Assembly: GCA_964016885.1 (NCBI GenBank)
Contig: OZ024746.1
Coordinates: 30,938,001 to 31,002,000 of the forward strand
Length of the DNA: 64,000 nucleotides
DNA from: Eledone cirrhosa
Taxonomy: Eukaryota
Direction of reading: 5' to 3'
Part shown: in pieces, positions 1 to 64,000 of the stretch
Position numbering within the stretch: the stretch's first letter is position 1
Layout of the letters: the number at the start of each line of letters is the position of its first letter
The notes under the pieces: generated by a model
Told to the model about the DNA's origin: nothing
Database searches by the model: none
What the model saw: the letters and a program-made list of their open reading frames with translations, nothing else
Position numbers and translations under genes: made by a program

Positions 1-82
1 AATGAAAGTTTATAGTTTACAATTTTCGTATGAATTTAAACAAAAACTTACCGAGCGAGCTCAGCACATGTGTCCATCGTAA
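1..82 (-). mobile_element. 5' end of a second, adjacent copy of the Tx1-clade LINE (continues beyond window start)
   Basis: 1-82 is a near-identical direct repeat of 5744-5825, the 5' terminus of the full copy. It is separated from the 3' end of the full copy only by (GATA)n at about 86-105. Confidence 0.85.
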
Positions 83-368
83 AGAGATAGATAGATAGAT
101 AGATAGGTTTCTTTTATTTGCCACTAGGGCATCAAAAGTGGGACAAGTACAAAGGGGGAGTTTACACAAAAAGGCGTCCTCAATAAGGAGGAGGCAATAA
201 CAAAATATAAAAATAAAATAAGATATAACAAAAAATAAAATTTTTAACAAAATCCTCAATAGAGAGGAGGCGCCTTGGGGGGTCGCACACACCCCCGAAA
301 AAAGTGTGCAACCCTTCTCCTCAGGAGCACAGAGAAGGGGTGCTCCCTTGGTCTTTCATCTTCCTCAC

Positions 369-3300
369 CTATAGTCTGATGTAGAGTGAAGGCCCATTCA
401 CACGGGCCATTCTCGCCACTTTCACCCATCTTTCATAGAAACGGCTGGGGTGCAGCACCTCTCTCTCCATCCTGCTCCTTCTTCCGAAATGATAACGGAA
501 GAAACGGACCAGTTGTTGGCCAGAGAGAAAGGTGCCTGACCTCAGTCCTTTCAGACGCGTCCACCATACAACCTCTTTCGCCATGGCTATTACGCACAGA
601 AACACCGCCTCTGCTTCATCTTTGAAGGGGGGAGGCGGCTTGATCATTACAATAGACTCGATGGTCAACCGGATCGGTCCCACCCTTGACAGCAGTTGTT
701 CGACATAGCCCCACAGATCGGCTACGCCCGAGCAGTGTACCAATGCGTGTGCAACGGCTTCCTCGTCGCACACGCATCTGGGACAGATCTTTTTGGCGGG
801 GTCCCTACCCGGGCGCCCGTGTCTGTAGAGCCTTTCTCGAACGGGTAAAGCCCCTCGGTAGCACTGCCAGGCCAGGGACTTCTGGAAGTTGTCCATAGGT
901 CCCGGGCTGAATGTCCTACCGAACAGGATGGCCAGTTCGTCCTCCTCCATGTCTAGGGCTTCTCCGAGGGCGTCGTCGCACCTGCTGCGTACCAGCCCTC
1001 TATAGAATGTTGCGGTGGAGTCTCCACTGATAACCGGATCCGCCTGCCAGAGGGCGGTGAGCGCCTGGGCACACTCAGTGTGCCAGGCGCCCAGTTTTCT
1101 CGGTCTTTGCTTGACCCAGGATTGCAGCTCGGTGAGTGAGACGAGTCTGGGAAAGGTTCGTCTCACAAACGAGGCCCACACCGGTTGTCCGGTGAGGAAT
1201 ACGTAGAGGTGCCGTAGCCTTAATGCGTGTTTACGCATCATTAGCCACGGCATCCCCAGCCCTCCTTTCGAAGGGTGTTGACAGCAGATGGATCTCCTCA
1301 CCATAGGAGCCCGCCTCTTCCAAAGGAATTGGAAGAGCGCGCGCTCCATCTTGGTGAGGGTTTCCCTTGGGCAGGGCACTACGGTCAGGCGGTAGTAGAT
1401 GACGGACGCTATGTAGGTGTTCGCCACCTCCGCCCGACCTTTCAGGGATAGTTTGCAACTGGCCCACTTCTGGGTCAGTGCAAACACCCTGTTCGTAACC
1501 TCCGCCGCCCAGCTTTTCTCCACCTGGAGGTCCGGTCCGAACCAGACCCCGAGCAACTTCACCGGGCCCTCCGTCCAGCGTCCGACGACGCCATCGGAGG
1601 GCATCGGTCTGCCCCTCCACGTGCCGAGTTGCAAACCGATCGACTTGTCCCGGTTCAGCTTAGCCCCTGTGAACTTTTCGTACTCCTCCAGTAAGGTGCC
1701 GACCGCCTCGATTTCGGAGGCTGTCGACACCATTACTGTCACGTCATCGGCGTAGGCCGACACCGCTTTCCGCAATCCCGGTTCCAAAGGGATGCCCTGC
1801 AACAACTCCAACTTCCGCAGTAGTGGCTCGAGAGTCAACACATACAGAAGGGAGGAGAGAGGGCACCCTTGTCGGATGGACCGCGCGATTTTGAACGGCT
1901 CCGAGAGGTAGCCGTTCACCTTGACCCTAGAGCAGATGCGGCTGCTGTGCATAGCAGTGATCCAGCCCCTGAAAACGGGTCCGAAGCCTGCCGCCGCTAG
2001 CACCGCATCCAGGTAACCATGGTCGACCCTATCGAACGCCTTAGATTGATCCAAGTTGATCAGAGCCCCACCAAAGCCGGGTTCGTTCCCAACCCTCTCT
2101 ATGATGTATCGCATGAGGTGGAGGTTGTCATGGATGGACCTGGACGGGATAGCGCATGTCTGCGCATCTCCCACCAGGTTGCCCACGACAAGCGCCAACC
2201 TCTTTGCTAGCACCTTGGCCAAAATCTGTAACTCTGTATTTAGCAGAGTTATGGGCCTGAAGTTACTTATTTCGTCCCCCTTGTTCTCGTCCTTCCTCAC
2301 TAGCGTGACTACGCCCTTGGTCACAGTACAGGGAATTCTCCCGTTCTGTTGCCAGTTGCAGTAGACCGCCTCGAGGAGATCGGGGAACAAGTCCGGCATA
2401 GCTAGATATAATTCGTAAGGAAGACCATCGAGACCCGGGGATTTGCGTTTGCCGCATTGGCTCAGCACGTCCTCTATCTCAGCGGCCGAAATCGGCTCCT
2501 CGCAGGACTTCGCCTCCCTGTCCGAGAGGCGCGGCAGGCCGTCGAGGTATGGACCGAAGTCCACGTTCCCAACCGGCTCCCCGCCCCTCCCGAACAGTCG
2601 GGCAAAGTGCCTTTGAAAGGCCTCACACATCTGCTTAGGCTCAAGAATCGCCCGTCCATCCAGGTCTCGCAAAGACCGGATGGTGGATTTAGTTCCACTG
2701 TTGGCCTCTGTCACGCGGGCCCAGCCAAAGCTTTGGCCCCCTCGTTCCCTAGAGCACGTATTTTACTTCGGACAACGCAGCCTTCGTGCTTCGCGTCGAA
2801 AAACTGGCTCAAAGCCGTTCTCGACGCTAGCACTCTGGCCACGTCGCCGCTTCTAATTGCCTCTTCTACTCTATCTATTAGCTCCCTTTCCTTCCTATTC
2901 CTATCCGCAGCTAGAACCTTACTAAATTCAATCGAGACTACTCTAATCTCTCTCTTTAGAGATACCCACCACCTGCTGTTGACGATCGCTCCAGTCAACC
3001 GTTCCTTAACTAACCTACTAATCCGATTCCTGTAGGCTCTACTTGCCGGCAAGGACAAGTTGAGCTTCCAGTAACCGGGGCCCTGTCTATGCGTTCTATC
3101 AAGGTTGACCATGCAGGTCACCAACTTGTGGTCTGAATAGCCAACCATGAGCATTTCTGGACAACTTAAAAAGTCCCTGTCCTTATTTCTAACTAAAACT
3201 CTATCTAGGTACGATCTAGATGATCCGCTGCGATTTGACCAAGACCAGGTTGGCACCGTCGGAAAATCTAGTCGAAATCTATCGGCCAGGTCAAATCGGC

Positions 3301-3808
3301 CGAGTAACCCCTTGAGGCTGTTGCACCCCTCTCTATCGGGACATGCCCCTGCATAGTCCCAACGTGCATCCAGGATACAATTCCAATCCCCCACTAAAAG
3401 CAGGGAACGAGACGTCCCTAGAAAAGACTCCAGACGCTGGAAAAAGTCGGGCCGCTCTGTCCCAAAAGGGGCATATGCGGCTATCAGCCTAAGGGCTCTA
3501 CCTTCACCACTGCCAAGGTCCAGCACCACCAGTCGACCCCCTGGGTCCAAGTGAACTATCTGTGTTGCAAGGCCCATATGTTTTTGCAGCAGAACGACAA
3601 CCCCACCCCCACCTCCGGGCTGACAGAGAGATGCGTGCATCTCAAAGTCGTCAAAGGTGGGGGCTAGCTGTCGCATGCTGCTGATCCGGGCCTCGCAGAT
3701 AACCATCACATTTATAGATTGTGACCTGAGGTCATTTAGAAGCATTGCTTGCTTCCAAGACGAGCCCAGGCCACGCGCATTTAGACACCCTACTCTTAGC
3801 ACAGCCAT
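369..3808 (-). pseudogene. LINE ORF2 (APE endonuclease + reverse transcriptase + C-terminal zinc finger), one frameshift near 2712-2725
   Basis: APE motifs: MAVLRVGCLNARGL, GDWN, SYLDR, YSDH. RT motifs: KSPGLDGLP, FRPITLLN, LDQSKAFDRV, RQGCPLS, YADD. Zinc finger: CPRCVCDEEAVAHALVHC. Split into track ORFs 2711-3832 and 369-2714. Confidence 0.92.
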
Positions 3809-3832
3809 GTTGGTGGTAAAGAGAAAAGGCAC

Positions 3833-5604
3833 TTACCTCTCTGCGTCCCGGGAAACGGGCCGCTCAATTTCCATGCTGGTTGGGGATGGGTTGTTGGGTG
3901 GGGTGGTGGTTTGTGGAAGTAAAGGGGCATCGGTGTGTTGTGGGGTTGGGGTGTTTGTCGTTGAGTGGGTGTCTGGGTGGGGGGGGGGGGTGAAATTTTT
4001 TAGGAGGACGCGGTTGATTGGTTTGGCGCAGGGGGGGCCCACGTCCTCCGTGAAATTTATTTTCAGTGTTTTGTACAAGTGCATTGGGACTTTTATCATT
4101 TTCAAATGAGGTAGTCCCACAGCAGTTATAAAGTTTGGCCCTTCAGTTTGGACCGAAGGGTTTGCTGAAATTGTTTTCCGTAATTCTTTGTTGTCTGTGT
4201 TCATGTATGTGTATTGTAAGGTCTTTTTTTGTGTAGCAGTTAGTGTTGTGTGACAGGGAGGGGTGGTTTGTGTGTAGTTTGTGTTCTCTTGGGGGGGGGG
4301 GTTAAAGTTAACATGTGTGTCTGTGGTGCGTCTCCTCTTCTTTCTTTTTACTTGTTGGAAGGGATCTTTTTCGTCTTGCGACGAAAGAGGTTCGTCTTCC
4401 TTGTTGGGTGGGAGGGGTATGTTTTCTGGTAGTGTTTGCGGTGTGCGTGTTTTTGTATTTGTTTTGGGTGGGGAGGGATTGGGTGGGACAGTATTCTGTG
4501 TTATTTTTTCACGTGTTTGTTGTTGTTGTTGTTGTGGTGGTGGTGGTGGGGTTGTTGGTTTTTGTTGTTGTTGTTGTAGTTGGGGTGGTGTTGGTGTTGG
4601 TAGCAGTGTTTTTTTCTGTGTGAGCTGGGGACAGGCAGCCCTCAGGTGACCTCTATTGTCACAGAGGTAACAGGAGGGACGCCTACCCTCCACAATAATG
4701 TTGAGGTGGGTACGGTCATCCAGCATGACGCGCTTAGGGATTTGGGCGATGCGTTCTGGCCTTATTTGGGTCAGAACTTCGAGGCTCGTTCCACTGAATG
4801 CGTCGCCGGATGCCTTCCCTATTGAGATGAGGTTGTCCTCGTCTAAATTGAGGAAACCGGTTAGTAACCACCAGTAGTTTATGTTTGGGGTGATGGTGGT
4901 TATCCATATCCTCTGGGTTTTTTTACCCATGTAGGTGGGGAAGAAGGTGTAGTGTGTGGACCGAATTGGCGACACAGAGTATTTTTTTGCCGCCAATTCG
5001 TCTTTCATCAATATGGATAAACTCCCATAGAGTTTATCCTTTTGTATGAAAGTGATGTCTCTCATCGCGTCTTTCAAGACTAACTGAGTTTCCGCTTGAG
5101 ATGGTTGCGCTGGTTTCTTTGTTTTATTTAAAATTGTTCGGAATACGACAGTTCGTAATTCCGTCTGTCTTTTTAGCTCCGGAGGTGAATGTATAGAAAA
5201 CGATCCGTTTTCGCCAAAAGACACATATTTCTTGGCTTTTTCCAGCATTTCTTTTGCTTTTGAAATATCTTCCAGCACATAAGCGACTGATAATTTAGCC
5301 GTTTGTGCAAAAGATATTTTGTTTTCGTTTTGGATATTAGTATTGTTTTGTTTCTCGTCGTTTGAGTTGTTTTCATCTTTGTTGTTGTTGTTGTCTTTCT
5401 CGTTTCGTGTGTGGATACTTGTGACGTTTGTGTTGTTGTTGTTTTTGTTGTCTTTATTGTTGCTGTTGTTGTTGTTGTTGTTGTTGTTGTTTTCAAATTC
5501 TGACCTCTGCCTTTGGCATCTGCTGCTGTGACAGTGGCAGGGGGAAGCTGTGAGTATGACTTCCCCTTTCCTTCTTTGATTGATGGTGAAGATGCTTCAG
5601 CCAT
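3833..5604 (-). pseudogene. LINE ORF1 (gag-like nucleic-acid-binding protein), probable frameshift in the (ACA)n-rich region at about 5300-5490
   Basis: CYLCDNRGHLRAAC = CX2CX4HX4C knuckle, a basic KRKKRRR patch and Pro/Gln/Thr-rich low-complexity tracts. The likely ATG at 5604 (MAEASS) is in a different frame from the 481-aa ORF. Confidence 0.8.
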
Positions 5605-5824
5605 TTTTCTCAAAATAGGGTTTTTCGAAGTTTTTCGAAAGATAAAATGTTCACAATACTATTTCGCCCAAAGGCGCAGAATATTTTGAGAGACCGACCA
5701 GATCAAAGTTTGACCTGGCAGTCCCTCTACAAAATGGTACAAAAATGAAAGTTTACAGTTTACAATTTCCGTATGAATTTAAACAAAAACTTACCGAGCG
5801 AGCTCAGCACATGTGTCCATCGTA

Positions 5825-5886
5825 GACAGATATATAGATATATAGATATTATTTGCTAGATATACAGATATATAGATATTATTTGC

Positions 5887-5967
<81 letters not shown>

Positions 5968-5988
5968 CGATCGATCGATCGATCGATC

Positions 5989-6082
<94 letters not shown>

Positions 6083-6130
6083 CAGACAAACAAGTTGACA
6101 GAGAGACAGGATGACAAACAAACAGACAGG
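5825..6130. repeat. (GATA)n / (GATC)n / (GACA)n microsatellite
   Basis: Directly visible tetranucleotide array. Confidence 0.95.
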
Positions 6131-6589
6131 TCAATATAAGCATGTTGCTAAAGAGTATATCTTCTGTGTGTGACTCTCGTAATATCCCATTATTAACGGG
6201 AGATATGTGCAGCGAGGTGAAACGAAAGGCCCACTAATTTTAACATATTATGTGCCCCAAACATCAGCACTATGCACAGGTTTCAGTAAATTAGCCAAGA
6301 TTCGATGACTTACTTTAAACCGTCTTTTTCTTAACAGAAAGGTAGAGAAAGAAGTTGTATATGGTTTTTTTTTTTTTCGCTATTCAATAACTAAAGAAGT
6401 ATGATTGTTAACAAACGTGTTTGTTTTATAGTATTGTTTAATCGAGCAGATAACAGCTTGCCGCAATAAGCAGACGACATTAACAGCTGTCAAGTAAATC
6501 TGGCTTTCAAACACTTTTTGCTGATTTTTTTATGATTCTCAGAATGATTTTTCTCGCGTCAGGTTCTGGATTTATATCCAGTCAAGTTA

Positions 6590-6905
6590 CTGAAACACAC
6601 AACCTGTTGGATATCACACTGGGGTCATCACACAGTAGATGTTTGAAAGATATCACACTGTGGCTGTTTGTCAGATATCACACTGTGGCTGTTTGTCAGA
6701 TATTACGCAGTAGATGTTCGTATGATATCACACTGTGACTGTATGTAAGATATCACACAGTAGATGTTCGCATGATATCACACTGTAGATGTTTGTAAGA
6801 TATCACTCTGTAGATATTTGTAAGATATCACACAATAGATGTTAGTATGTAAGATATCACAGTAGATGTTAAAGTGGTATTTAAGATGTCACACAGTCGG
6901 TGTTA
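6590..6905. repeat. Degenerate ~26-bp tandem repeat (GATATCACACTGTAGATGTTTGTAA-like)
   Basis: About 11 recurring gatatcacac units. Confidence 0.85.
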
Positions 6906-7289
6906 GGATTGTATTTAAGCTTATGTTGGAATGTTTTCCATAATTTACTTTCCACATATGTAAAGGATTCAGTAAAAAAATATTTTAAAAACGGGTTTGT
7001 TAATTTAAATATTTATAGTATCTTTAGTGGTGGACAGATTGTTATGAACATTTAAAGTCTAAGAGTAAAGGCATTGACTTTTAATAAGATACAGACGTAG
7101 TCCTGGCTGTTTTCTACTTTTCAGAAATATCTTGAGAATGTGGTACAGGACTTTAACAATAGTTACATAACATTTCAGCCGCTTGTTGTTGTTGCTGTTG
7201 TTGTTGAATCTCATACCTATGTAGGTTTAGCTGACCTCTTAAGAGGTTATATCTTATATTTTTAATGATAGGGTCCCAGTCACATAATG

Positions 7290-8165
7290 AAAAGTCTACT
7301 CATGGACAAGACGCCTGTTCATTGCAGGAGTCAATCCTCGGTTTTTGCTGTTGGTACTAATTTTGTTTTTCTACTGAGGTGATTGGAGCAACACGAAAGT
7401 CCAGTAAACCATGTATCTTTGATGTTTGTTCTCGTTTGTTTTAAAACTTTTCAATTGATATTTATAGCTTCTTCTGGAATCCTCTTCCTTCTTCACCTCC
7501 TGTAAAATCAGATCCCTCCTCATCTTTCCCCTGGCTTCTGACCACCGTTCCATTTTTATTTCGCCCACTCCTTGCCTATTAGATATAATGTGTCCCATTA
7601 TATCTCTGATCTTAAGACTTTCTTTTGTTGCATATACTGCTTCCTGGACCTTCCATTTTCTGCCTGTCTTAAGCTTGGGTCCGATCGACCACTGAACATT
7701 GCTTTTCGAGTTTTCAAGCATGGTCAAGAGCCTTAATTTTGCGACTTTGTACTTCTCAACGATGAATTTGAGAGGTAGTAGCATCAACTTGGTCTGACGC
7801 AGTAGAGTGCAACATTAGTAAGACCAGAGATGGGATACCAAGCCATTTCCTTGTGTATTTGTTGATTTTAGCCTCAATGGCATCCACTGTACTAGAGCTG
7901 ATATCGTATATCAGTAGAGGCCAGAAAAACTTTGGAATCAACATGACTTGCAAGTACCACCCACACCTTATATTTTCCTGAGAGGCCACATTGATCTATG
8001 ACCTGCAGACCTTTTACCGCCATGTGCTTGGTTTCGGCTCCCCTTTTCGTAGCCTTCCGACTGACGTCATACCATCTTCCGAGACTTTTCAGTGGTTCCT
8101 CAGCCACTGTAGGGATCTTTTAAGTGGGCTACTATGAATGCTACTGGTCCCGCTACTTCCCCTTC
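7290..8165 (-). pseudogene. Decayed RT thumb/C-terminal fragment of an RLE-type (Hero/NeSL-like) non-LTR retrotransposon
   Basis: Frameshifted peptides EEPLKSLGRWYD, LSGKYKVW, PKFFWPLLIYD..STVDAIEAKINKYTRKWLGIP, EKYKVAKLRL, LKTGRKWKVQEAV. Confidence 0.7.
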
Positions 8166-8262
8166 CCCAGATGTTATACCACAAGTATTAGTTAAATAAC
8201 TTGTATTAAAACATTTGTAAAGCTATTCAATGGTTTAAAAAATCTATTCTACCATCTTAATT

Positions 8263-8322
<60 letters not shown>

Positions 8323-8765
8323 AATTAAGATGATATATATATATAAACAAATATATACAGAGAGAGAGAGAGAGAGAGGGGGGAGAGAGATCGAGAGAGA
8401 GAAAGAAAGAAAAAGAGAGAGATGTATATAAGCTGAGTTTTGAATAAATAGTCCTTTCGTTAGAAAGTCACGTCCTTTGTTCTCTTTGTATAAGATGTTT
8501 ATACACGAAACGTTTGACGGAGGTCTAGTGACTTTACAGACCCACTTCACTCGGCCTCCATCCCCACACACTTCATACTGACTTTACAACCCCCACTCAT
8601 ATACGCGCCCATCCCCACCCCAAATACTCACACTTCATGCTCACTTTATTAAACAGTGTAATGATTCATATCACGCCCCTATTTTGGAGCTTACAATAGG
8701 CAATGGTGTATTTATTAGAAGTTCGGCATGCTATTAACCTTCTTACTCCTCCTTTCTCTCATCCC

Positions 8766-8836
<71 letters not shown>

Positions 8837-8919
8837 CCCCACCATTCTCAAAAGCGTGAAACTAATAAACTCTTATTTGTACTGCCTCTCTGTTTTTGTT
8901 CCCGTCTAAGTTTTAACTA

Positions 8920-9370
<451 letters not shown>

Positions 9371-9372
<2 letters not shown>

Positions 9373-9974
9373 CGTTGTAGTTCCTGTCTGTTTGTTTGTT
9401 CACGAACTCCTCCTATGGTATTGGAGATAGACCCCCATAACCATATATATTCTGAAACTACATTGCCCAGGGTACTTGGATAAGTATATTTCATTTTAAT
9501 CAAAGGGTTCGCCGGGGGGCACAAACCCCCGCTGAAAACCACCACTGAAAATGTTTCCCCTTCGATTTATATGAAATTTAAACCATAGGTAGATGACAAG
9601 ATATGATGCCTATTCACAAAATTTCAGCAAATTTCAATAATATTAAGACACACTAATGGGGATTAAACCCCCTATAGTGAAAATTTTGGAAGTCCATAAC
9701 TTGAGTATTGGAACTTTGAATTTCTAATTTGAAAATAACGCTTTACACAAAAATGAAATGATCAAGTTTTGACTAAGATTTAATAATATCATTTTGATTT
9801 GATATATTACAAAAGATAATGTTTTCCAATTTTTCATGCATTACATTTTACATTGAGTAATATTGAAATGCAGAGTTTTTCTCCATAAATTATATCACTG
9901 ATTTAAAATCAATCATCATTTTCTTACAAAAAGAAATGTGTGAAACGCAGTAAGGCGCGGGTAATTCGGCTAGT
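9371..9974 (+). mobile_element. Non-autonomous Helitron-like element
   Basis: 5' CTGTCTGTTTGTTTGT subterminal motif; GC-rich 3' end terminating in CTAG|T; located within a TA tract. Confidence 0.6.
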
Positions 9975-9980
9975 ATATAT

Positions 9981-10548
<568 letters not shown>

Positions 10549-10626
10549 ATCTATCTATCAATCTATCTATCTATTTATATATATATATACATCACCTTGC
10601 CTGTAAGCCTGTAATCTTTGAATTAT

Positions 10627-10736
<110 letters not shown>

Positions 10737-11258
10737 AGTCAAACTGAAAATCCTAGTCCGAATACTTGCTAAAGTCACTCAGCGTGTTTGTTGTTGTGGC
10801 TAAACCTGGTGAAGCATTAAGTCATCTGCACAAGAACTCAGAACGCATATTGGACATGGCATCTCGTTCGATACTGAAACAATTTCTGCAATCCACCACC
10901 CTGGACTGATACTTTATTTTAGCGACCTAGGGATTGACCGTTTTAAATTTTAACAACTATTATCGTGTGTGTGGTGCAGTAAATAAATATATAGTAGTGT
11001 GTGAAAGTTAGGAAAATGTTATGGGAGGAGATTGATAGGTAAGGGGTGGTAGGCGAAAGGTCCAACCTTATGGGTGGGGGCCAAAATGGAGGGTACAGGG
11101 TTGTCATGCACAAAAAAATACATATGCACAAAACACTAAGAAATCACAAACACAAAAACGCACACCAGTGTGTACACACCAATTATATAAGACTCTGAGA
11201 CACTCACGTGTTAACACACACACCCAGACTGAAGCAACGCGCATCTACCAATTTCATG

Positions 11259-11647
11259 AGGGCGGTGACTTGGTAGAATCGGTAGAGGGTCTGACGCCAT
11301 GCTTTGCAGCATGGAGTTACGGCCTTTCCATTCTGAGTTCAAATCCCGCCGAGGTTAACTTCGCCTTTCATCCTTACGGGGTCGATAAAATAAAGTACCA
11401 GTAATACACTGGGATAATTGCTGGCCTTGTGCCAAAAGTAGAAACAATTATTTCAATGTCATCAGGCGGTGGATTGGCAGAATTGGTAGAGGGTCGGACA
11501 TGCTTTCCAGCATAGTTACGTCCCTTTACGATCTGAGTTAAAATCCAGCCGAGGTTAACTTTGCCTTTCATCCTTACGGGGTCGATAAAATAAAGTACCA
11601 GTAATTATACTGGGTAATTATACTGCCAAAAAGTAGAAACAATTATT
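11259..11647 (+). mobile_element. Two head-to-tail tRNA-derived SINEs (family A, ~190 bp)
   Basis: A-box TGGCAGAATTGG/TGGTAGAATCGG, B-box GAGTTCAAATCC, central TTGCCTTTCATCCTTACGGGGTCGATAAAATAAAGTACC, and (ATT)n tail. Confidence 0.85.
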
Positions 11648-11743
11648 TCGATGTCACAGATGAACACCAGTCAGCACGACCAACTTCCGCGACCACCGAG
11701 GACAAACCCGACGATGTACACGTCATGATTGTCGAGGACCGCC

Positions 11744-11786
<43 letters not shown>

Positions 11787-11808
11787 ACTCACTCACTCAC
11801 TCACTCAG

Positions 11809-11843
<35 letters not shown>

Positions 11844-12423
11844 TACATACATACATACATACATACATACATACATACATACAGTGTTGTGCTGAATCTC
11901 CCTGGGAATTACGTTATGGGTACGTGTGTTTGTGGAATGCTGAACTACTTAAACGTGAACTTTATGAACAAGCAGTTCCGTTGACCGAACAAATGGAACA
12001 ATTACCGCCGAAGCCGACGGAGGTTCATTCCAAGAGCTAGCGTTCTATTTTAAAATGGATTCAAGCTAGGACAGTAAATATATATATTTTATTTAACATC
12101 ATTACGATCTTCTTTTTTTTTCGTAAGAAGTGTATTTATTAAATAAATAAATGAATCTGGGCGTTGGAGCATCGGGGCCATTATTTGTTGGTTGTTTGTC
12201 TGGTGTACATGGTATATTGAATATAGGCTAGAAACACCAGTTGAAGAGGAGGAGGTCGAGGTGGTGGGGGGGGGGTGAAGGGAGGCGGTTTACTTCTGAA
12301 TTAATGGACCTTTATTAACAAGTCGTTCGGTTTTATTTTATCTTTTATTTTATCACTCCCACTCTCTCTCTCTCTCTCTCTCCCTATCTCTATCACTCCC
12401 TCCCTCTCTCTCCCCCTCAACCC

Positions 12424-12454
<31 letters not shown>

Positions 12455-12510
12455 CAATCTGGTCACTGTTGCGTGCAGATATGTAGAATGTCTTCCAGTG
12501 AACAAAGAGT

Positions 12511-12750
12511 CAATATGCACTGGAATAATTGCTGGCCTTGTGCCTAAAGTAGAAACAAATATATATAATTGTTTCTACTTTTGGCACAAGGCCAGCAATT
12601 ATTCCAGTGCATTACTGGTACTTTATTTTATCGACCCCGTAAGGATGAAAGGCAAAGTTAACCTCGGCGGGATTTGAACTCAGATCATAAAGGGAGGTAA
12701 CTCTATGCTTCAAAGCATGGCGTCCGACCCTTACCGATACTGCCAATCCA
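12511..12750 (-). mobile_element. SINE family A (minus) with an inverted 3' fragment at 12511-12558
   Basis: Reverse complement of the family A consensus; tail-to-tail fragment. Confidence 0.8.
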
Positions 12751-13547
12751 CAAACAAATATATATAATGATTACTATATGTGGTTGGTTTACCTTCCCTT
12801 TCACTTTAAGCTCTCACACACACACACACATACATACACTAATTGATATATGTACACGCCAAGCGCCCGTATCATGCTTTCTTCTAGTAAACAAAGAGAA
12901 GAACCAAAGCAACTCCTGGCAACCATTTCAGTTAGGGAGTGTGTGTGGGGTGGGGGGTGGGGGCTAGAAAAATATGAAATGCTTATTAAATATGAATGTG
13001 TTAGTGGGGGGTGGGAGTCTGTTAGATACAAAATAAGGAGGGTGGAGAGGTGACAGAGTGAGGGAGGGACATAAGTTGGTGGGATAGGGCATTGTTGTGG
13101 AGGAGCAAACGCCGTACAATGATTTATAATTATGCTATTTAACACGAGTCAAGACCACGGCCTAGTTTGAAACGCCGGGTCTTCATATCAATTTTTACGT
13201 CTTCATATCGAACTCCAGATCTCTGTATCGATTCTAGAATTTTGAGTTTGATTTCCAAATCTTTTATTTCACGTTGCTCCAGTTCACTCACGGAGAAGAC
13301 AGGGGTTGTGGTGTCACTGATGCCAAGTTGTATCGGCCTTCACCTTTCCTTCCGATTACATTATTAACCTGTTTGTTTTCTCTTTGCTTCGGTGTCGTGG
13401 CTAGGCTTGCCTGCCACAGTTTTCAATTTGTCATGGCGTTTAACGAATGTTGTTACTCTGAGATTCCTCATTGAGTGCTTGGCTGCACAATTCCTCATTG
13501 TATCTCGTTGGCTTGGCTACAGCCGAAGCTTCGATTTTACTAAACTT

Positions 13548-13586
<39 letters not shown>

Positions 13587-13773
13587 CTGCATGAAATGTA
13601 TAGATAGTGTATATATGAGTTGTGTCAAGTATTTCCATTCCCTTAGATAGCGTCAATGGCATGAAGAGGAGATACTGGTATGTAGAGGTGACTGGTGGTC
13701 TTCTCAAGAACGACTTACCTTGGCTTGTGTCTTTGAAGAGGAACAGGCTTGTGGTTAGTCATAACCAAATGGA

Positions 13774-13826
<53 letters not shown>

Positions 13827-14296
13827 TTGGAAATATATTTGGAAATCTCAATGAAAAGAATCACCGAAGCATTTAAAACATAATTTAACTAATGCCAAAA
13901 CATCCATTGAGGGGATACAACCTAGACAAACCAATATTAGAAAGTTTCACTCGTATCGTCTCCTTAACTGCACTTTCTTGTCTTAAGAAACAATATTAAG
14001 TATCCCAATAAATTAGGACAACCAATATTGGAAGAAAATCCCTTACCGGGGTGATTCTTTGGATATAGAAAAAAGTATTCAATAGATTACATAAGGACCT
14101 TGTTGTTATCAAACAGCGTGATGCCTTGAATAACACTTGTGTTATTCGACTACCAGATGAATGTGTATATCAGGACTATACGTCAGATTTGTAGCGACGC
14201 TAGAAATAGCACACATTATGCCCCTCTAAATACTCAACAATTAAGGAGTAATAAAGTTTAGACAGAAAGTTATTTGTCACCAATATACCTGGACAT

Positions 14297-14660
14297 CTCA
14301 ATGAAAAGAATAATGTGGAAATGTGATAAAACTGTGGTAATGAGAGAAAACTGTTGAAATATAAGAAAATGTGGAAATGAGAGATTGTGGAAATGAGAGA
14401 AAATTGTGGAAATGAAAGAAAAGTGAGGAAATGAGATAAAATTGTGGAAATGAGAGAAAAGGTGGAAATCCGAGAAAAGTGTGGAAATAAGAGAAAAATG
14501 AGGAAATAAGAGAAAATTGGGGAAATAAGAGAAAATTGGGGAAATGAGAGAAAAGTGTGGAAATGAGAGAACATTGTAGAAATGAGAGAAAACTGTGGAA
14601 ATGAGAGAAAAGTATGGAAATGATAGAAAACTGGAAATGTGAAAAAAAACTGTGGAAATG
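14297..14660. repeat. ~20-bp tandem repeat (TGTGGAAATGAGAGAAAA-like)
   Basis: About 18 degenerate units. Confidence 0.9.
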
Positions 14661-15031
14661 GTGGTGCCCCAGCAAGGCTTCAGTCGGATGACTGGAACAG
14701 GTAAAAGAGTAAAAGGGTAAACGTTTGTTAAATATCAACAGTTAAATATCAATAGCCAATGCAGTGTCCTGGAATTATTTTAAAACTAATTAAAGATTAA
14801 TTAAACGTGGAACGAAATAAAAGAGCAATGTTTCTACAAGTGTGTTAGTATGTGTGAGTGCATGTGTATGTATGGGTTAGTGTGTGTATATGTATGTATA
14901 TGTGTGTGGGGAGTGTGTGTGTGTGGGGGGGGGGGGTAGCCTGTATTGTAAATAAATTCAAAGAATAACCTAAATTAAACCATATCGATGAAAGGCCGGA
15001 TGGCGAGTAGTGAGTGTTGCATGCATACAAA

Positions 15032-15080
<49 letters not shown>

Positions 15081-15103
15081 CATATCGTCATTATTTATCT
15101 ACT

Positions 15104-15157
<54 letters not shown>

Positions 15158-15160
<3 letters not shown>

Positions 15161-15199
15161 CGAAACGGCTTGAGCTCAGCCGTCGGGGTCCTACTCGTT

Positions 15200-15237
<38 letters not shown>

Positions 15238-15259
15238 CATATCGTCATTATTTATCTAC

Positions 15260-15302
<43 letters not shown>

Positions 15303-15342
15303 ACGAAACGGCTTGAGCTCAGCCGTCGGGGTCCTATTCGTT

Positions 15343-15396
<54 letters not shown>

Positions 15397-15605
15397 CATA
15401 TCGTCATTATTTATTGGCAGTATCGGTAGAGGGTCGGACGCCATGCTTTGACGCATAGAGTTACGGCCCTTGCCATTCTGAGTTCAAATCCCGCCGAGGT
15501 TAACTTTGCCTTTCATCCTTACGGGGTCGATAAAATAAAGTACCAGTAATGTACTGGGTAATTTGCTGGCCTTGTGCCAATAGTAGAAACAATTATTTAT
15601 CTACT

Positions 15606-15641
<36 letters not shown>

Positions 15642-15684
15642 ACGAAACGGCTTGAGCTCAGCCGTCGGGGTCCTACTCGTTCCT
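15158..15684 (-). repeat. Three tandemly duplicated ~45-bp deletion derivatives of the GCCGTCGAAACGGC family, with a SINE A inserted at 15412-15597
   Basis: AACGAAACGGCTTGAGCTCAGCCGTCGGGGTCCTACTCGTTCCT at about 15158, 15302 and 15641, each in the same TA/CT context. Confidence 0.8.
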
Positions 15685-15714
15685 ATATATATTTATATAT
15701 AGTAATAATAATAA

Positions 15715-15746
<32 letters not shown>

Positions 15747-15973
15747 CTAGAAATCTATATACGTATGTCTCTCTATATCTATATACACCTTACGTGTCGT
15801 TGTTCCGCCCATGTAACACAGAGTGTTACATTGTGTTCAGTGTTGTTTTATTTCACTTCTTTTTAAAAAGAAACATCCTCTTCCACTTGGTTGCTTCAAG
15901 TGTGTAAGCCACGTGTTAGGGGACACGCCTCACCTCACCTTTGCTCTACTAAATATGTTACTTCTTGTCCCTA

Positions 15974-16046
<73 letters not shown>

Positions 16047-16119
16047 TCTCTCTCTCTCTCTCTCTAGCTCTCTAGCTCTCTCTCTCTTTGTATATATATA
16101 TATATATATATAATATAGG

Positions 16120-16965
16120 ATAAACGTGCTGCGGAGTTACAAATGGGTTACATATGAATGAAGTGATTCTTCACCAGTGATCTTCCAACCATCATCGGTA
16201 TTTCTTCGCTTTAAAGACCATATACCTCCGGTTGGTGCGAGCAACGGCTAAAGAAAGTCGTTGGGACATGTAAATAAAGGGAACAGCGAGAGTGTAAACA
16301 AAGAAAGATGGTGAAGCAACGAAAAGTGAGGAAGAGCGAGTCAAGTCCAAAAATTTCCATGAATATAAGTTCGGTGAAATCGTGAACGAGAGAGAATAAA
16401 GACCATCAAACCTGGTTGAAATGTGAGCAAGGAAGGAATTTCGCACAGGTCTAACGAGAGGAAGAAGGGGTCTAGTCTGTGAATTCGGTAAACATAAGTT
16501 CTGTGAAATCGTAGACGAGAGAGAGAAAAAATGCCGACCGGCCTGGTCAAGCGTGCGAAAGAAAAGAATTACGCACAGGTCAAACGGGAAGAAGGAGGAG
16601 GAGGAGAGGTAGTAACAGAGAGTGAGTGAGTGAAGGGTGAGGAAGAGGCTAACAGAGGGTAAAGATACAGAGGGTAAAGATACAGAGGGTAAAGATACAG
16701 AGGGTAAAGATACAGAGAAAGAGGAAGCAGTAAGAACGAAATAGACGGGTCACAGCGGGAGAAAAAAATATGTGTAAATATGAGAGTAAACGTGCTGCGG
16801 AGCTGCAAATGGAATGGGTTACATATGAATAAAGTGGTCCTTCCGCAGCACGTTTATTCTCATATTTACACATATTTTTTTCAACCGGAGGTATATGGTC
16901 TTTAAAGCGAAGAAATACCGATGATGGTTGGAAGATCACTGATGAAGGACCACTTTATTCATATA
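16120..16965. mobile_element. Inverted/direct-repeat-bounded element in (TA)n (PLE-like remnant); related copy at 36120-36246
   Basis: 16150-16234 is inverted at 16880-16963; 16121-16165 is repeated directly at 16788-16840; internal 15-bp tandem repeat at 16650-16715. Confidence 0.6.
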
Positions 16966-17054
16966 TAATATATATATATATATATATATCAAGGAAAAAA
17001 TGAAACGAAATTTCATTTCTCACTCTTAGTACGGCTGTATACATACTTATATAT

Positions 17055-17094
<40 letters not shown>

Positions 17095-17231
17095 TTAGTT
17101 ATACTATTTATGGTTATGTAAACACAAAACCTTAAGCAGTTGTAAGTATTTTACACACACCCTAAATAGTGGTAGGCAGTAATGTATTACTACCTTATTA
17201 CCAGTAAGTTAAGTAGCTCAATGTAAAAACA

Positions 17232-17285
17232 TTGAAGAATCCGAAGAATCCAAACCTCGGTTTGGAGGAAACAGCTGTAAGCACA
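17232..17285 (+). ncRNA. Decayed hammerhead motif in a TA-flanked insert (17090-17321)
   Basis: (TT/CC)GAAGA-A-TCCAAACC-TC-GGTTTGGA-G-GAAA-CAGCTG-TA; the CUGA core is mutated or duplicated and helix I is not evident. Confidence 0.45.
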
Positions 17286-17314
17286 ATAATGTTTTGAACA
17301 GTTCTTTGATTCTT

Positions 17315-17559
<245 letters not shown>

Positions 17560-17781
17560 TACCTGTATTTCCATGCCCCCACTCTCTATATATACATATG
17601 TACTCTACTCCCCCACCTCCTCCCCCTCTCTGCCCTCTCTCTCTCTTTCTCTCTCTCTCTACTAAGTCAAGTAACATTTGTTTCTTAACGCTATATTGTT
17701 ACAAGTATTTTCGCTTGGTCACACATTGTCATATCAAAACATACAGGTACACGCACATAGACACAAAAATACACATACACA

Positions 17782-17922
<141 letters not shown>

Positions 17923-17981
17923 TACTGGAATTCTATAAGAATCCAGCTTCTATAATTTTCGGCGGAAGCAGGGGAGTGCGT

Positions 17982-18023
17982 GGCTCTGATGAATGCTAAC
18001 CAGCGTGAAGCAGACTGTCAGCT
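17982..18023 (+). ncRNA. Type I hammerhead motif with a GAAA>GAAG change, in a TA-flanked insert (17921-18150)
   Basis: GGCT-CTGATGA-ATGCT-AACC-AGCGT-GAAG-CAGACTG-TC-AGCT; all three helices pair; GUC site. Confidence 0.65.
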
Positions 18024-18178
18024 TCTCTCCCTTCTTTCGCCTAAAAGAAGTAATTGACATAGTCACTACTTTAAAACTGATAGCGTATGGTCTTCTAAAT
18101 GTTTTTAATTAAACATATGGTATATTGCCAAATATACTATACATGCATTCATATCTATATTTATATATATATATATAT

Positions 18179-18566
18179 ATTAAAATACAAATATTAATAA
18201 AATAGAGGTTTTTTTGATCAATTAAATTTTATTATACATATTTCAGAGGTACAACAGTACGTCCTCATCAGACAAAATATAATGATACATGACATACCCT
18301 GAGATGTTTAATCTACCTTGATTAAATCTTAACCATTTAACATCTCAGGGTATGTCATGTATCATTATATTTTGTCTGATGAGGACGTACTGTTGTACCT
18401 CTGAAATATGTATAATAAAATTTAATTGATCAAAAGAACCTCTATTTTATTAATATTTGTATTTTAATATTAATAACTCTTGAAAATTATTTTCTGTAGA
18501 GTGCTTCCAATCTACTGTAAAACTCATTCTTTGGTGTACTCATTGAATCTTGTTTAACTCTTTAAT
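18179..18566 (+). mobile_element. PLE-like hairpin element with 3' tail in (TA)n
   Basis: Arms at about 18179-18308 and 18338-18470 are reverse complements; unpaired tail to 18566. Confidence 0.8.
18369..18421 (+). ncRNA. Minimal type I hammerhead ribozyme motif (mirror copy 18226-18278 on minus)
   Basis: ATTTTGT-CTGATGA-GGACGTAC-TGTT-GTACCTCT-GAAA-TATGTA-TA-ATAAAAT. Confidence 0.75.
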
Positions 18567-18576
18567 ACATATATAT

Positions 18577-18702
18577 AACCAAAGAAGTGTGGTAAGGAAC
18601 CAGATGGACCATAACGCACCAGAGTACTCCATACTTAGGGTAGTAGAGTGGGTAATAGGAAAATGTTTGACACCGACGGCAGAGCTCAAGCCGTTTCGAC
18701 GG
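18577..18702 (-). mobile_element. Truncated copy of the GCCGTCGAAACGGC family
   Basis: Homologous to 44657-44790, 53750-53863 and 61130-61260. Confidence 0.75.
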
Positions 18703-18722
18703 ATATATACACACACACACAC

Positions 18723-18802
<80 letters not shown>

Positions 18803-18807
<5 letters not shown>

Positions 18808-20875
18808 AAAGAACACAAGAGCGTCTACAACATCAAAAGATTTTTATTGGCTTACAATGTTTCTTCCTTGCGTAACCGTAGGATTCGTCAGAGCTATAAA
18901 AGGGGTTTGATTGGTGTTATGGACTCTACCAACCAAACATTCAATGTGTGTATGTTTATGTGTGTGTGTATGATGTGTGTGTATATGTGTATATGTATGT
19001 ATATTTTTTCTGTAGAAATCTTCTCAATATGTGGTGTTTGGCATGAATTCCTCCTATAATACTCTTCTTTGAGAGGAGCACGATATGTTGAGTAACACAT
19101 ATGTATTGTCGAAGTTGAAACTGAGAACCACCACCCCTCCTGCTGACCCAAATGTTTACTGAGGACCAGAACACCATTCTCCGCAATATAAGAGAGGAAT
19201 GCGCTTGCCGGACTATTGATGACCATAACATCACATTCCAAGGTAATGGCAAAACACAGTGAATGCTATACACGACCAGAACACCACAACATGCACATCG
19301 GAGCAACACAGATATAATATCAATAGGCGAATCAATTGAATTTTTTGAGTTGAAATACATATAAATATGTGTCTGTGTGTATCGGACACACGTACACATA
19401 AAGAAACTGCTGACCTAAATGTACCTGTCATGCCTGTCTGAATTCCTAAGAGAATTTTCGGTCAGTTACTATCTTGACCGATTAACCCCACAATTACTAC
19501 GTAGCGGTTCTTGCACGTGACTGCTGGACCCGGATGAAACGAAGACGAAGAATTTCCTTGCGTACCGTTTTGTACCACAGATGCGATCTCACTCTGCCTC
19601 GTTAATGTTCTATCGACACCAAAGTTCTACGTTCGGGGCAATAGAATTGAATCCAACCACCGACAACATAGTTGGATGACCGATAATCACACCAAACCGG
19701 AGTACTGTGATCCTTGTGATTTCGAGATATACAACCACTGACACTGTTACGAAGACCAGAAAACCATACTCCATAATATTGAACCAAGTGATTGATTTGT
19801 GCGACCAAAATAACACCACACACATATTGAACTAGGAATATTGGATCCTCCGTCAATGTCTGGGTGAGCAAAAATAGATTTCTATCTGCATTGGAATTTA
19901 CGAACTTGTGCATCTGCTGTGGTGTCAAAAACAAACGCACATAACCGCACAGATAAACAATGGACTATGCCACGTGGCTTGAACCTGTAAGTGAATTGAA
20001 GGTTCTGTAACTCTGATATACAGATTATTTATTATTAAGATGTATAAACTTGACATAACTATTATCATCTTATATTCTCTCAACTAATCACATTTGATCA
20101 TCTTTCTCTATCCCGTTTTCTCCCCCCATAATTATAATATTTTTATTTGAAAAAATCAGTTTTTTTACTTTGTGTTTTCCCCTTCAAATACTTGCTTATA
20201 TTTCTTTATATATTCTCTATATATTTTTATATATATATATTTTTTATCTTTATTCTTATTTTCACTTTTATCCTCCTTTATATTTTACCTTATTCTTACT
20301 TTTATACCTTATTATAGTGTAATCTTCCCCATGCTTTATTATACATTATTAATTATAGATTATTATTATTATTACTCTTTTTCCATTTCTAATTACCTCA
20401 TGTACTTTCTCCTCCGTTATATATATATATATTGTATGCCCTTTGTGCTTGTGTAGCCTCTGCACACCCTCTGCACCCTACTATCGACGCCACCCCATCT
20501 ATGGTTCAGCTAACCACTCGACTCCCGGGAATGAATATGACCGCAGCTAGTAAACAAGGACCCACACCCCACCTCCCGCACCAAAATTAGACTTATCGTC
20601 CCCTACTTTTGCTCTTTACTCTCTTTACTCTTTGTTCTTGAATGTTTGGTTGGTAGAGTCCATAACACCGATCAAACCCCTTTTATAGCTCTGACGAATC
20701 CTACGATTACGTAAGGAAGAAACATTGTAAGCCAATAAAAATATTTTGATGTTGTAGACGCTCTTGTGTTCTTTATCATATATACGGCTCTGCTCCAAAG
20801 CATAGAGCTAATTATTATGCTGCCAATACCTTAATGGGACACGGGTATACAATACCTAACTCCTATTAACCTAAG

Positions 20876-20880
<5 letters not shown>
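18803..20880 (+). mobile_element. 2.1-kb element bounded by ~140-bp inverted hammerhead-containing repeats plus a 3' tail, in (TA)n
   Basis: 18803-18943 is the reverse complement of 20638-20780 with a few mismatches; tail at 20781-20880; interior holds minus-strand ORF fragments 18894-19241 and 19602-19940. Confidence 0.8.
20681..20740 (+). ncRNA. Type I hammerhead ribozyme motif (mirror copy 18842-18901 on minus)
   Basis: TTTTATAGCT-CTGACGA-A-TCCTACG-ATTA-CGTAAGGA-A-GAAA-CATTG-TA-AGCCAATAAAA. Confidence 0.75.
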
Positions 20881-20972
<92 letters not shown>

Positions 20973-21087
20973 GTGTGTGTGTGTGTTCATAAGGTTATGC
21001 AAACATTATTTTATATATTTGCGCGGACATATCGATCGGCGCACGTCGATATGTTTGTAAACACATGAGTGTCTGTATGCGTATACA

Positions 21088-21470
<383 letters not shown>

Positions 21471-21489
21471 GACAATGAATTGGGTGAGA

Positions 21490-22205
21490 GGATTGATAGA
21501 GATAGGTATTGATAGACATAGAGAGGGGGAGAGTCTGGTAGTGATGGATAGAGTGAGAAGAAATGAGAGTGTTGTATGGTAGATATAGAAAGGGAGATAG
21601 TTTGATGGTAATTGATATAGAGAGGGGAGTTGGGAGAAAGAATGAGAGGAGTGTTCTATTGTAGATATAGAGAGGAGGATAGTTTGATGGTAACTGATAT
21701 AGAGAGAGGGGTTGGAGAATGTGTTGTATATTAGATATAGACGAGGGAGAGATTGATGTTTATTGATATAGAGAGGTGTATTGGAAGAGAGTTCCGTGTA
21801 GTAGATATAGAGAGGGGGAGAATTTGGTGGGTGTAGATATACAGAGAGTGATAATGGGAGAGTGCCGTGTAGTAGATATAGAGAGGGGGAGAGTTTAGAG
21901 GTGATTGATATACAGAGGGGAATTTGGAGAGATAAGTGTAGATAAATATAGAGGGTGAGAGAGAGAGAGTATTAGTCTTAGACTGGGATAAGAGTATTAG
22001 TCTTAGACTGGGATAAGAGTATTAGTCTTAGACTGGGATAAGAGTATTAGTCTTAGACTGGGATAAGAGTATTAGTCTTAGACTGGGATAAGAGAGGCGG
22101 TGTAGTGGTAGATTTAGAGAGGGGTAGAGCTTAGTTTAGTAGATACAGAGCGGGAGATTAAAAGAGAGTTTTGTGTGATAGACGTTAAGATGGGGAGAGT
22201 TTGGT
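21490..22205. repeat. Degenerate purine-rich tandem repeats (TAGATATAGAGAGGGG) containing a perfect 5 x 25-bp array at 21966-22093
   Basis: AGAGTATTAGTCTTAGACTGGGATA x5; similar degenerate units at 34940-35100. Confidence 0.85.
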
Positions 22206-22539
22206 GGCACTCTCGGGTCCCAAATAATAGGAAAGGTGACAATAATGGTGGTGGGGTCTTGGGAAATCAGTAATTGTAGAGTGTACGTTCGTAAATATGG
22301 GATTTCTTGTAATGTTCTTCTTTTGTCATATATAATGTTTTTTTTTTAAATGTAAAATAAAATTATTATTAGATTCTCCAGCTGCTGTAACAATATGAAT
22401 CACTTACAATAAAATTTCGCCGGATATAGATTAGCAAATTTTAATAAGCGAGTGGGGAGGGGGGGGGGGGGTAAACCGGGATATGGGGAGGGCATTATTC
22501 AAGGCCTGAGAGTACGTGAATTATTGACGGACGTAAGAA

Positions 22540-22659
22540 TGAAAACTCAATACCGAAGTAGATTTTAAATATTCATTTATTATGGCTAAGCCTTGTCTTC
22601 TGGAGTCTCACCTGCGAATTTACAGAGTAACAAAGCTCACCAATAGCCATAATAAATGA

Positions 22660-22662
<3 letters not shown>
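22540..22662 (-). mobile_element. Small fold-back element, family shared with 37901-38073 and 51959-52152
   Basis: ATTCATTTATTATGGCTA ... TAGCCATAATAAATGAAT arms; shared CAATACCGA tail. Confidence 0.6.
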
Positions 22663-22693
<31 letters not shown>

Positions 22694-22694
22694 A

Positions 22695-22739
<45 letters not shown>

Positions 22740-22752
22740 TCATTTATTATGG

Positions 22753-22785
<33 letters not shown>

Positions 22786-22805
22786 GTCTATATATATGTA
22801 TATAT

Positions 22806-22873
<68 letters not shown>

Positions 22874-22876
<3 letters not shown>

Positions 22877-23367
22877 AGTTAAGAACTCAGAGTAGTCTCT
22901 TACAATTAAATAGCTCTAAGAAAAAAGCTTTTCCGAGCCATACAATATAATTGAATAAACAAGAGAGATGAACTCTTATATAAACATACATGTGTTCGAA
23001 TCGTAAGGACCAAATTTGCTAGGGTGAGAAAATACTAACTACAGCAATATGGTTTGTTATCCTTAACTTTAAATATTAAATTAAGAAAAATTAAGAAAAA
23101 TAACAGACCTATATTGGGCAAAACGCCTGGTAACAACTAGACAGTATTGGAGACTGTTTCGCAACATCTTATTAAGTGAAGTTCTCACGTTTCTCTGCTC
23201 CTCAGTAGTTGTTGAGAAATTAGTGATCCTTTCACTTCTAAAAATATTAGAGAATAATTGTGTGCGATATGAAATATCGCACGTGTCATTCGGAACCCTA
23301 GCAAATTTGGTCCTTACGATTCGAACACATGTATGTTTATATAATTGTTCATCTCTCTTGTTTATTC

Positions 23368-23372
<5 letters not shown>
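22874..23372 (-). mobile_element. PLE-like inverted-repeat element with tail in (TA)n
   Basis: 22950-23025 is inverted at 23294-23371; tail at 22874-22949; canonical hammerhead in the loop. Confidence 0.8.
23132..23213 (-). ncRNA. Canonical type I hammerhead ribozyme
   Basis: AACAACTA-CTGAGGA-GCAG...TTGC-GAAA-CAGT-CTCCAAT-ACTG-TC-TAGTTGTT: 8-bp helix I, intact core, full helix III, GUC cleavage triplet. Confidence 0.9.
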
Positions 23373-23433
<61 letters not shown>

Positions 23434-23541
23434 TGAAGAAATTGGGTATAATACCAGTTTCTTACCAAATACGAAGAAGCTCGATATATTAACCCCTTAT
23501 GAAAGGGCACAGAGAATAATTTTTAAAAAATTATATATAAA

Positions 23542-23748
23542 CAGTGGCGGTGGAATGGGGGGGGGGGGGGCATGCCCTCCTCTAATAATTATATTTTCCC
23601 CAAAACTACCGAAACACACATCTATTTGGATATGTGCTACAATTTATGTTATGTTTATCGCATATCGAGGTTTTCTGACCATTTAATCACTACAACTAAA
23701 TTGTCCAAATTTGGCACCCCCTATTCAGAATTACTTCCACCGCCCCTG
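23542..23748. mobile_element. MITE with hAT-like TIRs; partial relative at 34786-34915
   Basis: CAGTGGCGGTGGAA ... TTCCACCGCCCCTG. Confidence 0.65.
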
Positions 23749-25226
23749 ATATATATATATACATATATATAAGCTATCTATGCTGTATACAATATGTATT
23801 ACACATTCTATATACAATATATACTATACATTATAGTAAATATCTTTCTATTTGAAGAGTCTTGGGTGGGTTCGAACGAACATCTTGAGATTGTCTCGTT
23901 AACTGGAGTAATGGTATAATACGATTGAAGGCTATTTAACTGGTGTTTGTAGTAGATGGAGCAACCACGTGAGGTGGGGCCTTTGTTATCTTGGTTGACT
24001 TGATTCTCTTAAGGACCATTTGTTAAGTAAGCCGTCATGGTATCTGGTTTGAAAGTAACAGTTGTTACACCTCAAAGGGTTTGTGATTACAGTAGATTAG
24101 CTGTTATACCTCAAAGGGTCATAGCTTTGTGACTACAGTCGATTAGTTGTTACACCTCACACCTCACAGGCTCATAAGTTTGTATGTATGTACTTTAGAA
24201 AAAAGAATTGTTAGTGAGAGACTCCTAGTCTTCATTAAGACATCACTTTACTAGAAGGTCACTCTGATATAAAACCTTCGACTTCGTTTGCATCCAATGA
24301 TGTAGACCAGTTCTTCCTTTTGAGTAAATGTTCAGAGAGTGGGTTTGGCCCCGTGCAAAGCTTTTCCTAACTTAAAAAAGCTTCAAGCACAGGCATCGCT
24401 TGATATGTGACATTTTTTGCGATGCATGGCATTGTTGGCCATAGGCAAGTCTCAAGCAAGACTAAAAACCCACATCAGTGATGCTTATACTTCAGTATCA
24501 AGTGATGGCATTACTCCAAATCGATTTGCAGCCATCATCATCATGTATGTATGTGAGTCTGTGAGGAGCATAGAATTTCCGCCTAGTTTCAAGTTTCGTT
24601 ATACTCATCAGGGATCACCTCACCTCTTACTGTAGTTAAGATGTACAGAGCCGATGTTACCATGAAGGCCAACTAAGCATTCACCTGGAGCATAGCTCAC
24701 AGACGGGTGCAATATTGACTCTTCCAATGTCATGTGATTTAGATTTGAACTAAAGTTAAACATTTGTTGTTGAACCACCAGTCAATCCTGATGGAGCTAC
24801 CATTGAAGATATTCCAACCCCGACCTCGCCCCACCGCCCCTGTCTTTGTACCGGGAACACAATGTCATATGATCCAGTATGTCCTGTCATTATATAAGAT
24901 AATAGCAGTCAAATTTGAGGGAGATTTGGTTGTTATTTCTAGTAGGTCAAGTGACCATATCGATGTTCCACTGTAAACAAGTGTTGGTAACAGAATACAG
25001 AACTGTTGGTTGACCCCAGGGCTAATGCTAACATTAACGCCAACTTGGCAGCCACTAAGGGTACAGAGCTCAGAGAGATACATGACAGAACTTTAAAGGA
25101 TTAGTTTTATACAAATTTGTATAATTAAATTAAATATATAATAATTTCATATGATCAATGAATAAATCACATCTTTGCTGTGAAGCAGTGTTGTGGAAAT
25201 ACGCAAAGAGAGGGAGAGAGAGAGAG

Positions 25227-25269
<43 letters not shown>

Positions 25270-25469
25270 TATGGTACTATGGCTTGTCACATTATTTGGC
25301 ATGGGTGAGTGTGGACTGTGTAGTGAAAATGCAGGCTTAGTATTTTCTTAGTGAGATCAGAGCAAAAAGGTTAAAAAATCAGGTTTGTCAGCTTACCAAA
25401 CCGTAAGTTGCAATTATTTTATGAGACAAGGTGTGGGCATAACTGAAAGAATGGGGCATACATTTTAGA

Positions 25470-28400
25470 GCTAGCTGATGATGCTAATTACCTAATACAT
25501 TGTAGAGCTAACATAAGGTGCTGAATACCTGGGTACACATCGTAGATCTAGCGGAGAGTGCTTTATACCCAGATACACATTGCAGAGCTAGTCTAAAGTG
25601 TTAAATACCTAGGTACAATTTGTAGAGCTAACCTAGAGTGCTAAATACCTAAGTGCAACTTGTAGGGCTAACCTAAAGCGTTATATACCCACGTACACAT
25701 TGTACGGGTAACTTATGGCGCTATATATCCAGGTACACATTGTAGGGCTAACCTAAAGTACTATATAACCAGGTACACATTGTAGGGCTAACCTAAAGTA
25801 CTGTATACCCAAGTACACATTGTAGCGCTAACCTAGAGTACTGTATACCCAGGTACACATTGTAGGGCTAACCTAAAGTACTATATACCCAGATACACAT
25901 TGTAGGGCTAACCTTGAGTACTATATACCCAGATACACATTGTAGGGCTAACCTTGAGTACTATATATCCAGGTATACATTGTAGAGCTAACCTAGAGTA
26001 CTATATACCCAGATACACATTGTAGGGCTAACCTTGAGTACTATATACCCATATACACATTGTAGGGCTAACCTTGAGTACTATATACCCAGATACACAT
26101 TGTAGGGCTAACCTTGAGTACTATATACCCAGATACACATTGTAGGGCTAACCTTGAGTACTATATACCCAGATACACATTGTAGGGCTAACCTAGAGTA
26201 CTATATACCCAGATACACATTGTAGGGCTAACCTAGAGTACTATATACCCATATACACATTGTAGGGCTAACCTTGAGTACTATATACACAGATACGCAT
26301 TGTAGGGCTAACCTTGAGTACTATATACCCAGATACACATTGTAGGGCTAACCTTGAGTACTATATACCCAGATACACATTGTAGGGCTAACCTAGAGTA
26401 CTATATACCCAGATACACATTGTAGGGCTAACCTAGAGTACTATATACCCAGATACACATTGTAGGGCTAACCTAGAGTACTATATAACCAGATACACAT
26501 TGTAGGGCTAACCTAGAGTACTATATACCCAGATACACATTGTAGGGTTAACCTAAAGTACTATATACCCAGATACACATTGTAGGGCTAACCTAGAGTA
26601 CTATATAACCAGATACACATTGTAGGGCTAACCTAGAGTACTATATACCCAGATACACATTGTAGGGCTAACCTAGAGTACTCTATACCCAGATACACCT
26701 TGTAGGGCTAACCTAAAGTACTATATACCCAGATACACATTGTAGGGCTAACCTAGAGTACTATATACCCAGATACATATTGTAGGGTTAACCTAAAGTA
26801 CTATATACCCAGATACACATTGTAGGGCTAACCTTGAGTACTATATACCCAGATACACATTGTAGGGCTAACCTAGAGTACTATATACCCAGATACACAT
26901 TGTAGGGCTAACCTAGAGTACTATATACCCAGATACACATTGTAGGGCTAACCTAGAGTACTATATACCCAGATACACATTGTAGGGCTAACCTAGAGTA
27001 CTATATATCCAGATACACATTGTAGGGCTAACCTAGAGTACTCTATACCCAGATACACCTTGCAGGGCTAACCTAAAGTACTATATACCCAGATACACAT
27101 TGTAGGGCTAACCTAGAGTACTATATACCCAGATACACATTGTAGGGCTAACCTAAAGTACTATATACCCAGATACACATTGTAGGGCTAACCTTGAGTA
27201 CTATATACCCAGATACACATTGTAGGGCTAACCTAGAGTACTATATACCCCGATACACATTGTAGGACTAACCTAGAGTACTATATACCCAGATACACAT
27301 TGTAGGGCTAACCTAGAGTACTATATACCCAGATACACATTGTAGGGCTAACCTAGAGTACTATATACCCAGATACACATTGTAGGGCTAACCTAGAGTA
27401 CTATATACCCAGATACACATTGTAGGGCTAACCTTGAGTACTATATACCCAGATACACATTGTAGGGCTAACCTTGAGTACTATATACCCAGATATACAT
27501 TGTAGGGCTAACCTAAAGTACTATATACCCAGATACACATTGTAGGGCTAACCTTGAGTACTATATACCCAGATACACATTGTAGGGCTAACCTAAAGTA
27601 CTATATACCCAGATACACATTGTAGCGCTAACCTAGAGTACTATATACCCATATACACATTGTAGGGCTAACCTAGAGTACTATATACCCAGATACACAT
27701 TGTAGGGCTAACCTAGGGTACTATATACCCAGATACACATTGTAGGGCTAACCTAGAGTACTATATACCCAGATACACATTGTAGGGCTAACCTAGAGTA
27801 CTATATATCCAGATACACATTGTAGGGCTAACCTTGAGTACTATATACCCAGATACACATTGTAGGGCTAACCTTGAGTACTATATACCCAGATACACAT
27901 TGTAGGGCTAACCTTGAGTACTATATACCCAGATACACATTGTAGGGCTAACCTAGAGTACTATATACCCAGATACACATTGTAGGGCTAACCTTGAGTA
28001 CTATATACCCAGATACACATTGTAGGGCTAACCTTGAGTACTATATACCCAGATACACATTGTAGGGCTAACCTTGAGTACTATATATCCAGGTACACAT
28101 TGTAGAGCTAACCTAGAGTACTATATACCCAGATACACATTGTAGGGCTAACCTAGAGTACTATATACCCAGATACACATTGTAGGGCTAACCTTGAGTA
28201 CTATATACCCAGATACACATTGTAGGGCTAACCTAGAGTACTATATACCCAGATACACATTGTAGGGCTAACCTAGAGTACTATATACCCAGATACACAT
28301 TGTAGGGCTAACCTAGAGTACTATATAACCAGATACACATTGTAGGGCTAACCTAGAGTACTATATACCCAGATACACATTGTAGGGTTAACCTAAAGTA

Positions 28401-29551
28401 CTATATACCCAGATACACATTGTAGGGCTAACCTAGAGTACTATATACCCAGATACACATTGTAGGGCTAACCTAGAGTACTATATACCCAGATACACAT
28501 TGTAGGGCTAACCTAGAGTACTATATACCCAGATACACATTGTAGGGCTAACCTTGAGTACTATATACCCAGATACACATTGTAGGGCTAACCTTGAGTA
28601 CTATATACCCAGATATACATTGTAGGGCTAACCTAAAGTACTATATACCCAGATACACATTGTAGGGCTAACCTTGAGTACTATATACCCAGATACACAT
28701 TGTAGGGCTAACCTAAAGTACTATATACCCAGATACACATTGTAGGGCTAACCTAGAGTACTATATACCCATATACACATTGTAGGGCTAACCTAGAGTA
28801 CTATATACCCAGATACACATTGTAGGGCTAACCTAGGGTACTATATACCCAGATACACATTGTAGGGCTAACCTAGAGTACTATATACCCAGATACACAT
28901 TGTAGGGCTAACCTAGAGTACTATATATCCAGATACACATTGTAGGGCTAACCTTGAGTACTATATACCCAGATACACATTGTAGGGCTAACCTTGAGTA
29001 CTATATACCCAGATACACATTGTAGGGCTAACCTTGAGTACTATATACCCAGATACACATTGTAGGGCTAACCTTGAGTACTATATACCCAGATACACAT
29101 TGTAGGGCTAACCTTGAGTACTATATACCCAGATACACATTGTAGGGCTAACCTTGAGTACTATATACCCAGATACACATTGTAGGGCTAACCTTGAGTA
29201 CTATATACCCAGATACACATTGTAGGGCTAACCTAGAGTACTATATATCCAGATACACATTGTAGGGCTAACCTTGAGTACTATATACCCAGATACACAT
29301 TGTAGGGCTAACCTAGAGTACTATATATCCAGATACACATTGTAGGGCTAACCTTGAGTACTATATACCCAGATACACATTGTAGGGCTAACCTAGAGTA
29401 CTATATACACAGATACACATTGTAGGGCTAACCTAGAGTACTATATACCCAGATACACATTGTAGGGCTAACCTAGAGTACTATATACCCAGATACACAT
29501 TGTAGGGCTAACCTAGAGTACTATATACCCAGATACACATTGTAGGGCTAA
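25470..29551. repeat. 40-bp minisatellite, about 100 units
   Basis: Unit CTATATACCCAGATACACATTGTAGGGCTAACCTAGAGTA with tag/ttg/taa variants; degenerate at the left edge and sharp at the right edge. Confidence 0.98.
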
Positions 29552-29604
29552 GCTTGATATCCAATTCTTTGCAGGTGCCTCTTGCCACTTTTTTTCCGTC
29601 CCCG

Positions 29605-29684
29605 ATGTTGATATTGTTGTTGATGATGATGATGATGCTGCTGATGATGTTGATGTTGTTGAAGTTGATGATGATGATGATGTT

Positions 29685-29735
<51 letters not shown>

Positions 29736-29750
29736 TTGTTGTTGTTGTTG

Positions 29751-29792
<42 letters not shown>

Positions 29793-29810
29793 TTGTTGTT
29801 GTTGTTGTTA
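29605..29810. repeat. Compound (GAT)n/(GTT)n/(GCT)n trinucleotide microsatellite
   Basis: Directly visible. Confidence 0.95.
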
Positions 29811-29964
29811 ATGGTGTAGGTGATTGGTTTTATTGATTTGATTCTCTCTTGGCTGGTTTGATGTTTACTGGGTGGCTTTTCAATCTGTCACAATCAAAAG
29901 ACTGACATTTAACTGGGTAACTTTGATGTAAACAGGATTGTAGAGGGTGGCAGGGAGAAGAGGA

Positions 29965-30016
<52 letters not shown>

Positions 30017-30459
30017 GAGATGGTTGATGCGGGAGGAGAGATGTAGTGGGAAGGGGAGATGGGGAGAGTGACATGGTGGGAGACGGAGCTGGACAGATAC
30101 ATAGAGAGAGGGGTTGAGGCAGGAGAGACATAGTGAAATGTGGAGGGGGGATAGAGAGAGACAGTGAAAGCAAGAGATGGAGAGAGAAAGATACACACTG
30201 AGAGAAGATGTGGGAGTAACATAGTGAGATGGTAAGAGGCTGAGAGAGACACATTGTGTGAGGAAGAGATGGAGAGGGGATGAGAAAGGAAAGACATAGA
30301 GAGATAGGAGGAGAAGAAATGCACTGAGAGATATGAAGGAGAAACTCAGCGAGAGAAAGACGGAGAGAAACATAGAGAGAGATAGAGGGGGAGTGAATAT
30401 GAAGATTGGGGGCAGAGAGCGATAGAGAGAGGGAGAAAGAACAGAACAGTTGGCGTGTA

Positions 30460-30491
<32 letters not shown>

Positions 30492-30618
30492 AATCAGGAA
30501 AGAAGATTGACATGGTTTGCAATAATAAAAAAGGTTTTTAATCTCATTGCTGACAATTGTTTCTCTGAACTGGTAGGTCTAGAGGTCGCTATTCGCTTGT
30601 TTTCACGTTACTCGATCG

Positions 30619-30672
<54 letters not shown>

Positions 30673-30953
30673 TAGAGAGAGAACGAGAGAGAGGGGGGAG
30701 AGAAAGAGAGAAGCAGATGAAAATGCAGTAGAAAGAGAAGACGAGAGAGTGAATGTGTTAAAAAGAATGAAAAGAATAGAATATAAGAGAAAGAAAGAAT
30801 TTATGGGAAGAGAGAGTTAGGGAAAGGGAGAGAGGGTGGGAGAGGGGGGGAGAGAGTGATGAGGAAGAAAAAGGAGAATGAGTAAGTGTTTCTTAAGTAA
30901 ATGCTCTCACTCAACACTCATCACTTGATAATATTCTATTCTAATATTCACCA

Positions 30954-31330
30954 ATGGAGCCAGTCGGCTTCAACCACGATGATCGTAAACACCCTGACCT
31001 GATAACCCGTTTCCCGTTTCAGATGGGGAAGGTTACTTACTTATGTGGTACGCCACGTGTTTCCACATATTCTCCTTTTCGAATCTTGTCACTTCAGCCA
31101 CAAACCTGGACACTGCTGCCCTTAACACAGAGGAACAGAAAATCTCCAAATGTCTGTTCTTGACCAGCCAACTTCTTTTCGTATCAATCACCATCGGAAC
31201 TTCCGGTGTCTCCGGTCCCTGGACTGATGTGCTGCTCCCCAAAGGGTGTCTCATGGAGTGGAATGGCTGATGCAGTGAGTTTCACTGGCTGTTCTCCACA
31301 ACAATGATTTCACCACCTTTTCCGTGGGAC
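30954..31330 (+). pseudogene. Decayed restriction-like endonuclease domain of a CRE/NeSL-type non-LTR retrotransposon
   Basis: EPVG...DDRKHPDLIT.FPFQMGK, then WYATCFHIFS.SNL, EEQKISK, LFVSITIGTSG; resembles RPDG..PW..GK...WD.T....E..K..KY...FVP...ET.G. Confidence 0.65.
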
Positions 31331-31509
31331 CCAACTAAGATATACTGCCCAGCCAAGAGTGTAAAGTTCCCCCACCCTTTTTTCGCTTTACTCTTTTGTT
31401 TTTATAATTTCACCATTGTATACTTCTGTCCCCTATATTCTATTGATCTCCCGAACTATGGGACAAATCATCTGACGTCATCACACACACACTCATACAT
31501 ACATATATA

Positions 31510-31915
31510 TCTATACTATAAAGCTGACGGCCGTATGTGTGTAACAAACTTTTCGCCAAACGGCTGGACCAAACAGCACCAAATTTGCACCATAGATGTA
31601 ACTTTTTCCAAGTAAGAAAGTGAGGGTATTTTTGTCTTTTAAATTTCGTTAACAGATTAAAGATATTTTATCGTTTATTTAAATATTCACTTCTTTAAAA
31701 TTTTCAAATGTCATCACTTCCGGTTATACAACATTCCTCTCTCTTTCTTAGTCTGTCTTTTTAGATAGATACATAGCTATAACGTCACGCTCTTATAATA
31801 TGTCTCTGTATGTCTGGCTGTCTGCATTAGATACATATCTGCCTGTCTGCATTGACTTCGCTTCTAACCAACTTTTAATTAATTCAGTGCAAAGATACCG
31901 CACGCCCTCTCAATA

Positions 31916-31947
<32 letters not shown>

Positions 31948-32249
31948 ATTAGTAATAATAATAAATGTGTAGACTAAAATCCAAAGAGGGCTCGATAAGG
32001 ATAAATATATATCAACTATATAAGAACCCTAGAGCAAATATTGTTCTCATTGCTGACGTATTATCTTCGCTTTTTCCGATCATTACCAAGGAACGTCTTC
32101 ACGAACCAAAGTATCGTCTTCTTGTTTTCCTTCGTTTTTGTTTACTTCGGTTTTTTTTACTTCTGCGTTCACAGATTGATTTTTTTTAGTTTCAGAAGAT
32201 CCCGTTAAGGATGAAAGCAGCGATTCTTTGCTTAAACTTTAATCTGTTA

Positions 32250-32291
<42 letters not shown>

Positions 32292-32778
32292 TATATTCGT
32301 GTACAGATATTTTTTCATACACAAAAACAAAATATAAACAAACGTATTTATTTCACAAAAGCACAGACGGCTTATCGTCATTGTTACTGCTGATATGCCC
32401 ACCCAAAAAGTCCAAGCCTGGCCGCAAGATCAGATTTTCCAGAATAAAAAATGTTACTAGAGCAACAGAGAGACAAAGCTCAGGGTCAAAAAATATTGTA
32501 TACTCTGAGGCTCTAACAATGTAATTTATGTATTTTCTGTTACTTGGAATTTCCATTATGGTTGTACAAATTATTGTAATGTTTGTTAAAAAATGTGTTC
32601 TCTGTTCAGCATTTATTGTTGTAACTATCAATTTCTTTAACGTACTGGCTGCTGAACTGGGGAATCTTAAAACCAACATCAGAGCACGTTAACCCCCACC
32701 CTCGCTGACTTGAGAGGCCGTGCGGTATCTTTGCACTGAAGTGCGGTATCTTTGCAGTGAAGTCGGACGGGCCAGCTA

Positions 32779-32779
<1 letters not shown>
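31510..32779 (+). mobile_element. Non-autonomous Helitron-like element with a nested TA-flanked insert (about 31925-32290)
   Basis: A|TCTATACTATAAAG 5' end; GC-rich 3' end CTAG|T; internal 30-bp inverted repeat at 31882-31912 and 32710-32740. Confidence 0.7.
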
Positions 32780-32858
<79 letters not shown>

Positions 32859-32867
32859 GGGAAGAAA

Positions 32868-33350
32868 AAGTCGATTAAATCGACCTCAGTGCGTTACTGG
32901 TATCTTATTTTATCGACCTGGAAGGATGAAAAGCAAAGCTAACCTCGGCGGGATTCGAACTCAGAACGTAAAGGGCCGTAACCTTATATTAACATGGAGG
33001 TCAACATGGACCCCAGTACTTGACTGGTACCTTATTTTATCGACCAGGAAAGATGAAAGGCAAAGTTGATCTCGGTGGGATTTATAGAGAATATTAAGAA
33101 TATACAGAGCCCGAACAAATACCACGAAACAGTTTACTCAACGCTCTAACGTTTCTGTCATAGTAATAATTGTCTCTACTCTTCGCACAAGGCCAGCAAC
33201 TACCCAGTGTATTACTGGTACTTTATTTTATCGACCCCGTAAGGATGAAAGGCAAAGTTAACCTCGGCGGGATTTGAACTCAGAATGGCAAGGGCAGTAA
33301 CTCTATGCGTCAAAGCATGGCGTCCGACCCTCTACCGATACTGTCAATCC
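32868..33350 (-). mobile_element. Cluster of three SINE A copies/fragments
   Basis: Reverse-complement family A motifs at about 32870, 33010 and 33165. Confidence 0.8.
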
Positions 33351-33720
33351 CCTGCCATAGTAATAATGACAATAATATTCATCACCATCATCACCATCAT
33401 CACCATCATCATCATAATCATCACCATCATCATTATAGAAAGCAAAACAAACACGCCAATATAAAGACAAAACATTATAGTTTAGTTGATGAGGTATTAT
33501 GTTGCTTTCGCTTTCTCCTCAACCTCAAAACTCTAAACTTGCTAAATGTCATATGAATTGGTGTAATGACCAACACTTCGACAGAGGCGAGACATTCTAT
33601 CGATATTGACATCATTGTTCTCTTATTTCGTATACAAAATATAAAATAGCCATAGCGAAGGTTTCGTTGGAAATTTGCTGCATATAAAACTGTCAAAGTC
33701 GCCATAATATTTGTAATGGT

Positions 33721-33845
<125 letters not shown>

Positions 33846-34207
33846 CATATATATAATGTATGTATGTGTATATATATATGGTGGAGGCGGCGGCGGCGGA
33901 TCAAATTAAAAAAAAAAAAAAAAAAGAATACAAAACAGCCGTCAAATGTTAAAATGCTGAACCTCCGTAAACAACGACGTTCGTTTTCTTTCCTCTTTTT
34001 CTATTCAATTGAAGAGGTGGCTTGACATTTTCAGAAGAATGCAGCAGATTCGTCGCCTTTCAGGATTGCCGGCCCTGATAATAATAGCCAGATAAGGTAA
34101 ATAAATATAATAAAATATATAAATAATGAAAATAATCGGGCGAAGTGATATAATCTAATGGCATAAACCAATAAAAGAACAAAGGAAAGCAGATGAATAT
34201 ATATCTA

Positions 34208-34361
<154 letters not shown>

Positions 34362-34437
34362 GAACGAGAGAGAGAGAGAGAGACAGACAGAGTATTAAAT
34401 AGATCAAAGGCTATATGCAGTTGTATTTAGGTTTATT

Positions 34438-34532
34438 TTTTATCTCCATGATACATATTTCGCTGAGGTCTACGGCTAAATAGTTTTCATCTTACCAATT
34501 CCGATAGCCTGAGCTCATCAGACAGTATAAAA
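34438..34532 (-). ncRNA. Type I hammerhead ribozyme motif with extended helix II
   Basis: TTTTATACTGT-CTGATGA-GCTCAGG...CCTCAGC-GAAA-TATGTA-TC-ATGGAGATAAAA. Confidence 0.75.
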
Positions 34533-35221
34533 GAAACCTTTAAAACAATTTCGCACAACTTGAAAAACTATTTTAAAAACTATTTTAAAAACTTCTCAAC
34601 GCATTTTTTTTATGTTTTTCAGTTCATGATCAGGAGATGGCAGAATGTGTTGACATTTCTTTGCCAGCCGGCCCCTGTATGACCCTAGCACCATGGCGGA
34701 AGTGTGGGTCTGTCCCTGTCTTACATTAGTACCGCTAAATGTCGAAGATAGCAAGTCATCGTTATAGGAACGAATTCTGCAAGTAGCAGGGGTGGTGGAA
34801 CTGGAGCGGAGGGGGGGGGGGACTAAGGTGGCTATGAGCTCCCCAATAATTATATTTTTTTCCCCAAACCACCAAAACTCACATCGATTTGTATATGTGC
34901 CACAATTTACGTACATATAATGTAGAGACAGATGCGGGAGATAGATATAGATATAGAGAATGGGAGAGTTTGGTTTTATATTAGATATAGAGAGGGGTAG
35001 AGATTGATGTTTATTGCTATAGAGCGGGGGAAGGTTTGGTGATTGGAAGAGAGTTCTGTGTAGTAGATATAGAGAGAGGGAGAGTTGATATAGAATAGAA
35101 GGTCATATATATATATATATATATATATAACAAACGTTTTCTCCATCATCCGCCCTGTGTTGTCCCTCGTCCCTCTCTTCCCACAACCTCAAAATATGAA
35201 CAACAACCGTATTGTATAAAA

Positions 35222-35436
35222 ATAATAATTGTTTCTACTTTAGGCACAAGGGCAGCAATTTTGTGTGTGGGGGGGGTGGAGGAGTCGATTGAATCGACCC
35301 CTGTGCATTACTAGTGCTTTATTTTATCGACCCCATAAGGGTCAAAAGTTAACCTCGGCGGGATTTGAACTCAGAACGTAAAGGGCCGTAACTCTGTGCC
35401 ACAAAGCATAATGTCGGACGCTCTACCAATACTGCC
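35222..35436 (-). mobile_element. SINE family A
   Basis: Consensus match, (ATT)n tail. Confidence 0.8.
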
Positions 35437-36069
35437 GTTCTATAATCTATTTACTTAAATGCAGCAAAAGAGGGATTACTGTTGCACCCTCCGGCACCAC
35501 AACCCCCAGCTGTTAATAGCTTGTTAACAAGATTGTTCACCAACCCACCTACCACGTCTCTTTCTTAGTACATTACTACCCCCTTTCTATGCCTGTTCTG
35601 TGTGTGTGTGTGTCCCCTCTCCCCTCTCCCCTCTCCCCTCTCTCTCTATATATATATATCCCCACGTGGATTTAGTAACGGTCATCCCTTGTATTATTGA
35701 ACTAAACGCCTGTTGAAAAAGTGACTTCCTTGTTCATCATCTTACCAGAAGCAGGACATTTTTTATGTAGGCTGACGGTAACTGATTTAGGAGCCGCAGA
35801 AACCCAAGTGCTGGAATTTACCATCTTTCCAGGGGGTCCGGGTAAATGTTTCATTCATATATATTTTTATTTGTCTGACCCGAATTTTCTTGGTCGTATT
35901 TTTGGCTGTGCGAATGATTGTTTAAGCATCGTCTCAGTGTGTTGGTATTTAAACGTTAGTTATAGCTCTGGTTTATCCGAACCATTGAGCACTTTGCCGC
36001 ACATTTCGAATCGAAGATCGTGTTTCGTTATTTCGTGGGCCGAAGTTCCGATTCTCGATAATTTATTTG

Positions 36070-36120
<51 letters not shown>

Positions 36121-36242
36121 ACCTGAGGTATCTGATTTTTAATGCGATGAAATACCAATGATGGTTGGCAAATCACTGATGAGGGACTAATTTTATAATA
36201 TGTAACCCATGTGCAACCACGCAGTATTCCTCTAACCTTGTT

Positions 36243-36297
<55 letters not shown>

Positions 36298-36583
36298 TAT
36301 ATAATTGTGAACAGCCGATCCCGTTGTTTTATCTGTTGTGACAAACCTAAACTTTTTTCTAGCATTGTCCATCTAGCACAATATTATCTAATGTGACGTT
36401 CGTTTCTTTATGACTGTTGTGTGTGATTTGAGAGACAATTGGCTGTTATTTCTAACAAGGCAATTGACCGTGTATAGGCGCCGTAATTTTGTTCTATTAT
36501 TGTAGTGGTCAATGGAATGACATTTCAGAATAAATATAGCATTTAAAATATTAATGTTTACATTATATATATATATATATATA

Positions 36584-36682
<99 letters not shown>

Positions 36683-36706
36683 GTGTGTGTGTGTGTTTGT
36701 GTGTAT

Positions 36707-36751
<45 letters not shown>

Positions 36752-37124
36752 TGTGTATGTATGTATATGTGTGTATCCATATATATATATATATATATAT
36801 ATTTACAATCGGTATTTCCAATATAAATAATGGTGGGTATTCTTGATTAATTTATTGGTACGCTTCTAAAATATTCATCACCACCATCACCATCATCATC
36901 CTTACCAGCATCAAAAGCACCAACATTACTATCATTACCATCATCATCCCTACCACCATCATAACAACCATAACAACCATCACCAGCATCATTACCATCA
37001 TCATCACCATCATCATCATCGTCAATATTATCACATTTATCATTTTAAAGGTCATACCAGTCGACAGCATTCCATTTATTATCAATTTTTATCAATACAT
37101 TAATAATATTGTTGTTGTTGTTGA

Positions 37125-37907
37125 GGATGGTGGATTGAGAGTATTGGTAGCGGCGTCGGACAATATGCTTTGCGGCATATAGTTACGTTCCTTTATATTC
37201 GAGTCCAGATCCAGCCGAAGTCAACTTAGCCTTTCTTCCTTAGGGGTTCTATAAAATAAATCGATTTAATCGACTTTCTCCTCTCCTCAAATTGCTGGCC
37301 TTGTGCCTATACTAGAAATTATCATTTTTATTATTATTATTATTATTGGCAGCATAGTTACGTCCCTTTACGATCTGAGTTCAAATCCCGCCGAGGTCAA
37401 CTTTGCCTCTCATCCTTACGGGGTCGATAAAATAAAGTACCAGTAATGCACTGGGTAATTGCTGGCCTTGTGCCAAAAGTAGAAACAATTATTATTACTA
37501 GATTGAGGGCGGTGAATTGGCAGTATCGGTAGAGGGTCGGACGACATGCTTTGTAGCATAGAGTTACGCCTCTTTACGGTCTGAGTTGAAATCCCGCCGA
37601 AGTCAACTTCGCCTTTCATCCTTACGGGGTCGATAAAATAAAGTACCAGTAATGTACTGGTTAATTGCTGGCCTTGTGCCAAAAGTAGAAACAATTATTA
37701 TTACTAGATTGAGGGCGGTGAATTGGCAGTATCGGTAGAGGGTCGGACGCCATGCTTTCCAGCATAGTTACGTCCCTTTACGGTCTGAGTTCAAATCCCG
37801 CCGAGGTTGACTTTGCCTTTCATCCTTACCGGGTCGATAAAATAAAGTACCAGTAATGAACTGGATAATTGCTGGCCTTGTGCCTAAAGTAGAAACAATT
37901 ATTATTA
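37125..37907 (+). mobile_element. Four head-to-tail SINE A copies
   Basis: Units start at about 37125, 37348, 37505 and 37710; the junction ATTATTACTAGATTGAGGGCGGTG is duplicated. Confidence 0.85.
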
Positions 37908-38069
37908 AAGCTAAAAAGTGAGTTTTGTTACTCTGGAGTTTCGCCTGTTTATCAGTCTGATGACCCTGTGATAAACTGTAACAAGACTCACTTTTTAGCC
38001 TTAATAATAAGGAGTATTAAAACTCTACTTCGGTATTGAATACGCCTTTCTCTCAGTCGTCAACCTTAT

Positions 38070-38073
<4 letters not shown>
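37901..38073 (+). mobile_element. Small fold-back element with hammerhead halves split between its arms
   Basis: Plus: GTCTGATGACCCTGTGATAAAC; minus arm: GATAAACAGGC-GAAA-CTCCAGAG-TA-ACAAAAC; arms at 37901-37930 and 37978-38010. Confidence 0.6.
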
Positions 38074-38128
<55 letters not shown>

Positions 38129-38436
38129 GCATGCATACATTTATATATATAAATATATATATATATACATATATGCATATATACATTTATATATACAGAC
38201 ATATATATATATATATTATTGACGGGTACTATGTTAGTATGTGTGTGTGTGTGTGTGCGTGCGTGTGTTTGTGTAAGTATATGCAAAGCCATCTTCCAGA
38301 GATGGTAACAGCTGCAACTTATAATAGGTTTTGTGTTAAATAAAACAATTGTAAAAACATATTCCAGCCGTACTTTGAATAGAACTCTCATTCATGGTTA
38401 GTTCTTTAATTAACTATCTAATTAATTGATCTCATT

Positions 38437-38518
<82 letters not shown>

Positions 38519-38534
38519 AAGGTGGGTAAAATTC

Positions 38535-38802
38535 CCGAGATCCATGGACGAGTTCTCTCCAGCGGTCTCTGTCCCTCATTATCGCTGCCATGTTCTGCAT
38601 CTCCAACAGACCAGTGTCTGTCCTTAGGGCATCAACATACGTTAACCTTGGTCTTCCTCTTCTAGTGTGTCCATATAGGGGCTCCCAAAGGAGTACTGAG
38701 TGCAATGTCAACTCTGGATGTCGGTGAGCATGTCCAGCTAACCTCAGTCTCCTCTGTGTCACTTTTGAGCTGACTTTTGGGATGCTCCCATACAGCTCTG
38801 AG
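38535..38802 (-). pseudogene. 5'-truncated 3' end of an RTE/RTE-X-type LINE ORF2
   Basis: QRRLRLAGHAHRH...VLLWEP..G.TRRGRPRLTYVD.L..DTGL...M.DRDRWR. Confidence 0.75.
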
Positions 38803-38979
38803 TTTTTCGAATATTAATAATAATATTCGATTTGTTTGCAATTATGTAAACAAGCCTCTTTTTTAAAGCCATGTCAGTAGAATGAGCCTCTCATTCCTGC
38901 TCTTGTGTTGGCATATAAACAGAACTGCAGACACTAGTGCTTCTGGGTATTACCCTCCATCAGTGCAGTTTACTGTTCA

Positions 38980-39085
<106 letters not shown>

Positions 39086-39249
39086 GTGTGTATATATATA
39101 TGGACTTTAGTGATGACATCAACCAAATAAGATAGTGTTAGTCCTGTAGCAGTAATTTAGATCTTATATATATATACAAAAATATATATATATACATATA
39201 TATGTGTGTGTGTGTTAAACAATGAAAACAAAAGGCAAATATTGGTGCC

Positions 39250-39281
<32 letters not shown>

Positions 39282-39382
39282 ATGTTATATACTTGAAGAT
39301 GGTCATATTGTTATAATATTGCTAGAAATAACAACAGAACAATCTCACTGTTTAGTTTGGGTAGGTTTTATATATATATATA

Positions 39383-39905
39383 TTAGGGTGGCCCTTATTT
39401 TTTTAACTTTCTAAATGTTGAGCTCCAGCCCCCCTATCTTGTTTCAATTAACAAAAAAAAATCTATGCAAAACTTTAGCTCAAGCGGACAACTGCAAGGC
39501 TAACGCCATCGACCGTGAGATTTGGAAGTTTCCGCCCGGAAAGTCATTTTTTCAGATAAGAATTTTTTATTTCTTATATAATTTTCTCTTAAGTTAAAAA
39601 CTTGTTCAGACTTATTCTTGGTATTAGAAGGATAAGTGACAATAAATATAATGGGAAAGGCAACTTTCAAAGCTGGGGACAGAGCACAGGTTTAGGACAA
39701 ACACATATTTTTCGCTATGGGAGCAGCAACATTTTAACTTTTGGAAAATTACTATATATATATAACTCAATACCGAGTACGCATTTCTCTCAGCTGTCAA
39801 CCACATACGGATAGATGTATATTAGAGTGGCCCTTAGCAATAGTAATTTTCCAAAAGTTAAAATGTTGCTGGTCCCATGCTGCTACTACATACATACATA
39901 TATAT

Positions 39906-39986
<81 letters not shown>

Positions 39987-41022
39987 ACAAAGGGAGAGCA
40001 ATGAGGGCAATGAGAAAAAGGAGAGAAAAGAGAGCAAGGAGAAAGAAAACAATGATAGCAATGAGAAAAGGAGAGCAAGGAGTGCGATGAGAAAGGGAGA
40101 GCAAGGAGTGCAATGAGAAAAGGAGAGCAATGAAGGAGAGCAATGAGAAAATGAGAACAAAGAGAGCAATGTGAAAAGGAGAGCAAAGCGAGCAAGGAGA
40201 GATTAAAGCAAATATTGCTCAATTTTTGCTGGAAGCAGACAAAGGTGAAAAAAATCAACTGAAGAGGTACATTCTGCACCAAAATGACTTTTCTTCCTTT
40301 ACAAACATCAAGTTTTCGTCTTTTGTAACTCATGGTACAAAACCTTTCTCCACAAGATTTTCTATCAGCACCGATTTCCTCGACAAAGAACCTTCAACAT
40401 GGCAGGATGATCCTGGTAACAAAAGTTGACATGAAAAACTTGAGAAGTCAGTTGTTGTGAATGATGTTGCAGAAAGAGGTGTGAAACTCATTCAGGAATA
40501 CAATAACATCCTCACAAAAGATGACACTGAGAAACAATTTGTTTTACAGATCGTTTCTGAAAACCGTAAAACACACCCAACTGCCACTAAATCCCCTCTT
40601 ATGCAAAAACAATGTTCTATATTCAGTGTTCAGTGTTAACATTGTTTTTGATTCTAGAGAAATTATTGTTGTAAATAAAAATGCGTTTCTCTTATAGAAG
40701 ACGTAATATTTCTTAAGTTTTTCATGTTATTTCAGGAATTTTTCAAATTAACTATTAGTAAATTTGATTCAGAATGTTTTTAAACATTTGCTGGTGTTGC
40801 CTGAATGTATCCACATAAATTTCTCTAAGAAGAAAAAAGAAAATTAATCGTTGCGTATACTAGGTTCCAACTTCAAGGCGTTTGAGGGTCGCCTAACAGT
40901 AGTCCGATTGAGCTGAAATTTTTGCCGACCCAATGTCTTTTGTTAATTGAAAGAGGATTAGGGGATGAGATTAGCAAAATTTTAACTTTCAGAAAATTAC
41001 CTATTGCTAAGGGCCACCCTAA
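39383..41022 (+). mobile_element. Internally deleted DNA transposon, probably hAT superfamily (hATm-like)
   Basis: TIRs TTAGGGTGGCCCTTA / TAAGGGCCACCCTAA in a TA tract; transposase C-terminal remnant VVVNDVAERGVKLIQEYNNILTKD at about 40230-40620; extra end copies at 39720-39755 and 39821-39875. Confidence 0.7.
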
Positions 41023-41041
41023 TATATATATATATATGTAA

Positions 41042-42385
41042 AAGGCAAACAGAAATAACAACACAATCGGTACAGTAAATGGAAGGAATATATTAGGTTG
41101 TGTAGCTTAATTGTTATAAGTTACTGTTTTGTCCCTCGTCTCTTACCCCACTGTGTCAGACGCTGACTCCAGCAGTACTGTTGATAGGGGTCAAAACTGC
41201 CAAAGTCCATCTCAACGACCAATGGTCCTGGAGTTCTGTCTTTCGTTTGTATTTTTATTAACAAAAAATAATTTTTTAAGGTTTCCCCTGAAAAATTGTT
41301 TTTCGCTTTGCCTTGTTTTCGTTCGGTATTTTGTCCTCTCTATTGACCTGTTCTGTAGTACTCTTTACACTGTGCAATTCATGCAACGCACCTCTCTCTC
41401 AACAAAAATTTAAATACTCATTAACTTTATTCTTATTTCTTCTCCAAAAGCCACTTAGGGAAATCTCACCTTCCAACAGGAAGAAATGCCACAGATATAA
41501 TACATAACATGTTGTACATGGCTTCTATGATGACTTCTAAGCCCAGCTTTACTGAAACAAATCCGGTCACACTCATTGCACAGTGGGAGTTTGGTTCCTT
41601 TGTGTTCGGACCTGGTGAACACGTGTGTATAATTTTACACTTATTTTAGGCTTTTACAGCTATTGTTATAAATGTTGTTGAGTTCACATTGCACACAAAG
41701 TAATTTTGAGCACCTGAAAATCCAGGTAAAGTAATATCGTGTAGACCCATTCACAGACCCCCTCTTTTTCACATACATACTTACATATATACATACACAC
41801 ATACATACACACAAATGCATACATGCATACACACACATACATACATACATACATACATACATACATACATACATACATACATACATACATACATACATAC
41901 ACACACATACATACATGGATGCAGGCATACATATATACACAGGCATACATACATAGACGAACACAAACACACGCACGCAAACATACATATAAAGTAAACA
42001 TAATAGAATAAATAATTGTTTCTACTTTTTGGCACAAGACCAGCAATTACCCAGTTAATTACTGGTACTTTATTTTATCGACCCCGTAAGGATGAAAGGC
42101 AAAATCAACCTCAGCGGGGTTTGAACTCAGATCTTTAAGGGACGTAACTATGCTGGAAAGCATGGCGTCCGACCCTCTCCCGAGGCAAACAGAAATAACA
42201 ACACAATCGGTACAGTAAATGGAAGGAATATATTAGGTTGTGTAGCTTAATTGTTATAAGTTACTGTTTTGTCCCTCGTCTCTTACCCCACTGTGTCACA
42301 CGCTGACTCCAGCAGTACCGTTGGTAGGGGTCAAAACTGCCAAAGTCCATCTCAACGACCAATGGCCCTGGAGTTCTGTGTCTTT
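41042..42385. repeat. ~200-bp direct repeats (41042-41242 and 42183-42385)
   Basis: Near-identical AGGCAAACAGAAATAAC...GGAGTTCTGT blocks. Confidence 0.9.
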
Positions 42386-42598
42386 CGTTTTAATGATTTC
42401 TACTATAAGCACAAAGCCAGCAATTTTGCGGGAGGCGAAAATCGATTAAATCGACCCCAGTGCATTACTGTTGCTTTATTTTATCGACCCCGTAAGGATG
42501 AAAGGCAAAGTTAACCTCGGCGGGATTTGAACTCAGTCCGTAAAGGGACGTAACTGTGCTGCAAAGCATGGCGTCCGACCCTCTACTGATACTGCCAA
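42010..42598 (-). mobile_element. Two SINE A copies (42010-42180, 42395-42598)
   Basis: Consensus match. Confidence 0.8.
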
Positions 42599-42864
42599 AT
42601 GAATGAATATTACATAATTTATGTACTGAATTCCGTGCGGTTTTTCTGCTAGGAGAATAAATAATAAAGTAATGACAAAGACAAAGAATACCAGTAAAAG
42701 ACGGGAAGAAAAGAGAGAGAGAGAGAGACAAATGCCATGTTTGTTAAATCTCTTGTATTTCACTGAATAATATTGAATATACAACAAACAGCAAACAGTA
42801 AACTCTCTAGTAGAATGTTTCATCATTAATATATATATAAATACATATACAATTGTTCTCCTTC

Positions 42865-43392
42865 ATTGTGGTGTTGTAGTGGTGACGTAGTGGTGTTGTA
42901 GTGATGTAGTAGTGGTGTTGTAGTGATGTTATAGTGGTGTAGTAGTGGTGTTGTAGTGGTGTCGAAGTGGTGTTGTAATGGTGTAGTAGTGGTGTTGTAG
43001 TGATGTTATAGTGGTTGTAGTGGTGTTGTAGTGGTGTAGTAGTGGTGTAGTAGTGGTGTTGTAGTGGTGTAGTAGTGGTGTTGTAGTGGTGTTATAGTGG
43101 TTGTAGTGGTGTTATAGTGGTGTTGTTGTGGTGTTATAGTGGTGTTGTGGTGTTATAGGGTTGTAGTGTTATAGTGGTGTTGTAGTTGTGTTATAGGGTT
43201 GTAGTGGTGTTGTAGTGGCGTTGTAGTGGTGTTTTAGTGGTTGTACTTGTGTTGTAATGGTGGTGTTGTGGTGTAGTGGTGTAGTGGTGTTGTGATGTTT
43301 TAGTGGTGTTATTGTGGTGTTGTAGTGGTGTTGTAGTGTTGTAGTGGTGTTGTGGTGTTTTAGTGGTGTTATAGTGGTGTTGTAGTGGAGGT
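42865..43392. repeat. (GTAGTGGTGTT)n degenerate 11-bp tandem repeat
   Basis: Directly visible. Confidence 0.92.
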
Positions 43393-43589
43393 TATTACAG
43401 GTTGTTTGATTTCTGTCGTCAATGCTGGTGTCATTCAGGAGAAGGGTGAGGTGTTATTTCCTGAAATTCTTTAACACCACAACTGTACATCTGCGGTCGT
43501 GCATACACATATATATATGTATGTGTCTGTAAGAGAGAAAGAGAGAGAGAGAGAGAAAGGGAGTGAGTGCGAGAGAGAGAGAGAGTGAG

Positions 43590-43643
<54 letters not shown>

Positions 43644-43699
43644 ATTACACGTGTATGTATGTGAGTACAGAATTAGTAAAGTAGCACGTGACAGTCGCG

Positions 43700-43944
43700 T
43701 CATAGCGACGTCACATGTTCCTGCAAGGAGACCACTCGAAGTAACGACGTTGGCTTGGTGAGGTTGGTAGTGTTAAGATGCTGGGTCTCTGTGTGTCTTC
43801 GTAAATCTACCTTTCTCTGGAAGGCACGGCCGCACCTGTCACAGGCGAATGGCTTAAACCCTGTGTGTTTGCGACTGTGTGTGATTAAATTTGACGACTG
43901 ACTAAAAGCTTTACCACACTGCAAACAGCGATGGGGCTTTTCTC
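43700..43944 (-). CDS. gfi1: Gfi-1/senseless-family zinc-finger gene, last coding exon (ZF5-6)
   Basis: tttatttcag|GA acceptor (phase 1); [56 protein letters not shown]...TGA. Confidence 0.93.
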
Positions 43945-44124
43945 CTGAAATAAACAAACAAATGATATTATAATAACTGTACAACTTCACTGTCGGTCTG
44001 TCATACGAATACTAATCAAAGAACATAAGTGGAAGATTATAAATGGCGTGGGTTGAGGGAATGTTATAAATGTTCAAAAATGCTTTCAACTATGCCTCAA
44101 TTGAACGTTCTCTTTCAACTGTGT

Positions 44125-44181
<57 letters not shown>

Positions 44182-44217
44182 CTCTCTCTCTCTCTCTCTC
44201 TCTCCCTCTCGCTCTCG

Positions 44218-44257
<40 letters not shown>

Positions 44258-44329
44258 CGGCTGCCTGAATACGCACGTGTTTTTTCCACATTGTTTTCCG
44301 TTTCTTCCTCTTCCCACTCTTTATCTTTC

Positions 44330-44370
44330 TATTTTCTGATAAAGGACTAGTGTCCGAAATGTTAAGACTC
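44330..44370 (+). ncRNA. Decayed minimal hammerhead motif
   Basis: CTGATAA-A-GGAC-TAGT-GTCC-GAAA-TG-TTA; core G mutated. Confidence 0.4.
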
Positions 44371-44490
44371 TTTTCATGTTATTTCAAGCGTTAAACTAAT
44401 ATATTTCTTCATTGTACTGTATTGTTAGCTTTGTTATTTCTGTTTATTTTTTCACACACACATATATATATATGTGAGTGTGTGTGTATG

Positions 44491-44852
<362 letters not shown>

Positions 44853-45044
44853 ATATATATATATAGTAATTAAGAAAACCAAATTTCGAAGAGCGCTCGA
44901 AAAGGATTGTACACACACGCACATGTATATATATATATATTATATATATATATATTTTATATATATATATATACATATTATATATATATATATATATTCA
45001 TATTATATATATATATTCATATTATATATATATATTCATATTAT

Positions 45045-45105
<61 letters not shown>

Positions 45106-45364
45106 GAGGTCCTTATCTAGAAGTGTATATGTATTGTCTATTACTTCATTATCTGTTTAATCATTAAGATGAGTGTGTGTGTATATGTGTAAGTAAACGT
45201 TCTACGCCTCTACACGTGTGTATGATTCATGACACGTTCACAACCTATTAACATCACTGAGTTTTCCAATTGATGTACTGTAATCACGTGACATCAATCA
45301 TTAATCTTTTTTTTTTTTTTTTTCTTCTTCTTCAGAATATTGAATTTATTTGCTATTGGAACAT

Positions 45365-46215
45365 CGTGAGGGTAGTATGGCCAAATGGTTAAGAAGTTGG
45401 TTTGGTAATCATTAGGTCTCGGATTCGATTCTACTACGTTGCATCTTTGGCAAGTGTTATTTATCATAGCCAAAGGTTGAATGGTATTGGGTAGACGGAA
45501 ACTGTTTGGAAGCCCGTGGGATCGACTCTTCTTGTAATTCAAATATTGTGTCACGCTGAATCTCGCCAAGAAAGGTTTTGTGTACACCTGTCGGTGGAAT
45601 ACTCAGCCACTTAAAAGTTGATTTCATATTTTATCGATCACTTTTTTGTTAAACTACTAAGTTACAGGACATAAATACAGACACATGACTGACTGGCACT
45701 CCGTCGGTTACGATGACGAGCATTCCAATTGATCTGATCAACGGAATAGCCAGCACGTGAAATTAACGTGGAAGTGGCTGAGCATTCTTTAGACACGCGT
45801 ACCCATTCAGTGTGACACCGAACGTGACAAGGCTGGTTCTTCGCATTACAGGTGCAACTCATTTTTGCCAGCTGAGTGGACTGGAGCAACGTAAAATAAA
45901 GTGTCTTGATCAAGGACACAACGCGCCGCCGGGAATCGAACTTACAACCTTACGATTGTGAGCCGAATACCTTAACCACAAAGCCATGCGCCTTCACATA
46001 CATACATACATACATACATACATACATACATACATACATACATACATACGCACATTCGACGGACTTCTGCAGTGTTCGTCTACCAAATTCACCTCAGAAA
46101 AAATTGGTTAATCCAAGGCTATGGTAGAAGGAACTTACCCAGGATAACAGGCAACGGGATTGAACTCACAACCACGCAATTGAGACTCAAGCTCATTAAC
46201 TACACAGCCATGGCT
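45365..46215. mobile_element. Other tRNA-derived SINE families (45365-45520 plus; 45685-45995 minus; 46055-46215 minus); a relative lies at 48570-48810
   Basis: Minus 45995: GGCGCATGGCTTTGTGGTTAAGG...GTTCGATTCCC...GTGTCCTTGATCAAGACACTT; A/B boxes. Confidence 0.7.
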
Positions 46216-46308
46216 GTTGATTTAGTTTGTTTCAATTTCTTGACTAAGCGGTAAAAAAAAATAAACGTTAAGAATTCACTTCAATCGATCCGAGTTCGAT
46301 CTACTTAC

Positions 46309-47553
46309 CTGTATGTATGTAAGTGTGTTTCTTCATATCCGATTTCTGATGGAACCTCTTGCCACAGTAAGGACAGGGATAGGGCCGAGTGTCGCTGTGG
46401 ATCAGTAAGTGTGTGGAAAGGGTTGAAGACCTTTTAAAAGATTTCCCGCATTGCTGACACTCGAACGTTCGTTCTTGGGTGTGGACTGACCTATGGTGAC
46501 TCAAACTGACTGCGTGACCGAACGTCTTCTGGCACACATCACAGGCATAAGGTCTTGAACCTGTGTGAGATCTTCGGACATGTACCTCCAGTCCGTGGGG
46601 GGTGCCAAACAATTTGTTGCAATTGATACATTCAAACGTCGACGAAGTGGAATCGGGGGCTGCCATGCTGTTGTGTAAATGGCAATTGTTATTATTATTG
46701 TTGTTATTGGAGGTGTTGTTGTTGTTGCTGCTGCTGCTGCTGCTACAACTTTTATTATTGTTAGTATTATTAATGTTACTGTTTGTGTTATTGTTGAAGC
46801 TGTCATAATGTATCGTCTTCCTATCTACATGCATACTATTTATATTACTGTTGTGGTTGTTATTGCCATTGTTGCCATAGTTACTGTAGCTGTTATCACT
46901 CAAAAGATGTTCACTTCCGCCAATCGAAACTTTGCGCAATTCTGGGATAGCTGATGACGAAGGAGGAGGATTGGTAGAGAGTAAGTTTGACGACGACGAC
47001 GACGACGACGACGATGACAATGGCGATGACGATGATGATAACGACGATGCTGATGATATCGGGTATGAGGACGAACTGGAAGATGCAGAAGCTTGTGTTG
47101 CTACTGCTGCTGCTGCTGCTACTGATGGTGATGATGATGACGATGATGAGGAAGACGAGGAAGAGGAGGAGGAGGAAACAGAAGATATTGACGATGTAGG
47201 GTTGAAGGTCAACAACAAAGATGATGGTGTTGACGAGGATTGCTGAGAGGGGGTCGAGGATGTAACCAAACTACCATTACTCTCAACGAAACTTAAGTTA
47301 TCTGGGTAACCATTCGGTTTATTGAGGGGATTCGGGTACCAAAATTGGTAATCGACTGTAAATGGTGGTGCCACAGACTGGTCTCCATAGACGTTCTTTT
47401 TGCTCAAGTAAATATCCGTGAATAATGGTCGGGTGGTGTCCTGGGACAATGGCGGCGATGTTGTAAAGGGAAGTCCGTTCTGGTTGTTGTTTAAACTACC
47501 TTGATACATATTCTGTAGTGGGTATTTTCTGGGTACATACACTGTACCTTGAA
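46309..47553 (-). CDS. gfi1: Gfi-1/senseless-family gene, large internal exon (Ser/Ala/Asn-rich linker + ZF1-4)
   Basis: attttcag|TT acceptor and ACAG|gtaagt donor, both phase 1; [62 protein letters not shown] are Gfi1-diagnostic. Confidence 0.93.
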
Positions 47554-47596
47554 CTGAAAATAGAATGAAATTGGACACAAGGTCAGTCGTGGAGTT

Positions 47597-47686
<90 letters not shown>

Positions 47687-47818
47687 CGAAAATGAGAGAG
47701 AGAAGGAGAGAGAGAAGTGGATTGATAGTAGGTATGTGTGTATATGTATATATATACGTATATATATGTATATATATATATATGTGTGCATATGTATATA
47801 CATATATATATCTACACA

Positions 47819-47867
<49 letters not shown>

Positions 47868-48959
47868 CATACTCTCTCTATATATATATAGAAAGATAGA
47901 TAGATAGATCAAAGAACATTTGGGTGAAAGGTCATCTGTGTTGCTATAGGAACCCTGGAAAATTCCAAAGTGGCTATCCGATGGAATAAGAGATATGTGG
48001 ACATTACAAACCCGAGCAACCGACTACCAGTAGACGGTGCCAGTGTAAAGTTAACTACTAAATAATAGAGTAGCTGTGGAACATCACAACAATGGAAGTA
48101 TCTTTTTGAAATATTGATTAAAATAATAAACAGGAAAGGAAAACACAGGTGATGGGGGAAAATACAAGTTAAATAATAAAGAGAGAGAGAAACTCTGCCC
48201 TCTTGGCTCTTCGGTATTTCTCAGCCAGGTCCCGAGGACACGAAAGCAAAGTATTGTCACGGTGAATAGCCAGCGACACCTGCTGCATCAGTTATTCCAC
48301 CTCACAGGGCCCCCACCCCGGCTTCCTGGCTGGGCGGTATTTCTCAGCTAGGCCCCACCAACACAATGGTGCAAGCATTGCCACGGTGAACAGCCAGCGA
48401 CGCCCGCTCCTTCAGCCATTCCACAGTCCTCTATTCGGCAAGGATCATTTACAGTTGAATACATTTGTTCTAATTAAATCACCCGATATATTTTTACTCT
48501 GTGAGTATGTGTGTGTGTGTGTGTTTGTGTGTGTTTGTGTGTGTGTGATGTCTATGTATGTGTGTGTGTAGGACTTCCGTCGGTTCTGACGATGTGTGTT
48601 CCAGTTGTTCAAATTATGGAACAGCCTGCTCCTTAATACTAAGGGAGAGTCAGCATAACACAATATGGGGCGACAAGAATGGCCTTTTGAATTACAGATC
48701 CAACTCATTTTTGCCAGCTGAATGAACTGGAGCAACGTGAAATAAAGTGTCTTGCTCAAGGAAACAACACGCCAACAGGAATTTAATTCACGATTTTACT
48801 ATCGAAAGCCGATTTCTATTTCTAGTGTAGGGCTACGGAAATATTATTTTAAAAAAGAAAAACTAATACAAATAGCTAATTAAAAAATCATAAAGAAGCT
48901 GTGACAACGGTGGGGGGGGGGGGGTACAAAGTTTATAGAGCGATTGGGGAAGCAATATA

Positions 48960-49157
48960 CAAAGATCGGCTGAAAAGTTGATAGGCTGACCAAGATATTC
49001 TCTTGGAATGATCAAATAAGGTTTATTCTTCAACATAGTCCCTGGACAGAAACAATGTACTTATTAATAAGAAGAGTTGAAGTTAATGCATGCAAGATTT
49101 TACAACTCTAGTATCATTCCTTCATAGTCAGCCTATGAACTATTCAGCCGCCCCTCG
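48960..49157. mobile_element. Tc1/mariner-type MITE with TA target duplication
   Basis: TA|CAAAGATCGGCTGAAAAGTTGATAGGCTGAC ... GTCAGCCTATGAACTATTCAGCCGCCCCTCG|TA. Confidence 0.75.
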
Positions 49158-49192
49158 TAGAAACACAAACGTTAGGGTGATTGAAAACTTAC

Positions 49193-49298
49193 GTGATTTC
49201 GAATCGTTATCGATCCATGGTCGAAATGCTGTGTAGTCTCCACCAACTGTGGTAATCCTGTTGGCTTCTTCTTTCTTAATAACCAATGAACATGGCAT
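49193..49298 (-). CDS. gfi1: Gfi-1-family gene, first coding exon with SNAG-like N-terminus
   Basis: MPCSLVIKKEEANRITTVGGDYTAFRPWIDNDSKS followed by a C|gtaagt phase-1 donor that splices in frame to 47553 (106+1245+245=1596 nt); ttattacag acceptor at 49331. Confidence 0.75.
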
Positions 49299-49517
49299 AC
49301 TGGGACTCGAACGCGAGTCTTTCGTATCAACTGTAATAATGAAACAAAACAACGCACGCTATTAACACTTTTGATTCAAAATGGCATCTGATCCACCACC
49401 CCACCCCTTCTTTGATGCTAAACTGTTTATTTGAAAGTGTTTGTATTTATCTAAAATATTTCCGTCAGAATTTTAATGCAAAAAAAAAAAACTCTGTTAA
49501 TTTATATCCCAGCTTAA

Positions 49518-50648
49518 TAATAATTGTTTCTACTTTTGGCACAAGGCCAGCAATTACCCAGTGCATTACTGGTACTTTATTTTATCGACCCCGTAAGGAT
49601 GAAAGGCAAAGTTAACCTTGGCGGGATTTGAACTCAGAATGGCAAGGGCCGTAACTCTATGCGTCAAAGAATGGCGTCCGACCCTCTACCGATACTGCCA
49701 ATCCTTAGTAATTGTTTCTACTTTTGGCACAAGGCCAGCAACTACCCAGTGTATTACTGGTACTTTATTTTATCGACCCCGTAAGGATGAAAGGCAAAGT
49801 TAACCTTGGCGGGATTTGAACTCAGAATGGCAAGGGCCGTAACTCTATGCGTCAAAGAATGGCGTCCGACCCTCTACCGATACTGCCAATACACCAATAA
49901 TAATTGTTTCTATTTTTGGCACAAGGCCAGCAATTACCCAGTGCATTACTGGTACTTTATTTTATCGACTCCGTAAGGATGAAAGGCAAAGTTAACCTTG
50001 GCGGGATTTGAACTCAGATCATAAAGGGGCGTAACTCTGTGCTGCAAAGCATAGCGTCCGACCCTCTACCGATACTGCCAATCCAACAATAATAATTGTT
50101 TCTACTTTTAGCATGAGAGTTGGTTACATTACTAAATCCCTCCACATTTTTCATTATTTTTAAAATCATCTTAAACTCATAGGCAGTTAGAAATATGATA
50201 AGGAAATGGTTAAAGTGTTTATTTCAGTAAAGAAGAAGAGGTAGAGAGAAAGAAGAATGATGATGCTGCATGGATTGGCAGTATCGGTAGAGGGTCGGAC
50301 GCCATGCTTTGCAGCAAAGAGTTACGGCCCTTTATGGTCTGAGTTCAAATCCCGCCGGGGTTAACTTTGCCTTTCATCCTTACGGGGTCGATAAAATAAA
50401 GTACCAGTAATACACTTGGATAATTGCTGGCCTTGTGCCAAAAGTAGAAACAATTATTAAGGATTGGCAGTATCGGTAGAGGGTCGGACGCTATGCTTTG
50501 ACGCATAGAGCTACGGCCCTTGCCATTCTGAGTTCAAATTCCACCGAGGTTAACTTTGACTTTCATCCTTACGGGGTCGATAAAATAAAGTACCAGTAAT
50601 GCACTCGGATAAATGCTGGCCTTGTGCCAAAAGAAGAAACAATTATTA
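49518..50648. mobile_element. SINE A array: three minus-strand copies (49518-50085) and two plus-strand copies (50270-50648)
   Basis: Near-identical head-to-tail units, divergently oriented blocks. Confidence 0.88.
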
Positions 50649-50899
50649 AATTCTCGCTGGAAGTACCGTAAGGAGGCTACACATATGGATCAAGGAACAC
50701 GTAACAATGAGAGCCTCTTCCGTTAAAAACATCTTGACAGATGCTGCAACCAAGTCATTGGGGTCACCATAGAGGCGACTGAAAGAAATATGGGAAATTG
50801 AAGGGTTAATGAGGTCATTTTCATCAACCGAATAAAAACCGGAGATAAATGATAGGTTAGGTTTACATGAGTCAGAATGGCTACTGTAACACCCCCGCG

Positions 50900-51680
50900 C
50901 AACTAAGACCAGTTAGGGAAGGAGACTCTGAAAACTCTGATTGCTCGTTTGTTGTTTCTTGGGTTGTTTCAGCTTCGCATAACCCCCAACCCACCCCATC
51001 ACCAATTCCGTCTTTGGAAAAGAAGGTGATTGCAAGCATGTCGAAAGTCAGATTAGTTGAAAACACACGAAAAAGCTAGGAAAATATACATTTCTTCACG
51101 ATCCCTAGCGGATGCTTTTCTATAAATTTAAACAGCTGAGAAGTGCTTATCTATATCTTCACTCCATGCCTCCGTTTTCGGAGAAAAAAAAGTCCTTGGC
51201 GAATTAATCGGATGTCAGATCGTTCGAAAACAAACGAAAAAAACCACAGAAAAGAAAAAAAGCTCCCACAGAAGAAATCTCTGAGACTGGGAAAATCCGA
51301 GGATCACCTCATTCAGTTTTCGGAGAAAGCATCGATTGCAAGCATGTCAGAGATCATAGCTGAAAACACATATCAGCTGAAAACCTTAATTATTACCAAT
51401 TTTATTTAGTGTTATTAGCGGTCAACAAACAAACAAACTTCCTTTTATACGTATATAGATAGATGACAGACGAACAGGTAGTATCTGCGTGCTGGAAAGA
51501 GCAGTAAAATCTCCCCCCACTCGCTTCCCCCATTCCGTTTTCGGAAAATAAGTCGACAGCGATCTTTTTGGAGGTCATTTTAGATGAAAACACGAAAAAC
51601 CTTAATTATTATCAATTTTATTTAGTGTTATCAGTGGCCAACGTACAAACAAACTTCCTTTTTATAAGGATATAGATATA
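50900..51680 (-). mobile_element. Internally repetitive element with duplicated Helitron-like 5' ends
   Basis: TATAAAAGGAAGTTTGTTTGT ends at about 51450 and 51665; repeated CCGTTTTCGGA/GATTGCAAGCATGTC units. Confidence 0.4.
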
Positions 51681-51958
51681 TAAATCACGAACGCAAGAAA
51701 TAACTGTGAACACTGTTGATTGCTATAAAAAACAGTTTAGAAATCAGGTAAAATATCTCTATAGATGGAAATAGTGACTGACAGTCGCTACAGTGTTCAT
51801 TAGTCTTTCCATTGCTAATACTGCCTGCCAGGCACAACTGGAAGAAGAAGCACTGTGAAATAAATTATTTTGCTCAAGAACAACACGTCACCAAGCCCAC
51901 GAAACTGAAAAGTTTGGTTCTAGTTGATACAGAGAGGAGGATAAAAAGAGTTTTGTGG

Positions 51959-52149
51959 TACTCTCGGGTCCCAAAAGTCAATACCGAGAGTTTAAATATT
52001 CATTTATTATGGCTAAGTGGTGAGCTTTGTTACTCAGGAGTCTAACCTGGGTACTCACATGATCATCAAACAAGACTGGTGTTCCTGTTAGACCACAGGT
52101 GAAACTTTAGAGTAACAAATCGATCACCAATAGCCATAATAAATCAATG

Positions 52150-52152
<3 letters not shown>
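51959..52152 (-). mobile_element. Fold-back element with a decayed hammerhead
   Basis: Minus: GTCTTGT-TTGATGA-TCATGTG...CAGGT-TAGA-CTCCTGAG-TA-ACAAAGC; the plus arm retains CAGGT-GAAA-CTTTAGAG-TA-ACAAA. Confidence 0.55.
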
Positions 52153-52211
<59 letters not shown>

Positions 52212-52214
<3 letters not shown>

Positions 52215-52422
52215 TAGTAACACAACAGTTAGTTCACTATACCGAGAACAGTTGTTTCACCTTATGCGGATCCTCAGCTCGAACTGGTAATCGATTAAAT
52301 TGATTACCAGTCCGAGCTGAGGATCCGCATAAGTTGAAACAATTGTTCTTGGTATAGTGAACTACCAAATTCGTCCCATGGACTGAGTGTTCTACCACTA
52401 CGGATAGTACCTTCCAGTGTTC
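52212..52422 (+). mobile_element. PLE-like hairpin plus tail in (TA)n
   Basis: Arms at 52230-52292 and 52301-52365; tail to 52422. Confidence 0.78.
52312..52352 (+). ncRNA. Minimal type I hammerhead motif (mirror copy 52242-52282 on minus)
   Basis: CCGAG-CTGAGGA-TCCGCATAAG(T/G)T-GAAA-CAATTG-TT-CTTGG; palindromic CAATTG. Confidence 0.7.
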
Positions 52423-52545
52423 TATCTCTCTCTCTATATATATATATATGAGATGAAGAAATTGGGTATAATACCAGTTTCTTACCAAATGCGAAGCTCG
52501 ATATATTAACCCCTTAGGATAAGGTACAAAGCGTAATTTTTTAAA

Positions 52546-52623
<78 letters not shown>

Positions 52624-52625
52624 CA

Positions 52626-53620
52626 TAAAATCGCAAGTTTGAAGAATTATTAGATAAAATATATCCAGTCTTTCTTCACCCTAGTCTGTAGAAATCAACT
52701 AGATAAATAATCATTTAAACGAGGCTGGTGAAGAAAGACTGGATATATTTTATCTAATAATTCTTCAAACTTGCAATTTTATATATAGCTCTGATTAATA
52801 ATTATTTGCTTAATTAAATGTTTCATTGAGCCACACCGTGAAAGGTAGCCACACTCATATATGTATCTGTGACTATGTCTAAATATATGTCTAAATATAT
52901 ATAAATATATCCCTATGAATTCAATATATACTCCCGTACGGTAGAGTAAAACTTTAGGCTGCGCTTTCTAGCAGCCAGCCCACCTGCCGCCTGGCCAACA
53001 TTCACAACCTTTTACTTTGACCACTTGCCACGTGATGATTCTTAACCATTTTTGAATTCATTTCTGGCGGTGATCACTGTAGAAATTTTAGTCCAAACCT
53101 GAGGGGTCTCTTGATAAGCTCGAAGCCTCATGAATAATACCAGAATTGGATATATCCACAAAGTACGAGCGAAACTGTCGATAGTCGGGACGAGAGGAAT
53201 TTTGGTAAAGTTTATATGCATTTTTTCTTCTAACTTATATTTTAGACCTAGCTCCGTTTAATTGATTATTTGTCTAGTTAATTTCTACGGGCTAAAAGGA
53301 ATGACTAGATAAATTTTATCTGCCTGTTCCTCGCGGAATGTAGTCTGTATCATTTGTCTATTATTTCTTCATAGTTACATTTTAAACTTATAGCCTCGTT
53401 TAAATGATTATTTATCTAGTTGATTTCTACGGACTAGGGTGAAGAAAGACTGGATATAATTTATCTAATAATTCTTCAAACTTGCAATTTTATATATAGC
53501 TCTGATTAATAATTATTTGCTTAATTAAATTTTTCATTGAGCCACACCGTCAAAAGGTAGCCACACTCATATATGTATCTGTGACTATGTCTAAATATAT
53601 ACATAAATCCCTATGAGTTT
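52626..53620 (+). mobile_element. Element with one inverted and two direct terminal repeats (partial-tandem, PLE-like layout)
   Basis: 52626-52725 is inverted relative to 53392-53493; 52728-52882 is repeated directly at 53447-53595. Confidence 0.65.
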
Positions 53621-53633
53621 TATATATATATAT

Positions 53634-53863
53634 AGGAACGAGTAGGACCCCGACGGCTGAGCTCAAGCCGTTTCGACGGCTAATTCTGGACTCTGAGCTC
53701 AAGCCGTTTCGACGGCTAATTCTGGACTAAATATATTTAGTCCAGAATTAGCCGTCGAAACGGCTTGAGCTCAGCCGTCGGAGACCTACTGGTTCCTATT
53801 ACCCACTCTACTACCCTAAGGTGCGTTATGGTCCACCTGGTTCCTTACCACATTTCCTTTGTT
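53634..53863 (+). mobile_element. Fold-back element of the GCCGTCGAAACGGC family carrying the 3' half of a hammerhead
   Basis: Apex GACGGCTAATTCTGGACT-AAATATATTT-AGTCCAGAATTAGCCGTC followed by GAAA-CGGC-TTGAGCTCA-GCCG-TC; unpaired tail. Confidence 0.8.
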
Positions 53864-54289
53864 ATATATATATATATATATATATAAATGTATATATATA
53901 TATATATATATAAATATATATATATATAAAATGGGGTTCAACTATGAATGGGAACTAACTATAAATCCTTTGAATAAGGTGTTCCAGCACAGTCGAGCGT
54001 TAATAATTATAGCCAATAATAGAGAATAGGAAGAAAAAAGTACATAGAAATCATTCAGGGCAACAGATGTATACATATTTATTTACCTTGTTTCATTATA
54101 TATGTTATTAAGATGACAGATACACTAATTAGGCAGGACGTTAATTAACTGCCAGAATTTTTCTTTTGAACATAATTTCGATTAATTTGGGTTTAGTTAA
54201 TTATTAATTGGTGTAGTTGCTGTGCACTTTCTGTTCACCATTCAAATAGAGTACCTACAAATCCATATATATTATATGTATGAGTGTGG

Positions 54290-54330
<41 letters not shown>

Positions 54331-54336
<6 letters not shown>

Positions 54337-54538
54337 ATCAAAAGATGGTTAAATGAGTTCCATGTATTTTATTATGCGCATTTCATGTATTTTGAAATGC
54401 GCATAATAAAATACATGAAACTCATTTAACCATCTTTTGATCTTATATATTATGTATACTCCAGTCCTGCAAACTGTAGAGTGCTTCTTATCCGATATCT
54501 GCATTGCTTTATTGTACTACAATAAAACTCACCTCCTA
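54331..54538 (+). mobile_element. Fold-back element, family shared with 56440-56618 and 60586-61053
   Basis: Arms at 54331-54385 and 54392-54446 centred just 5' of GAAATGCGCATA; tail to 54538. Confidence 0.8.
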
Positions 54539-54747
54539 CATATATATATATATAGTAATAATATATATATATATATAGTAATAATATATATATATATATA
54601 GTAATAATAATAAATTGCAGCGATTCTTTGCTTAAACTTTAATCTGTTATTTAAATAAATATATATATATATATACGTATGTATATATATATGTATATAT
54701 ATATATGTATATATATATATATGTATATATATATATGTATATATATG

Positions 54748-54778
<31 letters not shown>

Positions 54779-54803
54779 GTATATATATATGTATATATAT
54801 ATG

Positions 54804-54918
<115 letters not shown>

Positions 54919-55011
54919 GTACGTTATTCCGGGTTGAATCGGAGGTAACCACAGTAAGTAAGGTACTCAATACATTGCAGAGTATAAAAGTTTTAATATA
55001 GATGAGATTCT

Positions 55012-55247
<236 letters not shown>

Positions 55248-55663
55248 ATGTATATATGTATGAGTATATATACATATATGTATGTATATACATATATATA
55301 TATGTATATATGTATATATATATATATATACGTTTGTAAGTGTGTGTATGTGTATGTATTAATATGTATATATATATATACATATATACATATATATATA
55401 TATGTATGTATATATATATATATACACATATATATATATGTCCCCCCCCCCCACTCTCAAGCGTGAACCTAATACCAACACTGTTCGTAACTGCACTCTT
55501 TATTATTGTTTTCGTTTTTTACTGTGGCAATATTTAAGCGCCGAAACATCTATGATCTGTAGTAAACAGCTGATGAAGGGATACTTTTCTTCTCTTGTTT
55601 ACCTCTAACCCATCGTTTTTAGTAACCACACAGCCTAACTCTTCACCTGAATTTATATATATA

Positions 55664-55744
<81 letters not shown>

Positions 55745-55746
<2 letters not shown>

Positions 55747-55871
55747 GAACGAATAGGACCCCATGGAGTCCTACTCGTTCCTATTACCCACTCTACTAGC
55801 CACTCTATTACCCACTCTACTAACTTTGGTGCGTTATGCTCCACCTGGTTCCTTACCACATTTCCTTCGTT
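55745..55871 (+). mobile_element. Shortest fold-back member of the GCCGTCGAAACGGC family
   Basis: GGAACGAATAGGACCCC-AT-GGAGTCCTACTCGTTCC followed by the family tail. Confidence 0.75.
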
Positions 55872-55984
55872 ATATATATATATATATATATAAATGAAGT
55901 AATTCCGTCGGAAAGCTTCAGGAAACCACTGGTAAATGAAATAATTATCTTATGTTGTTTATTACATAATTATATATATATATA

Positions 55985-56443
<459 letters not shown>

Positions 56444-56475
56444 AGATCAAAAGATGGTTAAAGGAGTTCCATGTA

Positions 56476-56542
56476 TTTTATTATGCGCATTTCAAAAACA
56501 AACATCATCATGCAATAATATTTGTGTTTTCATCAGATAAAA
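56476..56542 (-). ncRNA. Minimal type I hammerhead ribozyme motif
   Basis: TTTTAT-CTGATGA-AAACACAAAT...GTTTGTTTTT-GAAA-TGCGCA-TA-ATAAAA; palindromic TGCGCA. Confidence 0.8.
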
Positions 56543-56675
56543 CAGGAGAACATGATATGAAGGCTAAAAAACACTTGTGGATAGTGCAGTTTTAAATCAA
56601 CATAAAACTCACCTCCTACATATATATATATATATATATTTATTTATTTATTTATTTATATATATATATACACAT

Positions 56676-56809
<134 letters not shown>

Positions 56810-56993
56810 TAATATATATATATTAATATATATATACACATTTTATCTCCAGCTTATGTTGGCTGGCCATTGGTGTAAGAAGTTCGTTGCTGCTGCCCTT
56901 AGGTTAGCTTGTAGAGTTTTATATATTTATATATATATGATTTTATTTATATATATATACACACATATATATATATAATTATATATATATATA

Positions 56994-57044
<51 letters not shown>

Positions 57045-57074
57045 TTTTTTTTATTTATATATAAATATATATAT

Positions 57075-57974
<900 letters not shown>

Positions 57975-58091
57975 GTATATATATATATATATATATATAC
58001 GTATATGTACGTAGATACATACAGACTGCTACATATATGCATACATATAAACACACATATATATGTATATGTGTGTGACAGAGAGAGAGAG

Positions 58092-58170
<79 letters not shown>

Positions 58171-58284
58171 GAATGTGTGCGACAGAGAGAGATAGAGTGT
58201 GTGTGTGTGTGTATTATATATCAAATACATACAAGTATATATATATATATCATCTTCATCATAGACCCATAACAACAATAACAC

Positions 58285-59290
58285 ACCTCTCTCAACAAAA
58301 TGTTAAACACTCATTAACTTTATTCTTATTTCTTCACCAAAAGCCTCTTAGGGAAATCTGACCTGCAGGAAGGAATTTTCACCACCTCTTCCAAATCGAC
58401 AACACATTTTGCTCTCTCAACAAACTTTTAAACACTCTCTTTGTTTTATATTTTGATTTTCTTCTTATTTCTTCCCCAAAGTACATTTAGGTAAATCTGA
58501 CCATCACAAAGTCTCCGTCACCCCAATACCACTTTTAATTAACCCTTTAGCATTTATATTATTCTATATTTACTATAGTATTTTTGTGGTAAAGGCTTTA
58601 TTTTACATAATTATCTATGTAATATCAAATCTACGAGATTTTGATGTCATTTATTTTGAGATTTATTTTGAGATTTATTTTGAGATTTATTATTTACCTT
58701 AATATAGGTATGAGAAGCCAGTTACGGCCGGTTTGAACAGAAAGAGGTGAGAGAATTCTGGCCGGATATGGCCGGTTTAAATGGTAAAGGGTTAATCATT
58801 CTAATTTCTCTTTTTGTTTTCATTTCCTCTTCATCAAAAGACATATATCTTACACTTCATTAACACTTCTCCAGATACACAACCAAATTCATTTTCTGTA
58901 TGTATATATATATATACACCACTTTGATTTTATATTCTATATTTTATACATTATCTAATTCCTTCACAAAGGCCACTTAGATAAATCTGACCTGTAAGAG
59001 GGCATTTTTATAACCTCTTCCAAACCAACAACAACATACTGCTCTCCCAACAAAACATTTAAACACTCTTTAACTTTGTTTTATACTATGATTTTTATCT
59101 TATTTCTTCACCAAAGACACTTTAGGTAGTAAATCTGTCCATCACATCATCTCCCTCACCCCTAACACCACCCAACTCCACTCTCAATCAATCATCTTCA
59201 TTTTTCTCTTTGTTTTATTTTCAATTTTCATCAAAAGATGACATTTATCTTACACCACAACACTTCATCAGACACACACCCAAATTCATT
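58285..59290. repeat. Diverged tandem duplication of a ~350-bp unit (related fragment at 41390-41480)
   Basis: 58330-58890 parallels 58960-59290. Confidence 0.7.
58543..58791. mobile_element. piggyBac-type MITE with TTAA target duplication
   Basis: TTAA|CCCTTTAGCATTTA ... TAAATGGTAAAGGG|TTAA; absent from the paralogous unit near 59190. Confidence 0.8.
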
Positions 59291-59390
59291 GAGGTTAACT
59301 TTGCCTTTCATCCTTACGGGGTCGATAAAATAAAGTACCAGTAATACACTGGGTAATTGCTGGCCTTGTACCAAAAGTAGAAACAATTAT
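59289..59390 (+). mobile_element. 5'-truncated SINE A
   Basis: 3' half of the consensus. Confidence 0.8.
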
Positions 59391-59823
59391 ATATACATAA
59401 ACGCATAACTTTAGATCAGTTTGACAATCGCCATCGACGAATGCGAGAAAGTTCTTCAGAAAGTTAACCAGGATTTGTAAAAGAATTTTCCACCGAAGTT
59501 AACAAAGAACTTATTAGATCTAAGTAGCAAAATTATAAAATTATTAAATTAAATTGCTATAGAATACCAAATACAAGTGAAGACATTCTTTTCCTTTTTC
59601 AACTGTGTATATATATATATACACAACTGTGTATATATATATACACATATATATATACATATATATGCATATATATATATATATATATATATACTCATAT
59701 ATATATATATATATACATGCATACATATATACATATGTATGTATATGTATATGCATATATATAACTATATATATATATATGTATATATTTATGTATATAT
59801 ACTGTATATATATATGGAGAGAG

Positions 59824-59865
<42 letters not shown>

Positions 59866-59928
59866 GGGGGAGAGATACATGTATGTATATATAACTAAAT
59901 AAATAAATATATATATATATATATATAC

Positions 59929-59963
<35 letters not shown>

Positions 59964-59991
59964 AAGAGAGATGTATACATATATGTATGCA

Positions 59992-60040
<49 letters not shown>

Positions 60041-60301
60041 CCACATAACTACACAAATACATAGACAAATATTCACTATCCTATCCATACCCCCACCCAC
60101 CCACTGCTACCCCTACATACACAGCTGCCCTCCTACCAACACACCCGGCCCCATGTGCACGCGTACATACGTACAAGCAGATAAGGATACCTACGCGCGC
60201 CTACGAATGCCCACCTACATATATGTGTATATACATATGTATACACACACCTATATGTACATACATATGTGTATACATATATATATATATATATATATAT
60301 G

Positions 60302-60389
<88 letters not shown>

Positions 60390-60426
60390 GTATATATGTA
60401 TATATATGTATATATGTATATATATG

Positions 60427-60481
<55 letters not shown>

Positions 60482-60487
60482 GTATAT

Positions 60488-60573
<86 letters not shown>

Positions 60574-60619
60574 TATATATATAATATAAGATCAAAAGAT
60601 GATTAAAAGAGTTCCGAGT

Positions 60620-60686
60620 ATTTATTATGCCCATTTCAAAAACAAAAATCATCATGGGATGATATCTGTGTTTTCATCAGATAAAA
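60620..60686 (-). ncRNA. Hammerhead motif, paralogue of 56476-56542, within element 60586-61053
   Basis: TTTTAT-CTGATGA-AAACACAGAT-ATCAT-CCC-ATGAT-GATTTTTGTTTTT-GAAA-TGGGCA-TA-ATAAA. Confidence 0.72.
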
Positions 60687-60782
60687 TAGGGATACATGAT
60701 ATGAAACTTAAAAAACACTTGTGAATAGTGAAGTTTTAAATCAACATATGTTGATTTATTTTATATTATTTATACTCCAGTC

Positions 60783-60966
60783 GGTGAATTGGCAGTATCG
60801 GTAGAGGGTCGGACGCCATGCTTTGACGCATAGAGTTACGGCCCTTGCCATTCTGAGTTCAAATCCCGCCGAGGTTAACTTTGCCTTTCATCCTTACGGG
60901 GTCGATAAAATAAAGTACCAGTAATACACTGGGAAATTGCTGGCCTTGTGCCAAAAGTAGAAACAA
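60783..60966 (+). mobile_element. SINE A with an 18-bp target-site duplication
   Basis: ATTATTTATACTCCAGTC at 60765-60782 and 60966-60983. Confidence 0.9.
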
Positions 60967-61076
60967 TTATTTATACTCCAGTCCTACAAACTGTAGAGTG
61001 CTACTTATCCGATATTTGCATTGCTTTATTGTGCTACAATAAACTCACCTCCTTCATTATATATATATACATATAT

Positions 61077-61260
61077 AAAAAGAATCAGGACCCCGACGGC
61101 AGAACTCCGGCCGTTTCGACAGTTAGATCTAGCTGTCGAAACGGGCGGAGCTCAGCCGTCGGGGTCTTGATTCTTTTCATATTACCCAGTCCATTACCCC
61201 AAGTATCGTGTTCTCTGGTGCATTATGGTCCTCCTGGTATCTTACCACACCCTCTTTGTT
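61077..61260 (+). mobile_element. Diverged fold-back member of the GCCGTCGAAACGGC family
   Basis: Arms at 61077-61127 and 61128-61177 with apex GACAGTTAGA|TCTAGCTGTC immediately before GAAAC; tail to 61260. Confidence 0.75.
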
Positions 61261-61411
61261 ATATATATGCCGGGTGAGCACTCGATGCTCTTCGGGAGCA
61301 GTGTATCAATTGTATTAATATATAAGGGAACAAAGAATCAGCGTGCCTATGGTTGCATATGTGCTATGTATGTGGATATATGCGGGTATATATGCGCGCA
61401 TGTGTGTATAT

Positions 61412-61451
<40 letters not shown>

Positions 61452-61554
61452 TGTGTATATGTGTGTGTGTGTATGGATATGTATATATGTGTGTGTGTGT
61501 ATGTATATATATATATATATATATATAGAGATAAATAGATAGATAGATATAGAT

Positions 61555-61684
<130 letters not shown>

Positions 61685-62079
61685 ATCTATATCTATATAT
61701 CTATATATCTATATAAAAAAAAGAAAAGAAAATTCACTCTACATGGCTGAATACAATAAATGTAATCTGAGTTTTTCGAATATTAATAATAACATTCGAT
61801 TCGTTTGAAATTATATATATATGTATATATATATGTATATATATATGTATATATATATGTATATATATATATATATATACACACATATATGTACAGAAAA
61901 GTAATTCTGTTTTTGTGTGTGTGTGTGTGTGTGTCTGAGTGTGTGTAAGAATGTGTCAAATTCATACATGGTAATATCAGTAAACCAAAAAGACTAGATT
62001 TAGAAGAAAAGATTTAGATGAAAGCTGTTACCATGTTAAAATATATTAATTATGAAATATACCACACAAACACACAGCT

Positions 62080-62220
<141 letters not shown>

Positions 62221-62221
62221 C

Positions 62222-62362
<141 letters not shown>

Positions 62363-62420
62363 AAGATAGAGAGAAAGAGATAGTGGTTGTGAGAGAGTAG
62401 ATTGAAAGAGAGAGAGGAGA

Positions 62421-62467
<47 letters not shown>

Positions 62468-62516
62468 TATATATACATATGTGTGTGTGTGTGGGTGTGG
62501 GTGTGTGTGTGGGTGT

Positions 62517-62616
<100 letters not shown>

Positions 62617-63029
62617 GTTCCCAGTCAGTGTATATTTATTTTTCAAATTGTATTCAATGTTTGAAAGCTGTTACATTTTACATATACATATACGTATGTG
62701 TATAAGTATGTATGTACATATATATAAAATATATATGTGTATATATATATGTGTGTGTGCGTGTTTGTGTCATTTATAAATGTAATTATGTTTATCGATT
62801 TCAAAATATATTTCTTCATTATAAAATATGCAAATATTACAGTAATTATGACATATCTTTTACGATTCAAAAGGTTTTTCATATATTGTATATATTATAT
62901 TGTAGAATATATGCTGAATATATCATATATCAATATATCTATCTATCTATCTATATATATATATATATATATATATATAGATATATAGATATAAACATAT
63001 GCATATACATATATCTATATATCTATATA

Positions 63030-63076
<47 letters not shown>

Positions 63077-63079
63077 ATT

Positions 63080-63110
<31 letters not shown>

Positions 63111-63122
63111 ATTTATATATAA

Positions 63123-63191
<69 letters not shown>

Positions 63192-63223
63192 GATATAAAC
63201 ATATGCATATACATATATGTATA

Positions 63224-63356
<133 letters not shown>

Positions 63357-63403
63357 ATATATATTTATAGATATAAACATATGCATATACATATATCTAT
63401 ATA

Positions 63404-63479
<76 letters not shown>

Positions 63480-63605
63480 ATATATATATATTTATATATA
63501 TAAACATATGCATATACATATATATATAAATTTTATTCTCTCCAACGTCGCCGCGAGCGGCACATCATCTGCATGATGTGGAAAATATTCCATCAGCATT
63601 GCCCA

Positions 63606-63797
63606 AATAATTGTTTCTACTTTTGGCACAAGGCCAGCAATTACCCAGTGCATTACTGGTACTTTATTTTATCGACCCCGTAAGGATGAAAGGCAAAGTC
63701 AACCTCGGCGGGATTTGAACTCAGATCGTAAAGGGACGTAACTATGCTGGAAAGCATGGCGTCCGACCCTCTACCGATACTGCCAACCCACCGCCCA
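63606..63797 (-). mobile_element. SINE family A
   Basis: Consensus match; GCCCAAATAAT flanking duplication. Confidence 0.85.
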
Positions 63798-64000
63798 AAT
63801 AATGTTGGCATTATATAAGGCTTGGGCCCCGTGCTATCCACCCACAACAAAAATCACACTCGCATCTCATAAGAACAGTACCGCACAATTATTTCACTTC
63901 AATTGCCTCCGCTCTCTTTAAGATTACACCAAAAAACATTAAAACAGAAACAGAACCCTTAAAGTTGAAGAAATCCCGGATAAACCTCCTACACCCGGAT

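Follow-up and report, generated by a model that had tools for sequence, protein, structure and literature searches.

The stretch of DNA analysed here, called the window, comprises 64,000 nucleotides (64 kb) of the Eledone cirrhosa genome (contig OZ024746.1 of assembly GCA_964016885.1). At 18803-20880 it holds a segment set in a (TA)n run, with inverted arms that each bear a hammerhead ribozyme motif, and with an interior that contains an old duplication and two stop-free antisense frames (Table 1).

Table 1. Features of the segment and its flanks, in window positions
Position	Strand	Feature	Basis
18725..18802		(TA)n target microsatellite, left part	
18803..18944	-	Inverted 5'-truncated second copy of the element's 3' end (= 20638-20779), without tail	Alignment; junction unique in genome
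18850..18894	-	Type I hammerhead motif, inverted arm; predicted cleavage after GUA ending 18853	Descriptor match
18894..19265	-	123-codon stop-free antisense frame, partly microsatellite, chimeric across the junction	
18945..19010	+	End of TG/TA microsatellite tract, part of the family 3' UTR, holds the truncation point	
18945..20880	+	Main body: very probably 5'-truncated 3' UTR / pseudo-LTR of a Hydra-type Penelope-like element, without RT-EN ORF	
19017..19990	+	Non-repetitive UTR interior, no codon-level constraint detected	
19109..19442	+	First unit of old internal duplication; GACCAGAACACCA-like motifs at 19164, 19221, 19274	
19602..19964	-	120-codon stop-free antisense frame, no ATG start, without credible homolog, likely untranslated	
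19642..19983	+	Second unit of old internal duplication; GACCAGAACACCA-like motifs at 19754, 19803	
19985..19995		Acceptor-like ttcacttacag on minus strand; donor-like GTAAGT at 19987 on sense strand; neither invariant	
20688..20732	+	Type I hammerhead motif, pseudo-LTR; predicted cleavage after GUA ending 20729; two-pair helix III in near-palindromic stretch	Descriptor match
20785..20880	+	Optional PLE 'tail', ~95 nt, right end only	Two family 3' ends
20881..20968		(TA)n target microsatellite, right part	

Inverted arms and hammerhead motifs

The arms (18798-18944 and 20638-20784) are identical at 143 of 147 bases and lie between the (TA)n runs. The first-pass annotation had described them as 140-bp inverted termini, each with a CUGACGA hammerhead; arms of 147 nt with a motif in each were indeed found, but they are not the termini of a fixed 2.1-kb element, because the 26-mer across the 18944/18945 junction occurs once in the host genome and, upstream of 18945, the element sequence goes on in other copies. 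At other loci the inverted arms vary in length and breakpoint, and most family copies have none; an inverted piece is present at 7 of 30 loci that include the start of the family's open reading frame (ORF), with breakpoints different from those of the window copy (the count leaves out an eighth locus, a 55-nt microsatellite match). Terminal inverted repeats fixed in all copies, as in a TIR DNA transposon or MITE, were not found.

Reading outward (+20691 and -18891), each arm contains the string GCU-CUGACGA-helix II-GAAAC-AUU-GUA-AGC. A custom structural descriptor of the type I hammerhead matched exactly twice in the 64 kb, against a mean of 0.01 (maximum 1) in 100 local shuffles. Transcripts of either strand would bear one outward-reading motif, as had been proposed. 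Rfam returned neither a hammerhead nor any other credible RNA family for the window, the element or the motif alone; helix II of the motif opens with an A-A apposition in place of G-C. Among 84 family copies, only two core positions had at least three variants, namely N7 (C in 67, T in 9, A in 6) and the cleavage-site base H17 (A in 76, T in 7), and these are the hammerhead core positions that tolerate change. Judged by the descriptor and by this pattern of variation, the motifs are hammerheads, and their cleavage is predicted. A single ribozyme per strand cannot, by hammerhead chemistry, free a monomer with both of the ends needed for a circle, and no self-cleaved monomer circle is therefore expected from the window copy; tandem copies, in which two same-strand motifs flank a unit, could release a monomer, and for these, cleavage of family transcripts by the motif in dimeric form is predicted. 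The hammerhead and the inner 3' end are 90 nt apart, so that every 3' fragment that is inverted brings the motif to the other strand. A 15-bp complement to helix II at ~19551-19570 was discarded, 24 of 150 shuffles being as good and the pairing being uncompensated across copies.

The descriptor also caught several unrelated type I motifs in loci L031-L100 (e.g. L085, L087, L092, L094, L096 and L039), and such motifs are therefore common in the host genome. Within the window, two more inverted pairs with outward CUGANGA...GAAA cores occur at 18157-18490 (-18271 and +18376) and at 10188/10349, with arms identical at 81/82 and 82/82 bases; they did not pass the strict hammerhead descriptor and are likely the inverted 3' ends of other Penelope-like element (PLE) families. 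A short inverted pair at 52277/52317 has CUGAGGA...GAAA cores 40 nt apart and is identical at 62/82 bases over the stretch compared.

The parent family and its RT-EN protein

The interior had 605 candidate matches in the host genome (3.0 Gb) and the right end 1667, and in each set the 40 that were scored showed 97-100% identity; the interior is high-copy, contrary to the single-copy interior that the first-pass annotation had named as grounds for abandoning its reading. Divergence from the copy majority was 0.8-3.4% in 26 copies and 1.0% in the window copy, in a sample that leans young because the best-scoring copies were taken. In 17 of 20 loci, each retrieved as 10 kb, at least part of a long sense-strand ORF, ~846 aa in full, lies upstream. 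From hammerhead to hammerhead, the unit spans 4870-5123 nt in eight loci and 5668 nt in one (the tenth pair of hammerheads, with 2075 nt between them, belongs to a partial tandem), and the stop codon lies 2065-2250 nt from the hammerhead in nine copies. The unit is therefore 4.9-5.1 kb long with a 3' UTR of ~2.1 kb, of which the window copy represents the last 1.93 kb. This agrees with the earlier remark that no RT or GIY-YIG motif was recognised in the interior, as the RT-EN ORF is absent from the window copy and sits upstream in longer ones.

RT motifs can be read in the ORF of the longer copies. Sequence searches of Pfam and PDB assigned no RT family to it, and telomerase RT accounted for nine of the top ten Foldseek matches of its AlphaFold model (114 sequences, pLDDT 81.6). 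At the C-terminus, GIY-YIG (Pfam PF01541) scored E 0.004, below the cut-off, and the same domain was above the cut-off for the homologs P0003 and P0045. Among 8000 sequences scored, 899 were homologs of the RT-EN protein, mostly unnamed and ~710 aa long, the few named ones being molluscan; the 120 listed have DKT in 106, CxCx5C in 105 and RW[KR] in 111. The features that define EN+ Penelope-like elements, a TERT-related RT with a C-terminal GIY-YIG, are present in the longer copies and not in the window copy. The diagnostic motifs of the Hydra clade, as given in PMC8557442, are RWK, DKT in place of DKG, a GxKF/Y that is not conserved, CxCX5C, the absence of CCHH, and CxxC with CxH. The ORF has RWR (conservative for RWK) and DKT, with no DKG and no GxK[FY], and at locus L091 it has the CxCX5C linker, no CCHH, and CxxC and CxH around conserved E and N. 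These motifs point to the Hydra clade, to which the family is assigned as a probable member. In the ORF of L091:2704-4905, residues ~372-461 and 561-589 form long N/T/K/H-rich linkers of low confidence, which bring the RT-EN protein to ~130 aa above the median homolog.

The copies L081/L066 and L090 belong to a diverged subfamily with deletions of 16, 12 and 47 nt in the UTR interior, and in L066 an insertion of 2 nt lies in helix II of the hammerhead, whose cleavage triplet is GUU. Three or more further Hydra-like families (L101:3320-5610 (-), L038:5250-7260 (-) and L049:1950-4650), with 30-47% protein identity, are nested in the same TA runs, and one of them has 799 candidate matches and a hammerhead-like motif with a variant core. 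The 3' regions of sibling Hydra-like families in the host genome measure ~0.6, 0.9 and 1.4 kb, one of them with its own microsatellite tract, and lengthened UTRs are therefore not unique to the window family; none of these regions resembles the interior discussed below.

The interior of the 3' UTR

The two units of the internal duplication align with a score that 0 of 300 shuffles reached in four scoring schemes, and five sites match the GACCAGAACACCA-like motif with no more than three mismatches. The protein motif that had been seen to be shared by two minus-strand ORFs is likewise above chance (BLOSUM score 46, 1/1000 shuffles), its basis being this real old DNA duplication; frame pairs on both strands score alike (46, 47, 39 and 37), which argues for a duplication of DNA rather than for one conserved frame. 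The ORF pieces themselves (112 and 115 aa) exist, as stop-to-stop frames of 120 and 123 codons whose shorter versions begin at GTG and TTG. They had been called non-repetitive, but the second crosses the TG/TA microsatellite (~18945-19010) and the junction into the inverted arm, and is therefore partly an artefact of the insertion.

Coding potential was judged from variants common to at least three copies, a proxy for change in the master lineage, against singletons. The positive control, the RT core (43 copies), gave 28 synonymous versus 13 non-synonymous shared changes, distributed 7/8/26 over the codon positions (Fisher P 1e-6 vs singletons). Over the interior (68 copies), shared variants fell 42/42/36 by codon position (P 0.74), with no codon bias in any frame; the first ORF had 7 synonymous versus 24 non-synonymous changes (P 0.61), the second 7 versus 12 (P 0.24, at low power) and a third interior frame 16 versus 38 (P 0.86). 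Frameshifting indels within the first ORF comprised 11 nt in three copies, 47 nt in two and 1 nt in four, and the 11-nt insertion, near codon 46, was present at three loci and also in the sequencing runs X2 and X5. The stops that bound the antisense frames are found in the family majority, so that the window copy did not decay from an open master; together with the codon-blind shared variants, they leave the decayed protein proposed for this copy unsupported. The interior is likely an untranslated, non-coding UTR. A non-coding interior, or a match to a known PLE ORF or UTR, had been named in advance as evidence against the first-pass reading, and the interior does read as a PLE 3' UTR.

A small antisense protein still made from the interior by the active element is very improbable. 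Of the best-scoring 150 of 880 candidates, 97 keep the 120-codon frame open and 53 have a stop in it; among 20 copies chosen for such stops, a stop at codon 113 is common to 19 and one at codon 109 to 9 (of 120 codons). These stops trim only the last 8-12 codons and are therefore weak evidence against coding. However, open frames in young copies merely mirror the master sequence, the frame has no ATG start, its shared changes are mostly non-synonymous, and the 11-nt insertion interrupts it in three loci and two outside runs. The acceptor-like string that had been placed before it is present on the minus strand, but all three phases stop after 19, 33 and 5 codons, leaving it unconnected, and its AG is lost in 7 of the 20 inspected copies (those chosen for stops). 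A sense-strand intron starting from GTAAGT at 19987 is unsupported, with no spliced joint in contigs and GT changed to GC in 14/68 copies. Among sequencing runs on record, none listed as containing the sequence was an RNA run, and run X1 (RNA by guess only) yielded one 205-nt contig at a depth of 2.4.

What does count against the UTR reading is a deficit of stops that this reading does not fully account for: the interior minus strand has 29 stops versus 47 expected, none of 2000 dinucleotide shuffles is as low, a second frame of at least 120 codons arises in 0.2% of shuffles, and among 236 control strands only two non-family strands scored lower. This deficit, the significant internal duplication with its recurring motif, and the want of any interior homolog in the sibling families would fit the same PLE anatomy with a UTR interior that is the relic of a captured host exon or antisense gene, in either case with an internal repeat, already non-coding in the master before the present subfamilies. 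We consider such a relic quite unlikely. The real PLE ORF has no three-frame stop deficit (ratio 1.1-1.25), so that the deficit alone is not a coding signature, and the similar scores of the duplication frame pairs on both strands are those of a DNA repeat. Nor was a credible protein relative found. The interior frames gave nothing near the cut-off in Pfam, NCBIfam, PHROGs or PDB sequences, and the search for protein homologs of the frames 18959-19414 and 19605-19964 at E 0.01, within protein lengths of 83-266 and 66-210 aa respectively, gave none (4 and 2 candidates, none of them scored). A length-free representative search with 19605-19964 produced two matches, to a bacterial-type Ig-repeat protein and to a tandem-repeat translation, which were set aside as sums of weak matches of 16-30 aa (best 30 bits). 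The top ESM Atlas match, an AI-2E transporter (0.90, 155 shared features), lies within reach of chance sequences, and the second frame had no usable match there. None of 24 windows of 150 nt had a fold z-score below -2.2. A host-genome tblastn for a source gene returned family copies only among the best 150 of 880 candidates, a result in which a diverged source gene could not have been seen.

Since the sibling families have no homolog of it, the interior was either gained in this lineage or has diverged beyond recognition. A broader proposal is that a Hydra-type family doubled its length by means of ~1 kb of foreign sequence in its 3' UTR, either a coding stretch that was captured, is internally repeated and has since decayed, or a cis-acting RNA/DNA module based on the five GACCAGAACACCA-like motifs, and that this sequence was kept by an active master through hundreds of recent insertions. 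We hold this to be unlikely; if true, it would represent cargo capture by an EN+ Penelope element.

Insertion layout and relation to known elements

With high confidence, the segment 18803-20880 can be regarded as the long 3' end, 5'-truncated, of a Penelope-like retrotransposon that is young, high-copy and equipped with Hydra-clade motifs, the insertion having occurred within a (TA)n run and the left arm being a second, inverted 3' fragment that likely derives from the same event. Family copies end at two fixed sites ~95 nt apart, 20784 or ~20878, followed by TA, and their 5' ends vary; 35 ends have the tail, 28 run straight into TA and 2 are other (loci not dereplicated). The window copy has the tail on its right and none on its left. 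A variably truncated 3' piece, whose 5' breakpoint differs from locus to locus, precedes 28 of the 30 loci that include the ORF start, and (TA)n, which forms both flanks of the window copy, also follows both family 3' ends in outside sequencing runs. Partial tandems, an adjacent inverted 5'-truncated copy and an optional tail at one end are the PLE layout described in PMC8557442. One Hydra element in its supplement, Penelope-13_HM, has such an inverted copy at the 5' end, and each of its strands bears a hammerhead. Pairs of hammerheads in opposite orientation, 100-700 bp apart, had been noted in PLEs in 2014 (PMC4209133). The hammerheads in both polarities are a known by-product of PLE insertion, and the element belongs to a known retrotransposon clade, in which it is either new or not yet catalogued.

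According to PMC11167929, a PLE protein nicks and extends both target strands in vitro, starting at two sites that delimit the tail, from which we infer two priming events at one (TA)n site. The endonuclease would nick (TA)n, and reverse transcription primed at one strand would start at the tail end (~20880), run for 1.93 kb and halt in the UTR microsatellite; a second cDNA would be primed by the opposite strand at the inner start (20784) and extend for ~147 nt, and both cDNAs would then be joined 5' end to 5' end. The UTR itself was probably lengthened by the old duplication and by the microsatellite tract. A short interspersed repeat of another kind occupies window 18601-18705, immediately to the left of the TA run; it also adjoins family copies in L005, L006, L017, L018 and L022, and words similar to it recur at window 15160-15330. 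At window 21966-22094, a perfect 25-nt tandem repeat of ~4 copies lies inside a degenerate 70-nt purine-rich array (21500-22200).

The long near-perfect inverted arms, with a hammerhead motif on each strand, would fit a non-autonomous unit of 2.1 kb, retrozyme-like or viroid-like, that undergoes transcription and self-cleavage in both polarities, or a TIR DNA element. There is very little probability in such a unit, which is largely refuted by a junction that is single-copy in the genome; arm lengths and breakpoints differ at other loci, and one ribozyme per strand cannot release a circularisable monomer. Of the label 'non-autonomous PLE/retrozyme-like', the relation to PLEs survives; instead of a non-autonomous unit, the segment is a truncated copy, unique in its form, from an autonomous family that encodes RT+GIY-YIG. 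The likeness to viroid-like circular RNAs with ribozymes in both polarities consists of one hammerhead motif per strand. The window copy differs from them as a genomic by-product of inverted insertion, and the layout taken for viroid-like is the PLE inverted-copy structure already published (PMC8557442, PMC4209133). With non-LTR retrozymes it shares the condition of a non-coding, PLE-derived copy with a type I hammerhead, but it forms no head-to-tail tandem of ribozyme monomers, is not amplified as a unit and has an autonomous parent, whereas in non-LTR retrozymes each unit of a tandem repeat has its hammerhead (bioRxiv 10.64898/2026.07.22.740005).

As a truncated PLE, the segment belongs to a family that shares with the Hydra clade of C-terminal EN+ PLEs (Craig et al. 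2021, PMC8557442; e.g. Penelope-13_HM and Hydra-1_Obim) the single ORF of RT and C-terminal GIY-YIG, DKT and RW[KR], the CxCX5C linker without CCHH, CxxC/CxH around the catalytic E/N, (TA)n targets, and a 3' type I hammerhead in which one additional base flanks helix II on either side, a trait of many of the Hydra motifs listed. The inverted 5'-truncated copy that puts hammerheads on both strands is shared with Penelope-13_HM. The window family differs in a unit of 4.9-5.1 kb, against 1.1-3.0 kb in the 27 families listed (a length 'generally' under ~3 kb being typical of the clade, not defining), in the ~2.1 kb between stop codon and hammerhead, with the microsatellite tract and the old internal duplication, in an ORF that reaches ~846 aa and includes a long low-complexity linker, where 120 homologs have a median of 710 aa, in RWR instead of RWK, and in a tail of ~95 nt, against the 30-40 nt described for PLEs. 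Its hammerhead resembles minimal or PLE-type hammerheads (Cervera and De la Pena 2014, PMC4209133) in being of type I, with a short near-palindromic helix III predicted to need a dimer, in its long helix II and pseudo-LTR location, and in the dual opposite-strand motifs; it lacks the G10.1-C11.1 pair, and its two motifs are separated by 1.8 kb, compared with 100-700 bp there. A Hydra element with a 2-kb 3' UTR was not found in a literature search or among the 27 families of the PMC8557442 supplement (1080-3045 bp); the parent family may be catalogued already, for instance in Repbase or Dfam.

As it stands, a single truncated copy of an abundant retrotransposon has little significance, and outward-reading hammerhead pairs in animal genomes should be read first as PLE inverted ends. 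For specialists the value is modest, in a young and abundant Hydra-type family of about twice the described length, with two sharp 3' ends and hundreds of datable junctions, which makes it good material for testing models of two-strand priming in PLEs and the role of long PLE UTRs.
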